64,000 bases of DNA from an uncultured Prevotellaceae bacterium (GCA_902795605.1 CADBLU010000065.1:2157-66156), one strand, 5' to 3'; counted from the first letter of the stretch, positions 1 through 64,000 are shown. Translations and numbers: made by a program. Notes: generated by a model from the sequence alone, not told the origin.

Positions 1-2
1 AT

Positions 3-959
3 GGCGACTTCGGCGGAAAGTTCGTCGACCGCGACGAGGTGGGCGTAGAGCATTTCCAGAGTTGGATAGAGTGGGCCAAGGCCAACAACATGAAGCTCGA
101 CTTCAACTCCACTTCATTCTCACATCCCAAGAGCGGCGACCTGACCCTCTCCAATCCCGACAAAGCCATCCGCGACTTCTGGATTGAGCATACCAAGCGC
201 TGCCGCCGCATCGCCGACGCGATGGGCAAGGCTCAGGGCGACCCCTGCATCATGAACATCTGGGTGCACGACGGCTCCAAGGACCTCACCGTCAACCGTC
301 TGAAATACCGTGAGATTCTCGCTGCCTCCCTCGACGAGATCATGGAGGAGAACCTCCCCGACATGAAGGCTTGCTTCGAGGCCAAGCTCTTCGGTATCGG
401 CCTTGAGAGCTACACTGTGGGTTCTCACGACTTCTACACCGCCTATTGCGCTACCCGCAAGCACATCTACACCCTCGACACTGGCCACTATGAGCAGACC
501 GAGAATGTGAGCGACTTCGTCTCCACGCTGCTCATGTATGTGCCTGAGCTGATGCTCCACGTGAGCCGTCCGGTGCGCTGGGACTCCGACCATGTGACCA
601 TCATGAACGACCAGACTCTCGACCTCTTCAAGGAGCTTGTCAGGGCTGACGGTCTCCATCGTGCCCATGTGGGTCTCGACTATTTCGATGCCAGCATCAA
701 CCGCATCGGTGCATATATCATCGGCGCCCGTGCCACTCAGAAGTGCATCCTCCAGGCCCTCCTCGAGCCTGTGGCAAAACTGCGTGAGTATGAGGCCAAC
801 GGTCAGTATTTCGAGCGCCTCGCCCTCATGGAGGAGGCCAAGTCGATGCCGTACAGCGCTGTCTTCGACTACTTCAACCTCAAGAACAACGTGCCTGTTG
901 GCGAAGAGTTCATTCCCGCCATCCAGCAGTATGAGAAGGATGTCACCAGCAAGAGGTGA
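3..959 (+). CDS. rhaA: L-rhamnose isomerase (5' end outside window)
   Basis: Frame is open from the window edge. Motifs IWVHDGSKD, EAKLFGIGLESYTVGS, LDTGHY, HVSRPVRWDSDHV, GLDYFDASINRI; next to rhaT and rhaD. Confidence 0.93.
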   Translation, partial: GDFGGKFVDRDEVGVEHFQSWIEWAKANNMKLDFNSTSFSHPKSGDLTLSNPDKAIRDFWIEHTKRCRRIADAMGKAQGDPCIMNIWVHDGSKDLTVNRLKYREILAASLDEIMEENLPDMKACFEAKLFGIGLESYTVGSHDFYTAYCATRKHIYTLDTGHYEQTENVSDFVSTLLMYVPELMLHVSRPVRWDSDHVTIMNDQTLDLFKELVRADGLHRAHVGLDYFDASINRIGAYIIGARATQKCILQALLEPVAKLREYEANGQYFERLALMEEAKSMPYSAVFDYFNLKNNVPVGEEFIPAIQQYEKDVTSKR

Positions 960-969
960 TACCCGTCGC

Positions 970-1047
970 AAATGACAATTGACCATTGAGAATTGGAAAT
1001 CGAGAGAGGTGGCGTCAGCACTTGTCCCGGTTTTCAATTTTCAATTT
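970..1047. repeat. Imperfect hairpin built from AATTGAN heptamers
   Basis: aaatgac-aattgac-cattgag-aattgga (970-997) is loosely complementary to ttttcaattttcaattt (1031-1047); lies between rhaA and rhaT. Confidence 0.45.
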
Positions 1048-1062
1048 GAAAAACCATCTTCC

Positions 1063-2100
1063 ATGGAAATAGTAATAGGACTTTTAATCATCGCCGTCGG
1101 CGCATTCTGCCAGTCGAGTTGCTATGTGCCCATCAATAAGATCAAGGACTGGTCGTGGGAGAGCTACTGGATTGTGCAGGGTGTCTTCGCCTGGCTCGTG
1201 CTGCCGTTGCTCGGCGCGTTGCTGGCCGTTCCCGCAGGGCAGTCGCTCTTCGGACTCTTTGCCAATGCTCCGTCGTTCAACCTGTGGATGACCATTTTCT
1301 TCGGTGTGCTATGGGGAGTGGGAGGACTCACCTTCGGACTTTCCATGAGATATCTCGGAGTGGCCCTTGGACAGTCGATCGCTCTCGGCACCTGTGCCGG
1401 TCTGGGCACTATCATGGGCCCAGTGCTGCTCAACATCTTCTTCCCTGAGCTCAAGGCGCTTGAGTCGCTCACCTTCGCCGTGATCCTCGGTGTCGTCGTC
1501 ACGCTCGTGGGCATCGCCATCATCGGCATTGCCGGCGGCATGAAGTCGGCCTCACTCTCTGAGGAGGAGAAGAAAGAGGCAGTGAAAGACTTCAACTTCC
1601 CCAAAGGTCTGGTTATCGCGCTGCTCGCCGGTTTCATGAGCGGCTGTTTCAATGTGGGACTGGAGTTTGGCAAGAACATCAACTTCGGCGAGCTCACCGA
1701 CCCGATGTTCCGCACGCTGCCCGCCACGTTCCTCGTCACCTTGGGCGGATTTGTGACCAATGCCGTCTACTGCTTCTACCAGAACCAGAAGAATCACACC
1801 TGGGGCGACTACGCCAAGACAAAGGTGTGGGGCAACAACCTCCTCTTCTGTCTGCTTGCCGGTGCGTTGTGGTACTCACAGTTCTTCGGGCTGTCGCTCG
1901 GACGCTCGTTCTTTGAGACTGGCGGCACCATGGACACGCTGTCGTTCTGCATCCTCATGGCACTCAATGTGGTGTTCTCCAATGTGTGGGGCATCATCCT
2001 GAAAGAGTGGAAAGGCTGCTCAAGCAAGACGATTACCGTTTTGGTTGTGGGTATAATCGTGCTGATTATCAGCTCGTTCTTGCCGCAGCTGATAGGATAA
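1063..2100 (+). CDS. rhaT: L-rhamnose/proton symporter
   Basis: About 10 hydrophobic segments; KIKDWSWESYW, LSMRYLGVALGQSIALG, WGIILKEWKG. ATG 1063 preferred over the ORF-track start. Confidence 0.92.
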   Translation: MEIVIGLLIIAVGAFCQSSCYVPINKIKDWSWESYWIVQGVFAWLVLPLLGALLAVPAGQSLFGLFANAPSFNLWMTIFFGVLWGVGGLTFGLSMRYLGVALGQSIALGTCAGLGTIMGPVLLNIFFPELKALESLTFAVILGVVVTLVGIAIIGIAGGMKSASLSEEEKKEAVKDFNFPKGLVIALLAGFMSGCFNVGLEFGKNINFGELTDPMFRTLPATFLVTLGGFVTNAVYCFYQNQKNHTWGDYAKTKVWGNNLLFCLLAGALWYSQFFGLSLGRSFFETGGTMDTLSFCILMALNVVFSNVWGIILKEWKGCSSKTITVLVVGIIVLIISSFLPQLIG

Positions 2101-2123
2101 TTCCATTCTTACATAGATATATT

Positions 2124-2210
2124 AAAGGAGTTTAGGAGTTTGGGAGTTTAGACATTACTTTTGCGAGCGATTGTCTGAACTCTTAGTCTCCGAAACTCCT
2201 AAACTCCTTT
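2124..2210. terminator. Long octamer-built inverted repeat between convergent rhaT and rhaD; probable bidirectional terminator
   Basis: aaaggagtttaggagtttgggagtttagaca (2124-2154) pairs with tgtctgaactc...aaactcctaaactccttt (2172-2210), followed by a T-run. Confidence 0.7.
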
Positions 2211-2248
2211 TTTTGTCGGGTTTTGCTTGAGCAGTGTGGCACCGATGT

Positions 2249-3061
2249 CTATTTCGGCAGGTTGAATGCCGCCGACATCTCTTTCATCTGCTCTTGGCTC
2301 ATGCCTTCCGGCTCAAATCCCATGGCTTTCGCGTTGACATAGATCTTGGCGCTCTTCACCAGCACGTCGATTTGGTCGAAAGCATCCATCACATCGAGAC
2401 CCTGTGCGAAGACGCCATGTTTCTCCCAGAGCACCACGTCGTAGTCATCGAGTTCTCTGAGTGTGGCATCGGCCAGTTCCACACTACCCGGCAGGGTGTA
2501 GGGGATGATGCCCAGTCCTAACGGGCAGAAGGCTTTGGTCTCAGGAATCATACTCCAGAGCAGGTTGGTCAGCACGTCTTTTTTCAGGAATTCCCTGTTG
2601 TGGCTCATTGCCACCAGTTCGATGGGATGGGTATGTACGGTAGCGTTATAGGCAGAGCCTTTCTCTATCAGATGGTTGTGCACGGTGAGGTGTGAGGGCA
2701 GTTCGCTGGTGGGCTGCACGGGATTGTCGGCGATGATGACATACGATGCGCAGTCGTCGAGGATACGTATCACGCTGCCGTTGTCCATCGGCCACCGTGC
2801 CAGGTCGCGCATGCGCTTTCCTGTGCCCTTGCAGTAGAAATAGCATCCTTTGAGCAGCGGCAGTGTGGTGCCTATCTGCTTCACTTCACTGATGGCGGGC
2901 ATCTTCCTGATGTCGTCGTCGACAAACTTTGAGATGTTGACAGTGATGTTCCCGCCGTTTCTTTCTGCCCATCCGTTCTGCCAGAGATAACCGGCCACTT
3001 CGGCAATCTTCTCAATCTCTTGCTTGAGCGCAGGGCGTCCTTCTAAGATACTTTTTGTCAT
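2249..3061 (-). CDS. rhaD: Rhamnulose-1-phosphate aldolase
   Basis: GWAERNGGNI, PTSELPSH, HTHP, WEKHG class II aldolase motifs. Confidence 0.93.
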   Translation of the reverse strand: MTKSILEGRPALKQEIEKIAEVAGYLWQNGWAERNGGNITVNISKFVDDDIRKMPAISEVKQIGTTLPLLKGCYFYCKGTGKRMRDLARWPMDNGSVIRILDDCASYVIIADNPVQPTSELPSHLTVHNHLIEKGSAYNATVHTHPIELVAMSHNREFLKKDVLTNLLWSMIPETKAFCPLGLGIIPYTLPGSVELADATLRELDDYDVVLWEKHGVFAQGLDVMDAFDQIDVLVKSAKIYVNAKAMGFEPEGMSQEQMKEMSAAFNLPK

Positions 3062-3105
3062 GTTTGTTTTTTTTTAGTTATAAGAGTATTGTGGTTGGGT
3101 ATACA

Positions 3106-3990
3106 CTAAGTGTTGTGCAAGGTCATTTGTCTGAACTCACTGGGTTTCTGTCCCATTTTCATCCTGAATTTCGAGGAGAAATAGTCGGGCGACTCGAAGT
3201 TGAGACGGTAGGCTATCTCTTTGATGCTCATCTTTGTGGTGGAGAGCAGTTCCTTGGCTCTCTGCAGCCGCAGGTCCTGCTGGTAGAGGGCAGGTGAGAG
3301 TCCGGTATATTGTTTGAACAGTTTTCTGAAATTGGAATAGCTCACGCCGAGGTCCTCAGCCAGTTGCTGGATGGTGAGGTCGCTTTCGAGCGCCTCTCTG
3401 ATACGTAGTCTCGCGCGGCTGATCATCTCCACCTGGGTGTGGTTCTTGTTGAGCACGATGTTCCTCTCAAGCGAGTACATCATCCCGATGAGGTGGTTGA
3501 CGATGCCTGCCAGCAGTTGCTGTGAGTAGGCCGCCTCCTCGTGGGCAGTGCGCAGGGCCGTGTCATAGAGCTCCACGATCTCAGCCGAGTATCCCACATG
3601 GTAGATGGGCTTCTCGGGGCCGAGGAATCCGCCGGTCACCCGGTCGTCCATATTCTTTCCTTTGAATCCTATCCAGTAACTTTTCCAGATGGATTTGGGG
3701 GCTGGTCCGTAGCTGTGCCATTCGCCGGGGAAGAGGAGGAAGATGTCGCCGGCCTTGATGACCGCCTCCTTGATATGTGCCGATTTGAAAAAACCTTCTC
3801 CCTCGATGAGGTATAGTAATTGGTATTCGTTGAGTTCACGGCCGATTTCCATGTCGAAATAGTAGCCGTCGGCATGTCCCTTCGTGGGATAGTGCTCCCC
3901 GGGCTTCACCTCGTCGAAACCTACGGTGCTGACGGTGAGACCCCATTTGGCGTCCCGTTCGTTGGCTACAAGATATTTGCTGTTTTGCAT
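3106..3990 (-). CDS. AraC-family transcriptional regulator (RhaR-like)
   Basis: Cupin N-domain (LLFPGEWHSY) and C-terminal double HTH (FRKLFKQYTG, SIKEIAYRLNFESPDYFS); upstream of rhaD. Confidence 0.88.
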   Translation of the reverse strand: MQNSKYLVANERDAKWGLTVSTVGFDEVKPGEHYPTKGHADGYYFDMEIGRELNEYQLLYLIEGEGFFKSAHIKEAVIKAGDIFLLFPGEWHSYGPAPKSIWKSYWIGFKGKNMDDRVTGGFLGPEKPIYHVGYSAEIVELYDTALRTAHEEAAYSQQLLAGIVNHLIGMMYSLERNIVLNKNHTQVEMISRARLRIREALESDLTIQQLAEDLGVSYSNFRKLFKQYTGLSPALYQQDLRLQRAKELLSTTKMSIKEIAYRLNFESPDYFSSKFRMKMGQKPSEFRQMTLHNT

Positions 3991-4152
3991 GGTGGTATTT
4001 CGTGTATTACTTGCAAAAATAGCAAAAGTCATCTAAAACTCAAAATAATCAATGATTTTTTTGATGAATTGTAAAAATTGACGGATAAGTTTGACTAGTC
4101 GGTCAGTTTTTAGTAACTTTACACCCGATAACGTACAATATAGTTTTATCGT

Positions 4153-4380
4153 ATGAGCAAGAAAACCATTCTGCACCTCCTGTTTTTGCTTGCGCTGTCG
4201 GGAGCGCTGATCTATCTCACCAAGTCGTTTTGGATGTCGGTAGGCATCATGATGCTGCTTCTTTTGATCGACTCTTTGCTGTTGCAGTACGACAACCGCA
4301 GGCGTCGTGAGTGGGAGGAGCGTCACAGTATCAACAGCGACGAGAGCGAGAGTGACAACGGCCAGGAGTCAGAATCGTAG
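4153..4380 (+). CDS. Small two-TM membrane protein with acidic tail
   Basis: 75 aa: two hydrophobic stretches, then RRRR and a Ser/Asp/Glu tail; 27 bp upstream of the kinase gene. Confidence 0.7.
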   Translation: MSKKTILHLLFLLALSGALIYLTKSFWMSVGIMMLLLLIDSLLLQYDNRRRREWEERHSINSDESESDNGQESES

Positions 4381-4407
4381 CGGAATTCTCATATCCTTTC
4401 TTTTATC

Positions 4408-5943
4408 ATGCAACAACTGCGACAACTATTCTCACGTCATTTCGGGGAACTCCCCGTCTCTATCACGCCCCTTGCCGGTGCCGGCAGCAACCGGGGCTAT
4501 TTCCGTCTTGCCCATTCCGACGGCCATACCGTCATCGGAGTGGTAGGCACGAGCATCGACGAGAACAACGCCTTCATCTATCTGTCGGGGCATTTCAGGA
4601 AGCGTCGGCTGCCGGTGCCTGAGGTGCTGGCGGTGAGCGACGACCACATGCGCTATCTGCAGGAGGACCTGGGCACGACGTCGCTCTTCGACGCCCTTCG
4701 TGGTGGCCGTGAGGCTGGAGGGCGCTATAATCTCAGTGAGCAGCAGCTGCTCATCGACACCATCCGTCAGTTGCCCAACTTCCAGATCCGTGGTGCCCGC
4801 GGTCTCGACTGGAACTACTGCTATCCCCAGCCCGAGTTCAATGAGGAGAATGTGTTGTTCGACCTCAATTATTTCAAATACTGCTTTCTCAAGCCTTCCG
4901 GACTTGACTTCCATGAGATGAAGTTGGAGGCCAATTTCCGGTTGATGGTGAAGGATTTGCTTCTGGAGCCTACCGAGAGTTTCATGTACCGCGACTTCCA
5001 GGCCCGCAACGTGATGCTCAACGCCGACGGCTCTCCCTCTTTCATCGATTTCCAAGGTGGCCGCAAAGGGCCTTACTACTATGACCTGGCCTCTTTCCTC
5101 TGGCAGGCGTCGGCCCGTTACCCCGACAAGTTGCGCCGCAAGTTGATCTATGAGTACTACAACTCTCTCAAGAATTTCACCGAAGTGCCTTCGAAGCGGC
5201 ATTTCGTCAACCGTCTGGCACTCTTTGTCCTGTTCCGCACGCTTCAGGTGCTCGGAGCCTATGGCTACCGCGGCTATTTTGAGCGCAAACAGCATTTCCT
5301 CGACTCCATACCTCCCGCTATTGAGAACCTGCGCCGTCTGCTGGCCTCCGACAACTTCCACTACGCCTATTTAGGTGAGGTGCTCCGCCGCCTGACCGAA
5401 CTGCCGCAGTTCGCTCCCGTAGCGGAAGAGCCGCGCTCTCGTGCCGACGGCTATAAGACCAGCGACAGCAATGTGTATCAGGCACATACCAATGACGGGC
5501 CTGCCACTTTCTCGAAATACGACGGCAAGGGACCTCTTGTGGTACGTGTGTATAGTTTCTCCTATCGTAAAGGTATCCCCGAGGACGAGTCGGGCAACGG
5601 CGGCGGTTATGTCTTCGATTGCCGCAGCACGCACAACCCCGGCCGTTATGAGCCTTACAAGCTTCTGACCGGCCTCGACGAGCCTGTCATCCGCTTTTTG
5701 GAGGACGACGGTGAGATACTGACTTTCCTCAGCAGTGTCTACCGCTTGGCCGATGCCCATGTGGAGCGTTATCTGCAGCGGGGGTTCACCAGTCTGATGT
5801 TCTCTTTCGGATGTACGGGCGGTCAGCACCGCAGTGTCTACTCAGCCCAGCATCTGGCGGAGCATCTTCATGAGAAATACGGCATCGAGGTGCACGTCCA
5901 CCATCGGGAGCAGGACATCCATCAAATAATGCAACGACTATGA
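4408..5943 (+). CDS. APH-family phosphotransferase (AmgK-like) fused to a RapZ C-terminal-like domain
   Basis: GAGSNRGYFR, YLQEDLG, FMYRDFQARN, FIDFQ kinase motifs; C-terminal SFSY..VFDCR...NPG...GCTGGQHRSV. Confidence 0.85.
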   Translation: MQQLRQLFSRHFGELPVSITPLAGAGSNRGYFRLAHSDGHTVIGVVGTSIDENNAFIYLSGHFRKRRLPVPEVLAVSDDHMRYLQEDLGTTSLFDALRGGREAGGRYNLSEQQLLIDTIRQLPNFQIRGARGLDWNYCYPQPEFNEENVLFDLNYFKYCFLKPSGLDFHEMKLEANFRLMVKDLLLEPTESFMYRDFQARNVMLNADGSPSFIDFQGGRKGPYYYDLASFLWQASARYPDKLRRKLIYEYYNSLKNFTEVPSKRHFVNRLALFVLFRTLQVLGAYGYRGYFERKQHFLDSIPPAIENLRRLLASDNFHYAYLGEVLRRLTELPQFAPVAEEPRSRADGYKTSDSNVYQAHTNDGPATFSKYDGKGPLVVRVYSFSYRKGIPEDESGNGGGYVFDCRSTHNPGRYEPYKLLTGLDEPVIRFLEDDGEILTFLSSVYRLADAHVERYLQRGFTSLMFSFGCTGGQHRSVYSAQHLAEHLHEKYGIEVHVHHREQDIHQIMQRL

Positions 5944-6701
5944 GACAGGCCATGATTTTCGCCGCCGGCCTGGGCACACGCCTGCGCCCGCTCACCGACA
6001 CGATGCCGAAGGCGCTGGTGAGGGTAGGGGGGCAGCCTCTGCTCTGGCATGTGCTGATGCGCCTGCGCGATGCTGGTTTTGAGCGCATCGTTGTCAATGT
6101 GCATCATTTCGCCAGTCAGATAGTGGACTATCTAGACAGCAACAGTCATTTCGGCCTCGACATCCGCATCAGCGACGAGAGCGGCCAACTGCTGGAGACG
6201 GGTGGTGGCATCCGCAAGGCGCTGCCCCTGCTGGATGCCGGCGAGCCGGTGCTCATCCACAACGTGGACATCCTCAGCAATGCCGACCTGGAGGCTTTTT
6301 ACCTCTCGGCTAGTCAGGATCCGTCTGCCGATGCATGGCTTATCGTCAACGAGCGGTCCACCAGCCGCTATCTGCTCTTCGACAGCGACGCTCGGCTTGC
6401 GGGCTGGACCAATGTCTCCACCGGCGAGGTGAAGTCACCCTATCCTGAGTTTGACGCCTCTCTCTATACTCCGCTTGCGTTCAGTGGCATTCATCTCATC
6501 GCCCCCTCGCTTTTCCCCATGCTCTGTCAGTGGCCCGAGCGCTTTCCCATCATGGATTTTTATCTCAGGGAGTGCGACAAGGCTGTCGTGAGGGCATGGA
6601 AGGCCGACGGTCTCCGTCTACTCGATGTGGGAAAACTGAACTCGCTTGCGGATGCGGAGCGCTTCGTGGGTGGTCAGGGCAACGCTCGTCCTATACAATA
6701 A
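5940..6701 (+). CDS. Nucleotidyltransferase (MurU-like)
   Basis: [34 protein letters not shown]; ATGA overlap with the kinase. Confidence 0.85.
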
Positions 6702-6732
6702 AGGAAACCATCAAAAATATCAACATATCCAT

Positions 6733-8277
6733 ATGCAACAGAAAATCATCATTCTCGACTTTGGGTCTCAGACGACTCAGTTGATAGGCCGTCGTGTCAG
6801 GGAGTTGGACACTTTCTGCGAGATATTGCCCTACAACAAGTTTCCTGCCGACGACCCTTCGGTCATCGGTGTCATCCTCAGCGGTTCGCCGTTCTCTGTG
6901 CACGACCCGGAGGCATTCCAGGTCGACCTGTCACAGTTCATCGGTCGTATTCCCGTGCTGGGCATCTGCTATGGCGCGCAGTTCATCTCCCACTCTCAGG
7001 GTGGAAAGGTAGAAAAGACCAACTCGCGTGAGTATGGCCGGGCACATCTGCAGTCGGTGGACACCACCAATCCTCTCTTCGCCGGGTTCGAGCAGCACTC
7101 GCAGGTGTGGATGTCGCATGGCGACACTATCACCGCCATCCCCGAAGGCTATAAAACCATCGCGTCGACAGCCGACGTCCTTCATGCCGCCTATGCCTCG
7201 CTCAATCAACCTGTGTGGGCTGTTCAGTTCCATCCCGAGGTCTTCCATACCACTCAGGGCATGACGCTGCTCCGCAATTTCGTCGTGGGCATCTGCGGTT
7301 CGCGACAGGAGTGGAGCGCTGCCTCCTTTGTCGACAGCACTGTGGCCGAGTTGCGGCAGCAGTTGGGTTCCGACCGTGTCATCCTCGGCCTGTCGGGCGG
7401 TGTCGACTCCAGTGTGGTGGCTGTGTTGCTCAACAAGGCCATCGGCGACCGTCTCACCTGCATCTTCGTCGATCACGGGATGTTGCGCAAGAACGAGTTC
7501 CTGAAGGTGATGAAAGCCTATGAGGGTCTGGGACTGAACGTGATAGGTGTCAACGCGAGCGACAAGTTCTTTGCCGACCTGGCCGGAGTCTCGGACCCTG
7601 AGCAGAAACGCAAGATTATCGGCCGCGACTTTGTGGAGGTCTTCAATGCTGAGGCCAAGAAGATTACCGACGCCAAATGGTTGGCGCAGGGCACCATTTA
7701 CCCCGACCGCATCGAGTCGCTCAATATTACGGGCAAGGTCATTAAGAGTCACCACAATGTGGGCGGACTGCCCAAAGAGATGCACCTGCAACTCTGTGAG
7801 CCGCTGAAATGGCTCTTCAAGGATGAGGTGCGCCGTGTGGGCTATCAGTTGGGCATGCCCGAGCGTCTTATCAAGCGCCATCCCTTCCCCGGACCGGGCC
7901 TGGCCGTACGTATCCTTGGTGATATCACACGCGACAAGGTGCGCATGCTGCAAGAGGCTGACGACATCTATATCGAGTCGATGCTGAAGTATGTGTGCGA
8001 CGACGGCGAGGTGCTCTACGACAAGATCTGGCAGGCGGGAGCAGTGCTTCTCTCCACCGTCCGCAGCGTGGGCGTGATGGGCGATGAGCGCACCTACGAG
8101 CATCCTGTGGCTCTCCGTGCCGTCACCAGCACCGATGCCATGACAGCCGACTGGGCTCACCTGCCTTACGATTTCATGGCACAAGTGTCGAATGAGATCA
8201 TCAACAAGGTGCGTGGCGTCAACAGGGTCTGCTACGACATTTCCTCCAAACCACCATCCACGATTGAGTGGGAATAA
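6733..8277 (+). CDS. guaA: GMP synthase (glutamine-hydrolysing)
   Basis: [41 protein letters not shown]. Confidence 0.97.
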
Positions 8278-8320
8278 ATAACTCTGCTTCCTCGTGTCTG
8301 AAGGACTTTTGGGGGAATCA

Positions 8321-8437
8321 GGAGTTTGGGAGTTTAGACAGTAGACTCGATTCGTGGCTCCTTTCTTGGAGGATTTTTATATGCAGGAGTTGAGAAGTTA
8401 AGGAGTTTCATTCATTTGGCTCCTTGGCTCCTCAACT
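8321..8437. repeat. GGAGTTTR octamer-family repeats after guaA
   Basis: ggagtttgggagtttagaca (8321-8340) is identical to 2135-2154; a second imperfect IR follows (agttgagaagttaaggagt / gctccttggctcctcaact). Confidence 0.6.
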
Positions 8438-8516
8438 TTTTAGTGTATGAATTTTTCGGACATATATGAAGTGTGTTTCTACATGAGCACCAGAGCTTTA
8501 CAAAGCAGCCGATTAT

Positions 8517-9191
8517 TTAATAGTTGTCAATCTCCCAGTCATAAATCTCGCCATCGGTCGCTGTGGGATATTGGTGCTTTTCGATTAGTTCGGCGACGGT
8601 GAAGGAACCTTTGAAGGAAGCACCGAGCAGCAGTGCGATGATTCGTTCAATTTGTTCGTTGGCCTGCTGGATAAATGGGTTGTATAGGGATTTGCAGGCA
8701 TTGATGACCATGCCTCCAGCCTTGCTGCATTCCATCCAACCGTCATTTGCATCCAGGCATTTCTGGACTTCAATACGCTGCAAAAGAAGGATATGTATCA
8801 TCTGGCTTCGCTCTCGGGGACTCCAAGTGAAATCTTTCTCAGTCCAAGGTGTCTTAAAAGCCTGGTCTCTCCATTGGAACAGCCACTCCAGGATGGTTTT
8901 CTTGTCGGTTTCGTCAATGGGGGATTTTTCCAGAATCTCAAGATTGTCCATTGTGTCTTGGCCGAAGACGGCAGATGCGTCATCATAAGGAATGCCAGTG
9001 TGCGGCATCATGTCGCCTATGTAGGCGCGCATGACCGCGATGAGCCGTTGAAAGAAAATCTGGTCGCTCCACACCAGGTCCCTCATCAGTTTTCTTCTGA
9101 AATCGTACTTGGCAAGGAAAACGTATTCTCTCACGAGTCTTTGGGCATCCCAAATTTGGTTGTTCCAGTCGATGTTGTTAGGGCCTCTCAT
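8517..9191 (-). CDS. Hypothetical protein (orphan, lower GC)
   Basis: 224-aa ORF with a TATCTTTG -7-type box on the minus strand at 9281-9288; no family recognised. Confidence 0.7.
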   Translation of the reverse strand: MRGPNNIDWNNQIWDAQRLVREYVFLAKYDFRRKLMRDLVWSDQIFFQRLIAVMRAYIGDMMPHTGIPYDDASAVFGQDTMDNLEILEKSPIDETDKKTILEWLFQWRDQAFKTPWTEKDFTWSPRERSQMIHILLLQRIEVQKCLDANDGWMECSKAGGMVINACKSLYNPFIQQANEQIERIIALLLGASFKGSFTVAELIEKHQYPTATDGEIYDWEIDNY

Positions 9192-9432
9192 TTGTGTGCT
9201 TTTTTATTGCTGGTGATGAATGTGGTAAAAGGATAGGGGGAAATCCCCTCGGATATTTCGCGGAGGTTGTTTATCTGATGCAAAGATATTGGTATCTTGT
9301 GCCAAATCGTGAGACAAGAGAGAGGAAAAGACAGAAAAAATTTTTTTCATGTCTTTTCCCGAGCGCCAGTCGATTCGCCGGAGGCAAATCGTGGTACAAG
9401 CGAGAGAAAATGATGAAAAACTTGTTTTTGGG

Positions 9433-9456
9433 GGCAACGGCAAAGCCGTTGCCTAC
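9433..9456 (-). repeat. GTAG-footed REP-like hairpin
   Basis: Minus strand reads GTAG-GCAACGGC-TTT-GCCGTTGC-C; a degenerate half copy lies at about 9467-9480. Confidence 0.6.
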
Positions 9457-9566
9457 GGAGAAAGGGAAGCCGCTGCCTATGGAGAAGGCGGGGGCCGCTC
9501 TTTTGGGGAATTGCTTTGCATCTGTTTCTTCTCCGTGATAAGAGATTGTAGAAATCGCTTTTCATA

Positions 9567-9598
9567 TTTGGTAAGTTCGCATAAATTTTGTACCTTTG
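9567..9598 (+). promoter_or_regulatory. Bacteroidetes sigma-A-type promoter for amidase-sbcDC
   Basis: TTTG (9567-9570), 20 nt, TACCTTTG (9591-9598). Confidence 0.65.
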
Positions 9599-9626
9599 TG
9601 TTCGAATGGGCGGGCGAATGAGGTTG

Positions 9627-9767
9627 CCCAAGTTTGCCTTGTCCGGAGATCCTCGCTCTTGCCAGGCGGTGTCCCCAAGTTTGCCTTGTCCGGAGATCCT
9701 CGCTCTTGCCAGGCGGTGTCCCCAAGTCCGCCTTGCCCGGAGGTTCTCGCTCTTGCCAGGCGGCATG
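9627..9767 (+). repeat. 47-bp tandem repeat, 3 copies, no spacers
   Basis: Copies at 9627 and 9674 are identical (cccaagtttgccttgtccggagatcctcgctcttgccaggcggtgtc); the copy at 9721 has 8 mismatches. Confidence 0.9.
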
Positions 9768-9822
9768 CTTGGGAGAGAAGTTTACTAAAATTATGAAATA
9801 ATCAATAGCCTTCCACTATCGA

Positions 9823-10467
9823 GTGGGAATGAATGTCAGCACGATGTCCTATCATACGAACCTTTTAAGACATGCTATCATCCTCTGGTTGCCCATGGCA
9901 TTCGTCTTTATGACGATTGGCTGTGGGCAAAAAGCGCAACCGGAGGAAGAGGTGGTGTACCATTATGAAGAGATACCTTATCCCACACCCAATATCAAGC
10001 CCGATTCCGTGAATGAGGTGTTAGGGGTGATCCTCCACCACACGGCGCTCCCTACGGTGGAAGAAGCTCTGCATGAACTGACCCGTCCCCGTGGCGTCAG
10101 TTCGCATGTGGTTATCGACACCGACGGCACCCGCTATATCCTTGCCCCTCCCACGGCCGTGACCTATCATGCCGGTCTCTCTGTGCTCAACGGCAGAGAG
10201 CGCTGCAATTATTTCTGCATCGGCGTGGAATTTCAGGGCAATACGGAAGAGGCCCCTCTGACCGACGACCAGATTAGGAGCGGGATTGACTATCTGCTGC
10301 CCGTCATCCGGCAATACAATATCCCCCTGAGCAATATCGTCACCCATAAGATGGTGAGAGACACATTTATGCAGATGTATCCCGAGCGGCGCTGCAAAGA
10401 CAAAGTAGATATCACGCCTGCGGAATATGAACGGTTTATGACCGCCTTGAGGCAGGCCTTAGAATAA
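9823..10467 (+). CDS. N-acetylmuramoyl-L-alanine amidase (Amidase_2), probable lipoprotein
   Basis: VILHHTA, VSSHVVID, YHAGLS, IGVEFQG, IVTH; signal ends in TIGC. Start may be ATG 9844. Confidence 0.85.
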   Translation: MGMNVSTMSYHTNLLRHAIILWLPMAFVFMTIGCGQKAQPEEEVVYHYEEIPYPTPNIKPDSVNEVLGVILHHTALPTVEEALHELTRPRGVSSHVVIDTDGTRYILAPPTAVTYHAGLSVLNGRERCNYFCIGVEFQGNTEEAPLTDDQIRSGIDYLLPVIRQYNIPLSNIVTHKMVRDTFMQMYPERRCKDKVDITPAEYERFMTALRQALE

Positions 10468-10491
10468 TAAAATAACTCACAGATACCGACA

Positions 10492-11688
10492 ATGAAAATT
10501 TTACACACCAGCGATTGGCATTTAGGCCATGAATTTTACAATTACAAGAGAAAGGACGAGTTCGTCCATTTTTTCAGTCAACTGAGGCAGATCATCGTCG
10601 AGCATCAACCCGACGCCATGCTTGTCAGTGGAGACGTCTATCATTCCACTGTTCCTGACATCGCCACGCAGACCATGTATACGGAGATGATGCTGACACT
10701 CCATGAGGCCTGTCCGGAGATGGAGATAGTCGTCACCGCAGGCAATCACGACAGTGCGTCACGCCTGGAGATCGACCGTTCACTGTGGAGCCGTTTCCAC
10801 GTCAGGGTGGTTGGCGGCCTCTCACGCAGTGCCGACGGCGTCTGTTACGACGACCATGTCTTCCGTATCGGCGACAAGGGTTTTGTGGTGGCAGTGCCCC
10901 ATGTGTTCAAGCAGAATTTCCCACCCGCCAAAGTGGAAGGAGAAGACCGGCAGACCGCCTTCTTCAAGTCGCTCATGCAATATGTCACCGACCACAATGC
11001 CGGCGGGCTGCCGGTGGTGCTGATGGCCCATCTTGCTGTCGACCACTCGTCGGAGCGAAAGGTGTATGCGGAGGTGGGCGACATGGTCTATGAAGACGTG
11101 GGGGTGCTCGCCGACGGTTACGACTATGCGGCCCTCGGACATATCCACCGTCCCTCGCAGGTGCCCTCTGCCAGTACGAGGGTGAGATATTGCGGTTCGC
11201 CGCTTGCCATCACCTTCAATGAGGAGTATGAGCACTCTGTCTCCATCGTCGAGGTGGAGCATGGCCAGGCGCCTGTGGTCACCCCGGTGCCCATCGTCCC
11301 CTTGCGCGGGGTGCGGACGGTTCCCGACGGGGCGGTGAGCTTCGCTGAGGCTCTGGAGCTCTTGTCTGAACTTCCTGACAGTGATCCCTCTTATATACGG
11401 GTGAATGTGCTTGCCGACGAGGGGCTGCCCCCCGATGCGGTAGAACAGGCCCTTCGTGCGACGGAGAACAAGGCGTGCCGCTTCTGCCTCTTCCAGAAGT
11501 CAGCCGTCAGAAAGCAACGCTCCACCGAGGAAACCTTCGATGTGACACCTACGGAGTTCTTGGAGATGAGCCCCGTGGAACTTGCGCGTCGCTATCTGGA
11601 GTTCAGGGGCGATGTAGACAACGTGGAAGAACTGCTTGACATGATGAAGGAGACACTTGACTTAATGGAAATGGAGGAATCGAAATGA
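10492..11688 (+). CDS. sbcD: Exonuclease SbcCD nuclease subunit
   Basis: HTSDWHLG, SGDVY, AGNHDS, ALGHIH, YCGSP. Confidence 0.93.
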   Translation: MKILHTSDWHLGHEFYNYKRKDEFVHFFSQLRQIIVEHQPDAMLVSGDVYHSTVPDIATQTMYTEMMLTLHEACPEMEIVVTAGNHDSASRLEIDRSLWSRFHVRVVGGLSRSADGVCYDDHVFRIGDKGFVVAVPHVFKQNFPPAKVEGEDRQTAFFKSLMQYVTDHNAGGLPVVLMAHLAVDHSSERKVYAEVGDMVYEDVGVLADGYDYAALGHIHRPSQVPSASTRVRYCGSPLAITFNEEYEHSVSIVEVEHGQAPVVTPVPIVPLRGVRTVPDGAVSFAEALELLSELPDSDPSYIRVNVLADEGLPPDAVEQALRATENKACRFCLFQKSAVRKQRSTEETFDVTPTEFLEMSPVELARRYLEFRGDVDNVEELLDMMKETLDLMEMEESK

Positions 11689-14600
11689 AAATCAAGAAAC
11701 TTGAGATACACAATCTGGCATCCATCGGTCATGCCGAGATAGATTTTGAGCACGGTGAACTGGCAGGGGAGACCCTCTTCCTGATTACAGGTCCCACTGG
11801 GGCGGGGAAGACCACCATCCTCGACGCCATCTGTCTCGCTTTATACGATGACACACCGCGAATGACCGATGCCAACGAGAATAAAGAGTACTACACCGAA
11901 ATCGTCAATTCCGCCAGGGGTAGAAACGATGAACTTTTGGAAAAGGTATCCCTTCAGTTAGGCCATAAAGGGCAACTGCTCCGCCGCGGCACCTACGAGG
12001 GATGGGTTAGCCTGACTTTTGAGGCCGGCGACATCAACTATGAGGCAACCTGGAGCATCGGTCGCTCTAACCAACGTAGCAACGGCAAATTGCAGAGTTC
12101 GAAGCACACCTTGAAGCGTCTTTCTGACTTACAAGTATGGAGCAAGAAGGCAGAAGTGGCGGCGATGGTGGAGCAACTCACGGGCCTTTCTTTCGAAGAG
12201 TTTTGCCGCACCACCATGTTGGCTCAAGGCGAATTCTCCCGTTTTCTGCAAAGCAAGAAAGATGAGAAATCGAGTATCCTTGAGACCCTCACCCATACGG
12301 AGATCTATACGAAGTTGGGTAAGAAAATCCATGAACTTAAAAATCAGCGCGAAGAAGACTATAAACGGGCAGAAGAAGGCTTGAGAAACATCCGTCCGCT
12401 CACTGATGAGGAGATAAGTCAGCACAATGCCGAGATAGAGAGACTGTCGCAGGAGCACAACGGTGTGGGCAGCCGCATCCAGCATGCTTTTGACGTCCGT
12501 CAGTGGATGGAAACCGACATCCGTCTGAAGGGTAGGACAGAACAAAGTCAGAAGACCCTCTCCGAGCAACGCGCAGTTATCATTTCGCCGGAATACCTTG
12601 CAGAGAAAGCCGATATTGCAGATTTCGCGCTCACCATACAACCCCGCACCTGGCTCGATGATATCCGCGCTGCCATCAAGCGGCGCGAGCAACTTACCGG
12701 CCAGCAGTCATCATTCACAACCGAATATGAACTCTTGGCGGCCGCCATCATCCGGCTTCAGGCCGATCAGACGGCAGAAGAGACACGTCTGGCTGAGACA
12801 CAAGCGTGGCTCGACAGCCGGAAGGCGGATGCCGCGATGCTGACAAATGTGGGAGCTGTCGAGGTCAGACTGCGCCAGGTGTCGGAATACGAGGCCTCTC
12901 TCATACAGATAACGTCGAAGCGTGAAAAAAGCGTGGGACAGGTGGCCGTATCAGAGGAGGCCATCCACCATGCAGAGGAAAATGAGCGTCAGGCCTTCGA
13001 GAGTGAGACCAGGCAGAAGCAGCAGGTGGACGACCTCTCTGCCGCCATTGCCCGGATGGACTCCACTGGTGTGCAGCGCCTGCGCGAGGAGCTGCAACGG
13101 CAGACACAGTCGGTGAATGAACTGAGCGCCAATGTGCGTCTGCTTGAAGAAGTCCGCAAGCGTATCGACTTGGTAGAGAAAGACTACAAGGCGGAAGTGG
13201 AGGACAAGCAGAGGCTTGAGGCCGCCCTTCCTGAGCAAGAAGAACAACAACGGAAAGCCAGAGAGAATGCTGAAGAAGCCCAGCTCATCTACGATCAGTG
13301 GCATGAGTCTCTCGAAAAAAGTTTTAAGACGGCCCGTTCCTTGTTGCGTAAGAATGACACCTGTCCGCTCTGTCAGCAAAAGATAGAGCACGACCATGTG
13401 CCCGACCCCGACTATGAGACGGTGCTCGGTCCCATCTTCAGCCGTAGGGATGAATACCAGAAGAAACTGAACGAAGCGACCGCACGGTTGGAAGCCAGCC
13501 GCCGGGAGTTGAAAAAGACCGGAGATCATCTGCTCTTGACACAGCAGCGATGGGAGAAAGAGAAGTCGGCCTTTGACCGGCAACTGGAAAGAGTGAGGCA
13601 GTCATATCTTGCTGCTGAAGAAATGTGCGAGGCATCAGTGAGTGCTGCGGGAGCACAGCTGAGGGATGAGGCTGCCGTCAATGCCGGACTGGTCAATGTC
13701 CAGCAGTTGGACGAGCGTGCCCGGGTGCTGTTAACTGCTATCGACAGTCAGATGGAAAAGGTGAGGGCCAAGGAAGAAGAAATCCGTCAGGCTCAGCAAC
13801 AACTTGAGGTTGCCCGCAAACGACTTGAGGAGTTGAGCAAAAAGAGCAGCGATTCGCAGAAGAAAACGCTTCAGGCACGTCATCAACTGACATTGCTGCA
13901 GAACCGCATCGCTGACCTCGACCGCCAGATGTCGGAAACCAACAGACGTATAGAGGAGGCGAAAGAACTGCTGCGCCAGCAAATCACCTATCCCGGTTGG
14001 GAGGAAGAGTGGGACGCCAGCCATGATGCTTTTATCACCCGGCTCAAGGCCGACGGACAGCAATATGCTGAGACTGAGAAGACCCGCGCAAAATTGGCAC
14101 AGACGACAGAGAGCCGCAAGACGCTGATTGCCAATGTAGTCGGCCTACGCGATTCGGTAGAAGAGAGAGCACCCTTCGTCACTCAGGGACAGACGGCCAC
14201 CGGTGCCCGTGTCGACGAAGGAAAGATTGTGGGCAGGTGGCAAAAACTCTTTTCTGATGTCACCTCATGGAAAACAAGTATGGAAGAAACCGCCGAGACC
14301 CTGAACGAGAGACGCAGGTTGGTGGACGAATTCCTCGGTAGCCATCCCGCCATCTCTCAGGACCGGTTGAATGAACTTGCGGCCATGTCGAAAGAAGAGG
14401 TCGATAGGACAGAACGGAGGCACAGGAGCATCGAGGACGACATCAAAAAGCTCGAAGGCGAACTCGCTAACATCGTCAAAGAGCAAGAGCAGCACCAGGC
14501 GAGAAGGCCCGAGATAGAGGAGGGATCGACCATAGAGACCCTCAGCGATGCGATCAGTCGGATGCAGGCGGAGCAACAGCAACTGGCCACACAGATAGGG

Positions 14601-15194
14601 ACGCTGAAAGCCACCCTTGAGGAGAACCGTAAGACGGTGCTGCGCCATGAGCAGGCCCTCGCAGAGAGAGACCGTCTGAAGGCCGAGTGGGACAAATGGA
14701 TGCGGTTTCATGAGCTCTTTGGCAACAGTGACGGAAATAAGTTCCGCACCATCGCCCAGAGTTTCATCCTCCATCACCTGCTTCAGAAGGCCAATATCTA
14801 TCTCAGGCAGTTCACCGACCGTTTTGAGTTGACCTGCCAGGCAGGGTCGATCACCATCCTCGTGAAAGACAACTACAGCAACCAGACCCAATATATTAAG
14901 GTGTTGTCGGGTGGAGAGAGTTTCATGGTCTCGTTGTCCCTCTCGCTTGCGCTGGCACAATTGCGGCCCAATCAAAAAGGCGTCGATATCATCTTCATTG
15001 ATGAAGGATTCGGCACCCTCGACAAAGAGTGCCTCAATGCTGTGATGGACACCCTCGAGCGGCTTCACCAGATGGGTGGACGTCGCGTGGCACTCATCAG
15101 CCATGTCGAAGCCCTCAATGAGCGGATACAAGCCCAGATACAGGTGTCGCGTGTCGACCCGTCGCGGAGTGAGGTGAAAGTAGTGCGTAACTAA
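11685..15194 (+). CDS. sbcC: Exonuclease SbcCD ATPase subunit
   Basis: Walker A GPTGAGKT, long coiled coil with CPLC hook, LSGGE signature, FIDEGFGTLD. Confidence 0.93.
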   Translation: MKIKKLEIHNLASIGHAEIDFEHGELAGETLFLITGPTGAGKTTILDAICLALYDDTPRMTDANENKEYYTEIVNSARGRNDELLEKVSLQLGHKGQLLRRGTYEGWVSLTFEAGDINYEATWSIGRSNQRSNGKLQSSKHTLKRLSDLQVWSKKAEVAAMVEQLTGLSFEEFCRTTMLAQGEFSRFLQSKKDEKSSILETLTHTEIYTKLGKKIHELKNQREEDYKRAEEGLRNIRPLTDEEISQHNAEIERLSQEHNGVGSRIQHAFDVRQWMETDIRLKGRTEQSQKTLSEQRAVIISPEYLAEKADIADFALTIQPRTWLDDIRAAIKRREQLTGQQSSFTTEYELLAAAIIRLQADQTAEETRLAETQAWLDSRKADAAMLTNVGAVEVRLRQVSEYEASLIQITSKREKSVGQVAVSEEAIHHAEENERQAFESETRQKQQVDDLSAAIARMDSTGVQRLREELQRQTQSVNELSANVRLLEEVRKRIDLVEKDYKAEVEDKQRLEAALPEQEEQQRKARENAEEAQLIYDQWHESLEKSFKTARSLLRKNDTCPLCQQKIEHDHVPDPDYETVLGPIFSRRDEYQKKLNEATARLEASRRELKKTGDHLLLTQQRWEKEKSAFDRQLERVRQSYLAAEEMCEASVSAAGAQLRDEAAVNAGLVNVQQLDERARVLLTAIDSQMEKVRAKEEEIRQAQQQLEVARKRLEELSKKSSDSQKKTLQARHQLTLLQNRIADLDRQMSETNRRIEEAKELLRQQITYPGWEEEWDASHDAFITRLKADGQQYAETEKTRAKLAQTTESRKTLIANVVGLRDSVEERAPFVTQGQTATGARVDEGKIVGRWQKLFSDVTSWKTSMEETAETLNERRRLVDEFLGSHPAISQDRLNELAAMSKEEVDRTERRHRSIEDDIKKLEGELANIVKEQEQHQARRPEIEEGSTIETLSDAISRMQAEQQQLATQIGTLKATLEENRKTVLRHEQALAERDRLKAEWDKWMRFHELFGNSDGNKFRTIAQSFILHHLLQKANIYLRQFTDRFELTCQAGSITILVKDNYSNQTQYIKVLSGGESFMVSLSLSLALAQLRPNQKGVDIIFIDEGFGTLDKECLNAVMDTLERLHQMGGRRVALISHVEALNERIQAQIQVSRVDPSRSEVKVVRN

Positions 15195-15292
15195 ATAAGG
15201 AAAAGGTAGGGAAAACGCCTAAAAAAACAGAGACAGACATCGGTTAATCGAACCATTTTTCTTACTTTTGCATCCGACAAAAACAGAAGACA

Positions 15293-16804
15293 ATGCCAGA
15301 ATATACACAGAAGAAAAACAGCAAGCGGGCGACATCTCCGTCGCCCATAGATACCGGACTGGGGCACTTGCCACCCCAATCGCTTGAGACGGAGCGGCTT
15401 GTGCTCGGTGCTCTGATGATCGATAAGGATGCATTCACCGTGGTGAGTGAAATCCTCCGACCTGAGACGTTTTATGAACTCCGCAACCAGAAGGTCTATT
15501 CAGCCATCCAGACCCTGAGCATCAACGAGCACCCTGTGGATATGCTCACCGTCATCGAGCAACTCAAGCGCGACGGCACGCTGGAAGATGTGGGCGGACA
15601 GATGTATCTCTATGAGTTGACCGCCCATGTGGCATCGTCGGCTCATGTGGAATATCATGCGCGCATACTGGCCCAGAAATATCTTGCCCGCCAACTGATT
15701 TCCTATGCCAGCGTGATAGAGACGAAGGCCTTCGACGAGACCAATGATATCGAGGTGGTGATGCAAGAAGCCGAGGGACGGCTCTTCGAACTGTCGCAGA
15801 CCAACATGAAGCAAGACTATACGCAGATCGACCCTATCGTGAAGCGTGCGCTGGAAATCATGCAGTTGGCGGCCGCCAACACCGGTGGTCTGACGGGTGT
15901 GCCAAGCGGCTTCACCAAACTCGACGACATGACCTCCGGATGGCAGCGCAGCGACCTTGTTATCCTTGCCGGCCGTCCTGCCATGGGTAAGACATCGTTT
16001 GCCCTCTCCGTCGCCAAGAATATCGCGGTAGACAACCGCATCCCCACCGCATTCTTCTCACTCGAGATGAGTAATGTGCAGTTGGTCAACCGCCTCATCT
16101 CCAACACCTGTGAGATTGACAGCAAGAAGGTGATGAACGGTCAGCTCAACGACGCCGAGTGGGCGCGGCTCGACAAGAACATCCGTCTCCTCGACGGTGC
16201 TCCCCTCTATCTCGACGACACCCCCGGCCTGTCGATCTTCGAACTCCGCACCAAGGCCCGCCGGCTTGTGCGTGAGAAAAAGGTGCAGATTATCATGATC
16301 GACTACCTGCAGCTGATGAATGCCAACGGCATGCGTTTCGGCAACCGTCAGGAGGAGGTCTCCACCATCAGCCGTTCGCTCAAGTCGCTCGCCAAGGAAC
16401 TCGATGTGCCTATCATCGCACTCTCACAGCTCAACCGTTCGGTGGAGAAACGCGACGAGAACGACGGCAAGCGCCCGCAGTTGAGTGACCTCCGTGAATC
16501 GGGTGCCATCGAGCAGGATGCCGATATGGTGATCTTCGTCCACCGCCCCGAATACTATCGTATCTATCATGACGAGAACGGCACCGACCTCCGCGGCCTG
16601 GCACAGATCATCATCGCCAAGCACCGTAAGGGAGCCGTGGGTGATGTGCTGTTGCGCTTCCTGGGACAGTATACACGCTTCGCCAATCCCGACGAGGGCT
16701 ATGTGCCGCCTACCGCAGGCGGAGAGATTATCGGGTCGAAGATGAACGACCCCATGCCCGACGACCCGTTAGGCCCGCCACCTCCTCCCGACTCTCCCTT
16801 CTGA
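15293..16804 (+). CDS. dnaB: Replicative DNA helicase
   Basis: GRPAMGKT, FSLEMS, IDYLQL, LSQLNR, SDLRESGAIEQDAD; TACTTTTG box at 15263-15270; no intein. Confidence 0.97.
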   Translation: MPEYTQKKNSKRATSPSPIDTGLGHLPPQSLETERLVLGALMIDKDAFTVVSEILRPETFYELRNQKVYSAIQTLSINEHPVDMLTVIEQLKRDGTLEDVGGQMYLYELTAHVASSAHVEYHARILAQKYLARQLISYASVIETKAFDETNDIEVVMQEAEGRLFELSQTNMKQDYTQIDPIVKRALEIMQLAAANTGGLTGVPSGFTKLDDMTSGWQRSDLVILAGRPAMGKTSFALSVAKNIAVDNRIPTAFFSLEMSNVQLVNRLISNTCEIDSKKVMNGQLNDAEWARLDKNIRLLDGAPLYLDDTPGLSIFELRTKARRLVREKKVQIIMIDYLQLMNANGMRFGNRQEEVSTISRSLKSLAKELDVPIIALSQLNRSVEKRDENDGKRPQLSDLRESGAIEQDADMVIFVHRPEYYRIYHDENGTDLRGLAQIIIAKHRKGAVGDVLLRFLGQYTRFANPDEGYVPPTAGGEIIGSKMNDPMPDDPLGPPPPPDSPF

Positions 16805-16863
16805 CGGCCGTCCCATTTGTTCTGTTTGTTGCTGTCATACAGCAACATACGGAACGATGGCCG
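16805..16863 (+). terminator. Long stem-loop after dnaB
   Basis: Core TGTTGCTGT-cat-ACAGCAACA (16827-16847) with imperfect outward extension; no clear U-tract. Confidence 0.45.
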
Positions 16864-16909
16864 GCAAGGCCGCTTGCCACTCCCGACCAATAAGAGCGCA
16901 TAAAGCAAT

Positions 16910-16986
16910 TGTCTAAACTCCCAATCTCCCAAACTCCTAAACTCCCAATCTTCCAAACTCCTAAACTCCTAAACTCCCAAACTCCT
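16910..16986 (+). repeat. TGTCT head plus nine 8-bp AAACTCCY-type units
   Basis: Units run 16915-16986 (aaactccc, aatctccc, aaactcct...) and end 7 bp before the SGNH ATG. Confidence 0.85.
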
Positions 16987-16993
16987 AAATAAA

Positions 16994-17668
16994 ATGAGAA
17001 TCATATCAATAATAGTAAGTTCTTTTGTCTGTGTGCTGGCAGCCTGCGCACAGGCGCCTTCCATCTCCGTCCTTGGCGATTCCTATTCCACCTTCGAAGG
17101 ATACGTCACACCGTCGACCAATGAGATGTGGTATTACGAGGAGAGCGGCAACCGCACAGATGTCGACGACGTGACACAGACATGGTGGTGGCAGGTGGCC
17201 AAGAATGGCGGCTACAGACTGTGCGTCAACAACTCCTACAGCGGGAGCACCGTGGGCTATCGTGGCTACGACGGCAACGATTACTCTGACCGTTCTTTCC
17301 TCACGCGAATGGACAATCTGGGCAATCCCGACATCATCCTCATTTTCGGTGCCACCAACGACAGTTGGGCCGGTGAGCCGGTGGGTGAGTATAAGTATGG
17401 AGGTTGGACCAAGGCCGATTTCTATACCTTCCGTCCGGCGATGGCCTATATGCTCCATCATGTCGTGACGAGATACCCCAACGTGAAAGTCTTTTTCATC
17501 CTCAACAGCGAACTGCGTGATGATATCACTGAGTCGTGCCAGACCATCTGCCGGCATTATGAGGTGCCATGCATCGCCCTCCACGACATCCACAAGATCA
17601 ACGGGCATCCGTCGGTCAGTGGCATGAAGGCCATCGCCAATCAGGTGCTGGAAGCCATGCAAAAGTAG
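16994..17668 (+). CDS. Exported SGNH/GDSL hydrolase
   Basis: Signal peptide; VLGDSYS, SYSG, FGATNDS, GHPS blocks. Confidence 0.85.
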   Translation: MRIISIIVSSFVCVLAACAQAPSISVLGDSYSTFEGYVTPSTNEMWYYEESGNRTDVDDVTQTWWWQVAKNGGYRLCVNNSYSGSTVGYRGYDGNDYSDRSFLTRMDNLGNPDIILIFGATNDSWAGEPVGEYKYGGWTKADFYTFRPAMAYMLHHVVTRYPNVKVFFILNSELRDDITESCQTICRHYEVPCIALHDIHKINGHPSVSGMKAIANQVLEAMQK

Positions 17669-17757
17669 GGGCGCGCAAAAAAAAGTGATAATTTGTAGCG
17701 ATTATCTGCAAATATATGTTATCTTGACGCAAATCAAGTCAAAAAAGTGATAAATTA

Positions 17758-17789
17758 TTTGTCGGAAAGATGATTTATGATTACCTTTG
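17758..17789 (+). promoter_or_regulatory. Promoter of the leu/cim operon
   Basis: TTTG (17758-17761), 20 nt, TACCTTTG (17782-17789). Confidence 0.7.
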
Positions 17790-17813
17790 CAGCCAAATCA
17801 GACAAATACGGAA

Positions 17814-17897
17814 ATGGCAAACTGTTATACGATTATTATTAGCATTCTATCCATTCGACTGCAGCATGCGGCCGGAAGTGATGAATCGTGCGGATAA
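17814..17897 (+). CDS. Attenuator leader peptide, Ile/Leu-rich (MANCYTIIISILSIRLQHAAGSDESCG)
   Basis: ATG...ATT ATT ATT AGC ATT CTA TCC ATT CGA CTG...TAA, lying between the promoter and the terminator. Confidence 0.75.
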   Translation: MANCYTIIISILSIRLQHAAGSDESCG

Positions 17898-17922
17898 TCT
17901 ATGTGATTGCTAATAAGATACG

Positions 17923-17961
17923 GCCTTTCTCACTTCCCGAAGTGTGAAAGGCTTTTTGTTT
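17923..17961 (+). terminator. Attenuator terminator upstream of leuA
   Basis: GCCTTTC-t-CACTT cccg AAGTG-t-GAAAGGC followed by TTTTTGTTT. Confidence 0.85.
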
Positions 17962-18005
17962 GAATGGTATCATACTCCTGTATCGGAGTGAAAAATAAAA
18001 AAGGA

Positions 18006-19505
18006 ATGAACGACAGATTATTTATTTTCGACACAACACTGCGCGATGGTGAGCAAGTGCCAGGCTGCCAGCTCAACACCGTGGAGAAGATTCAAGTGGC
18101 GCGCCAACTCGAGCAGCTTGGCGTGGATGTGATTGAGGCGGGTTTCCCCATCTCGAGTCCCGGAGACTTCAATTCTGTGATAGAGATTTCCAAGGCAGTG
18201 ACCTGGCCCACCATCTGCGCCCTCACGCGTGCGGTGGAGAGAGACATTGACGTGGCGGCAGAATCGCTGAAGTATGCCAAGCGCAAGCGTATACATACAG
18301 GTATCGGCACCAGCGACTCGCATATCAAATACAAGTTCAACTCCACCCGTGAGGAAATCCTCGAACAGGCTGTGGCAGCCGTGAAATATGCCCGCCGTTA
18401 TGTGGAGGACGTGGAGTTCTATGCCGAGGATGCCGGCCGCACCGACAATGAATATCTGGCAAGGGTGATAGAGGCCGTCATCAAGGCCGGAGCCACCGTG
18501 GTGAACATCCCCGACACCACGGGCTATTGCCTTCCTGAAGAATACGGCGCAAAGATCAAATATCTGATGGAGCATGTAGACGGAGTGCACAAGGTCGTCA
18601 TCTCCACCCATTGCCACAATGACCTCGGGATGGCCACGGCTAATACCTTCAGTGGGATTGTCAACGGTGCCCGCCAGGTGGAGGTGACCGTCAATGGCAT
18701 CGGCGAGCGTGCGGGAAACACGTCGCTCGAGGAAATCGCCATGATTCTCAAGTGTCACAAGACGCTGGGCATCGACACTAATATCAATACGACAAAAATA
18801 TATCCCACCAGCAGGATGGTGTCGAGCCTGATGAACATGCCCGTTCAGCCCAACAAAGCCATCGTGGGACGCAATGCCTTTGCCCATTCGAGCGGCATCC
18901 ATCAGGATGGAGTGCTGAAGAATGCGTCGACCTATGAGATTATCGACCCCAAGGACATCGGACTCGAAGACAGTTCCATCGTGCTCACAGCCCGTTCCGG
19001 GCGTGCGGCCCTCAAATACCGCTTGGGTGTATTAGGCGTGAATATCGACGATGACCACCGTATTGACAAGATCTACGAGAAATTCCTGAAACTGGCCGAC
19101 CAGAAGAAAGAGGTCTCCGATGTGGATATCATGATGCTCGCAGGAGCAGATACGGCTGAGGCACACGCTGTGAAACTCGACTACCTGCAAGTGACCACTG
19201 GCATGGGCGTGAGAAGCGTGGCGAGCATCGGTATCGACATCAGCGGTCAGAAGTTTGAGGCCGCCTGCACGGGCAACGGTCCTGTGGATGCCGCCATCAA
19301 CGCCCTGAAGAAAATCATTCTCAAGAAAATGACTCTCAAGGAATTTACCATCCAGGCCATCTCCAAGGGTTCCAATGATGTGGGCAAGGTGCACATGCAG
19401 GTGGAATACAACGGAGGGCTTTATTATGGATTCGGTGCCAATACCGACATCGTCACCGCTTCGGTAGAGGCCTATATCGATTGTATCAACAAATTCAGAA
19501 ACTGA
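18006..19505 (+). CDS. leuA: 2-isopropylmalate synthase
   Basis: [35 protein letters not shown]-terminal regulatory domain. Confidence 0.95.
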
Positions 19506-19509
19506 GAAT

Positions 19510-20904
19510 ATGAACACACTTTTTGACAAAATATGGGACAGGCATGTGGTGCAACTCATCGACGACGGACCCACTCAGTTGTATATCGACCGCTTGTATT
19601 GCCATGAGGTGACCTCGCCGCAGGCCTTCGACGGAATGAGGGCACGGGGGCTGAAGTGCTTCCGGCCGGGACAGATTTTCTGTATGCCCGACCACAACAC
19701 GCCGACACACGACCAGGACAAACCCATCGACGACCCGGTGTCGAAGACGCAGGTCGACGCGCTGGAGCGCAATTGCCGTGAGTTTGGCCTGACACACTAC
19801 GGGATGATGTCGCCCGACAATGGCATCATCCATGTCGTGGGACCGGAGAAAGGCCTCTCGCTGCCGGGGATGACCATCGTCTGCGGCGACTCCCACACCT
19901 CCACGCACGGGGCAATGGGGGCGGTGGCCTTCGGCATCGGCACCTCAGAAGTGGAGATGGTGCTTGCCTCGCAGTGTATCCTTCAGCAGAAGCCCAAGTC
20001 GATGCGTATCAGCATCAACGGCCGTCTTGACCGCGGAGTGACTCCTAAGGACGTGGCGCTCTTCCTCATGGCGAAACTCACTACCTCCGGTGGCACCGGC
20101 TATTTCATCGAGTATGCCGGAGATGTGGTGAGCGACATGTCGATGGAGGGCAGGCTCACCCTCTGCAACCTGAGCATTGAGATGGGGGCCAGAGGAGGAT
20201 TCGTGGCTCCCGACGAGACCACTTTCGCCTATCTCAAAGGGCGTGAATACTCGCCAAAGGGAGAGGAGTGGGAGAAGGCCGTCGCCTATTGGAAGACCCT
20301 TCGCAGCGGTGACGATGCCGTCTTCAACCGCGAACTGACGTTCGACGCATCCGAGATAGAGCCCCGGATCACCTATGGCACCAATCCCGGCATGGGAATA
20401 GGCGTCACACAGCGCATCCCCCTTGCCGAAGAGATAGAGGAGGGGAGCAGGGCCTCTTTCAAGAAGGCTTTGCGATACATGGGTTTTGAGGAAGGAGAGT
20501 GCCTGCTGGGGCATCCTGTCGACTATGTGTTCCTCGGCGCCTGCACCAACGGCCGTATCGAGGACTTCCGGGCCTTTGCCTCCATCGTCAAGGGAAAGCA
20601 GAAGGCCGACGGCGTCGTCGCATGGCTTGTGCCGGGCAGTTGGGCAGTGCACCGCCAGATCCATGAAGAGGGGCTCGACGAGGTGCTGTCAGCTGCCGGT
20701 TTCGAGATCCGTCAGCCCGGTTGCTCTGCCTGTCTGGCGATGAACGACGACAAGGTCCCCGCCGGTAAATATTGCATCTCGACAAGCAACCGAAATTTTG
20801 AGGGACGCCAGGGACCCGGTGCCCGCACGTTGCTGGCCAGTCCGCTGATGGCTGCTGCCGCGGCGGTGACAGGTGTGGTGACCGATCCCCGCCAACTGAT
20901 GTGA
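19510..20904 (+). CDS. leuC: 3-isopropylmalate dehydratase large subunit
   Basis: [46 protein letters not shown]. Confidence 0.96.
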
Positions 20905-20982
20905 CAATGTCTGCCGTCCAACTGCCAGATGGCTTTATATCTGAGTATGGGCGAAAGCGAAAACAAAAAACAGGAAAGTAAG

Positions 20983-21573
20983 ATGAAACAGAAATTCAAT
21001 ATTATCACAAGCACCTGTGTCCCTCTGCCTCTGGAGAATGTGGATACAGACCAGATTATCCCGGCGCGCTTCCTCAAAGCCACCGACAAGTCGGGATTTG
21101 GCGACAATCTCTTCCGTGACTGGAGATATGACGCCGACGGCAACCCTCGTAAGGATTTCGTGCTCAACGACCCCACCTACAGCGGATGTATCCTCGTGGC
21201 AGGCAGGAACTTCGGTTCTGGTTCCTCGCGCGAGCATGCCGCGTGGGCCATCGCCGGCTATGGCTTCAGGGTGGTCATCAGTTCGTTTTTTGCCGACATT
21301 CACAAGAACAACGAGCTCAACAATTTCGTCTTGCCAGTGGTGGTGTCGGAAGCCTTCCTCGCCGAACTCTTCAAGACGATTGCCGATGACCCGAAGATGC
21401 AGGTGGAGGTGGACTTGCCCCGTCAGAAAGTGACCAATCTGTCTACCGGCCACAGCGAGACATTTGAAATCAACGGCTATAAGAAGCACTGCCTGATGCA
21501 AGGTCTCGACGACATCGACTTTTTGTTGCAGAACAAAGAAAAAATAGAAGCATGGGAACGTCAGAACCGTTGA
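20983..21573 (+). CDS. leuD: 3-isopropylmalate dehydratase small subunit
   Basis: NVDTDQIIP, NFGSGSSREHA. Confidence 0.95.
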   Translation: MKQKFNIITSTCVPLPLENVDTDQIIPARFLKATDKSGFGDNLFRDWRYDADGNPRKDFVLNDPTYSGCILVAGRNFGSGSSREHAAWAIAGYGFRVVISSFFADIHKNNELNNFVLPVVVSEAFLAELFKTIADDPKMQVEVDLPRQKVTNLSTGHSETFEINGYKKHCLMQGLDDIDFLLQNKEKIEAWERQNR

Positions 21574-23117
21574 ACACGCGGCCCCAGACTCATCCGTTCA
21601 TCGAAATCATGGACAGTACGCTGCGCGATGGCGAACAGACCAGCGGCGTCTCTTTCCTGCCCCATGAGAAACTGATGATCGCCAGGATGCTGATGAAGGA
21701 CATCAATGTCGACCGTCTGGAGGTGGCCTCGGCCAGAGTGTCCGACGGAGAGAAAGATGCCGTGAAGATGATCTGCCGCTATGCCGAGAGTGTGGGGATG
21801 CTCGACAAGGTGGAGGTGCTGGGTTTCGTCGACGGACATCTGTCGCTCGACTGGATCCACGACTGCGGATGCCGGCATATCAACCTCTTGGCCAAAGGAT
21901 CGTTGAGGCACTGTCGGCAGCAACTCGGTAAGACGCCCGACGAGCATATCTCCGACATCCTGAGGTCGTTGGAGTATGCCGAAAAGTTGGGCATAGGAGT
22001 CAACCTCTATCTGGAGGACTGGAGCAGTGGTATGTCGGATTCGCCCGACTATATCTACCATATCATGGAGTCGATGGTGCAGACGCCAGTGAAGCGTTTT
22101 ATGCTGCCCGACACACTCGGCATCACCAACCCGCTGCAAGTGATTGATTTCTTCCGGAAAATGCGCCGGCGATATCCTGACCTGCATTTTGACTTTCATG
22201 CACACAACGACTATGACCTGGCCGTCTCCAACTCTTTGGCGGCTGTGCTCTGCGGCGCCAAAGGACTCCATGTCACTGTCAACGGCTTGGGCGAGCGGTG
22301 CGGCAACGCGCCGTTGGCCAGTGTGCAGGTGATCTTGCGCGACCAGTTTGAGGCGCGCACGAGCATCCACGAAGACAAACTCAACGACATCAGCCGGCTG
22401 GTGGAAGAGTATAGCGGCATCGCCGTGGCGCCCAACCAGCCCATCGTGGGCGACAGCGTGTTCACTCAGGTGGCTGGCGTGCATGCCGACGGCGACAACA
22501 AAGACAACCTCTACTGCAACCCGCTCGTGCCAGAGCGGTTCGGGCGCAGCCGTGAGTATGCGCTTGGAAAGACCAGTGGCAAGGCCAACATCGCCCTCAA
22601 CCTGCAGATGCTCGGGTTGGAACTCACGCCAGAGCAGATGGCGAAGGTGACGCAACGCATCACCGAACTCGGCGACAGGAAGGAGATTGTGACACAGGAT
22701 GACCTGCCATATATCGTCAACGATGTGCTCAAGCATACCACCCCAGAGGACAAGGTGAAACTCATCAGTTACATGGTGACGTCTACCTATGGCCTGAAGC
22801 CGATAGCCAGCATCAAGGTGGAAATCAACGGCAAGCAGTATGCCGCAGAGTCGACGGGCGACGGTCAGTATGACGCCTTTGTGAAGGCGCTGCGGAAAAT
22901 CTACAAGACCTATCTTGACCGCACTTTCCCCATTCTTGCCAACTATGCGGTGACGATACCACCGGGAGGACGCACCGACGCCCTTGTGCAGACGGTCATC
23001 ACATGGCGCAACGGCGGAAAGATCATCCGCACCCGCGGACTGGATGCCGACCAGACGGAAGCGGCCATCAAGGCGACGCTGCGCATGCTCAACATCTTCG
23101 AGGAGAGTGAGCGGTGA
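21552..23117 (+). CDS. cimA: LeuA paralogue, probable citramalate synthase
   Basis: MDSTLRDGEQ, LEDWS, HAHNDY, NGLGERCGN, AGVHADG; second DRE-TIM enzyme, between leuD and leuB as in Bacteroides. Confidence 0.8.
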   Translation: MGTSEPLNTRPQTHPFIEIMDSTLRDGEQTSGVSFLPHEKLMIARMLMKDINVDRLEVASARVSDGEKDAVKMICRYAESVGMLDKVEVLGFVDGHLSLDWIHDCGCRHINLLAKGSLRHCRQQLGKTPDEHISDILRSLEYAEKLGIGVNLYLEDWSSGMSDSPDYIYHIMESMVQTPVKRFMLPDTLGITNPLQVIDFFRKMRRRYPDLHFDFHAHNDYDLAVSNSLAAVLCGAKGLHVTVNGLGERCGNAPLASVQVILRDQFEARTSIHEDKLNDISRLVEEYSGIAVAPNQPIVGDSVFTQVAGVHADGDNKDNLYCNPLVPERFGRSREYALGKTSGKANIALNLQMLGLELTPEQMAKVTQRITELGDRKEIVTQDDLPYIVNDVLKHTTPEDKVKLISYMVTSTYGLKPIASIKVEINGKQYAAESTGDGQYDAFVKALRKIYKTYLDRTFPILANYAVTIPPGGRTDALVQTVITWRNGGKIIRTRGLDADQTEAAIKATLRMLNIFEESER

Positions 23118-23144
23118 AAAAAGAAACCTTCAAAAAAGAACGAT

Positions 23145-24206
23145 ATGAAACTAAGAATTGCCGTTCTCTCTGGCGACGGTATAGGTCCAGAGATCATGAT
23201 TCAAGGCGTGGCTGTCATGGATGCCATCGCAGAGAAATTCGGACATGAGGTGGAATATAAAGAGGCCATCTGCGGTGCACATGCCATCGATGAGGTAGGC
23301 GACCCCTTCCCCGAGGAGACTTTCCGCATCTGCCAGGAGGCCGATGCCGTGCTCTTCGCGTCGGTCGGCGACCCACGGTTTGACAACGACCCCACCGCAA
23401 AGGTGCGCCCCGAGCAGGGCCTGCTCGCCATGCGCAAGAAACTGGGCCTTTTCGCCAATATCCGTCCTGTTCAGACATTCCCGTGCCTGATTCATAAAAG
23501 TCCGCTCCGCGCCGAACTGGTGGAAGGCGCCGACTTCGTGTGTATCCGTGAGTTGACCGGCGGCATGTATTTCGGAGAGAAATACCAGGACAACGACAAA
23601 GCCTACGACACCAACTATTACACCCGGCCTGAGATAGAGCGTATCCTCAAGGTGGGCTTCGACTATGCCCGCAAGCGCCATCATCACCTCACGGTGGTAG
23701 ACAAGGCCAATGTGTTGGCATCCAGCAGACTGTGGCGCCAGATAGCCAAGGAGATGGAGCCCTCATACCCCGATGTGAAGGTGGACTATATGTTTGTGGA
23801 CAATGCCTCTATGCGGATGATCGCCGAGCCCACGTTCTTCGATGTCATCGTCACGGAGAATACGTTTGGAGATATCCTGACAGATGAAGGCAGTTGCATC
23901 TCAGGGTCGATGGGCCTGCTGCCCTCAGCGTCCATCGGCGAGTCGACACCCGTTTTCGAACCGGTGCATGGCTCATGGCCTCAGGCCACCGGACTCAACA
24001 TCGCCAATCCGCTTGCCCAGATTCTTTCCGTGGCCATGATGCTTGAGCATTTCGGTCTCAAGGAAGAAGGACAGATGGTGCGTGAAGCCGTGGATGCCAG
24101 TCTCGACGCAGAGGTGCGCACACCGGAGATTCAGGTGGACGGCGGTGGCAAATACGGCACCAAAGAAGTGGGCGCATGGATTGTGGAATGGATACGGAAC
24201 CGATGA
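23145..24206 (+). CDS. leuB: 3-isopropylmalate dehydrogenase
   Basis: [35 protein letters not shown]. Confidence 0.96.
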
Positions 24207-24886
24207 GGAGACTGATTGGCAGATTGTTTCTTCTGGTCATGGCCCTTGCCGTGTCGCCGGGCGCCATGTCGCAGTCGTATGAGGCATTGCGCGACTCTCT
24301 CGAGGCCGCTACGGCCATGGTGAAGAAGTTTCCCGACAACACCGACCTGAGATTGCGCAAGGCCTCTTGGAATATGCTCTTGGAGCAGTGGGATTATGCG
24401 CAGGCAGAGTATGACTTCATCCTCTCGCGTAATCCCCGTCAGGTGGCTGCGCTCTACTACCGTGCCTATACCTACGAGAAACAGCATAAGTATAAGCATG
24501 CGCGCGGCGACTATGAGGCGATGCTGAAGGTTGTGCCGGGCAATTTCAACGGTCAGTTGGGATTGGCGCTGCTCAACCAGAAAGATATGCACTACACCGA
24601 GGCGATGGATATGATCAACCGGCTCGTGGAGCAATACCCCGACAGTGCGGTGGCCTATGCCGCACGGGCAGGGATGGAGGCTGAGCGGGGACTGCTCGAA
24701 CTGGCCGAATACGACTTCACGGAGGCCATCAGGCTTGACCCCGTGTCGACCGACTATCTCATCAGCCGTGCCGACATCCGTCTGCGGAAGGGAGACAAGC
24801 GAAAGGCGAAGGAAGACCTCGATAACGCAGTGAAGGCGGGAGTGCCCCGCCCTTCACTGTCAGAATTCTACGCGCGCTGCCGATAG
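24203..24886 (+). CDS. Exported TPR-repeat protein
   Basis: Signal peptide plus TPR-like helices ([17 protein letters not shown]); ATGA overlap with the leuB stop. Confidence 0.8.
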
Positions 24887-24920
24887 CCATTGTGCGTCGC
24901 CAGCAGTCGTATTGAGTGTG

Positions 24921-24946
24921 GCCGGCAGTCATTGTGTACTGCCGGC
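24921..24946. terminator. Hairpin at the convergent TPR/nudC ends
   Basis: GCCGGCAGT-8 nt-ACTGCCGGC followed by tttcttt. Confidence 0.6.
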
Positions 24947-25726
24947 TTTCTTTGTTGTCAGCCAGTGGTCTATCAGTTTTCGGGCGATAGACAGTTTCTC
25001 GGGGATGGGTGGCAGGTCGTCGTATCTGAACCATCCGCCTTTGGAGAGTTCTGAGCGTTGCAGATGGATTTCGCCGCCGGCATAGTCGGCGATGAAGCCC
25101 ACCATCAGTCCGCAAGGATACGGCCACGGCTGACTGCCGAAATAGCGGATATTGCGGATGCTGATGCCCGTCTCCTCTTTTGCCTCCCTTGCCACCGCTT
25201 CCTCCAGTGTCTCGCCCGTCTCCACGAATCCTGCCACCAGCCCGAAGAAATCGCGCTTGAAGTTGCGGGCATGCACAAGGAGCACCTCGTCGCCCTTCTG
25301 TATGAGGCAGATGACGGCGGTGGCCAGTTGGGGCCATACCTCTTTGCCGCAGTGGTCGCATCGCTTGGATATCTCGGTATGCATGTGCATGACCCCTCCG
25401 CAAACCCCGCAATATTTCGTCGTGCTGTCCCAATAGAGGATTTCCGCGCATTTGCCTGCCTTGAGATAGAGGTCTTCGGAGAGCAGTTGGTAGCTGCTTC
25501 TCAGGCCCATCATCTCATACTGAGGATGCCCGACCACAGGATAGTCGATGGCGAACGTATGCACTGTCTGTCCGTCGGGCATGGTGAGCTGATGCACTTT
25601 GGTCCAAGGCTTGAGGGGCAGGGGCGCCTCTTCCATATAGGGTATCGTGGCGCCCTCTTCAGTGCGCTGAATCATGAGGTCGCTCTTGCAGAAGACGAAC
25701 CAATAGGTCTTTTCATTTGTCTGCAT
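24929..25726 (-). CDS. nudC: NAD(+)/NADH diphosphatase
   Basis: Zn ribbon CGVC...CDHC, Nudix box GFVETGETLEEAVARE.KEETG, SQPWP. Confidence 0.92.
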   Translation of the reverse strand: MQTNEKTYWFVFCKSDLMIQRTEEGATIPYMEEAPLPLKPWTKVHQLTMPDGQTVHTFAIDYPVVGHPQYEMMGLRSSYQLLSEDLYLKAGKCAEILYWDSTTKYCGVCGGVMHMHTEISKRCDHCGKEVWPQLATAVICLIQKGDEVLLVHARNFKRDFFGLVAGFVETGETLEEAVAREAKEETGISIRNIRYFGSQPWPYPCGLMVGFIADYAGGEIHLQRSELSKGGWFRYDDLPPIPEKLSIARKLIDHWLTTKKAGSTQ

Positions 25727-25765
25727 ATAGGATGAAGCTCGCTGGTGATGATTAGCTGAGGCTGA

Positions 25766-27505
25766 CTATTTGCCGAAGATCAAGGCCTTGTCGCGTGCGA
25801 TGGCGGGGACGGTCCATTCCGTGGGCACGAAGCGCCAGTTGTTGGCAGGTTGTGGATTGAGTTTCCCTGCCTCCTCTATTTCGAGCATGAGATAATGGCG
25901 CAGGTCTCTCTCGGTCTGGTAGATGATGCGCGACTTGAGTTCATCCTTGGGGATGCCGGCGCCCTTGGTGAGCAGTTCGCCGCCGCCGTTGCCACGATAG
26001 CTGTTGATGGCCACTTTATACCATTTGCTCTCATCGAAAGGCTCGCCGTTGCTCATCCTGAGGATGTGCACCTTTTCACCGTCGGGTTTGGTCACGTCCA
26101 CTTCGTAGTCGATGCCCATGGCGCTGTCGAAGTTGAAGGCAAGGTTCTTGAACATGAACCTTTGCTTGTCGTCTGTGCCGCTTTGGTCGAGGAGCATGAT
26201 ATGGTCATCGGGCGTCTTCATGGTGTTCACCCAGAGGTCATAGCTCATCTCAAGGTGCTTCCTGATCTCTTCTCCTGTCAGTCGCATGACATAGAGTTGG
26301 TTCTCGTAACGGTAGAGGTTGAACATGTCGCTCACGTAGACAGGGCCTGCGTTGATGGTCGCATTGAATGAGACGGGAGCGCAGAACGAGATGTCGGCGC
26401 CGGTGATGCGCAGTTGCAGTTGCTGAATGAAGTCGTTGAAGGCGGAATTGCCGAAATAGGAGTCTCTGGAGTAAATGGCGTTTTCAAACTCGCCAATCTT
26501 GCGGTTGACAAATGCCGTCACGCTGTCGACGGCGCTCTGGAAATGCGCGGTGTACTGCTCGTCGATGTCAAGGTCTTCCATGCTCACGAGTTGGCCGCTC
26601 ACTTTTTTGCTGAGGACCTTTCCTCGCTTGCCGATTTTCAGTTCCACGGTGGCCTCGGCCACGAGGAGGGCGTTGGACGAAGGGTCGAGGCACACCACGT
26701 CTTGTCCCAGTGTGTTCTTCACCACTCCGTCATGCTTAGTATGGTCGTGTCCGAACATGACGATGTCGAATCCGGGCACTTCCTCGGCAATCCTCATCGA
26801 CGCGTCCTCTTCATATTCGTCGGTGACGATGCCGCCCGACTTGCCCGAGTGGAACAGTCCCACGAGCACGTCGGGATGCTCTTTCTTCTGGATATAGTCT
26901 ACCCAGTATCTGGCGCTTTTCACCATTTCGTCGAACCTCAAGCCGCTCCATATCTCCTCGCGCAGCCAATTGGGGATGGCGGGGGTTAGCAGTCCAAGGA
27001 CGGCCACTTTCACCCCTTCTCTGGTGACGACGGTGTAGGGTTTCACATAGCACTGTCCTGTCTTGGTGTCGATGATGTTCGCTCCCAGGACAGGACATTT
27101 CACTTCCTTGATCCACTTGTCGTAGACCTCATGCCCCGTCTCTATATCATGGTTGCCCACTGTCTGTGCGTCATAGCCGAGGTAGTTGATGACGTCGGCC
27201 GCGATGTTGGTGAGCCCGGTGTTGATGAAGTTGTAATAATAGCAGGTGGGCTGCCCTTGCAGGATGTCGCCGTTGTCGAGCAGGATGACATTTCCGTGAA
27301 GGTCTTTTCTCTGCTTTGCCACATAGGTGGCCACTCTTGCCATAGTGCCTCTGAGAGGCCTCCTCGTGATGAAGTCTGAAGGAAAGAAATGGCCGTGCAC
27401 ATCACTTGTCTCAATGATTTTGAGGGTGACGGTCTTTTCTTTTGCGATGGTTGGTGTCATTGTGGTAATGAGGGCCGCAAAGGCCATGATTAGTGTTTTT
27501 TTCAT
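25766..27505 (-). CDS. Bifunctional metallophosphatase/5'-nucleotidase (CpdB-like), exported
   Basis: Signal peptide; TSDVHG, DNGDILQG, GNHD, GHDH, YRGNGGG. Confidence 0.9.
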   Translation of the reverse strand: MKKTLIMAFAALITTMTPTIAKEKTVTLKIIETSDVHGHFFPSDFITRRPLRGTMARVATYVAKQRKDLHGNVILLDNGDILQGQPTCYYYNFINTGLTNIAADVINYLGYDAQTVGNHDIETGHEVYDKWIKEVKCPVLGANIIDTKTGQCYVKPYTVVTREGVKVAVLGLLTPAIPNWLREEIWSGLRFDEMVKSARYWVDYIQKKEHPDVLVGLFHSGKSGGIVTDEYEEDASMRIAEEVPGFDIVMFGHDHTKHDGVVKNTLGQDVVCLDPSSNALLVAEATVELKIGKRGKVLSKKVSGQLVSMEDLDIDEQYTAHFQSAVDSVTAFVNRKIGEFENAIYSRDSYFGNSAFNDFIQQLQLRITGADISFCAPVSFNATINAGPVYVSDMFNLYRYENQLYVMRLTGEEIRKHLEMSYDLWVNTMKTPDDHIMLLDQSGTDDKQRFMFKNLAFNFDSAMGIDYEVDVTKPDGEKVHILRMSNGEPFDESKWYKVAINSYRGNGGGELLTKGAGIPKDELKSRIIYQTERDLRHYLMLEIEEAGKLNPQPANNWRFVPTEWTVPAIARDKALIFGK

Positions 27506-30500
27506 TTTTGTATGATCGTTTTTTCTTTCTTTCTTCTTCCCACGAGCTCACGCCATCCGTTGAAGTCTTTCTTCATGATCAGGCCCACCCCTTGGGTGTT
27601 GAGGCTGTTCTTGATGAAATAGCGGTCATTGGTCTGGTTGTAGACTTTGACGGCCAGGTTGCCATTGGGGTAGAGTAGGTACTGGATGTCGAAGTCGCCG
27701 ATGAAACTGGTGGTGGCATTGGGATTGTCGCGGTAGCCGAACTCACCGTTGATGAGGAGCCTGTTGTCGAGGAGTCTTCCGCTGAGCAGTCCCTCATATT
27801 CGGCATTGTTGAAACCCTCGTTGCCAGTGGAGATGTTGGCTCCGAAGTTCCAGTTGTTGTTCTTGATGAGTCCGCTGAGCACGTTGTTGATCTGCTGGCT
27901 GATGGTGCCGCTGAGCAGACTCTGCATGGCGAGGCTTGTCTGGCTCTGTCCGTCCTCGCTGATGGCGTTGGCGTTCTGGTTGTAGAATTTTCCGATGGCC
28001 AGCAGGTAGATGACTTGCTGGTTGAGTTCTTCCTCGCTGTTGATGATGCTTCTCACCATCTGCTGTGCATCAGCGTTGACAGTGGGCATCTCCAGGTCGA
28101 AGTCGACGGCCGGCTGGTTGGGCGTGCCGGTGATGTTCATGATACAGTTGACGCGTATGTTGTTGGTGAAACTCTGTCCGATGTTGAGGTCGGAGAGCGA
28201 CACGCCGTTGACCGCATATTGTGCCTTCAGGTCGAGAGCGGCATCGTAGGGGTTGCCTCCGAAGACGATGGTGCCTCCTCTCTGGAACTGGAAGTCTTTC
28301 TTGATGATGTTCTGTATGGTGAGTTTGTAGATGCCGTGGTCGACGAGATAGTTGCCAAACAGGTTGAAGGCCCCTTTGTTGAAGTAGGAGGCTCTCAGTG
28401 CTCCGCTTCCGTGCAGTTCGATGAAGTCGCCGCTTTCAGTATCCATGAGCAGTCTGAGGGCGGCGTCGGGAGTGGCGTTGATGTTGAAGTTCATTCTCAG
28501 GTTGGAGGGAATGTCATAGTCGTCTTCCTCTGTCTCGTCGGTGTCGTCGGCGACCAGCGGTGCCGACTTACTGGCCGAGGGCAGGTAGGAATAGTCGATG
28601 GCTTCGGGAGTGATGTCGTTCCACTGGATGAAATCCTGTCTGCTGAGAATCTCTGGGCTGGCGGCATTATAATAGAAGACGGTGTTTTTCTGTGGGGTGG
28701 CATCCACGTCAATGGACACTTCTCCGCTTACACCCTTGATGTGGCAGTCGCCGGTGGCGTAGACCGTCCCGCAGAAAGTGTCGTCGCCGAACTCCTTGAA
28801 ATCATAGGCAAGGAGGTTGTCGGCTTGGATGTCGAGGTCGAAAGTGAAATTGCCCAGGTGCCGGTGGTCGACGCTGCCGTTGACAATCGCCCTGTGTCCT
28901 TCTCTGTCGTAGATGCTGTCGGCGTCGAAGATGATATGGTCGGGGATGAGGGTGACGGTGTCGTTGCGCATGGTGTAGACGGTGTTGAGGCTTGACAGGC
29001 TGATATCTCCGTTGCCTACGACCTTTCCCTCCATGTTGATATTGCTGAGAGGTCCGAAGATGCGTACGTTTCCGTCGACGCGGGCTGCGATGTCGTCCAT
29101 GAAACTACCGCAGAACCGCTTGAGGAAAAGCAGCGGTGTGCCCTGGGCTTGGATGTCGATATTGAGTTCTCCCGGCGAGAGAGCCACAAATCCGTCGATG
29201 TCGGTCTTGCCTTGGTCGCCGTCGAGGGCGATGCCGTTGAACTCAATCTTGTTGGCCTGTTTCTCCCATGACGCATTGAGCCGCATGTCGCCGAGGCGCC
29301 CGTCGACGAACTGGAAGTTGTCGATGTATAGGTCGGCCTTGGCCGAAGGAGAGTCGTGAAAAGAGGCGAGGAAGGCGTTGCCGGTGATTCTCCCGCCGAA
29401 ATCGACGCCTCTGACATGGAGGATGCTCGAGAGGAACGAGGCGTCGAGTTGGTTGAGGTCTACGTGGATGGTGTCGTTGGGATTGTCGGTGAGCGACCCT
29501 GCGATGATGATGTGCTGGTCGCCGTTTTTGATGGTGAAGTCGTCGATGATGATATGTCCTTTGGCCAGTTGCAGGTCGGAGGGCTCCACGTCCCACGGCA
29601 TGTTGTTGACGAAGATTTGCGAGTGGTTCATCCTCACATGGGCGGTCTTCCTGCTCAGTGCGTCGAGGTAGAAATCGGTGGTGGCAGAGAGGTCGCCCTT
29701 GAGCGACTGCTTCCTGCCGTGGTTGTTGAATTTGAGGTTGGTGGTCAGTTCGTTGCCGGAAGCGGTGGAGGTGAGCGAGAGGTCGAATCTCTTTCCGTCG
29801 TCCTGCATCTTCACCAGACTGGCGTTAGTGTGTATGGTATCCCGCAGGGTGGTCACCTGGATGTCGATGTCCCTGTAGTCGCCGTCGTTGTATTCCACGC
29901 TTGGCGCGAAACAGGTCAGGTCGATGGTCTCCTTATCGTCGTCGACATGCCCGCTGATGTGGAGGGGAGAGTTGATGTTGATGTTGAGGTCTGTCAGTTG
30001 GTGTAGCCAGTCGCTGCGGTCGATGTCGGCGGTGAAACTGTAGTTGTTATGGCCTTTGTGGAGATTTCGCGAGAGGATGGGCAGGGTAGGGAGTTTGCTG
30101 CTGATGATACTCAGGATGCCGTCGGGGATATGCTCAATGTCGTATTGTCCGTCAAGTCTTACCTCGCCGAAGTCACTTTGCAGAATGACATGCTTCTCGG
30201 CCGATTGGTTGTCGGCGTCGATATGGAGCTCACTCAGGTGATAGCTCTTGCCGGGAGCCTGAAGGGAGAACTGCTGTATGTCTACAATTCCTTTGAGGTC
30301 TTTCAGGTTGCTGCCGGCCACATCGGTGCTGAGGTCGAAGTCGAAGACGTGGCCGGGCAGTTGGCTCGTCAGTCCTAAGGCTTCAGGGTTGAAGTGGCGT
30401 GCGCTGGCTTTCAGTTTGGCGGAAGGCGATGCGGCTGAGAGATTGAACTGTCCGTCGAGATTGAGTTGTCCTAAAGCATCGTCGATGCCGATGATGCCTT

Positions 30501-31905
30501 TGAACGACTCTTTGTCGTAGAACCCGTCGATGTTGATGTTGTTGTAGGTGTGGTTGTTGAAATCGAGCCTTCTCACGTTGCCCTTGGCCAAGAGCGACAT
30601 CTGCCGCCCTATAGGCAGCGTGCCGTCGAGGTCGATGGTCGTGGCGACGGTGCCCACAGGGCTGTCGCTGACGAAGGCTTTCACGTCCACCCCGTCGGTG
30701 TTGATGTGTGCCGTGAGGTGCTGCTCCTTGAGACCGAGCATGAGGTCCATCTTCCCGGCGTCGGTGCTCAGCAGTCCCTTCATGGCGTATTCGTTGCCGT
30801 CGCTGCCCACCTCGCCCACATATTCCACACGGCCGAGATTGGCGACAGACGGGGGGAGTGTCAGGCGGGTGCCTGTCATCTGGGCGATTTCCTGCACAGC
30901 CGATGCCCTCACGCTAAGGTTGCCGATGCGGAAGAACCACACTGGCTTCTTGTCCGTCCAACTCACCAGACCGTTGGTCGTGAGCCTCAGGTCGTCGCCC
31001 GACGTCACCTGGAGGTTGCCTACATCCACTTGGTCGGAGGTGCCTGAGATTTTTGCGGAAAGGTTGAAACTCTTGTCCGACTCCCTCATTTTGGGAAAGA
31101 CAAAGGCCAGGTCGGATGATTTCAGTGCAGCCTCTTGCAGTTGCACGCGGTATTTGAGCGTCTTGGTGTCGATGTCGCCGTCGGTGAACAGGTAGGTGGC
31201 CTCGAGCGTGTCGGCTTGCAGTCGGCTCTGGGGAAGGGTGATGCTGAGGTCGCTGATGAGTGCGTGCTGCTTGTTGGCTTGCAGGTCGAGAGATAGGCGG
31301 CGCAGGTCGAGGCCGGAGGCTTCTTTCATCGACACACGCTTCACTTTCAGATCTATCTTGTCGTCGGTGAGCCGGTAGAGCATGACGTGGGTGCTGAGGT
31401 TGGTGATGTCGAGATGGTGTGGGGAAAGCTGGCCGGCCGACGGGGGAATGTCGAGCCTGTCGTATTTGACCGCTCCGTTTCTCACTATCAGCGAGTTGAT
31501 GTTCAGGTCGAGCGGCTTCTTCTCTTCTTTCTCTTCGCTCTTGAGTGCGTCTATGGCAAACTGGAAATTGGCGGGCTGGTCGGCAGATTCCTTGTAGAGG
31601 AGCGCTTTCATGCCGAAAATCTGGGCGGAAGAGACGCTGATACGGCCTTTCAATAGCGGGGCGATGTCCACTTTGGCAGAGAGACGCGAGGCGGTGAGCA
31701 TTTTCTTGTCTTTCTGGTCGTAGAGCTCAAAATCATCGATGACGACCCGGTTGAGAAATCCCACATTGACTTTGCCCACCGACACTCTCGTGTGCAGTTT
31801 CTCGCTGATGGCCTCGGCTGTTTTTTGGCCGATATATCCCTGTACGGCTGGGATGTGCAGCAGTATAAAGAGGGCAGCGATGGTGCCGATGAGCAACCAT
31901 AGCAA
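27502..31905 (-). CDS. tamB: Translocation/assembly module TamB-domain protein
   Basis: 1467 aa, N-terminal anchor, beta-rich body, C-terminal TamB tail (LLDNRLLINGEFGYRDN...TQGVGL). True start is probably upstream of 31905. Confidence 0.85.
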   Translation of the reverse strand: MLWLLIGTIAALFILLHIPAVQGYIGQKTAEAISEKLHTRVSVGKVNVGFLNRVVIDDFELYDQKDKKMLTASRLSAKVDIAPLLKGRISVSSAQIFGMKALLYKESADQPANFQFAIDALKSEEKEEKKPLDLNINSLIVRNGAVKYDRLDIPPSAGQLSPHHLDITNLSTHVMLYRLTDDKIDLKVKRVSMKEASGLDLRRLSLDLQANKQHALISDLSITLPQSRLQADTLEATYLFTDGDIDTKTLKYRVQLQEAALKSSDLAFVFPKMRESDKSFNLSAKISGTSDQVDVGNLQVTSGDDLRLTTNGLVSWTDKKPVWFFRIGNLSVRASAVQEIAQMTGTRLTLPPSVANLGRVEYVGEVGSDGNEYAMKGLLSTDAGKMDLMLGLKEQHLTAHINTDGVDVKAFVSDSPVGTVATTIDLDGTLPIGRQMSLLAKGNVRRLDFNNHTYNNINIDGFYDKESFKGIIGIDDALGQLNLDGQFNLSAASPSAKLKASARHFNPEALGLTSQLPGHVFDFDLSTDVAGSNLKDLKGIVDIQQFSLQAPGKSYHLSELHIDADNQSAEKHVILQSDFGEVRLDGQYDIEHIPDGILSIISSKLPTLPILSRNLHKGHNNYSFTADIDRSDWLHQLTDLNININSPLHISGHVDDDKETIDLTCFAPSVEYNDGDYRDIDIQVTTLRDTIHTNASLVKMQDDGKRFDLSLTSTASGNELTTNLKFNNHGRKQSLKGDLSATTDFYLDALSRKTAHVRMNHSQIFVNNMPWDVEPSDLQLAKGHIIIDDFTIKNGDQHIIIAGSLTDNPNDTIHVDLNQLDASFLSSILHVRGVDFGGRITGNAFLASFHDSPSAKADLYIDNFQFVDGRLGDMRLNASWEKQANKIEFNGIALDGDQGKTDIDGFVALSPGELNIDIQAQGTPLLFLKRFCGSFMDDIAARVDGNVRIFGPLSNINMEGKVVGNGDISLSSLNTVYTMRNDTVTLIPDHIIFDADSIYDREGHRAIVNGSVDHRHLGNFTFDLDIQADNLLAYDFKEFGDDTFCGTVYATGDCHIKGVSGEVSIDVDATPQKNTVFYYNAASPEILSRQDFIQWNDITPEAIDYSYLPSASKSAPLVADDTDETEEDDYDIPSNLRMNFNINATPDAALRLLMDTESGDFIELHGSGALRASYFNKGAFNLFGNYLVDHGIYKLTIQNIIKKDFQFQRGGTIVFGGNPYDAALDLKAQYAVNGVSLSDLNIGQSFTNNIRVNCIMNITGTPNQPAVDFDLEMPTVNADAQQMVRSIINSEEELNQQVIYLLAIGKFYNQNANAISEDGQSQTSLAMQSLLSGTISQQINNVLSGLIKNNNWNFGANISTGNEGFNNAEYEGLLSGRLLDNRLLINGEFGYRDNPNATTSFIGDFDIQYLLYPNGNLAVKVYNQTNDRYFIKNSLNTQGVGLIMKKDFNGWRELVGRRKKEKTIIQK

Positions 31906-32074
31906 TGTGCTTATTATAGGGCGTAAGAACTTAATAGTCTGTCGTTTTATCCTTCAACGTCAGAGGTTGTGGCCTCGTTAGCCTACAAAATTAAGCAATA
32001 ATGTTCAAACAGACAATTTTTTAGGCTTTTTTATGATGAGTAGACGTCTGTGGCAAAGGATAAGATGCCGTCTC

Positions 32075-32548
32075 TCAAGAGAACACCAAAGTGCCTAATT
32101 TTTGTGCGAGCCAAACGAGGATCCAAGCCATGACGGCGATGGCGGCGATGGTGACGACGAGCGTGGCCGCCGACCACCATGCCTTGCGGCGCACCTCGTG
32201 CACGATGGCGGGGTCGTCGTTGATGTATCCGTCGATGAGTTTCATGTTCTTGGCATGCGCCTTGTTGAGGAAGTCAATGATGCCACCAACAAAGAAAGGC
32301 AGCATGCCCATGAGCACGTCACGCATCACGTTGTTGAGGATAGCGAGAGTCAGCGGGAGGGAGCGCAGTCTGAACATGCAGAAATAGACATGGACGAGCG
32401 CGAATGCCGACGTCACCATGTCGCCCAGTCCGCCGGGCACGAGCCCGGCGAAACCGTCAAGATAGTATTGGTCCATGTAGAGCGTCACCTTCCGCATCAG
32501 GCGGTAACTGCCTGATGCCTTCAGTTGCTCTTTTCTCTCCTCGTTCAA
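32075..32548 (-). CDS. DUF4112-like membrane protein
   Basis: MDQYYLDGFAGLVPGGLGD, GMLPFFVG..IDF..KA..KN pattern. Confidence 0.7.
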   Translation of the reverse strand: MNEERKEQLKASGSYRLMRKVTLYMDQYYLDGFAGLVPGGLGDMVTSAFALVHVYFCMFRLRSLPLTLAILNNVMRDVLMGMLPFFVGGIIDFLNKAHAKNMKLIDGYINDDPAIVHEVRRKAWWSAATLVVTIAAIAVMAWILVWLAQKLGTLVFS

Positions 32549-32566
32549 GATGTGTGCGGTCTGTTA

Positions 32567-32869
32567 TTATTTGCGCAGGTTCCACTCCAGGGTGAAATCA
32601 TTGCCTTCGTCGGCCACGTCGAGGTCGTAGACCACCTCTGTCGAGTCGTTGATATGTCCGCGCAGTTCTCCTTTGAAGTTGTCACCGGTGGTCTGATTGA
32701 GGAAAATGGTGTCGACGGTCAGCACATTGCCGCTGTCTTTTTGCTCGGCGACCACCGACTCGGTGAAGCTCTTATAGAGTTTGTCCACATCCACGACTTT
32801 CTTGCAGGCCTGGAAGGAGAGCAGTGCCATCAGGGCGCAGGCCACTAAAATGATTCTTTTGCTTTTCAT
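32567..32869 (-). CDS. Small hypothetical lipoprotein
   Basis: MKSKR...LSFQAC lipobox followed by KK. Confidence 0.7.
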   Translation of the reverse strand: MKSKRIILVACALMALLSFQACKKVVDVDKLYKSFTESVVAEQKDSGNVLTVDTIFLNQTTGDNFKGELRGHINDSTEVVYDLDVADEGNDFTLEWNLRK

Positions 32870-32909
32870 GTTATAGCAGTTGTTTAACGGATTGGCGTAA
32901 TGATTTTTG

Positions 32910-33335
32910 CTACAGATACTTCTTGATGGCGTCAATCAGCGACTGGTATTCCTCGTCGGAGAGGTAGACCTGGCCGGGATTCATCTGGAACGTGCCGCCG
33001 TAGTCGGGGCCGTCGACATACTTGGGTGCGAGATGGAAATGCAGGTGACTCAACTTGTCGCTGTATGCACCGTAGTTGATTTTCTCTGGGTTGAAAGCCT
33101 TCTGCATGGCACGGGTCACCTGTGCCACATCGGCCATGAAGGCGTCGCGCTGCTCGTCCGACAGTTCGTTGAGGTCGTTGACATGACCGTTGTATGCCAC
33201 GAGGCAACGGCCGCGGTAGGTCTGTTCCTTGAAAAGGAAAGCACGTGAGACACGCAGTTCGGCAAACTGGATCATCAGGTTGTGGAGTGTCTCGTTGTTG
33301 GTGCAGTAAAGGCATTCAGCAGGATTGCTATACAT
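32910..33335 (-). CDS. HIT-family protein
   Basis: CLYC, KINYG, HLHFH triad. Confidence 0.88.
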   Translation of the reverse strand: MYSNPAECLYCTNNETLHNLMIQFAELRVSRAFLFKEQTYRGRCLVAYNGHVNDLNELSDEQRDAFMADVAQVTRAMQKAFNPEKINYGAYSDKLSHLHFHLAPKYVDGPDYGGTFQMNPGQVYLSDEEYQSLIDAIKKYL

Positions 33336-33588
33336 AATGATTTGGTTTTTGTGATAGAATAGAATTGTTGAGTTTGTTGCCGCAAAGATAATGCAAAACG
33401 GGCACAATGCAAAAAAATCGGGGATTTTATTTCCCATTACGGCCATTTCCGGGTGGTATAGGGCTTTTGTGTATGCTTTTGTGTCGCTTTTTGACATTTT
33501 TGCCCATTACTTTTCCCTCAACTTGAAAAAAAATATTAATTTTGCAAAATATTAAGTATCGATACAATCATCAACTATTTTTAACAAT

Positions 33589-34941
33589 ATGGCTAATGTA
33601 ATAAGATTACGGAAAGGCCTTGACATTCATCTCAAGGGCGAGCCCGCCAAGACACAGATGAGCGTGAAAGCCTCGGCAGAGTATGCCTTGGTGCCCGAGG
33701 ATTTCATCGGTGTCATGCCCAAGGTGGTGGTTCGCGAGGGAGATAAGGTCAAGGCTGGAGATATCTTGTTCGTCAACAAGAAATCTCCGCAAGTAGGATT
33801 TGCATCTCCTGTCAGTGGCGTTGTGTCGGCGGTCGTCCGCGGTGACCGCAGGAAGTTGCTCTGTGTGAAGGTGAAGGCCGATGCAGAGCAGGCATTCCGC
33901 GATTTCGGCATGAAAGATCCCTCATCTTTGGATGGTGCCTCAGTGGTGTCTTCTCTTCTTGAGGGCGGGCTTTTCGGTTATATCAACCAGTTGCCCTATG
34001 CAGTGTCTGCCACTCCCGAGGTCATGCCCAAGGCGATTTTTGTGAGCGCATTCCGAGACATGCCCCTCACGGCGGATTTCGACGTCGAGCTTGAAGACAA
34101 TGAGAAATTCTTCCAGGCAGGACTCACCGCCCTCTCTCGTGTGGCGAAGACCTATTTAGGGCTGAGTGCCTCGCAGTCATCGGGTGTGCTGAGCGGCATG
34201 AAGGATGTCGAGATCAATGTCTTCGACGGTCCCTGTCCGGCAGGCAATGTGGGTGTCCAGGTCAATCACTTGGCTCCCGTGAACAAAGGTGAGGTGGTGT
34301 GGACGGTAGATCCTACCGCTGTGATTTTCTTCGGCAGACTGTTCTTGAACGGTAAGGTCGACTTGCGGCGTACCATCGCCCTCGGCGGAAGCGAGATGAG
34401 CAATCCCTGCTATGTCGCTGTCACCGTGGGACAGCCTTTTGCCGACGTGCTCGCCGGCCATTTCACTGCCCGCGACCATGTGCGCCTCATCAACGGCAAT
34501 CCCCTGACGGGCCGCAAAGCTTCCATGGAGGGATATGTAGGCGGTCACACATCGGAGATAACCGCCATCCCCGAAGGAGACGACTGTGATGAGATCTTAG
34601 GTTGGATCATGCCCCGCACGAAGGAGTTCTCTGCCAACCGCAGCTATTTCTCATGGCTCTTTGGCAAGAGCAAGGAGTATGTGCTTGACGCCCGTGTGAA
34701 GGGTGGCGAGCGTCATATGATTATGAGTGGCGAATACGACAGCGTGTTCCCCATGGACATCTATCCCGAGTATCTGATCAAGGCCATCATCGCCGGTAAT
34801 ATCGACAAGATGGAGCAGTTGGGCATCTATGAGGTGGCGCCGGAGGACTTCGCTCTGGCCGAGTTCGTTGATTCCTCGAAGCTGGAACTGCAACGTATTG
34901 TGCGTGAGGGACTTGATATGTTGAGGAAAGAGAATGCATAA
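33589..34941 (+). CDS. nqrA: Na+-translocating NADH:quinone reductase subunit A
   Basis: IRLRKGLDI, GPCPAGNVG, LEEVAPED-like tail (YEVAPEDFAL); first gene of a complete operon. Confidence 0.95.
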   Translation: MANVIRLRKGLDIHLKGEPAKTQMSVKASAEYALVPEDFIGVMPKVVVREGDKVKAGDILFVNKKSPQVGFASPVSGVVSAVVRGDRRKLLCVKVKADAEQAFRDFGMKDPSSLDGASVVSSLLEGGLFGYINQLPYAVSATPEVMPKAIFVSAFRDMPLTADFDVELEDNEKFFQAGLTALSRVAKTYLGLSASQSSGVLSGMKDVEINVFDGPCPAGNVGVQVNHLAPVNKGEVVWTVDPTAVIFFGRLFLNGKVDLRRTIALGGSEMSNPCYVAVTVGQPFADVLAGHFTARDHVRLINGNPLTGRKASMEGYVGGHTSEITAIPEGDDCDEILGWIMPRTKEFSANRSYFSWLFGKSKEYVLDARVKGGERHMIMSGEYDSVFPMDIYPEYLIKAIIAGNIDKMEQLGIYEVAPEDFALAEFVDSSKLELQRIVREGLDMLRKENA

Positions 34942-34962
34942 TTTGTTTAATACAGTTATATT

Positions 34963-36120
34963 ATGTCATTGAGAAGTTATTTAAACAAGATAAAGCCTTC
35001 TTTCGAGGAAGGTGGAAAATGGCATGCCTTCAAGAGTGTGTTCGACGGATTTGAGACATTTCTCTATGTCCCCAACACGACGTCGCGCAGTGGCGCTCAC
35101 ATCCACGACGCGATCGACTCCAAGCGCATTATGAGTATGGTAGTGATCGCCCTCATACCTGCAATGCTCTTCGGCATGTATAATGTGGGCTATCAGAACT
35201 ATAAGGCTGCCGGCACCTTAGCGGAAGCCGGCTTCTTCAGTATCTTCTTTTACGGATTCTTAGCCGTTCTTCCCAAAATCCTTGTCAGTTATATCGTAGG
35301 ACTGACGATAGAGTTTATCTGGGCTCAGTGGAAGGGCGAGGAGATCCAGGAAGGTTATCTCGTGTCGGGCATCCTTATCCCGCTGATTGTGCCGGTGGGC
35401 TGTCCGTTGTGGATTCTGGCTATCGCTTGTGCCTTTGCGGTGATTTTCGCCAAGGAGATATTCGGCGGTACAGGTATGAACATCTTCAACGTGGCACTCG
35501 TCACCCGTGCCTTCCTCTTCTTCTCCTATCCTCAGAAGATGAGCGGCGACACAGTGTGGATTGCCACCGACAAGATTTTCGGTCTTGGCAACACCCTGCC
35601 CGACGGATTCACGTCGGCCACGCCGCTGGCCCAGATTGGCCAGGGAGGCGAGGTGGAGGCAAGTCTCTGCGACATGATCACTGGCTTCATCCCCGGTTCG
35701 ATAGGCGAGACGAGCGTCATCGCTATTGCCCTTGGCGCGTTGCTGCTGCTCTGGACGGGCATTGCCTCGTGGAAGACGATGCTGAGCGTCTTTGTCGGCG
35801 GAGGTGTGATGGCAGCCATCTTCAGTGCTGCCGGCATGACTCCCATTCCCTTCTATGAGCATCTGATCTTAGGCGGTTTCGCCTTTGGTGCCGTGTTTAT
35901 GGCCACCGACCCTGTGACGAGTGCCCGCACCGAATGCGGAAAATGGATTTATGGCCTGCTCATCGGCGTGATGGCCGTCATCATCCGTGTGATGAACCCC
36001 GGCTATCCCGAGGGAATGATGCTTGCCATCCTCTTCATGAATATGTTTGCTCCTCTCATCGACCACTGTGTGGTGCAGCGCAATGTGTCGAAGCGTATGA
36101 ATCGTCTAACCAATAAATGA
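34963..36120 (+). CDS. nqrB: Na+-NQR subunit B
   Basis: HIHDAIDSKR, EIFGGTG, DGFTSATPL (FMN site), PGSIGETS. Confidence 0.95.
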   Translation: MSLRSYLNKIKPSFEEGGKWHAFKSVFDGFETFLYVPNTTSRSGAHIHDAIDSKRIMSMVVIALIPAMLFGMYNVGYQNYKAAGTLAEAGFFSIFFYGFLAVLPKILVSYIVGLTIEFIWAQWKGEEIQEGYLVSGILIPLIVPVGCPLWILAIACAFAVIFAKEIFGGTGMNIFNVALVTRAFLFFSYPQKMSGDTVWIATDKIFGLGNTLPDGFTSATPLAQIGQGGEVEASLCDMITGFIPGSIGETSVIAIALGALLLLWTGIASWKTMLSVFVGGGVMAAIFSAAGMTPIPFYEHLILGGFAFGAVFMATDPVTSARTECGKWIYGLLIGVMAVIIRVMNPGYPEGMMLAILFMNMFAPLIDHCVVQRNVSKRMNRLTNK

Positions 36121-36127
36121 CACGGCC

Positions 36128-36865
36128 ATGGCAAATGAGACAAGAAAGGGTTTGAATACGAATTCAAACGTCTATACGATTGTTTATTCAGCCATCATGG
36201 TGATCATCGTGGCTTTCCTTCTCGCTTTTGTCTATCAGAGCCTGAAGGAGCGTCAGGACGCCAATGTGGCGCTGGATAAGAAGAAGCAGATACTCTACTC
36301 GCTCAATATCCGTGGGCTCAGCGACGAAGATGCCGCTGCCCGCTACAAGGAAGTGGTGCTGAGTGACGGCATCGTAGAGGGCGACCAGTTGCCTGCCGTC
36401 GCCGATGCCGCCGACAATGAGAGCACTGGTTTCAAGTTGGGCAGTGCCGACTACAAGGAAGGCAAGCTGGCCATCTTCACCTGTAAGGTGGACGGAGCCA
36501 TGAAATATGTGGTGCCTGTCTATGGCATGGGTCTTTGGGGACCTATCAGCGGCTATATCGCGCTCGACAGCGACTGTGAGACCGTCTACGGAGCCTATTT
36601 CAACCACGACAGCGAGACGGCCGGGCTGGGTGCCGAGATCAAGGACAGCCAGGCTTGGCAGGAGAAATTCATCGGCAAGAAGCTCTTCGCCGAGGGGACT
36701 GACGGCATCGCTCTCTCCGTGGAGAAGAACGTCACCGACCCGTCGACCCAGGTGGACGCCGTGACAGGTGCCACCCTGACCTCCAATGGTGTGAGAGACA
36801 TGCTCAAGGAGTGTCTCGGAAAATATGTGGACTTTTTCAAATCTCAGAAAAGTAAGGAGGAGTAA
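36128..36865 (+). CDS. nqrC: Na+-NQR subunit C
   Basis: GLWGPI, ETAGLG, VDAVTGATLTS (FMN site). Confidence 0.94.
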   Translation: MANETRKGLNTNSNVYTIVYSAIMVIIVAFLLAFVYQSLKERQDANVALDKKKQILYSLNIRGLSDEDAAARYKEVVLSDGIVEGDQLPAVADAADNESTGFKLGSADYKEGKLAIFTCKVDGAMKYVVPVYGMGLWGPISGYIALDSDCETVYGAYFNHDSETAGLGAEIKDSQAWQEKFIGKKLFAEGTDGIALSVEKNVTDPSTQVDAVTGATLTSNGVRDMLKECLGKYVDFFKSQKSKEE

Positions 36866-36871
36866 ATAGTT

Positions 36872-37501
36872 ATGAGCAACCTATTTTCAAAAGAGAACAA
36901 GACGGCTTTTCTCAAGCCATTGAATCTCGACCATCCGATATTGATACAGGTCTTGGGCATCTGCTCCGCACTTGCCGTGACCTCACAACTCAAGCCGGCC
37001 ATTGTGATGGGACTTGCTGTCACCATCATAACCGCATTCGCCAATGTCATCATCTCTGTCATCCGCAACACCATCCCCAACCGCATCCGAATCATCGTGC
37101 AGCTGGTGGTAGTGGCCACGCTCGTGACTATCGTGAGCCAGGTGCTCAAGGCTTTCGCCTATGACGTGAGTGTGCAGCTGTCGGTCTATGTGGGACTGAT
37201 CATCACCAACTGTATCCTGATGGGCCGCCTCGAGGCTTTCGCCATGATGAACAAGCCTTGGCCCAGTTTCCTCGACGGTGTGGGCAACGGTCTGGGCTAT
37301 GCGCTCATCCTCGTGATTGTGGGTGGTGTGCGCGAGTTGCTGGGCCGTGGCTCTCTCTTGGGCTTCCAGCTGATTCCGCAGTCGGCCTATGACGCCGGCT
37401 ACATCAACAACGGCATGATGACCATGCCTGCCATGGCGCTGATTCTTCTGGGATGTGTGATTTGGATTCACAGAGCATATTTTTATAAGGAGGAGAAATA
37501 A
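36872..37501 (+). CDS. nqrD: Na+-NQR subunit D
   Basis: [24 protein letters not shown]. Confidence 0.95.
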
Positions 37502-37503
37502 TT

Positions 37504-38130
37504 ATGGAACACCTCATCAGTTTGTTTTTCAGGTCGATTTTCGTCGACAACATGATATTTGCGTTCTTCCTCGGCATGTGCTCGTTCCTTGCCGTCTCCA
37601 AGAACGTCAAGACATCGCTCGGACTTGGCTTGGCAGTCACCTTCGTGCTTCTTGTCACCGTGCCTGTAGACTATCTGCTTCAGACCAAGGTGCTGGGTCC
37701 CGACTGCCTCATTGAGGGGGTAGACCTCTCTTATCTCAGTTTCATCCTCTTCATCGCCGTCATCGCTGGCATGGTGCAACTTGTGGAGATGACTGTCGAG
37801 AAGTATTCTCCCTCACTCTATGCGGCATTGGGCATCTTCCTTCCGCTTATCGCCGTCAACTGCGCCATCATGGGAGCCTCGCTGTTTATGCAGCAGCGCA
37901 TCAACCTCGACCCCTCCAATTCGCAGTACATCGGTTCGCTGGTCGACGCTCTCGTCTATGCCTTTGGCAGCGGTATCGGCTGGACCCTCGCCATCGTGGC
38001 CATGGGTGCCATCCGAGAGAAGATGGAGTATAGCGACGTGCCTGAGCCGCTCCGCGGTCTTGGCATCACGTTCATCACCGTGGGCCTGATGGCCATGGCG
38101 ATGATGTGTTTCTCAGGTCTTAATATTTAA
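37504..38130 (+). CDS. nqrE: Na+-NQR subunit E
   Basis: [22 protein letters not shown]. Confidence 0.95.
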
Positions 38131-38148
38131 ATCAGGAGGATTCGCATT

Positions 38149-39414
38149 ATGAGTTTTATTTTAGCAAGTATAGGAGTATTCCTCGTGACGATTCTCCTTT
38201 TGGTCATTGTCCTGCTGGTGGCAAAGAACTATCTTTCGCCCAGCGGAAATGTGAATATTGAGATCAACGGCGACAAGACCATCTCGGTGGGGCAGGGCAG
38301 CAGCCTGATGACCACCCTGAATGAGAATGGTATCTTCCTGCCGTCGGCATGCGGCGGCAAGGCATCGTGCGGCCAGTGCAAGGTGCAGGTGCTTGAGGGC
38401 GGCGGTGAGATTCTCGACTCTGAGCGTCCGCATTTCACCCGCAAGGAAATCAAGGACCATTGGCGCCTCGGCTGCCAGTGCAAGGTGAAGGGCGACCTGA
38501 AGATCCGCGTGCCCGAGAGCGTGCTGGGTGTGAAGGAATGGGAGTGCACCGTCATTTCCAACAAGAATGTGTCGTCGTTTATCAAGGAGTTCATCGTTGC
38601 TCTGCCTCCGGGTGAGCACATGGACTTCATCCCCGGTTCGTATGCGCAGATCAAGATTCCTGCCTACGACTGCATCGACTACGACAAGGATTTCGACAAG
38701 GACGATATCGGTCCGGAGTATATCTCTTCGTGGGAGCGCTTCAATATCTTCTCACTGAAGGCCCACAACCCCGAGGCCACCATCCGTGCCTACTCCATGG
38801 CCAACTATCCTGCCGAGGGCGACCGCATCACGCTGACGGTGCGTATCGCCACCACGCCGTTTAAACCCAAGCCCGAGGTGGGATTCCAGGATGTGCCTAC
38901 GGGCATCGCCTCGTCGTACATCTTCTCGCGCAAGCCCGGCGACAAGGTGATTATGAGTGGTCCTTACGGTGATTTCCATCCCATCTTCGACTCCAAGAAG
39001 GAGATGATCTGGGTGGGTGGCGGCGCCGGCATGGCACCGTTGCGTGCACAGATCATGCACATGACGAAGACATTGCAGACACGCGACCGCGAGATGCATT
39101 TCTTCTATGGTGCCCGTGCATTGGTGGAGGCCTTCTTCATCGAGGACTTCCTGGCATTGGAAAAAGAGTTCCCCAACTTCCATTTCCATCTCGCCCTCGA
39201 CCGTCCCGACCCTGCCGCTGATGAGGCCGGTGTGAAATACACCGCAGGCTTTGTGCATCAGGTGATGTATGAGACCTACCTCAAAGACCATGAGGCTCCC
39301 GAGGACATCGAGTACTACATGTGCGGTCCTGGTCCCATGTCGAAAGCCGTTCAGGGAATGCTCGACTCGTTAGGTGTGGAACCCGAGTCGATCATGTTCG
39401 ACAATTTCGGATAG
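38149..39414 (+). CDS. nqrF: Na+-NQR subunit F
   Basis: 2Fe-2S SACGGKASCGQC, RAYSMAN, GGAGMAP, YYMCGP, FDNFG. Confidence 0.96.
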   Translation: MSFILASIGVFLVTILLLVIVLLVAKNYLSPSGNVNIEINGDKTISVGQGSSLMTTLNENGIFLPSACGGKASCGQCKVQVLEGGGEILDSERPHFTRKEIKDHWRLGCQCKVKGDLKIRVPESVLGVKEWECTVISNKNVSSFIKEFIVALPPGEHMDFIPGSYAQIKIPAYDCIDYDKDFDKDDIGPEYISSWERFNIFSLKAHNPEATIRAYSMANYPAEGDRITLTVRIATTPFKPKPEVGFQDVPTGIASSYIFSRKPGDKVIMSGPYGDFHPIFDSKKEMIWVGGGAGMAPLRAQIMHMTKTLQTRDREMHFFYGARALVEAFFIEDFLALEKEFPNFHFHLALDRPDPAADEAGVKYTAGFVHQVMYETYLKDHEAPEDIEYYMCGPGPMSKAVQGMLDSLGVEPESIMFDNFG

Positions 39415-39478
39415 ATCCTGCTCCGAATGGCTGTGATGCTGTTTGATATGGCATTCGCAGCATTTGGTCGTCAATGGG

Positions 39479-39522
39479 TGAGGATGTCGTGAGAAGTTTG
39501 CTTTTTGCGACATCCTCATTTT
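39479..39522 (+). terminator. Terminator after nqrF
   Basis: TGAGGATGTCG...CGACATCCTCA followed by TTTT. Confidence 0.6.
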
Positions 39523-39607
39523 GTTGAGAGTGACTGGCAATCCTTTTCTCTTTTTTCATATCACAATATCGCCCTTGCGGTTGACATGGCTTAAGCGCTT
39601 GACATTC

Positions 39608-40393
39608 ATGAGAAATATCCGCCAACATCTGATATGCATGTTATGGGTTGTCCTCTGCCCCACGATAATGGTGGCTCAGAGCGACTTCGGCTCGTCGCTG
39701 TCGGGAGAGGTGGAGAAGAAACTCGACAAAAAACTGACGGTAGGCATGCAACTGGAGTTGCGTATGCGTGACAACTCTACTGAGGTCGACCGTCTGTCGG
39801 CAGGGCTGAACGCCGATTACAAATGTCTGCCATGGCTGAAAGCCTCTGCCGGGGTCTCGTTTTTAGGCGATAATGTCAGGCGCATCTCCCACTATGATGA
39901 AAATGACAGGGATGTGCTGAAGGGCAAGGCAATGGTCGGCGACCGCAAGAACCTGCGTGAGTATTGGGGGGCCAGGTTGCGCGGCGATCTGTCGCTTACC
40001 GCTATCAGGCAGTTTGGGAATTTTCGCTTTTCGCTGCGTGAGAGATGGCAGTATACTTACCGTTTCCGTCGCTATGTGGAGGGCCGATACAATTATGTGT
40101 ACAAGAAGAGCGACATCGCCTACCGTATTTACCCTGCCAAGGGAAAGAACGAGCTCCGCAGCCGCCTTATGGTCAGTTATCGCAATTCTGCCTTGGCTTT
40201 GGAGCCTTATCTTGGCGCCGAGGTTTTCAATACAAGGGAGATAGAGAAAGTGCGCTATACAATAGGATTTTCCTATAAGATACACAAAGGCCGAACGATA
40301 GATGTATTTTATCGTTATCAGGATATGACAGACGAGAGTGACGACCACCCCGATGTTCATCTCATAGGTGTGGCTTATAAAATGAAATTCTGA
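39608..40393 (+). CDS. Outer-membrane beta-barrel, DUF2490-like
   Basis: Signal peptide, alternating beta-strand pattern, RERWQYT, C-terminal YKMKF. Confidence 0.7.
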   Translation: MRNIRQHLICMLWVVLCPTIMVAQSDFGSSLSGEVEKKLDKKLTVGMQLELRMRDNSTEVDRLSAGLNADYKCLPWLKASAGVSFLGDNVRRISHYDENDRDVLKGKAMVGDRKNLREYWGARLRGDLSLTAIRQFGNFRFSLRERWQYTYRFRRYVEGRYNYVYKKSDIAYRIYPAKGKNELRSRLMVSYRNSALALEPYLGAEVFNTREIEKVRYTIGFSYKIHKGRTIDVFYRYQDMTDESDDHPDVHLIGVAYKMKF

Positions 40394-40395
40394 CC

Positions 40396-41640
40396 ATGAT
40401 GAACGGTTTCTTTCCACGTGTCTTCTGTCTCTTTCTGCTGTCGGCCTGTCTCCTTTCCGCTTGTGAGGAAGACGATATCCTCACATCCGGGCAGGTGCCC
40501 CAGACGGGTTTGCCTGTCGTCTCGGTAGACACGCCGGATGGTGAGGAGATAAAACGTTCGTATACAGACCATGCCCTTTTTAAAGTGTCGACAGCCACGG
40601 GAGCAGAAGGCCTGGCCGATGAGGTGAGCATAAAGGGCAGGGGCAACTCCACGTGGACTTATCCCAAGAAACCATATTCTTTCAAGTTTGGCAGTGCCCG
40701 GCGGCTTCTGTCGATGCCTGAGAGCAGGCACTGGGTGCTGTTGGCCAATTACAAAGACAAGTCGCTGATGAGAAACGATGTGGCGTTTTTCATGGGCAGG
40801 GAGATGAGCTTGCTCGAATATACTCCGCAATATCTGTTCGCTGACTTGATGCTCAACGGTCTCTACAACGGCATCTATCTGATAGGTGAGGCTTTGGAAC
40901 CTTCTGAGCATCATTTGAATGTGGGTCAGAATGGTTTTATTCTCGAGATTGACGGCAAGGCGCGCTATCATGAGGTGACCTTTACCACCACCCAACTCTT
41001 TCTGCCTGTTTGTATCCATTATCCGGAGGTGGAGGAGGGGGATGCCCGCTACGAGCGTGCCCGGCATCTGGTGCAGAGGGCAGAGGATGCGCTGCTCTCA
41101 GCCGACTTTGCCGACGCTCAGAATGGCTATCGTCAATATATAGACATGGACTCCTTCGTGGAGTGGTATCTGATCAATGAGATATCAAAGAATGCTGATG
41201 CGGCGTTTTACACAAGTTGCTTCATTACCATTATGGATGACGGCAAGCTGAGAATGGGACCTATATGGGACTTTGACCTTGCCTTTGGAGGCTATTTTGA
41301 CGACAACGTCGGCAAGAAGGTCAACAATCCTGAGAATTTCTACATTAAAAACACCGCGTGGTATGAGAGACTCTTTCAAGACCCCGTTTTCGCCGCTCGT
41401 GTGAGGGAGCGGTTCATGGAGTATTACAACCACAGGCAGCTGATTTATGACCGTATCGAGCAGGACTACCTGTTGCTGGCCGAAAAAATATACTATGACA
41501 ACAAACGGTGGGGGCGGCAGTGCGACCGTTCCTCATCTGAATCGAAGGTCATTGCAGCTTATCGCAAGAATGTTGATAAGCTGAAAGAATGGATAGAGCG
41601 GCGGTTCACCTGGCTCCACGAGCATGTGGATGAGTGGTGA
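40396..41640 (+). CDS. CotH kinase-family lipoprotein
   Basis: LLSAC lipobox; IKGRGNST, KKPYSFKF, WVLLAN..D.SLMRN, GPIWDFDLAFG. Confidence 0.85.
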   Translation: MMNGFFPRVFCLFLLSACLLSACEEDDILTSGQVPQTGLPVVSVDTPDGEEIKRSYTDHALFKVSTATGAEGLADEVSIKGRGNSTWTYPKKPYSFKFGSARRLLSMPESRHWVLLANYKDKSLMRNDVAFFMGREMSLLEYTPQYLFADLMLNGLYNGIYLIGEALEPSEHHLNVGQNGFILEIDGKARYHEVTFTTTQLFLPVCIHYPEVEEGDARYERARHLVQRAEDALLSADFADAQNGYRQYIDMDSFVEWYLINEISKNADAAFYTSCFITIMDDGKLRMGPIWDFDLAFGGYFDDNVGKKVNNPENFYIKNTAWYERLFQDPVFAARVRERFMEYYNHRQLIYDRIEQDYLLLAEKIYYDNKRWGRQCDRSSSESKVIAAYRKNVDKLKEWIERRFTWLHEHVDEW

Positions 41641-41692
41641 CCGCCGCCCTGTCTTTGACTTTTCGTCTCTTATAATATTACTTCTTGTGATA

Positions 41693-43984
41693 TTACTGGA
41701 AACTCCGCTTGATTTTGTCGACATAGGCGTCGATCACAGCCACGGCGGTGATGCTCACCACGTCGCGGACGCTGCTGCCGTAGTCGGCGAAGTGAATGGG
41801 TTTGTTGAGTCCCATCTGGATGGGGCCGATGATCTCGATATCGGGCTCCAGGGCCTGTATCATCTTATAGGATGAGCGGGCGCTGGTGAGGTTGGGGAAA
41901 ATCAGCGTGTTGACATCCATTCCACGTAGCCTGTTGAAAGGATAGAGCGTGTCGCGCAACTCTTTGTTGAGAGCTGTACTGATCTGCATCTCGCCGTCGA
42001 TGGGCAGGTCGGGCATCTGCTCATGAATCTTCGCCACGGCATCGCGCACCTTTTTGCTGCCCTCCGACTGGTCGCTGCCGAAATTGGAGTGGCTGATGAG
42101 TGCGATGCGGGGATGCTCGTTGAAGAATCTCACCGCTGTGGAGGCCAGTTTGGCGATATCTACCAGTTTGTCGGTGTCGGGGTCGTTGTTGATGAGCGTG
42201 TCGGCCACGAACAGGATGCCCCGCTGTGAGTTGATGATGTGCATGGTGCCGAAATTCTCGTATTCGGGTCTCACGCCGATGATTTCCTTCACCACCTTGA
42301 GCGTGTTGGAGTATTTGGTGTAGAGACCTGTGATGAAAGCGTCGGCTTCTCCGGTCTCTACCATCATCATACCGAAGTAGTTGCGCTCGAACATCTTGTC
42401 GTTGGCCTCCTCGAAGGTATAGCCGTCGCGCTGGCGCTTCTCAGTGAGGATGCGCGCGAAGCGCTCCCTGCGCTCTGCCTCGCGGTCGTGGCGCAGGTTG
42501 ACAATCTCTATACCGTCGAGGTTGAGGTCGAGTTGTGCGGCAAGTTTCTCTATCCTCTCGTCGTTGCCGAGGAGGATGGGGTAGCAGATGCCCTCGGCTT
42601 TGGCCTGTACGGCAGCCCTGAGCATAGTGGGATGGATGCCTTCGGCGAAGACCACACGCTGCGGGTGTGCTCGTGCCGTGTCGTAGAGTTTTCTCGTCAC
42701 TTTCGTCTGAAGGCCGAGCATCTGCCTGAGTCCGTTTTTGTATTCTTCCCAGTCGGTGATTTGGCGGCGTGCCACACCGCTGTCGATGGCGGCTTTGGCC
42801 ACGGCTGCCGACACCTCCGTGATGAGGCGCGGGTCAACGGGCTTGGGAATGAAGTAGGACGGTCCGAAGGTGAGGTTGTTGACCTTATACACATCGTTCA
42901 CCACGTCGGGCACGGGCTGTTTGGCCAGGTCGGCGATGGCCAGGACGGCGGCCATCTTCATCTCCTCGTTGATGGCGCGTGCGTTGACGTCGAGCGCGCC
43001 GCGGAAGATATCGGGGAATCCGATGACATTGTTGATCTGGTTGGGGTAGTCGGAGCGACCGGTAGCCATCAGCACGTCGGGACGGGAGTCGATGGCATCC
43101 TCATAGGATATTTCCGGCACGGGATTGGCCAGGGCGAAGACAATGGGTGAGTCGGCCATGGAACGAACCATGTCCTTCGTGAGGACATTGCCTTTCGACA
43201 GTCCTACGAAGACATCGGCGCCTCTGATGGCCTCCTCGAGGGTGTGGACGTCGGTGCGGTCGGTGGCGAAGAAGCGTTTCTGCTCGTTGAGGTTGTCGCG
43301 GTCGCTGGTGATGACTCCCTTAGAGTCGAGCATCAGGATGTTCTCCTTGCGGGCTCCCAAGGCCATGTACAGTTTGGTGCATGAGATGGCGGCAGCTCCG
43401 GCGCCGTTGACCACAATCCGCACTTTGGCGATGTCCTTCCCGTTCACTTCCAGAGCGTTCTTCAGACCGGCAGCAGAGATGATGGCCGTGCCGTGCTGGT
43501 CGTCGTGCATCACAGGGATGTCGAGGGTGCGCTTCAGCCGTTCCTCGATATAGAAGCATTCCGGGGCTTTGATGTCCTCCAGGTTGATGCCGCCGAAGGT
43601 GGGGGCGATGCGCTCCACGGCCTCGCAGAATTTCTCAGGGTCTTTCTCTGCCACCTCGATGTCGAAGACATCTATACCACCATAGATTTTGAAGAGCAGT
43701 CCCTTACCCTCCATCACCGGCTTTCCGCTGAGAGCGCCGATGTCGCCAAGTCCGAGGACGGCGGTGCCGTTGCTGATGACAGCCACAAGGTTACCTTTAT
43801 CGGTGTACTTGTAGGCGTCGTCGGGGTGCTCCTGAATCTCAAGACAGGGGAAGGCAACTCCTGGGGAGTAGGCGAGGCTGAGGTCTGTCTGTGTGCGATA
43901 GGGCTTCGTGGGTTTCACCTCAATCTTGCCTGGGCGGCCGCTTTTGTGGTATTCGAGAGCGGCTTCTTTCGTGATTTTTACCAT
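41693..43984 (-). CDS. maeB: NADP-dependent malic enzyme with PTA-like domain
   Basis: [42 protein letters not shown]; C-terminal RVVFAEG...IDGEMQ. Confidence 0.95.
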
Positions 43985-44294
43985 AAAATGCTTTTTACCT
44001 TATTTTAATAATACTCAATATTTGCGATTTGATTAAACTCAAAATTTGCGCAAAATTACAAAAAATCAATGAAACGGCACCATTTTCTTTCAAAATATCA
44101 CTTTTTTGAGGCAAAAATAGCGTTTGCCGTCGTTTTGCGTGCCTCGGTCAAGACAACTGGTTTCTGCGCTTTCAGCGATAAGTTCCTTTATCTCGGCAAA
44201 AGAAAAGAATAAATTCTTTTCGTTCTGCCCTCGATTTTTCGTAACTTTGCGCATTGGAGTGTGAATACTGTAATCGAAACTAATCATTTTAGAT

Positions 44295-44495
44295 ATGGAA
44301 GAGAAAATCAACTATGAGCAAGCCGTCGCTGAACTGGAGGCAATCGTCTCTAAGATGGAAAGTGGCCAACTTGATATCGACTCTTTGACCAAGCAGTTGA
44401 AAAGAGCCCAGCAACTGATCAAAATGTGCAAGGAAAAACTCACAAAGACTGACGAGGAAATCAAGAAGATCCTTGAAGACGATAATGCTTCGTAG
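44295..44495 (+). CDS. xseB: Exodeoxyribonuclease VII small subunit
   Basis: YEQAVAELEAIVSKME...C..KL; TAACTTTG box at 44242-44249. Confidence 0.9.
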   Translation: MEEKINYEQAVAELEAIVSKMESGQLDIDSLTKQLKRAQQLIKMCKEKLTKTDEEIKKILEDDNAS

Positions 44496-44503
44496 GGGGA
44501 TTT

Positions 44504-44761
44504 CTGCGGCAATGCCGCAGCCTACCGAACACCAAAACAGGGCCTCTTATAAAGGGCCTCTTATAAAGGGCTTCTGATGGCCTCTTATATAGGGCTTCTC
44601 CCCAGGGCCTCTTAAAAAGGCTTTTGATGGCCTCTTAAAAGGGCTTCTCCCAAGGGCCTCTTATAAAGGGCTTCTGATGGCCTCTTATAAAAGGGCTTTT
44701 TTGAGGCTTCTTGTCTAAGCCTGCGGGTGGGGGGGCCGGTACGCTGCGGCAGTGCCGCAGC
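44504..44761. repeat. Inverted REP-like doublet enclosing a nested repeat array
   Basis: Hairpins at 44504-44525 (minus, GTAG foot) and 44739-44761 (plus, GTAC foot); seven GGCCTCTTA(T)AAAGGGC-like units between 44541 and 44696. Confidence 0.8.
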
Positions 44762-44907
44762 TGCCAATGGTAAAAAAAATATAAATTTTCACTTGTGATA
44801 TAACAAATCGCTTTTTTTTACGTTTATCATATAGAGCACGACGGATGATGGCTTCTTCCCTCCGTGAGAATGCTTGAATACTATGTGATGACTAAAAAGA
44901 TTTGGAA

Positions 44908-45177
44908 ATGAAATTATTCAATGATGCGACCTCCTATGTGATGGATCTCAATAACCTAATATGGAATTATATCAACAACCGTCATCTTTATCCGGAAAAT
45001 GCGCAGTTGGCTGTGCAGCCGGAAATTATGGCTAATGTGATTGATGATCCCGAACAGTGCCACTATTGCGACTTCTATGACCTCAGTCTGTTCATCAGCC
45101 GGGATATGCATGGAAATCCTGTGCCCAATGAGCTTGCCATACAGAATGTGGCCAACAGGTACTATCAAGCCGGTTGA
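44908..45177 (+). CDS. Small hypothetical protein
   Basis: 89-aa ORF filling the intergenic space; no family recognised. Confidence 0.6.
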   Translation: MKLFNDATSYVMDLNNLIWNYINNRHLYPENAQLAVQPEIMANVIDDPEQCHYCDFYDLSLFISRDMHGNPVPNELAIQNVANRYYQAG

Positions 45178-45363
45178 GGCCGAAATCGTCAGCAGGAAAG
45201 GCAAAACGATGTGAAATAACCTAAACTTTTGGTATATTTAACGGCTAAAGCGGTCCATCGTTTGCATAATTCAAAAAAAAATGCCACCTTTGCACCACGT
45301 TTCCAAACTGGCTGTCTCTCGAGTCTTAAAGAGGGGTGGTCAGCGACAACTATTGCAATAGAC

Positions 45364-46656
45364 ATGAAAAAATTACTCACGGCTGTCACCCTGGTGGCAT
45401 TTACCACTCTTGCTGTCGCCCAAAGCGGCACCAATTCTCCTTACAGTCAGTATGGTCTTGGCGCGCTGACGGATCAGTCGACAGGATTCAGCAAAGGCAT
45501 GGACGGTTTGGGATTGGGTTACCGGGCTGGCAATCAGGTCAACTATCTCAACCCCGCTTCCTATTCGGCCATCGACTCGCTGACCTTTATCTTTGATGTC
45601 GGCATGTCGGGGCAACTCACCAATTTTGCGGAAAACGGCAAGCGCATCAACGCCAAGAATGCGAATTTCGAATATGCTGTGGCCGGATTCAGGGCCTTCA
45701 AGCATTTGGGAGTGAGTTTCGGTCTCCTTCCTTTCTCCAACGTAGGCTATTCGTATTCGAATACGAACGAAGTGGGAGATATCAACTCCACCACCTATAC
45801 CAACACCTATACGGGTGACGGAGGTTTCCATCAGGTCTTCCTCGGCATGGGATGGCGCGTGTTCAAGGGCTTCTCTATTGGTGTCAACGGTTCCTATCTT
45901 TGGGGAAGTTACAACCGCTCGATTGTCAACAGCTACAGCGATGCCTATGTGAACACGCTCTCGAAGTACTACACTGCGAGTATCAACAACTATAAGTTGG
46001 ATGCGGGTGCCCAGATCACCATTCCTTTTTCCAAGACCAGCAACCTGACATTGGGCTTCACCTATGGACTAGGTCACAAACTGGGTGCGGATCCTGAGTG
46101 CAAGGTCATCTCCACCAATTCGCAGACGAGTGTCTCTGATACGGCTCGCTATGTGGTGAAAGACGGCCTCGAGCTGCCCACCGTCTTCTCCGGAGGTATG
46201 TTGCTCACGCTCAACAACCAGTTGAAAGTGGGAGCCGACTATCAGTTGCAGAAATGGGCAGAGGTGCCATTCCCGGAATACGGGGTGTCATCTAATAAGC
46301 CCTCATATACGCTCAAGGAGAATTATTTCAAGGACAAGCATCGGGTGACCGTGGGCGCTGAATACAGCAAGAACCCCAACTCGAGGAAGTTCCTTGAGAG
46401 TCTCCGCTTCCGCCTCGGAGCCTCTTATTCCACTCCCTATCTGCAGATCAACGGCAACGACGGTCCCAAGGAAATCAGTGTGAGCGCTGGTCTTGGCGTG
46501 CCCTTGAGAAATGTATGGAACACCCGGTCGGTGCTCAATATCAGTGGGCAGTGGGTGAGGATGGACGCAGCCAACCTCCTCAAAGAGAATACGTTCCGCA
46601 TCAATGTGGGAATCACTTTCAACGAGACGTGGTTCATGAAGTTTAAAGTCAATTAA
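45364..46656 (+). CDS. Outer-membrane beta-barrel protein (FadL/OmpP1-like)
   Basis: Signal peptide, NSPYSQYGLG, NYLNPASYS, C-terminal WFMKFKVN. Confidence 0.75.
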   Translation: MKKLLTAVTLVAFTTLAVAQSGTNSPYSQYGLGALTDQSTGFSKGMDGLGLGYRAGNQVNYLNPASYSAIDSLTFIFDVGMSGQLTNFAENGKRINAKNANFEYAVAGFRAFKHLGVSFGLLPFSNVGYSYSNTNEVGDINSTTYTNTYTGDGGFHQVFLGMGWRVFKGFSIGVNGSYLWGSYNRSIVNSYSDAYVNTLSKYYTASINNYKLDAGAQITIPFSKTSNLTLGFTYGLGHKLGADPECKVISTNSQTSVSDTARYVVKDGLELPTVFSGGMLLTLNNQLKVGADYQLQKWAEVPFPEYGVSSNKPSYTLKENYFKDKHRVTVGAEYSKNPNSRKFLESLRFRLGASYSTPYLQINGNDGPKEISVSAGLGVPLRNVWNTRSVLNISGQWVRMDAANLLKENTFRINVGITFNETWFMKFKVN

Positions 46657-46670
46657 TCTGTCGCCCTGTC

Positions 46671-47318
46671 ATGAGAAAGTCAGCCATCTCGGCCGTCGTC
46701 GTGATCTTCTTTCTGGCACTCGTGGCATGCAGCGAGGAGAAGGAGCATACGGCTCCTGCCATCTATCCCCGCGACTCTGTGGCCATGATGGTCAGTTATG
46801 GAGTGAATGCGCTGATTTCTGACTCGGGCGTCATCAAATACCGCATCGTCAGTGAGCAGTGGGAGATCAACCAGAACCGGAATCCCTCGAGATGGATTTT
46901 CGAGAAGGGGCTTTTCCTTGAGCAGTTCGACTTGGCTATGCATATCCAGTCTTATATCCAATGTGATATGGCCTATTATTATGATGTGCGCCGGCTGTGG
47001 GAATTGCGGGGAAGGGTAAGGATCCTCACCACCAACGGCTTGCGCTTCAGCAGCGAGGAACTGTTTTGGGATGAGCGCGACCATGAGATCTGGTCCAACA
47101 AGTTCTCTCACCTCATCACTTCCGACAAGGAACTTCAGGGCAACCGTTTCAGGAGCGACGAGAGGATGACCAAATATTCTGTTCGCTGGACGAAAGGCTA
47201 TTTCGACAAGGAGGAAGTGAGCAAGTCGCCACGCGACAAGATGAACAAGGCTCAGACCGACTCCGCCAAGATGAGAGGAAGACAACCGAAACATCCTCAG
47301 AGACTCAACAACAACTGA
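46671..47318 (+). CDS. lptC: LPS export periplasmic protein LptC
   Basis: Lipobox ALVAC, DSG.IKYRI, LWELRGRV, SEELFWD; conserved Bacteroidales context. Confidence 0.8.
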   Translation: MRKSAISAVVVIFFLALVACSEEKEHTAPAIYPRDSVAMMVSYGVNALISDSGVIKYRIVSEQWEINQNRNPSRWIFEKGLFLEQFDLAMHIQSYIQCDMAYYYDVRRLWELRGRVRILTTNGLRFSSEELFWDERDHEIWSNKFSHLITSDKELQGNRFRSDERMTKYSVRWTKGYFDKEEVSKSPRDKMNKAQTDSAKMRGRQPKHPQRLNNN

Positions 47319-47320
47319 AA

Positions 47321-48580
47321 ATGGACATCCAACTGGTTTTTTTCATATTGCTGACGATGGTTTTCTCTGCCTTTTTCTCGGGCATGGAGATCGCCTTCGT
47401 GTCGAGCAACAGGATGCTTGCGGAGATGGACAAGGAAAAGAACGGCCTGTCGCAGAAGTGCATCTCGCTTTTCTTCCGTCATCCCAATGACTTCGTGAGT
47501 ACGATGCTCGTGGGCAACAATATCGCACTCGTGATCTATGGCATCCTCATCGCCAAGTTGTTCGACGCCACCATCTTCAAAGGCTACTCCGCGGCTTTCA
47601 CGGTGCCTGCCGACACCATCCTTTCTACCATCATCGTCCTCTTCACGGGCGAGTTCTTGCCGAAGACGCTGTTTAAGAGCCTGCCCAACAAACTGCTTAC
47701 CATCTTTGCCCTGCCGGCGTATGTCTGCTATGTCCTCCTATGGCCCGTCTCTAAGTTCGCTTCTATCTTGGCAAAAGTCCTGCTCAGGATAGTGGGAGTG
47801 AAGATGGACAAGGTGAAGGACGACGAGTTGTTCAGTAAGGTCGACCTCGACTACCTTGTGCAGTCGAGCATCGAGAATGCCACTGACGAAGAGCATATCA
47901 ACGAGGAGGTGAAAATCTTTCAGAACGCCCTCGACTTTTCGGATACGAAGGTGCGCGACTGCATGGTGCCCCGCACAGAGATAGAGGCCGTCTCAGAGGA
48001 GTGCGGCATCGCCCAGCTCAACCAGAAATTCATCGAGAGCGGCCACTCCAAAATCGTGGTCTACCGTGAGGACATCGACCATATCATCGGCTATATCCAC
48101 TCCTCGGAATTGTTCAGGAAGCCAGAGGACTGGCGGACCGAATTGCGCACCATGCCCTTTGTGCCCGAGACGATGTCGGCCCACAAGATGATGCAGATAT
48201 TCCTTCAGCAGAAGAAGAGCCTCGGCGTCGTCGTCGATGAGTTTGGCGGCACGAGTGGCATCGTCTCCTTGGAGGACATCGTGGAGGAAATCTTCGGAGA
48301 GATAGAGGATGAGCACGACAGTTCCAACTATGTGGCCAAGAAAGTGGGCGAGGGAGAATACCTGCTCTCAGCACGTCTTGAGATCGACAAGGTCAACGAG
48401 ATGTTCGGCCTGCAATTGCCCGAGAGTGATGATTATATGACTGTGGGCGGTCTGATTCTGCACTATTACCAGAGTTTCCCCAAACTCAATGAAGTAGTGG
48501 AAATAGGCCATTTCAAGTTTAAAATCATCAAGAGTACAATGACGAAAATCGAACTGGTGAAATTAATTGTGACACAATAG
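47321..48580 (+). CDS. Hemolysin-family/CNNM-CBS-CorC protein
   Basis: FFSGMEIAF, GEFLPK, VRDCMVPR, VVDEFGGTSGIVSLEDIVEE. Confidence 0.9.
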   Translation: MDIQLVFFILLTMVFSAFFSGMEIAFVSSNRMLAEMDKEKNGLSQKCISLFFRHPNDFVSTMLVGNNIALVIYGILIAKLFDATIFKGYSAAFTVPADTILSTIIVLFTGEFLPKTLFKSLPNKLLTIFALPAYVCYVLLWPVSKFASILAKVLLRIVGVKMDKVKDDELFSKVDLDYLVQSSIENATDEEHINEEVKIFQNALDFSDTKVRDCMVPRTEIEAVSEECGIAQLNQKFIESGHSKIVVYREDIDHIIGYIHSSELFRKPEDWRTELRTMPFVPETMSAHKMMQIFLQQKKSLGVVVDEFGGTSGIVSLEDIVEEIFGEIEDEHDSSNYVAKKVGEGEYLLSARLEIDKVNEMFGLQLPESDDYMTVGGLILHYYQSFPKLNEVVEIGHFKFKIIKSTMTKIELVKLIVTQ

Positions 48581-48740
48581 GAGAATTTTCATGCGAAAAA
48601 TTCTCTCATTTGCTTTTTTATTAGTAATTTTGTACGCTTTTTTGGAGTAACCGTTGGCATTTTTACGAAAATGCCGACAAATTGACGTGTTACGAAGGAA
48701 ATGTTAATAGACAAAATCAATATCATATAACAAATTAGTA

Positions 48741-50888
48741 ATGGCAGCATTAGGTAAAATTAGAAGCAAAGGAACATTTCTGATTATCATTATCGGACTT
48801 GGACTTTTTGGATTCATTGCCGGTGACATGTTCCGTTCCTGCGAGACAACAGGCAGGATGCGCAGCACGAGAGTCGGTGAAGTCTTGGGTGAGAAAATCG
48901 GTATCGAAGAATACCAGGATTATCTCAATGAGTTTGTGGAATGCACGAAGATGGGTTCTCCTCAGGCCGATGAGGATCAGATTCGCACCATGGCATGGAA
49001 CAGCTATGTGCAGAATAAGATTTTCGAGAACGAGGCAGGGAAGCTCGGTCTTACCGTCACCAACGATGAGTTGAAGAATGCGATGACTCAGGGCACCCAT
49101 CAGGTGTTGATGGAGGTGGCCAACCTGACTGGTTTTGTCAACCAGCAGACAGGTCGTTTCGATATCAACCTTTACAATGAGTTTATCAACAACTATAAGA
49201 CTCAGCGCAACTCATCACCTCAGGCTGCAGAGTATTACGACAAGGTTTATAAGTATCTTGCATTCAAGGTGAAGCAGCTCCGTCAGCAGCTTCTTGCCCA
49301 GAAGTATCAGTCACTGCTCACCTCTGCTGTCCTCTCCAATCCCATCGAGGCTCAGTTCCTTTTCGACTCTGAGAAGCAGGAGAGCGACATCAAGTTGGCT
49401 TACATCGACTACAAGACTGTCAACGACAAGGATGTGCAGGTGAGCGAGAGCGATCTCAAGGCCAAATATGAGGAGAAGAAAGAGCTCTTCCGTATTCCTG
49501 AGGAGATCCGTTCCATCAAGTATGTGCTTGTCAAGAAAGAGGCTTCTCCCGCCGACCGCAAGAACCTGGAGAACACCCTCATCAAGTGTGCCGACCAGCT
49601 GAAGGAAGGTGAGAGCGCAGAGAAAGTGGTGCGTGAAGGCCGTTCGAACATCGCCTATCTGGGCGTGCCTGTCACCAAGAAGGCTTTCTCCAATGACATT
49701 GCCAACCGTCTTGACTCTATGGCAGTGGGTGCCGTTGTCGGCCCGATTGAGAGCAAGTTCGACAACACGTTCAATGTCATCAAACTCTTCTCCAAGAGCA
49801 CATTGCCCGATTCCATCGAGTTCCGTGCCATCAATGTGCAGGGTAAGAGCAACGAAGAGAGCAAGACAAAGGCCGACAGCGTGCTCAATGCCCTCAAGGC
49901 TGGTGGTGATTTCGAGGCCATTGCCAAGAAATACGGCCAGACTGGCGAGAAGTCATGGTTGACCACCGCTCAGTATGAGAGAGCCACCAATATGACCAAG
50001 GACAACCAGACGATCTTCAACGAGCTCAATACCCTGGGCGCCAACGAGGTGAAGAGCATCCCCATGGCTCAGGGTGTGTTGGTGGTGCAGGTGACCGACC
50101 GCAGGGCTATGGTGACCAAGTATGACGTGGCTGTCGTGAAGCGCGACATCACCTTCTCCGACGAGACTTCGCATGCCATCAGTGACAAGTTCAAGCAGTT
50201 TGTCGCTGGCCATCAGACTCTCGAGGCAATCGAGAAGGATGCAGCAAAGAACGGCTATCAGGTGATGGACATGAAGCAGGTGCTCACATCGCAGGGCAAC
50301 CTGCCCGGCATCGGCAACTCTCGTGACGCCCTCAAGTGGGTGTTTGAGGCCAAGAAGGGCGACATCTCTGAGGTGATGACCGTGGGTGCCAACCGTGACG
50401 AGATCCTCGTTATGGCACTGACTGACATCAGCCCGAAGGGATTCCTCTCGCTGGACAACGAGGAGGCCAAGAATTTCATTCAGCAGGAAGTGCTGCGTGA
50501 CAAGAAGGCCGAGAAACTCATCGCCAAGCTGAAGGATGTGAAGAGCATCGCCGAGGCTGAGAAGCAGGGTGCCAAGACCGCTGATGTCAACCAGATTACC
50601 CTCGCTGCTCCCACATTCGTCTCCGACCTGCAGTCGCAGGAGCCCGCCCTCAGTGGCGCTGTCGCTGCCACCGAGAAGGGTAAGTTCTCCGCTAAGCCTG
50701 TGAAGGGTTATGGTGGTGTGTATGTCTTCCAGGTCGTCGACCGCCGCAATGTGGAGGGTGCCAAGTTCAACGTGAAAGATTATGAGACCAAGGCTGCACA
50801 GTCCAATCTCCAGAGCCTCTCGCGCTCTGCTTTCCAGGAACTTTATCTCAATGCCGACGTGCAGGACAACAGATATCTCTTCTTCTAA
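48741..50888 (+). CDS. PpiD/SurA-type periplasmic chaperone, peptidyl-prolyl isomerase
   Basis: MAALGKIRSK plus N-terminal anchor, SurA-N domain, rotamase-like GGDFEAIAKKY. Confidence 0.85.
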   Translation: MAALGKIRSKGTFLIIIIGLGLFGFIAGDMFRSCETTGRMRSTRVGEVLGEKIGIEEYQDYLNEFVECTKMGSPQADEDQIRTMAWNSYVQNKIFENEAGKLGLTVTNDELKNAMTQGTHQVLMEVANLTGFVNQQTGRFDINLYNEFINNYKTQRNSSPQAAEYYDKVYKYLAFKVKQLRQQLLAQKYQSLLTSAVLSNPIEAQFLFDSEKQESDIKLAYIDYKTVNDKDVQVSESDLKAKYEEKKELFRIPEEIRSIKYVLVKKEASPADRKNLENTLIKCADQLKEGESAEKVVREGRSNIAYLGVPVTKKAFSNDIANRLDSMAVGAVVGPIESKFDNTFNVIKLFSKSTLPDSIEFRAINVQGKSNEESKTKADSVLNALKAGGDFEAIAKKYGQTGEKSWLTTAQYERATNMTKDNQTIFNELNTLGANEVKSIPMAQGVLVVQVTDRRAMVTKYDVAVVKRDITFSDETSHAISDKFKQFVAGHQTLEAIEKDAAKNGYQVMDMKQVLTSQGNLPGIGNSRDALKWVFEAKKGDISEVMTVGANRDEILVMALTDISPKGFLSLDNEEAKNFIQQEVLRDKKAEKLIAKLKDVKSIAEAEKQGAKTADVNQITLAAPTFVSDLQSQEPALSGAVAATEKGKFSAKPVKGYGGVYVFQVVDRRNVEGAKFNVKDYETKAAQSNLQSLSRSAFQELYLNADVQDNRYLFF

Positions 50889-50908
50889 GAAGAATCTTCT
50901 ATAGGCAG

Positions 50909-50944
50909 AAAAGAGGGTTCCCCTATAAGGAAACCCTCTTTTTT
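50909..50944 (+). terminator. Intrinsic terminator
   Basis: AAAAGAGGGTT...AACCCTCTTTT followed by Ts. Confidence 0.75.
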
Positions 50945-50971
50945 CAAACCTTTATCCTAACAGCAATTCAA

Positions 50972-52495
50972 ATGAAATTATTACGTGCTATCTGTCTGAT
51001 GGTGCTCGGCGGCGTGGCTTTTGCAGGGTGTGTCAGTACAGAGACGGTGGAGGCGACGTCGTCTCCTTCGAAGAGAGAGTTCAGGGGAGCATGGATCCAG
51101 GCTGTCAACGGACAGTGGATCGGCATGTCGACAAGTCAGATGCAGCAGACGCTTTCCTATCAGTTGGACGAGTTGTGGAAAGACGGCGTCAATGCCATTA
51201 TCTTCCAGGTGCGTCCTGAGTGCGACGCCTTATATAAGAGTGACATAGAGCCATGGAGCCGCTTTCTCACCGGCGAGCAGGGGGTGGCACCCCGTCCTTA
51301 TTGGGACCCGCTGCAATGGATGATCGACGAGTGTCATAAGCGTGGCATGGAGCTTCATGCGTGGATCAATCCTTATCGTGCGAAGACGAAGACCACTCAG
51401 GCGTTGGCTCCCAACCATATCGCCGTGAAGCGCCCCGACCTGTATTACGAATACGACGGACTCTATGTGCTCGACCCTGCCCGCGAGGAGGCCAAGGACT
51501 ACATCTGCCGTGTGGTGGATGATATTGTGAAACGCTATGACATCGACGGGCTCCATATCGACGACTATTTCTATCCCTATCCTGTTGCCGGCCAGGTCAT
51601 CAATGATGATGCTCAGTATCGTGCCAACCGGAAAGGCTTCACCAATAAGGGTGACTGGCGCCGTGACAATGTGAACATTTTTATCAAACAGCTCAGCAAG
51701 ACCATCCACGACCGTAAGCCTTGGGTGAAATTCGGCGTGTCGCCGTTCGGTATCTACCGCAACCGCAACAGCGACCCGAAGGTGGGCAGTGCCACCAACG
51801 GCACCCAGAACTACGACGACCTCTATGCCGACGTGCTGTTGTGGGTGAACAACGGTTGGGTGGACTATTGTGTGCCCCAACTCTATTGGGAGATTGGTCA
51901 CAAGGCTGCCGACTACAAGACGCTGATCGCCTGGTGGAACAGCCATTCGTCCAACCGCCCGCTGTTTATCGGCGAGGATGTGGAGCGCACGGTGAAAAAC
52001 GCCGACCTTGACAATCCCAATGTGCACCAGATGGATGCGAAGTTTAAACTGCACAGGCAGATGCCCAATGTGGGAGGCACCGTGCTGTGGTATGCCAAGG
52101 CTGCCGTGGACAACGTGGGCAATTATGGCAGTATGCTTCGCGGCAAATACTGGCGCTACCGTGCCCTGCAGCCCACGATGCCGTTCATCGACGACCGTTC
52201 GCCCAAGAAGCCCCGCAAGGTGAAGACGGCGATGACCGACGATGGCTTCATGCTCTTCTGGACGGCTCCGAAAGGCAGCGGATGGAAAGATAAGGCAGTG
52301 AAATATGTGGTCTACCGTTTCGGACAGGACGAGAAGGTCAACCTCTCCGACCCCTCAAAAATTGTTTCTGTCACCTCTCGCACCTATTACAAATTGCCCT
52401 ATACCGATGGCAAGACGAAATATGTGTATGTGGTCACCGCGCTCGACAGGATGAGCAACGAGAGCCACGGTGTGGTGGCGAAGGTGAAACTGTAG
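50972..52495 (+). CDS. GHL10/DUF187 glycoside hydrolase lipoprotein with FN3-like tail
   Basis: FAGC lipobox; REFRGAWI, FQVRP, ELHAWINPYR, DGLHIDDYFYP. Confidence 0.88.
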   Translation: MKLLRAICLMVLGGVAFAGCVSTETVEATSSPSKREFRGAWIQAVNGQWIGMSTSQMQQTLSYQLDELWKDGVNAIIFQVRPECDALYKSDIEPWSRFLTGEQGVAPRPYWDPLQWMIDECHKRGMELHAWINPYRAKTKTTQALAPNHIAVKRPDLYYEYDGLYVLDPAREEAKDYICRVVDDIVKRYDIDGLHIDDYFYPYPVAGQVINDDAQYRANRKGFTNKGDWRRDNVNIFIKQLSKTIHDRKPWVKFGVSPFGIYRNRNSDPKVGSATNGTQNYDDLYADVLLWVNNGWVDYCVPQLYWEIGHKAADYKTLIAWWNSHSSNRPLFIGEDVERTVKNADLDNPNVHQMDAKFKLHRQMPNVGGTVLWYAKAAVDNVGNYGSMLRGKYWRYRALQPTMPFIDDRSPKKPRKVKTAMTDDGFMLFWTAPKGSGWKDKAVKYVVYRFGQDEKVNLSDPSKIVSVTSRTYYKLPYTDGKTKYVYVVTALDRMSNESHGVVAKVKL

Positions 52496-52517
52496 ACAGT
52501 GGCATGTGCCTTTCAAC

Positions 52518-52557
52518 GCATTTGGCCGGTGTGTCTTGAGACGCACCGGCCAAATGC
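52518..52557. terminator. Hairpin between convergent genes
   Basis: GCATTTGGCCGGTGTGTC-ttga-GACGCACCGGCCAAATGC, 18-bp stem. Confidence 0.7.
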
Positions 52558-52582
52558 TATTATATCAGCGACTCCCGCGAGT

Positions 52583-53023
52583 CTATTTCATTAGGTCTTT
52601 CAGAAAGCGGTCGAGCTCTTTGTCGAGACCGGGCATCAGGTCGCCACCGCTGATGATGACGGTGTCGCCGTCGGCAATGTACAGTTCGGCCACACTCTCT
52701 TTCTCGTCGTCCTCGAGCACGATGTGGAAAGGTTTCAGCAGTCCATAGTCCTCAACGACCTTCTCCAGCCGTTTGAGCTCGTGGCGCAGTATGTGGGTCA
52801 CCCCCTCATAGAAGGCGTCGTCTTTGTTCTCTATCCATTCTTCCACTACGCAACGTGTGATTTCGTTGTCGTCGTCGTCATAGGCGAGCAGTTCGCCACT
52901 GTCTTGCGACACCCTCAGGTGGATGTCGGTGAGCAGGGTAGGGTCGTCGGTGCTTGGAAATTTCTGTCCGATTTTCCTGATGGCGCGCTCAATCTGCTGG
53001 ATGGTCTGTTCTGATGCTTTCAT
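52583..53023 (-). CDS. Conserved-type acidic hypothetical protein
   Basis: MKASEQTIQQIERAIRK...; host-like codon usage; follows the exonuclease gene. Confidence 0.75.
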   Translation of the reverse strand: MKASEQTIQQIERAIRKIGQKFPSTDDPTLLTDIHLRVSQDSGELLAYDDDDNEITRCVVEEWIENKDDAFYEGVTHILRHELKRLEKVVEDYGLLKPFHIVLEDDEKESVAELYIADGDTVIISGGDLMPGLDKELDRFLKDLMK

Positions 53024-53048
53024 ATTGAGTGTTGTTAATGGGCGATGA

Positions 53049-53915
53049 TCAGCGTTGGTTGAATTCTCTGAGCCGGATGCGTGTGAGTGCCTGCTTGGTG
53101 TTGTAGGTGAAATCACCGTTAAGCATCCAACTGTAATATCCAGGGTCTTTGCGCAGCACTTCTGCCACGGGCCTTCCCTTGTATTTGCCGAAATTGAAGG
53201 TCTCCACCTTGATGGCGTTCCCCTCGGCGTCCACCTTGGGCTGTCCGTTTTCGTCGAGCTCCGGCTTCCAGACGATGCGTCCGGCGAAGTCCACGTTGTC
53301 GTTGGTGCGCGAGAAAGCCGCCAGCACCTCCATGTCGTTGGCTATCTGTCGTTTCTCGTCTTCCTGACGTGCCGGACTATACATGTCGAGCTGTCCTTTG
53401 AGCACGCTGTAGGTGGCCTCAGTGTCGAAGTCGGCCAGATGGGCATGACCTGCTCCTACGTTCTCTGCCACCATCTCCTTTCCGCAGTAGAATTTGTAGG
53501 CTGCGGCCAGGTTTCTCGGCTCCATCTTGTGGAAGATGGTCTGCACGTCGATAAGCCGGCATTTGGTGAAGTCGAAGTCGATGCCTGCGCGCAGAAACTC
53601 CTCGGCGAGCATGGGGATGTCGAAATGGTTGGAGTTGAACCCTGCGAAATCGCACCCCGAGAACGTCTCGTTGAGCTTTTGTGCATAATATTTGAATGGT
53701 GGCTCATGAGCCACCATTTCGTTGGTGATGGTAGTGATGCGTGTCACTTCTGCCGGTATCTCCCTTCCTGGGTTGATGAGAATGTTGGCACGCTCCTCTT
53801 TACCGTCAGGATAGACTTTTATCCATGCCACCTGGATGATCCTGTCCTTCACGAGGTCCAGCCCCGTAGTCTCCAGGTCGAAGATGATGAGGGGCTTTTT
53901 GAGACTGAGTTCCAT
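53049..53915 (-). CDS. DEDDh 3'-5' exonuclease (DnaQ/PolC-like)
   Basis: FDLETTG, GFNSNHFD, AHLADFD, FNFGKYKG. Confidence 0.9.
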   Translation of the reverse strand: MELSLKKPLIIFDLETTGLDLVKDRIIQVAWIKVYPDGKEERANILINPGREIPAEVTRITTITNEMVAHEPPFKYYAQKLNETFSGCDFAGFNSNHFDIPMLAEEFLRAGIDFDFTKCRLIDVQTIFHKMEPRNLAAAYKFYCGKEMVAENVGAGHAHLADFDTEATYSVLKGQLDMYSPARQEDEKRQIANDMEVLAAFSRTNDNVDFAGRIVWKPELDENGQPKVDAEGNAIKVETFNFGKYKGRPVAEVLRKDPGYYSWMLNGDFTYNTKQALTRIRLREFNQR

Positions 53916-53925
53916 GGACGTCTAT

Positions 53926-55050
53926 TTATTCGTTGAGCAGTGTGGGCATGATGAGCATGAGCACCTCTTCCTGTTCGGGCTGCTCTGCGGGCACCACTAC
54001 ACCTGCTCTGCTGGGGTCGGCCAGTTCGAGGACCACCTCTTCGCAGTCAAGATTGTTGAGGATGTCGGACAGGACCGGGCCCTTGAAGCCGATAGCCATG
54101 GGCCTGCCGTCATATTCGCAGGTCATGGTCTCCACGGCGCTGGTGGCGAAGTCGATGTCTTCCGACGAGATCTCTATCTGTCCTGTGTCTACTTTGCACT
54201 TCACCAGTTCGCTGCTCTCGCTGGCGAAAGGCATCACTCTTCGCAGGGCACCGAGGAAAGTCTTGCGGTCGATGCGCAGGTGGTTGGGGTTATCCTTTGG
54301 AATGACAGAGTTGTAGTTGGGGTAGCGTCCTTCGATGAGACGGCAGATGAGCTCACCGTCGGCGAAGCTGATGGCTGCGTTGCGGTCGTTGAATTTGATG
54401 ACCACGTTGCCTCCGTCTTTGCTCAGCACGTTCTTGAGCAGAGTGGCGGGTTTCTTGGGCAGGATGAAGGCTGCCGGTGCCTCGTTTTTCACTGTCAGGC
54501 ATCTGTTGCGCACGAGTTTGCATCCGTCACTGGCCACGATAGAGGTGTATTCGGGGGTGATGTCGAAGTAGAGTCCGTTCATCACCGGCCTGAGCTGCTC
54601 TTGTGCGGTGGCGAAGATGGTGCGGCTGATATTCGACAGCAGCATGCCTTCCTCGAATGTGATGGCGGTCACGTCGGTGGGCATGGGCTGTGTCTGGGGA
54701 TATTCGTCAGCATTCTGGGCGGTGAAGTTGTACATACCGTTCTGGTAGAACACTTTCACCACATAGTTGACGGTGTCGACTTCGAAGGTGAGGGGCTGCT
54801 CGGGCAGTTCTTTCACTGCGTCGAGGATGGTAGAGCTGTTGACGACAAATCTGCCGTTACCCTCGTTTTCGCTCAGTTGACATGTGGATTTCATCACATT
54901 CTCGCTGTCAGAGGCAGTAAGCTGCAGCAGTCCGTCGTTCACCTCGAAGAGGAATCCCTCGAGGATGGGCATGCTGTTTTTGTTCATGATGACCTTGGAA
55001 AGCATGGTCAACTTGCTGCTCAGTGCGGTGCTGGATAATGTAAATCTCAT
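53926..55050 (-). CDS. dnaN: DNA polymerase III beta clamp
   Basis: LTASDSE, RPVMNG, VASDG..LV, RLIEGRYPNY, LIMP. Confidence 0.96.
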   Translation of the reverse strand: MRFTLSSTALSSKLTMLSKVIMNKNSMPILEGFLFEVNDGLLQLTASDSENVMKSTCQLSENEGNGRFVVNSSTILDAVKELPEQPLTFEVDTVNYVVKVFYQNGMYNFTAQNADEYPQTQPMPTDVTAITFEEGMLLSNISRTIFATAQEQLRPVMNGLYFDITPEYTSIVASDGCKLVRNRCLTVKNEAPAAFILPKKPATLLKNVLSKDGGNVVIKFNDRNAAISFADGELICRLIEGRYPNYNSVIPKDNPNHLRIDRKTFLGALRRVMPFASESSELVKCKVDTGQIEISSEDIDFATSAVETMTCEYDGRPMAIGFKGPVLSDILNNLDCEEVVLELADPSRAGVVVPAEQPEQEEVLMLIMPTLLNE

Positions 55051-55271
55051 GATTATCTTGTTTTAATTGTTAGTATTCGTGTTTTCATGCCTGCCGTATC
55101 ATTGAATGATGATTCTCCGAAACGCGGCATAAGTGACTACAAAATTACAAAAAACCGATAAGACGACAAAAAAAGTAATGCAAAAGTTTCTCCGTCTGCG
55201 CAAATTTTTGTAATTTCGCAATCGGTTTTACGCTGAAAGAATACTCAATTAATGTTTAAATATCATCATTT

Positions 55272-55664
55272 ATGGAATTACAAGGAAAGATAATAGCTGC
55301 CCTTGACGTGAAGACGGGTACATCAGCCCGTGGCGAATGGAAGGTGCAGGAGTTTGTGCTTGAGACACTTGATGGCCAGTACTCTCGCAAGATGGTGTTC
55401 TCGGTCTTTGGCGCCGAGCGCCTTCAGACGTTCAACATTCAGGTGGGACAAGATGTCACGGTGAAGTTCGACATTGACGCCCGTGAGTATAACGGCCGTT
55501 GGTTCAACAGTATCCGCGCCTATGATGTTCGGCAGGTTGTTCCGGGTGCCGCTGCACCTGAGATGCCTCCCTTCGACACTCCTGTGGCTTCTGGCTCTCC
55601 CACACCACCTCCTGCTGGTTTTGGCGAACCTGCCGACGGTGGCAGCGACGACCTGCCGTTCTAA
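55272..55664 (+). CDS. DUF3127 protein (OB-fold-like) with SSB-like tail
   Basis: MELQGKI, GEWKVQEFVLET, DAREYNGRWFN; Pro/Gly linker ending GGSDDLPF. Confidence 0.85.
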   Translation: MELQGKIIAALDVKTGTSARGEWKVQEFVLETLDGQYSRKMVFSVFGAERLQTFNIQVGQDVTVKFDIDAREYNGRWFNSIRAYDVRQVVPGAAAPEMPPFDTPVASGSPTPPPAGFGEPADGGSDDLPF

Positions 55665-55721
55665 TCGGTGAAAATGGCGTATATAAAAGTTGAGCAAACG
55701 CGAAACTTGAATAAAAATATG

Positions 55722-55745
55722 AAGGGGATGCGAACGCATCCCCTT
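55722..55745. terminator. Bidirectional terminator hairpin
   Basis: AAGGGGATGC-gaac-GCATCCCCTT followed by TT. Confidence 0.7.
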
Positions 55746-55790
55746 TTGCTTGGTGTGTCATAGGCATGACATTCTTATCTCATCGTCATG

Positions 55791-57443
55791 TCAATCCCTT
55801 TTCACGATAAACTGCCCGATTCGCCTTGAGTGTTTTTTCTTATCCACGGCGTGCAGCGTGTATACGCCGTTGGGCAAGGTGCGGATATTGAGCTGTTTGT
55901 CGGTCTTGGGCCTGATTGTCATCACGTTGCCGGCCATGCTCTGTATGCTGAGGTAGTCGCAGCTGATGGTGGGGTCGTAGTCGGGCTGTTTCAGGTATCT
56001 TCCGTCGTTGGGCAGCCATTCCACGGTGGGCGGGGCGATGGTCATGCTTTGCAGCGGCAGGCTCTCGTTGCCATAGCGGTCGATGGCGGTGACAGCGAAA
56101 TAGTGGCGGTCATCGCAGCCGTCGATGGTGAGTTGCGGTTGCCTGACGCGGCAGGCGATGAGGTTGCGGGCGTCGCTGATATCCACAGGGGTGGTGGTGC
56201 TGGTGTAGACATTGTACATGAGATAGTCGGCGTGGCTGTTGTCGGTGGCTCCCCACCATCTGAGATGGAGCTTCGAGCCTTGCGATGACAGGTTGATGCC
56301 TTTGGGTTGCGACGGGAGTACGGCCGACTGCCAGGTCATCGCTGGCGCGAGGGCAGGGTAGGGGTCGAAATCCCTCTCGGCGAAGGTGAAGATGCCTTTC
56401 ACATTGTCGGTGAAGAAGCGGCTTCGGAAATAAGTGTGGCCCATGCCGAGATGGCGCAGCACGCTCATCTCGCGTGTGATGTCCGAGAGAGGCCAGTTGT
56501 TGCCCTCTCCGCCCCTTGAGAGCAGCCAGATGCCCAGTCCCGGCGCGATGGTGCGCCCGTAGGTGTTCTGTGCCCAGTCGGCGGCGAAGGGATAGAAGTT
56601 GTCGCCTCTGAAATACATCATCGGATAGAGTTGGTCCATCAGTCCCTCGCGCAGCCATCCCTGAGCGTCTTGGCAGACGGTCTCATAGGCATTCCATCCT
56701 CTGCTTGAATAGCTTGTGAGGTCACTGTATTTTCCTATGGGCGAGCAACTTATCTTTACCCATGGCTTGGCGCTCTTCACCGTTTGGTGAATCTGCCTCA
56801 CGATGCTTGTGATGTACTCTCGTCCCTTGGCTCTGCTCACGCCATATTTCCAGTTCTCCGGATACCGGATGTAGTCGAGATGGATGCCGTCCACGTCGTA
56901 GTTGTCTACGATCTCCTTGCAGATTTTTGCGATATATCCCGCCGTCTGCGGACTCTCTGGATTCATATAGCCTTCGTCGCCTTTCTTGATGGCCAGCGCG
57001 CCATAGCGCTCACGTATCTGTCGGCAACCGATATTGTTCCACTTGCCTATGGGGATGGCCACCACCCACGCGTGCAGTTCCATGCCGCGGCGATGACATT
57101 CGCTGATGGCAAACGCCAAGGGGTCGTATCCCGGATTCCTGCCGGGATGCCCGGTGAGGCACCCGTCGAACGGTTCGTATTGCGAGGGATAGATGGTGGT
57201 TGCCCTGACGCGTGTCTGCAGCAGTATGGTGTTGACCTGAGCCTTGTTGAGTTGGTCGAGAATGTTGCACAGTTGCTGCTTTTGCCTTTCAGCACTTTCG
57301 GCCGATGTGGCTTTGACGGTAGGCCAGTCGAGGCCGTTGAGTGTGGTGAGCCATACGGCTCTCACTTCCCGCTTGGGCACCTGCGCGAAGGTGGTCAGTG
57401 CCATAAGACAGAAAGAGAGTGCCAATATCAGTTTTTTTGCCAT
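55791..57443 (-). CDS. Second GHL10/DUF187 hydrolase, exported, with FN3 and a CTD-like tail
   Basis: Cleavable signal; REVRAVW, ELHAW, DGIHLDYIRYP, FAVTAIDRYGNES. Confidence 0.88.
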   Translation of the reverse strand: MAKKLILALSFCLMALTTFAQVPKREVRAVWLTTLNGLDWPTVKATSAESAERQKQQLCNILDQLNKAQVNTILLQTRVRATTIYPSQYEPFDGCLTGHPGRNPGYDPLAFAISECHRRGMELHAWVVAIPIGKWNNIGCRQIRERYGALAIKKGDEGYMNPESPQTAGYIAKICKEIVDNYDVDGIHLDYIRYPENWKYGVSRAKGREYITSIVRQIHQTVKSAKPWVKISCSPIGKYSDLTSYSSRGWNAYETVCQDAQGWLREGLMDQLYPMMYFRGDNFYPFAADWAQNTYGRTIAPGLGIWLLSRGGEGNNWPLSDITREMSVLRHLGMGHTYFRSRFFTDNVKGIFTFAERDFDPYPALAPAMTWQSAVLPSQPKGINLSSQGSKLHLRWWGATDNSHADYLMYNVYTSTTTPVDISDARNLIACRVRQPQLTIDGCDDRHYFAVTAIDRYGNESLPLQSMTIAPPTVEWLPNDGRYLKQPDYDPTISCDYLSIQSMAGNVMTIRPKTDKQLNIRTLPNGVYTLHAVDKKKHSRRIGQFIVKRD

Positions 57444-57697
57444 TTAAATGATAGTGTGTGACATAATTTCGTGCAAAGTTATGAATAATTTTCCGTTTTG
57501 CAAACTTCCACCGTCATCTTATGGCGTTTTTCACAAAAAAGAGGGATGTGGCCGTGTCGCGGAAAGTCCCTTTTCTTTCACTTTTCGCCTTTTTTACGGG
57601 TATCCGGCCGCAAATCACGTTAAAATCGGGAGGTTATGCTTTGTTTTCAAAATAAATGTGTATTTTTGCACCATATTATAATCAATTGATTTGAGAA

Positions 57698-59251
57698 ATG
57701 TTATCTTTTTTACTTAGTCTTATTGCCCTTGTGGCTGGCTATTTCATTTATGGTAGCCTTGTGGAGCGTGTCTTTGCTCCCGACGGACGTCCTACCCCTG
57801 CGGTTGCCAAGGCCGACGGTGTGGATTTCATGGTGCTTCCCACGTGGAAGGTCTTTATGATCCAATTTCTCAATATTGCAGGCACCGGTCCTATCTTTGG
57901 CGCCATCATGGGAGCCTGGTATGGGCCCGTGGCGTATGTCTGGATAGTGCTGGGCTGCATCTTTGCCGGTGCCATGCACGACTTTTTCAGCGGAATGCTG
58001 TCCATCCGTAACGGCGGTGCCAATCTTCCCGAGCTCATCGGCAAATACTTAGGCTAGGTGACCAAGGCGGTGATGCTCATTTTCTCTGTCTTCCTGCTCG
58101 TGATGGTGGGTGTCGTCTTTGTCTATAGTCCGGCGATGCTGTTGGAGAATATGTTGCCTGTCGGCCTCATAGTGTGGGTCATCGTGATTTTTGCCTATTA
58201 CATCCTGGCCACGATGCTGCCTATCGACAAGATTATCGGGCGTTTCTATCCCATCTTCGCCTTCTCCCTCCTGTTTATGGCCGCCGCGCTTTTGATTGTG
58301 TTGTTTGTGAAATGGCCTGCCCTTCCCGAACTGTGGGACGACATGTCGCTGGCCAACCACAACCAGCCTGCCGAGATACTCGGTGTCGACTCGTTTATCG
58401 GCAAGAATCCGCTCTTCCCTTGTATCTTCCTCACCATCGCCTGCGGTGCTATCAGTGGCTTCCATGCCACCCAGAGCCCTCTGATGGCAAGGTGCCTGAA
58501 GGACGAGAAGTTAGGTCGCCCGGTCTTCTACGGGTCGATGATCACCGAGGGGCTTGTGGCGCTTATCTGGGCCACCGTCTCTTCCTACTTCTTCTATTAT
58601 GGCGGTTGGCAAGAGGTGGTGCCTGCCGACGTTGTCAGCCAGTTCAATGAGCAGTTGCAGGGCGACTCTCCCAAGACGCTCATACAGTTCTTCGCCGCTC
58701 CCGCCGTGGTGCAGCATGTGTGCTCTGGGTGGCTGGGTGTCTTCGGCGGCATTCTCGCGGTGCTCGGCGTCGTGGCGGCTCCCATCACCAGCGGCGACAC
58801 GGCGTTCAGGAGCGCTCGTCTCATCATCGCCTCGGCCGTGCGTATGGAGCAGCGCACCATCTCCAGGCGTCTCGCCATCTCACTGCCCATGTTCGGCGTT
58901 TCTATCCTCCTGCTTATCTGGCAGATGGAGAACCCCGACGGTTTCAATACCATCTGGCAGTATTTCGGCTGGTCCAACCAGACGCTGGCGGTATTCACCC
59001 TGTGGGCTATCACCGTCTATCTGGTCAAGGCTCATAAGCCTTATATCATCTCACTGATACCGGCGTTGTTTATGACAACCGTCTGTTCCACGTTTGTTTT
59101 CGTCAGCCCCAATATGCTTGGCGAACATCTCTCCCTCACCGTAGGATATTCTCTGGGCGCTCTCTGCCTCCTGGTGGCTGTCTTCTGGTTCGCTTCCTGG
59201 CTCGTCAAGGAGCGTAAGGAAGAGGCCAATGTGCGTAAGGAAGAAAAATAA
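57698..59251 (+). pseudogene. cstA: Carbon starvation protein A family transporter interrupted by one in-frame TAG
   Basis: QFLNIAGTGPIFG, GAMHDF, IACGAISGFHATQSP, APITSGDTAFRS; same frame on both sides of the TAG at 58055-58057. Confidence 0.8.
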
Positions 59252-59293
59252 GAATCCGTCTTAAGAATCGACATCACTCTAAAAACTACTATC

Positions 59294-59788
59294 ATGATAA
59301 AAAAACTTTCAGTATTGGTATTCACCTTGCTCGTGGCCATTTCCGCCAGCGCTCAGTTCGAACAGGGAAAGAAATATGTCAGCGCCTCCTTCTCAGGCTT
59401 AGACCTCAGTTATAATGGCACCAGCGACCTTAATGTGGGGTTCCAGGCCAAGGGCGGTTATCTCGTGGAAGACAACCTGATGGTGCTCGGCACCCTGGGC
59501 TACAACCATATCGGAGGCGACGACAGCACGCCCGACCGCTTCTCCATCGGTGCACAGGGCCGCTACTACATCATCCAGAACGGCATCTATCTGGGTTTGG
59601 GCGCCACCTATAAGCACGGCAACCACAACTACAACGACGTGATGCCGTCGGTGGAGCTCGGCTATGCCTTCTTTATCAACCACTATATCACCATCGAGCC
59701 GTCTGTCTATTACGAGCAGTCGTTCACCGACCACAGCAAGTATTCCAATGTGGGTCTGCGACTGGGGCTGGGACTCTATCTCTATTAA
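59294..59788 (+). CDS. Small outer-membrane beta-barrel protein
   Basis: Signal ending ASA-QF, beta-strand pattern, GRYY, C-terminal LGLYLY. Confidence 0.8.
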   Translation: MIKKLSVLVFTLLVAISASAQFEQGKKYVSASFSGLDLSYNGTSDLNVGFQAKGGYLVEDNLMVLGTLGYNHIGGDDSTPDRFSIGAQGRYYIIQNGIYLGLGATYKHGNHNYNDVMPSVELGYAFFINHYITIEPSVYYEQSFTDHSKYSNVGLRLGLGLYLY

Positions 59789-59800
59789 CAGGGCAGAGGG

Positions 59801-60415
59801 ATGATGCAGCAATATCCGTCGGCACTGCTTGAAAAGGCAGTGGGCGAGTTCGCCCGCCTTCCCGGTATCGGGCGCAAGACCGCTTTGCGTCTTGTGCTGC
59901 ATCTGCTGCGTCAGCCCGTAGGCGATGTGGAGAACTTCGTGGAGTCGTTGGGACGGATGCGGCGAGAGGTGAAATATTGCCGTGTGTGCCATAACATCAG
60001 CGACACCGATGTGTGCCCGATATGCTCCGACGAGCACCGCGACCGCTCGCTTGTCTGTGTGGTGGAGAATGTGCAAGATGTGATGGCTGTGGAGAACACA
60101 CAGCAGTATCGCGGCCTCTATCATGTGCTTGGGGGCGTCATCTCTCCCGTGGAGGGTGTCGGTCCCTCCGACTTGCAGATAGAGTCGCTCGTGCAACGTG
60201 TGGCTGCGGGTGGAGTGGATGAGGTCATCCTCGCGTTGGGAAGTACCATGGAGGGCGACACCACCAATTTCTATATCTCCCGCAAACTTGCGCCCTTCGA
60301 CGTGGCATTGTCGGTGCTTGCGCGCGGTATCTCCGTGGGCGACGAGTTGGAATACACCGATGAGGTGACGTTGGGCCGCTCCATCATCAACCGCACGCCC
60401 TTTGGCCAGGTATAA
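59801..60415 (+). CDS. recR: Recombination mediator RecR
   Basis: [10 protein letters not shown]4 zinc finger, YHVLGG, EGDTT, DELEY.DE.TL. Confidence 0.96.
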
Positions 60416-60437
60416 AAAGTTAGAGGAGAGTTAGTAT

Positions 60438-60857
60438 ATGCAGAAGACAAGAAAAGTGCTGCTCGGTGTGCTGTGGGGCGCGCTTATCATCGCCCTCGTC
60501 ACCATCGTCTTGTTCGAGTGCGACGTGATTGCCCAGGGCCGTCTGGCCGGACATGTCAAGTCAGAATATTTGTCGGCAGTCGTCATGGAGTTGCTGACGC
60601 TGGTCTGCATCCCGCTGGCCTTGTGGCTGTTCAGGTGGGGTGTGGTGAAGAGAAGCCTGAGAGAGCACAAGGAGAAAGGTCTGCTGAGATGGGGACTGTT
60701 GCGTCTGCTCATCCTCTGCGGCCCGATGCTGGTGTGTGTGCTGCTCTATTATCTCTATGCCAGTGTCTCCTTCGGCTATCTTGGCATTATCCTTGCGCTT
60801 TGCCTGTTTTTCGTCTATCCCTCACTGGGCAGGTGCATGGCAGAAATTGAAAGTTGA
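60438..60857 (+). CDS. Hypothetical membrane protein
   Basis: Four hydrophobic segments; between recR and GT2. Confidence 0.75.
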   Translation: MQKTRKVLLGVLWGALIIALVTIVLFECDVIAQGRLAGHVKSEYLSAVVMELLTLVCIPLALWLFRWGVVKRSLREHKEKGLLRWGLLRLLILCGPMLVCVLLYYLYASVSFGYLGIILALCLFFVYPSLGRCMAEIES

Positions 60858-60865
60858 AACAGAGC

Positions 60866-62062
60866 ATGAAACTCACTGTCGTCATCGTCAATTACAATGT
60901 GAAGCATTATCTCTATCAGTGCCTTGAGAGTCTGTATAGGGCGCTCAAGGGGATAGAGGCGGAGGTGTTTGTCGTGGACAACCATTCCCGCGACGGCAGT
61001 GTCAACTATGTATCAAGGCGTTTTCCCAACGTCAATTATGTGGAGAGCAACCACAACCTCGGTTTTGCCCGTGCCAACAATATCGCCATCCGTGAGAGCG
61101 AGGGCGAGTATGTGTTGCTGCTCAATCCCGACACTTTCGTGGGAGAGAACACCATCCATCATGTGCTCGACTTTATGGAAAGCCACCCCGAGGCCGGAGG
61201 CGCCGGGGTGCAGATGCTGAAGTCTGACGGCACCAAGGCGATGGAGTCGCGTCGTGGATTGCCCACTCCCATGACTGCCTTCTACAAGATGGTGGGCCTG
61301 TGCCGCCGCTATCCGGAGCATAAGCGTTTCGCACATTATTATATGAGCTATCTGCCATGGGACGAGCCGGTGGAGATAGAGGTGATCAGCGGGGCTTTCT
61401 GCATGCTCAGGCGCTCGGCGCTGGATGCCGTGGGGCTTCTCGACGAGGATTTCTTCATGTATGGCGAGGACATCGACCTGTCCTACCGGCTCATCAAGGG
61501 CGGCTACCAGAATTGGTATCTCCCCGAGAGGATCCTCCACTATAAGGGTGAGAGCACTCAGAAGTCGTCGTTCAGATATGTGCATGTGTTCTACGAGGCG
61601 ATGCTCATCTTCTTCCGTAAACACTATGGTGGGTCGAGCCTGTGGCTCACCATTCCCATCAAGTTGGCCATCTATCTGAGGGCAACCCTGGCTCTTATCA
61701 ACATGCAGACGCGCAAGGTCCGCAAGGCCTTGGGCTTCTTCAGTCCCAGGCGGCGCAAGGAGCCCGACTACCTTTTCATCGGTTCGGTCTCTTCGATTGC
61801 CCAGTGTCGCAAACTGGCTCGTCGTAAAGGCCTTTTGGGAGAGTTTGTCGTGGGCAATGAGCGGAAGAATCCTGAAGGTCATCTGGAGGTGATTGGCGAC
61901 AGTGAGTCGCGCAACCTGAAATATGTGGTGTACGACATCGAGGCCTATTCTTTTGAGTCGGTTCTCAATATCTTCGCCCGTAGTCCGAGAGCCAATGTGA
62001 TGATCGGCACCTACAATCCACGCACCAAGACCATCATAACGGCAGAGGAGGTCTTGAAATGA
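60866..62062 (+). CDS. Glycosyltransferase family 2
   Basis: VVIVNYN, VVDNHS.DGS, LLNPD, FFMYGEDIDL, HYKGES. Confidence 0.9.
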   Translation: MKLTVVIVNYNVKHYLYQCLESLYRALKGIEAEVFVVDNHSRDGSVNYVSRRFPNVNYVESNHNLGFARANNIAIRESEGEYVLLLNPDTFVGENTIHHVLDFMESHPEAGGAGVQMLKSDGTKAMESRRGLPTPMTAFYKMVGLCRRYPEHKRFAHYYMSYLPWDEPVEIEVISGAFCMLRRSALDAVGLLDEDFFMYGEDIDLSYRLIKGGYQNWYLPERILHYKGESTQKSSFRYVHVFYEAMLIFFRKHYGGSSLWLTIPIKLAIYLRATLALINMQTRKVRKALGFFSPRRRKEPDYLFIGSVSSIAQCRKLARRKGLLGEFVVGNERKNPEGHLEVIGDSESRNLKYVVYDIEAYSFESVLNIFARSPRANVMIGTYNPRTKTIITAEEVLK

Positions 62063-62580
62063 AAGGTGACACCTGTGAGAGACGGCTAAGCCTGAGGGCA
62101 CTCGAACCCGAGGACCTGGATTTCCTCTATACAATAGAAAATGATGAGGATATGTGGGATATGGGCTGTGCCAATGTGCCTTATTCCCGGTATGCCTTGA
62201 GCAATTACATCCTCAGCGGCACATGCGACATCTATGCCGACAAGCAGATGCGCCTGCTCATGCAGGATGAGGAGGGCGCTCCCGTGGGGCTGCTCGACCT
62301 CTTCAATTTCGACCCTAAGCACCTGCGGGCAGAGGTGGGCATCGCCGTCGACAGGCATCGCCGTGACTTGGGCTATGGCCATGAGGCGCTGCTGCAGATA
62401 GAGAGATATGCCAGGCATACGCTTCATCTCCATCAACTCTATGCCATTGTCGTCTGCAGCAATGCCCGCTCGCTGACAATGTTCAGAAAGGCGGGTTTTG
62501 TGGATGGAGTTTTGCTGAAAGACTGGGTTTTTGATGGGAAAAACTATCAAGATGCCCTCGTAATGCAATTTTTCTTGTAA
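62059..62580 (+). CDS. GNAT/RimJ-like acetyltransferase
   Basis: LRALEPED, AEVGI, GYG.EAL, FRKAGF. Confidence 0.85.
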   Translation: MKGDTCERRLSLRALEPEDLDFLYTIENDEDMWDMGCANVPYSRYALSNYILSGTCDIYADKQMRLLMQDEEGAPVGLLDLFNFDPKHLRAEVGIAVDRHRRDLGYGHEALLQIERYARHTLHLHQLYAIVVCSNARSLTMFRKAGFVDGVLLKDWVFDGKNYQDALVMQFFL

Positions 62581-62595
62581 AAATATCGGCAAAAG

Positions 62596-62627
62596 TTTGG
62601 TGGTTTGACGGTTTTTTCATACCTTTG
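62596..62627 (+). promoter_or_regulatory. tRNA promoter
   Basis: TTTG (62596-62599), 20 nt, TACCTTTG (62620-62627). Confidence 0.7.
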
Positions 62628-62656
62628 CATCCGCAAATCAGCGCTACCAGTATTTT

Positions 62657-62730
62657 GGTGCGTTAGTTCAGTTGGTTAGAATGCCGGCCTGTCACGCCGG
62701 AGGTCACGGGTCCGAGTCCCGTACGCACCG
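62657..62730 (+). tRNA. tRNA-Asp(GTC)
   Basis: Acceptor GGTGCGT/ACGCACC, anticodon arm CCGGC-ctGTCac-GCCGG, T-arm ACGGG-TCCGAGT-CCCGT. Confidence 0.95.
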
Positions 62731-62733
62731 CAG

Positions 62734-62764
62734 AAGAAGGAAGCCTCAAGGGCTTCCTTCTTTG
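62734..62764 (+). terminator. Terminator after the tRNA
   Basis: AAGAAGGAAGCC-tcaag-GGCTTCCTTCTT followed by TT. Confidence 0.8.
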
Positions 62765-62889
62765 CGTATCAGGGGTGACAGGTCCCTTTTTTATCCCTCT
62801 TACACAGACACACTTTTGGGGACAGTATCAAGACACTTGCCTGTAATCGTTCATAATAATCACCTATAATCAAAGAATCCTAAAGGCCA

Positions 62890-63474
62890 TCAATATGGAT
62901 AGCATTTTGATGTTCTGTCTGCTTTCTCATCAATATCTATATACAAATCATCTTTCCAAACAAAGTGGAGATCAACCATTTCATTCTCTGACAAGGATTC
63001 GTCAGCGTTTTGTTTTTCATACACAACTTCAAGCTGACTTAACAAGTCCATCAATGGCATTGTTGCCAACATTCCCTCTTTATATCTATATATGAAAGCA
63101 GTTAATTCCACACAGACTGTTTCTTTTGGTTGGATGTTGAATTTATCGTAACTCCCTATTTGCACTACCCAGACAGGGATTTCATCAGAATGGTTGATCA
63201 TGACTTTAAAACGAGATGAGCAAATGGAGTCGTACAAATATGTCTCGAAAGGCAATGATATGATCCTCCGCGATGTATTTGTTAAAGTGCATCCTAAACG
63301 TATCCTTCTTGGATACGGGGTAAAGCCACTTACAAAGTCATCATCATTATAAGGCATATTGTCTCTTACATTTTCGATGGCACATTCCAATGTTAATGGC
63401 TCATCATTGATCCTACACCCGAATATCATCAGCAAAGAGGCTGAGAGTAGTCCCATCCCTATTTTTCGTATCAT
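62890..63474 (-). CDS. Hypothetical lipoprotein, AT-rich
   Basis: MIRKIGMGLLSASLLMIFGC signal; start could be 63474, 63480 or 63492. Confidence 0.7.
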   Translation of the reverse strand: MIRKIGMGLLSASLLMIFGCRINDEPLTLECAIENVRDNMPYNDDDFVSGFTPYPRRIRLGCTLTNTSRRIISLPFETYLYDSICSSRFKVMINHSDEIPVWVVQIGSYDKFNIQPKETVCVELTAFIYRYKEGMLATMPLMDLLSQLEVVYEKQNADESLSENEMVDLHFVWKDDLYIDIDEKADRTSKCYPY

Positions 63475-63641
63475 ATTCATACGAATCATCATGCCGTTAA
63501 TATATTTAGTTTATTTATAAAAATTCTCAAAGTGATTCTTGAAATCCGGAGTCGTTAACATCCAAGAAGGATGGGATTTTTGTAATATTACAATACTGTC
63601 TGGAGAACCAGACTTATGCACAAACCCCCTCTTATAATGCC

Positions 63642-64000
63642 CTAAATATCGTGAACCCCTAACAAATTTTGAACATTGGAAACAGTAGAAAGATATTCTT
63701 TGTATCGAGAGTCATTTATATTGATAAATGCTGTGAGTTTCTGCTTATTCTGATATTCTCCAATTTCTGCAAATGCATTAGTATTATAAGAGGCATCATT
63801 GTACCAATCAATAAATTCATACCAATTTAGATCTTTTTGGAAAACCGCAGTAGAAACGCTGCTGTTATGCAAATCTTCAATATCAACATCATCCATTTTT
63901 GATAATATATCAGTGAAAATTCTTGAATAAGCTTCTGCTGTAAGGGTCAAATCTTTAACAGGATATCCTTCCCGATATATTAATGTAGTATTCTCATAAT
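63642..64000 (-). CDS. C-terminal part of an AT-rich hypothetical protein (continues beyond window)
   Basis: Frame is open to the window edge (...YENTTLIYREGYPVKDLTLTAEAY...VHDI*). Confidence 0.65.
   Translation of the reverse strand, partial: YENTTLIYREGYPVKDLTLTAEAYSRIFTDILSKMDDVDIEDLHNSSVSTAVFQKDLNWYEFIDWYNDASYNTNAFAEIGEYQNKQKLTAFININDSRYKEYLSTVSNVQNLLGVHDI

Follow-up and report, generated by a model that had tools for sequence, protein, structure and literature searches.

A predicted leader-peptide attenuator with isoleucine and leucine codons ahead of leuA-leuC-leuD-cimA-leuB in a Prevotellaceae bacterium and its Bacteroidales relatives

The leuA-leuC-leuD-cimA-leuB operon of an uncultured Prevotellaceae bacterium is very probably controlled by a ribosome-mediated transcription attenuator that senses isoleucine and leucine. 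The leader lies directly ahead of leuA in the window, by which we mean the whole stretch of 64,000 nucleotides that was analysed. Ribosome-mediated attenuation had been claimed in a first-pass annotation of this stretch, and the claim is well supported: the anatomy is complete, its elements are conserved, the terminator and the 1:2 hairpin covary, and antiterminators that deviate from the common sequence are compensated. From these features we infer transcription start, translation of the upstream open reading frame (uORF), ribosome stalling and regulation by isoleucine and leucine. The elements of the leader are as follows.

17758..17761, + strand: -33-like promoter element TTTG, identified from the sequence
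17782..17789, + strand: -7 promoter box TACCTTTG, of the Bacteroidetes consensus TAnnTTTG, ending 24 nt before the uORF ATG
17814..17897, + strand: leader peptide uORF of 27 codons, MANCYTIIISILSIRLQHAAGSDESCG, with its ATG at 17814 and TAA at 17895-17897
17842..17863, + strand: region 1, forming the 5' side of the anti-antiterminator (1:2) hairpin, from the pairs of the minimum free energy (MFE) fold; it overlaps codons 10-17, including Ile11, Leu12, Ile14 and Leu16
17867..17891, + strand: region 2, the alternative partner of region 1 or region 3, with a conserved core CGGAAGTGA at 17873-17881 and the antiterminator strand at 17874-17891
17922..17937, + strand: region 3, GGCCTTTCTCACTTCC, comprising the 5' arm of the terminator together with the first bases of its loop, and able to pair alternatively with region 2
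17940..17953, + strand: region 4, the terminator 3' arm, AAGTGTGAAAGGCT, identified by folding
17953..17962, + strand: U-tract of the intrinsic terminator, TTTTTGTTTG, identified from the sequence, about 44 nt before the leuA ATG

Transcription of the leader is predicted to start from a promoter of the Bacteroidetes -7/-33 form. A promoter ahead of the uORF had been proposed, and both of its elements are present in the window and conserved in relatives: of the 59 aligned leaders, 58 have a TAnnTTTG box 5' of the uORF start, mostly at a distance of 20-31 nt, and an upstream TTTG or TTG at the same spacing is present in 57 of these 58. A sigma-70 promoter scan of the leader region missed this promoter, since a scan of this kind is blind to the -7/-33 type. 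Between the terminator and leuA, the window sequence contains no TAnnTTTG box. The promoter, uORF and terminator are conserved together and thus behave as a single conserved unit, which makes a transcription start downstream of the leader terminator unlikely.

Following initiation, the leader RNA is expected to be translated from the uORF. Its five Ile codons (positions 7, 8, 9, 11 and 14) are all ATT, and leucine is encoded twice, by CTA at codon 12 and by CTG at codon 16; every position matches the 27-codon ORF that had been described. The expectation that this ORF would be missing from the annotation was also correct, for both the uORF and the hairpins. A Shine-Dalgarno sequence is absent 5' of the uORF. 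To our knowledge, Shine-Dalgarno-led initiation is lacking in Bacteroidota, and for this reason the model has to assume that the lead ribosome loads on the uORF efficiently and in time.

The leader RNA folds with a free energy of -50 kcal/mol (z = -3.8 relative to shuffled sequences). Folded alone, the 1:2 hairpin (17842-17889) has a free energy of -13.1 kcal/mol. Within region 2, GGAAGTGAtGAA at 17874-17885 is complementary to TTCTCACTTCC at 17927-17937 in the terminator 5' arm, and the pairing that had been pointed out between these two segments is present, with one bulged T. The resulting 2:3 antiterminator (17874-17891 with 17923-17937) reaches -18.3 kcal/mol; the antiterminator motif in region 2 is GGAAGTGA, and its counterpart for compensatory pairing is TCACTTCC. 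The terminator had been placed at 17923-17961, and a hairpin at 17922-17953 with a U-tract is indeed found there. Its stem pairs 17922-17935 with 17940-17953, contains one T-T mismatch, is followed by TTTTTGTTT and has a predicted stability of -17.2 kcal/mol (RNAfold). A simple terminator scan of the leader reported nothing because of this one mismatch, although folding shows the hairpin clearly.

In the proposed mechanism, transcription would begin a few bases past the TACCTTTG box and a ribosome would translate the 27 codons of the uORF. A shortage of charged tRNA-Ile or tRNA-Leu would cause the ribosome to stall on codons 7-16 (17832-17861). Such a stall would melt or prevent the 1:2 hairpin, leaving region 2 (17874-17891) free to pair with the terminator 5' arm (17923-17937) once this has been made, and polymerase would read through into leuA. 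With an ample supply of both amino acids, the ribosome would instead proceed to the TAA at 17895-17897, where it would cover the 3' half of region 2. The hairpin at 17922-17953 and the U-tract would then form, and transcription would stop 44 nt before leuA.

Attenuation is a kinetic process, so that equilibrium folds of the full-length leader are uninformative, and folding of truncated transcripts was used for this reason. In a transcript ending at 17939, before the terminator 3' arm, the 2:3 antiterminator forms when any one of the codons from Ile7 to Leu16 is occupied by a ribosome, modelled as a footprint of 30 nt. In the same transcript, a ribosome on the stop codon, masking 17880-17909, abolishes 2:3 in silico. 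The full-length leader at equilibrium keeps the terminator whichever codon is masked, and the model therefore depends on co-transcriptional kinetics. When no ribosome is placed on a transcript truncated before the 3' arm, 2:3 is the MFE structure. Since 2:3 is also more stable than 1:2, the branch leading to termination in the absence of translation may be weak; in this folding model, termination without translation may be leaky, which departs from the textbook case.

Conservation of the uORF and covariation of the pairings had been named as the features by which the proposal could be checked, and both are seen among relatives. A scan of LeuA relatives, using one genome per species, yielded 80 loci from Prevotella, Segatella, Bacteroides, Phocaeicola and many rumen and gut metagenome-assembled genomes. 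A homologous promoter-uORF-terminator unit is located 150-250 nt 5' of leuA in approximately 65 of the 80 loci. The other 15 are leaderless; most of them have a TAnnTTTG box about 25-80 nt before leuA, and several are located directly after dnaB. The leader is thus widespread yet dispensable even among close relatives. A covariance model of the leader, R1, matches 51 of 301 Bacteroidales genomes, in 40 genera. An R1 search of the window's own genome found the leuA copy and no second leader; the ilvD operon of this genome lies on another contig, and its 5' UTR is plain.

The alignment of 59 leaders (A1) contains three nearly invariant blocks, namely TTCGACTGCAG, CGGAAGTGA and CCTTTCTCACTTCC...GTGTGAAAGGCTTTTT. 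Region 2 is nearly invariant across the 59, and the stretch from the stop codon to the terminator is not conserved. The consensus peptide of Prevotella-type leaders is ...LN(I/L)xSIIIIRLRLQxVGGSDKVC, and that of Bacteroides-type leaders is ...ILxLNISxILLAxxGGSxCxA. In most leaders, 3-15 nt separate the 3' end of region 2 from the end of the stop codon, and in frame-shifted members region 2 contains the stop codon. Five such members (L016, L062, L065, L066 and L076) end in ...SRK or GWK directly before the stop, which is a TGA inside GGAAGTGA. These members lose the 'GGSD' peptide and keep its nucleotides, so the constraint is on the RNA.

The terminator helix is 92% paired over the 59 leaders, with nine pairs changed on both sides. 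When the terminator and 1:2 structure are counted jointly, their covariation is above that of all 500 shuffles (0/500) and of every slid register. Within 1:2, the lower stem is conserved (UUCG with CGGA) and the inner stem exhibits compensatory changes; conservation is poor in the upper part, which spans the Ile codons, and the helix is 68.6% paired. The antiterminator is 86.5% paired, compared with 38-59% in slid registers. Column-wise covariation of the antiterminator is weak because both of its strands are nearly invariant, and duplexes were therefore evaluated per sequence instead, giving a mean of -14.9 kcal/mol. One antiterminator pair, C89:G184, does covary (CG in 29 leaders, UA in 9), and it is informative since G184 is a terminator loop base. 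A few leaders change both antiterminator strands: L044 (UGCAGCGG with CCGCUGC), L024 (GGGGUAGUG with CACUAACCCC), L018 (CAAGUGAG with CUCACUUG), and L025 and L037 (GGAAGUAA with U-ACUUCC), the last two having a terminator arm without the matching C.

The hairpins might also act without translation, as a small RNA, a protein- or metabolite-binding riboswitch-like leader or a constitutive terminator or insulator, with the ORF being incidental. We regard this as very improbable. In nearly all members, an ORF of 20-30 codons begins with ATG at a constant spacing from the promoter, and its stop codon is always within or just past region 2. The codons are those for Ile and Leu, with Val only in ilvD paralogues, and they track the gene content of the operon. 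None of these features would be required of an element that works independently of translation. In addition, the stop-to-terminator stretch lacks conservation, and the leader has no Rfam match, including to T-box and riboswitch models, at E-values up to 10. These observations have to be set against three others that a translation-independent element would explain, since the best-conserved blocks (CGGAAGTGA and CCTTTCTCACTTCC) are kept as nucleotides regardless of frame, 2:3 forms in silico without a ribosome, and the similar-looking ilvB and leuA leaders of Streptomyces coelicolor did not behave as classical attenuators (as reviewed in PMC1262725).

Even less credible is a role of the uORF product itself, as a small hydrophobic peptide with a function of its own (a membrane micropeptide) whose transcript is merely ended by the terminator. 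Such a peptide would account for the hydrophobic core and conserved length, but not for the highly variable N-termini, nor for the loss of the C-terminal 'GGSDKVC' block in frame-shifted members that retain the nucleotides. Rare or non-preferred codons are favoured, which is the opposite of what is found in an expressed protein, and the unit always directly precedes leuA or ilvD and has the same orientation as that gene.

An attenuator of this kind is expected to sense products of the operon that it precedes. The NCBIfam assignments agree with the order leuA-leuC-leuD-cimA-leuB given in the first-pass annotation, the fourth gene being cimA-like.

18006..19505, + strand: leuA (2-isopropylmalate synthase), NF002086 at 729 bits (cut-off 532); the ATG at 18006 agrees with relatives
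19510..20904, + strand: leuC, NF004016 at 712 bits
20929..21573, + strand: leuD (start not refined), NF002458 at 243 bits
21552..23117, + strand: cimA-like second synthase gene (start not refined), best NCBIfam model NF042433 (CimA)
23145..24206, + strand: leuB, TIGR00169 at 428 bits (cut-off 353)

On the 5' side, the leader is preceded by genes for an SbcC-like protein, DnaB and a GDSL-lipase. The product of 21552-23117 is a probable (R)-citramalate synthase: it scores 619.6 bits on the NF042433 CimA model, below the cut-off of 950, and at most 347 bits on LeuA models; it contains the Pfam domains HMGL-like, HCS_D2 and LeuA_dimer, and its gene lies between leuD and leuB. IlvA was not found in the window's genome, which is 91% complete; the best match of this search (63 bits) is a cysteine-synthase-like ORF adjoining a ThiF-like gene. 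Since a cimA-like gene is in the operon and no IlvA was found in the genome, LeuCD and LeuB are most likely needed for both leucine and isoleucine in this organism. Leucine would be made via LeuA and isoleucine via CimA-derived 2-oxobutyrate, and the two amino acids sensed would be those whose synthesis depends on LeuCD and LeuB. The regulatory codons of the leader are exactly Ile and Leu, matching these LeuCD/LeuB-dependent products.

To quantify the regulatory codons, a stall window was defined as the 13 codons located 12-48 nt upstream of region 2 and was examined in 60 Prevotella-type leaders. Of its 772 codons in total, 253 encode Ile, 188 Leu and 2 Val; the means per leader are 4.2 for Ile and 3.1 for Leu. 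Leaders hardly ever depart from Leu at the codon that directly precedes region 2 (the ...IRLQ position). Codon choice is unusual as well: ATT makes up 80% of Ile codons in the leaders compared with 31% in the adjacent leuA genes, and the rare CTA makes up 30% of Leu codons compared with 2% in leuA. In wider Bacteroidales leuA leaders, the means are 4.6 Ile, 4.8 Leu and 0.4 Val codons. Many R1-positive Bacteroidales genomes have two copies of the leader, one before leuA and one before ilvD-ilvBN-ilvC, and the ilvD leaders contain on average 4.0 Ile, 3.8 Leu and 2.6 Val codons, with VV runs. Thus, Val codons are frequent only where the operon makes valine.

It had been suggested that the operon is mainly isoleucine-controlled. 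Here 'mainly' is an overstatement, as Leu codons are also enriched and one of them is nearly invariant. By its codon content, the leu leader is predicted to be a dual sensor of isoleucine and leucine, essentially without Val codons. A sensor of essentially isoleucine alone, in which Leu codons are incidental, is unlikely in our judgement. The five Ile and two Leu codons in the window's uORF, the runs of three to five ATT codons in Prevotella-type leaders and the association of Ile content with cimA described below could all be read in this way. However, an incidental origin does not account for Leu being the second most enriched amino acid in the stall window, for its near-fixed position before region 2 or for the bias of its codons towards rare CTA. 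Furthermore, Ile and Leu are about equally frequent in the wider Bacteroidales leaders, and the first gene of the operon makes only leucine.

If leader codons follow the use of the downstream enzymes, leaders of operons with and without cimA are expected to differ. Because R1 is biased towards Ile-rich leaders, leaders were sampled independently of this model. LeuA was located in 111 of 301 Bacteroidales genomes, and CimA was located likewise. The leuA upstream regions of 62 LeuA-positive genomes without an R1 match were then examined, and units of uORF and terminator were called de novo. Leaders with cimA inside the operon (n = 13) contain 5.1 Ile and 4.6 Leu codons each, with a median Ile/(Ile+Leu) of 0.54, compared with medians of 0.20 where cimA is elsewhere in the genome (n = 6) and 0.25 where cimA is absent from the genome (n = 4). 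The difference between leaders with cimA in the operon and the rest is significant by genome (Mann-Whitney, p = 0.0009; 23 leaders, detected heuristically) and also by family (11 vs 7 families, p = 0.0018; a crude phylogenetic correction at family level). Leaders without cimA in the operon typically have LLL or LLLL runs, which resemble that of leuL.

The two exceptions with Ile-rich leaders and cimA elsewhere (G039 and G177) have no IlvA. A long IlvA with an ACT domain is present in G115 and G026, whose leaders are Leu-only, and also in G152 and G006, two genomes that lack CimA. One genome of the 'elsewhere' group, G295, is the remaining exception and is itself an R1 match. No leaders were found before stand-alone cimA genes in the Bacteroidales sample. 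A class-level sample outside Bacteroidales gave no contrast group, as leuA was mostly without a proximal leader there; LeuA in this sample is short (~390 aa) and its gene apparently lies within larger operons. The first-pass annotation had taken the Ile codons as support for a citramalate route to isoleucine, and this survey agrees with it, since Ile-rich leaders go with an in-operon cimA or with CimA in the absence of IlvA. On balance, we favour, with moderate confidence, the view that these leaders form an uncatalogued branched-chain leader family spanning the Bacteroidales, whose regulatory codons co-evolve with the use of the downstream enzymes. As part of this same view, the codons appear to be Ile and Leu where the enzymes have a citramalate role, Leu only where they do not, and Ile, Leu and Val before ilvD.

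If such co-evolution holds, leader codons would provide a sequence-only readout of the isoleucine pathway in gut and rumen Bacteroidales and a simple predictor of pathway choice. The match between codons and operon would also be independent genomic support for LeuCD and LeuB doubling in the citramalate route to isoleucine. If the attenuation model is correct, the family would be evidence for attenuation coupling ribosome and RNA polymerase in a phylum whose translation initiation does not use Shine-Dalgarno sequences. Prevotella, Segatella and Bacteroides are dominant gut and rumen bacteria whose branched-chain amino acid output is linked to host metabolism, and their regulation by amino acids is poorly described; the leader offers a concrete and testable regulatory mechanism for branched-chain synthesis in these genera. 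A covariance model for the leader would improve the annotation of thousands of genomes.

The leader family is apparently uncatalogued. A cmscan of 17600-18100 against Rfam 15, with E-values up to 10, returned four chance-level matches, to unrelated families only, and the Leu_leader (RF00512), T-box and Bacteroid-trp models gave no match in this interval. No description of a Bacteroidales leuA leader was found in the literature searched, in which Vitreschak et al. 2004 (FEMS Microbiol Lett) was not covered; that paper reportedly mentions candidate attenuators in Bacteroidetes/Chlorobi.

The proposed mechanism itself is ordinary, being classical attenuation of the trpL, leuL and ilvL class. The ilvL leader of the E. 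coli ilvGMEDA operon uses one peptide to respond to several branched-chain amino acids, with codons that match the downstream products. The match between codons and products is common to ilvL and the leader described here, for which multivalent sensing is likewise predicted. In contrast, ilvL contains Val codons and controls ilv genes, whereas this leader has essentially no Val codons and precedes leu genes and cimA. The Val-containing Bacteroidales counterpart to ilvL is the paralogous ilvD leader, which is absent from the window's genome. Like the leader described here, which favours CTA, enterobacterial leuL uses the rare CUA Leu codon. Both are located directly before leuA and, on the present reading, belong to the same class, with a short uORF, 1:2, 2:3 and 3:4 hairpins and an intrinsic terminator, yet they share no sequence or covariance-model similarity (RF00512). 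leuL has four consecutive Leu codons and senses leucine only, whereas the present leader has an Ile run together with Leu codons, a TAnnTTTG promoter, no Shine-Dalgarno sequence before the uORF and cimA in the operon. The leuL attenuation mechanism is summarised in PMC5314783, and the same work (PASIFIC) describes Streptococcus LeuA leaders, which are independently recognised leuA leader-peptide attenuators outside enterobacteria with Term-seq support. These, along with the Lactococcus leu/phe leader (RF01743), follow the same terminator/antiterminator logic as the leader described here. The Streptococcus and Lactococcus leaders have no sequence similarity to leuL either and are Leu-run leaders of Firmicutes, whereas the present one is mixed Ile/Leu and predicted from sequence.

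The Bacteroid-trp motif has been interpreted as a Trp leader-peptide attenuator, and thus the mechanism class had already been proposed in the phylum. This motif was listed as cis-regulatory rather than as a switch (RF01692; Weinberg et al. 2010, PMC2864571). Both it and the leu leader are Bacteroidetes cis-regulatory leaders before amino-acid biosynthesis genes, but they differ in operon, amino acid and sequence. For B. thetaiotaomicron and Flavobacterium psychrophilum, transcriptome studies report sORFs or 'clues' for leader-peptide attenuation and leave the leuA leader undescribed. The nearest functional analogues of this leader are leuL (Leu only) and ilvL (Ile/Leu/Val), and what is apparently, if modestly, new relative to them is that the regulatory codons follow operon content and hence the isoleucine pathway.

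In the window, the leader and the leu operon behind it are flanked by the following genes:

11685-17668, SbcC/Rad50-like ATPase (1169 aa), DnaB helicase (503 aa) and GDSL-like lipase (224 aa), the upstream neighbours of the leader
24176-24886, TPR protein, overlapping the end of leuB by ~30 nt

The leader is wholly missing in 15 of the 80 close LeuA relatives found in a scan of one genome per species. Most of these leaderless relatives carry a TAnnTTTG promoter box shortly before leuA, as in the following loci:

L003, L021, L028, L034, L042, L052, L070 and L071, box ~25-80 nt before leuA (gene start near locus position 1501)

At several leaderless loci the upstream neighbour is dnaB, the GDSL-lipase gene and the leader both being absent. 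The attenuator has thus undergone repeated loss or gain within Prevotella.

Where the leader is present, its uORF is not always in the same frame. In five related loci (L016, L062, L065, L066 and L076), the frame is offset by one base from that of most leaders, and the resulting peptides end in ...SRK* or GWK*, using a TGA within the conserved GGAAGTGA, so that the stop codon lies within the antiterminator strand.

The leu operon of G295, a Bacteroidales genome that is an exception to the association between codon content and cimA, is arranged as follows:

L180 (G295 contig C33), 3078-7963, minus strand, leu operon without cimA

Here leuA and leuC are separated by a 439-aa ORF, and leuB was not seen downstream. 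The leader of this operon is Leu-rich (MNDATFILLSLRLLCFQEQK), even though the G295 genome lacks IlvA and has a CimA-like gene at another site, after a FabG-like gene.

Outside Bacteroidales, most LeuA homologues in the class-level sample are a short form of ~390 aa without the C-terminal LeuA_dimer regulatory domain, for example:

G307:C4:501189-502331, short LeuA

No proximal leader was found at the short-form genes in this sample, and leuA outside Bacteroidales appears to be placed within larger operons.

In the window's own genome (G000), the region upstream of the ilvD-ilvB-ilvN operon was also located:

L124 (G000 contig C258), 5749-5850, minus strand, TAACTTTG promoter, 5' UTR of ~75 nt and small hairpin

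Neither an Ile/Leu/Val uORF nor a terminator is present in this 5' UTR. Separately, short degenerate direct repeats, with units including GGTCCTTAA, AGCCCTTAA and GTCCTTAAG, occupy the intergenic sequence 5' of the ilvD promoter (L124 ~6020-6150, minus strand). Many other Bacteroidales carry a paralogous, Val-containing leader before ilvD, such as that at 259-410 of locus L122 (MKFSISLILSLVIILVVKTSGK).
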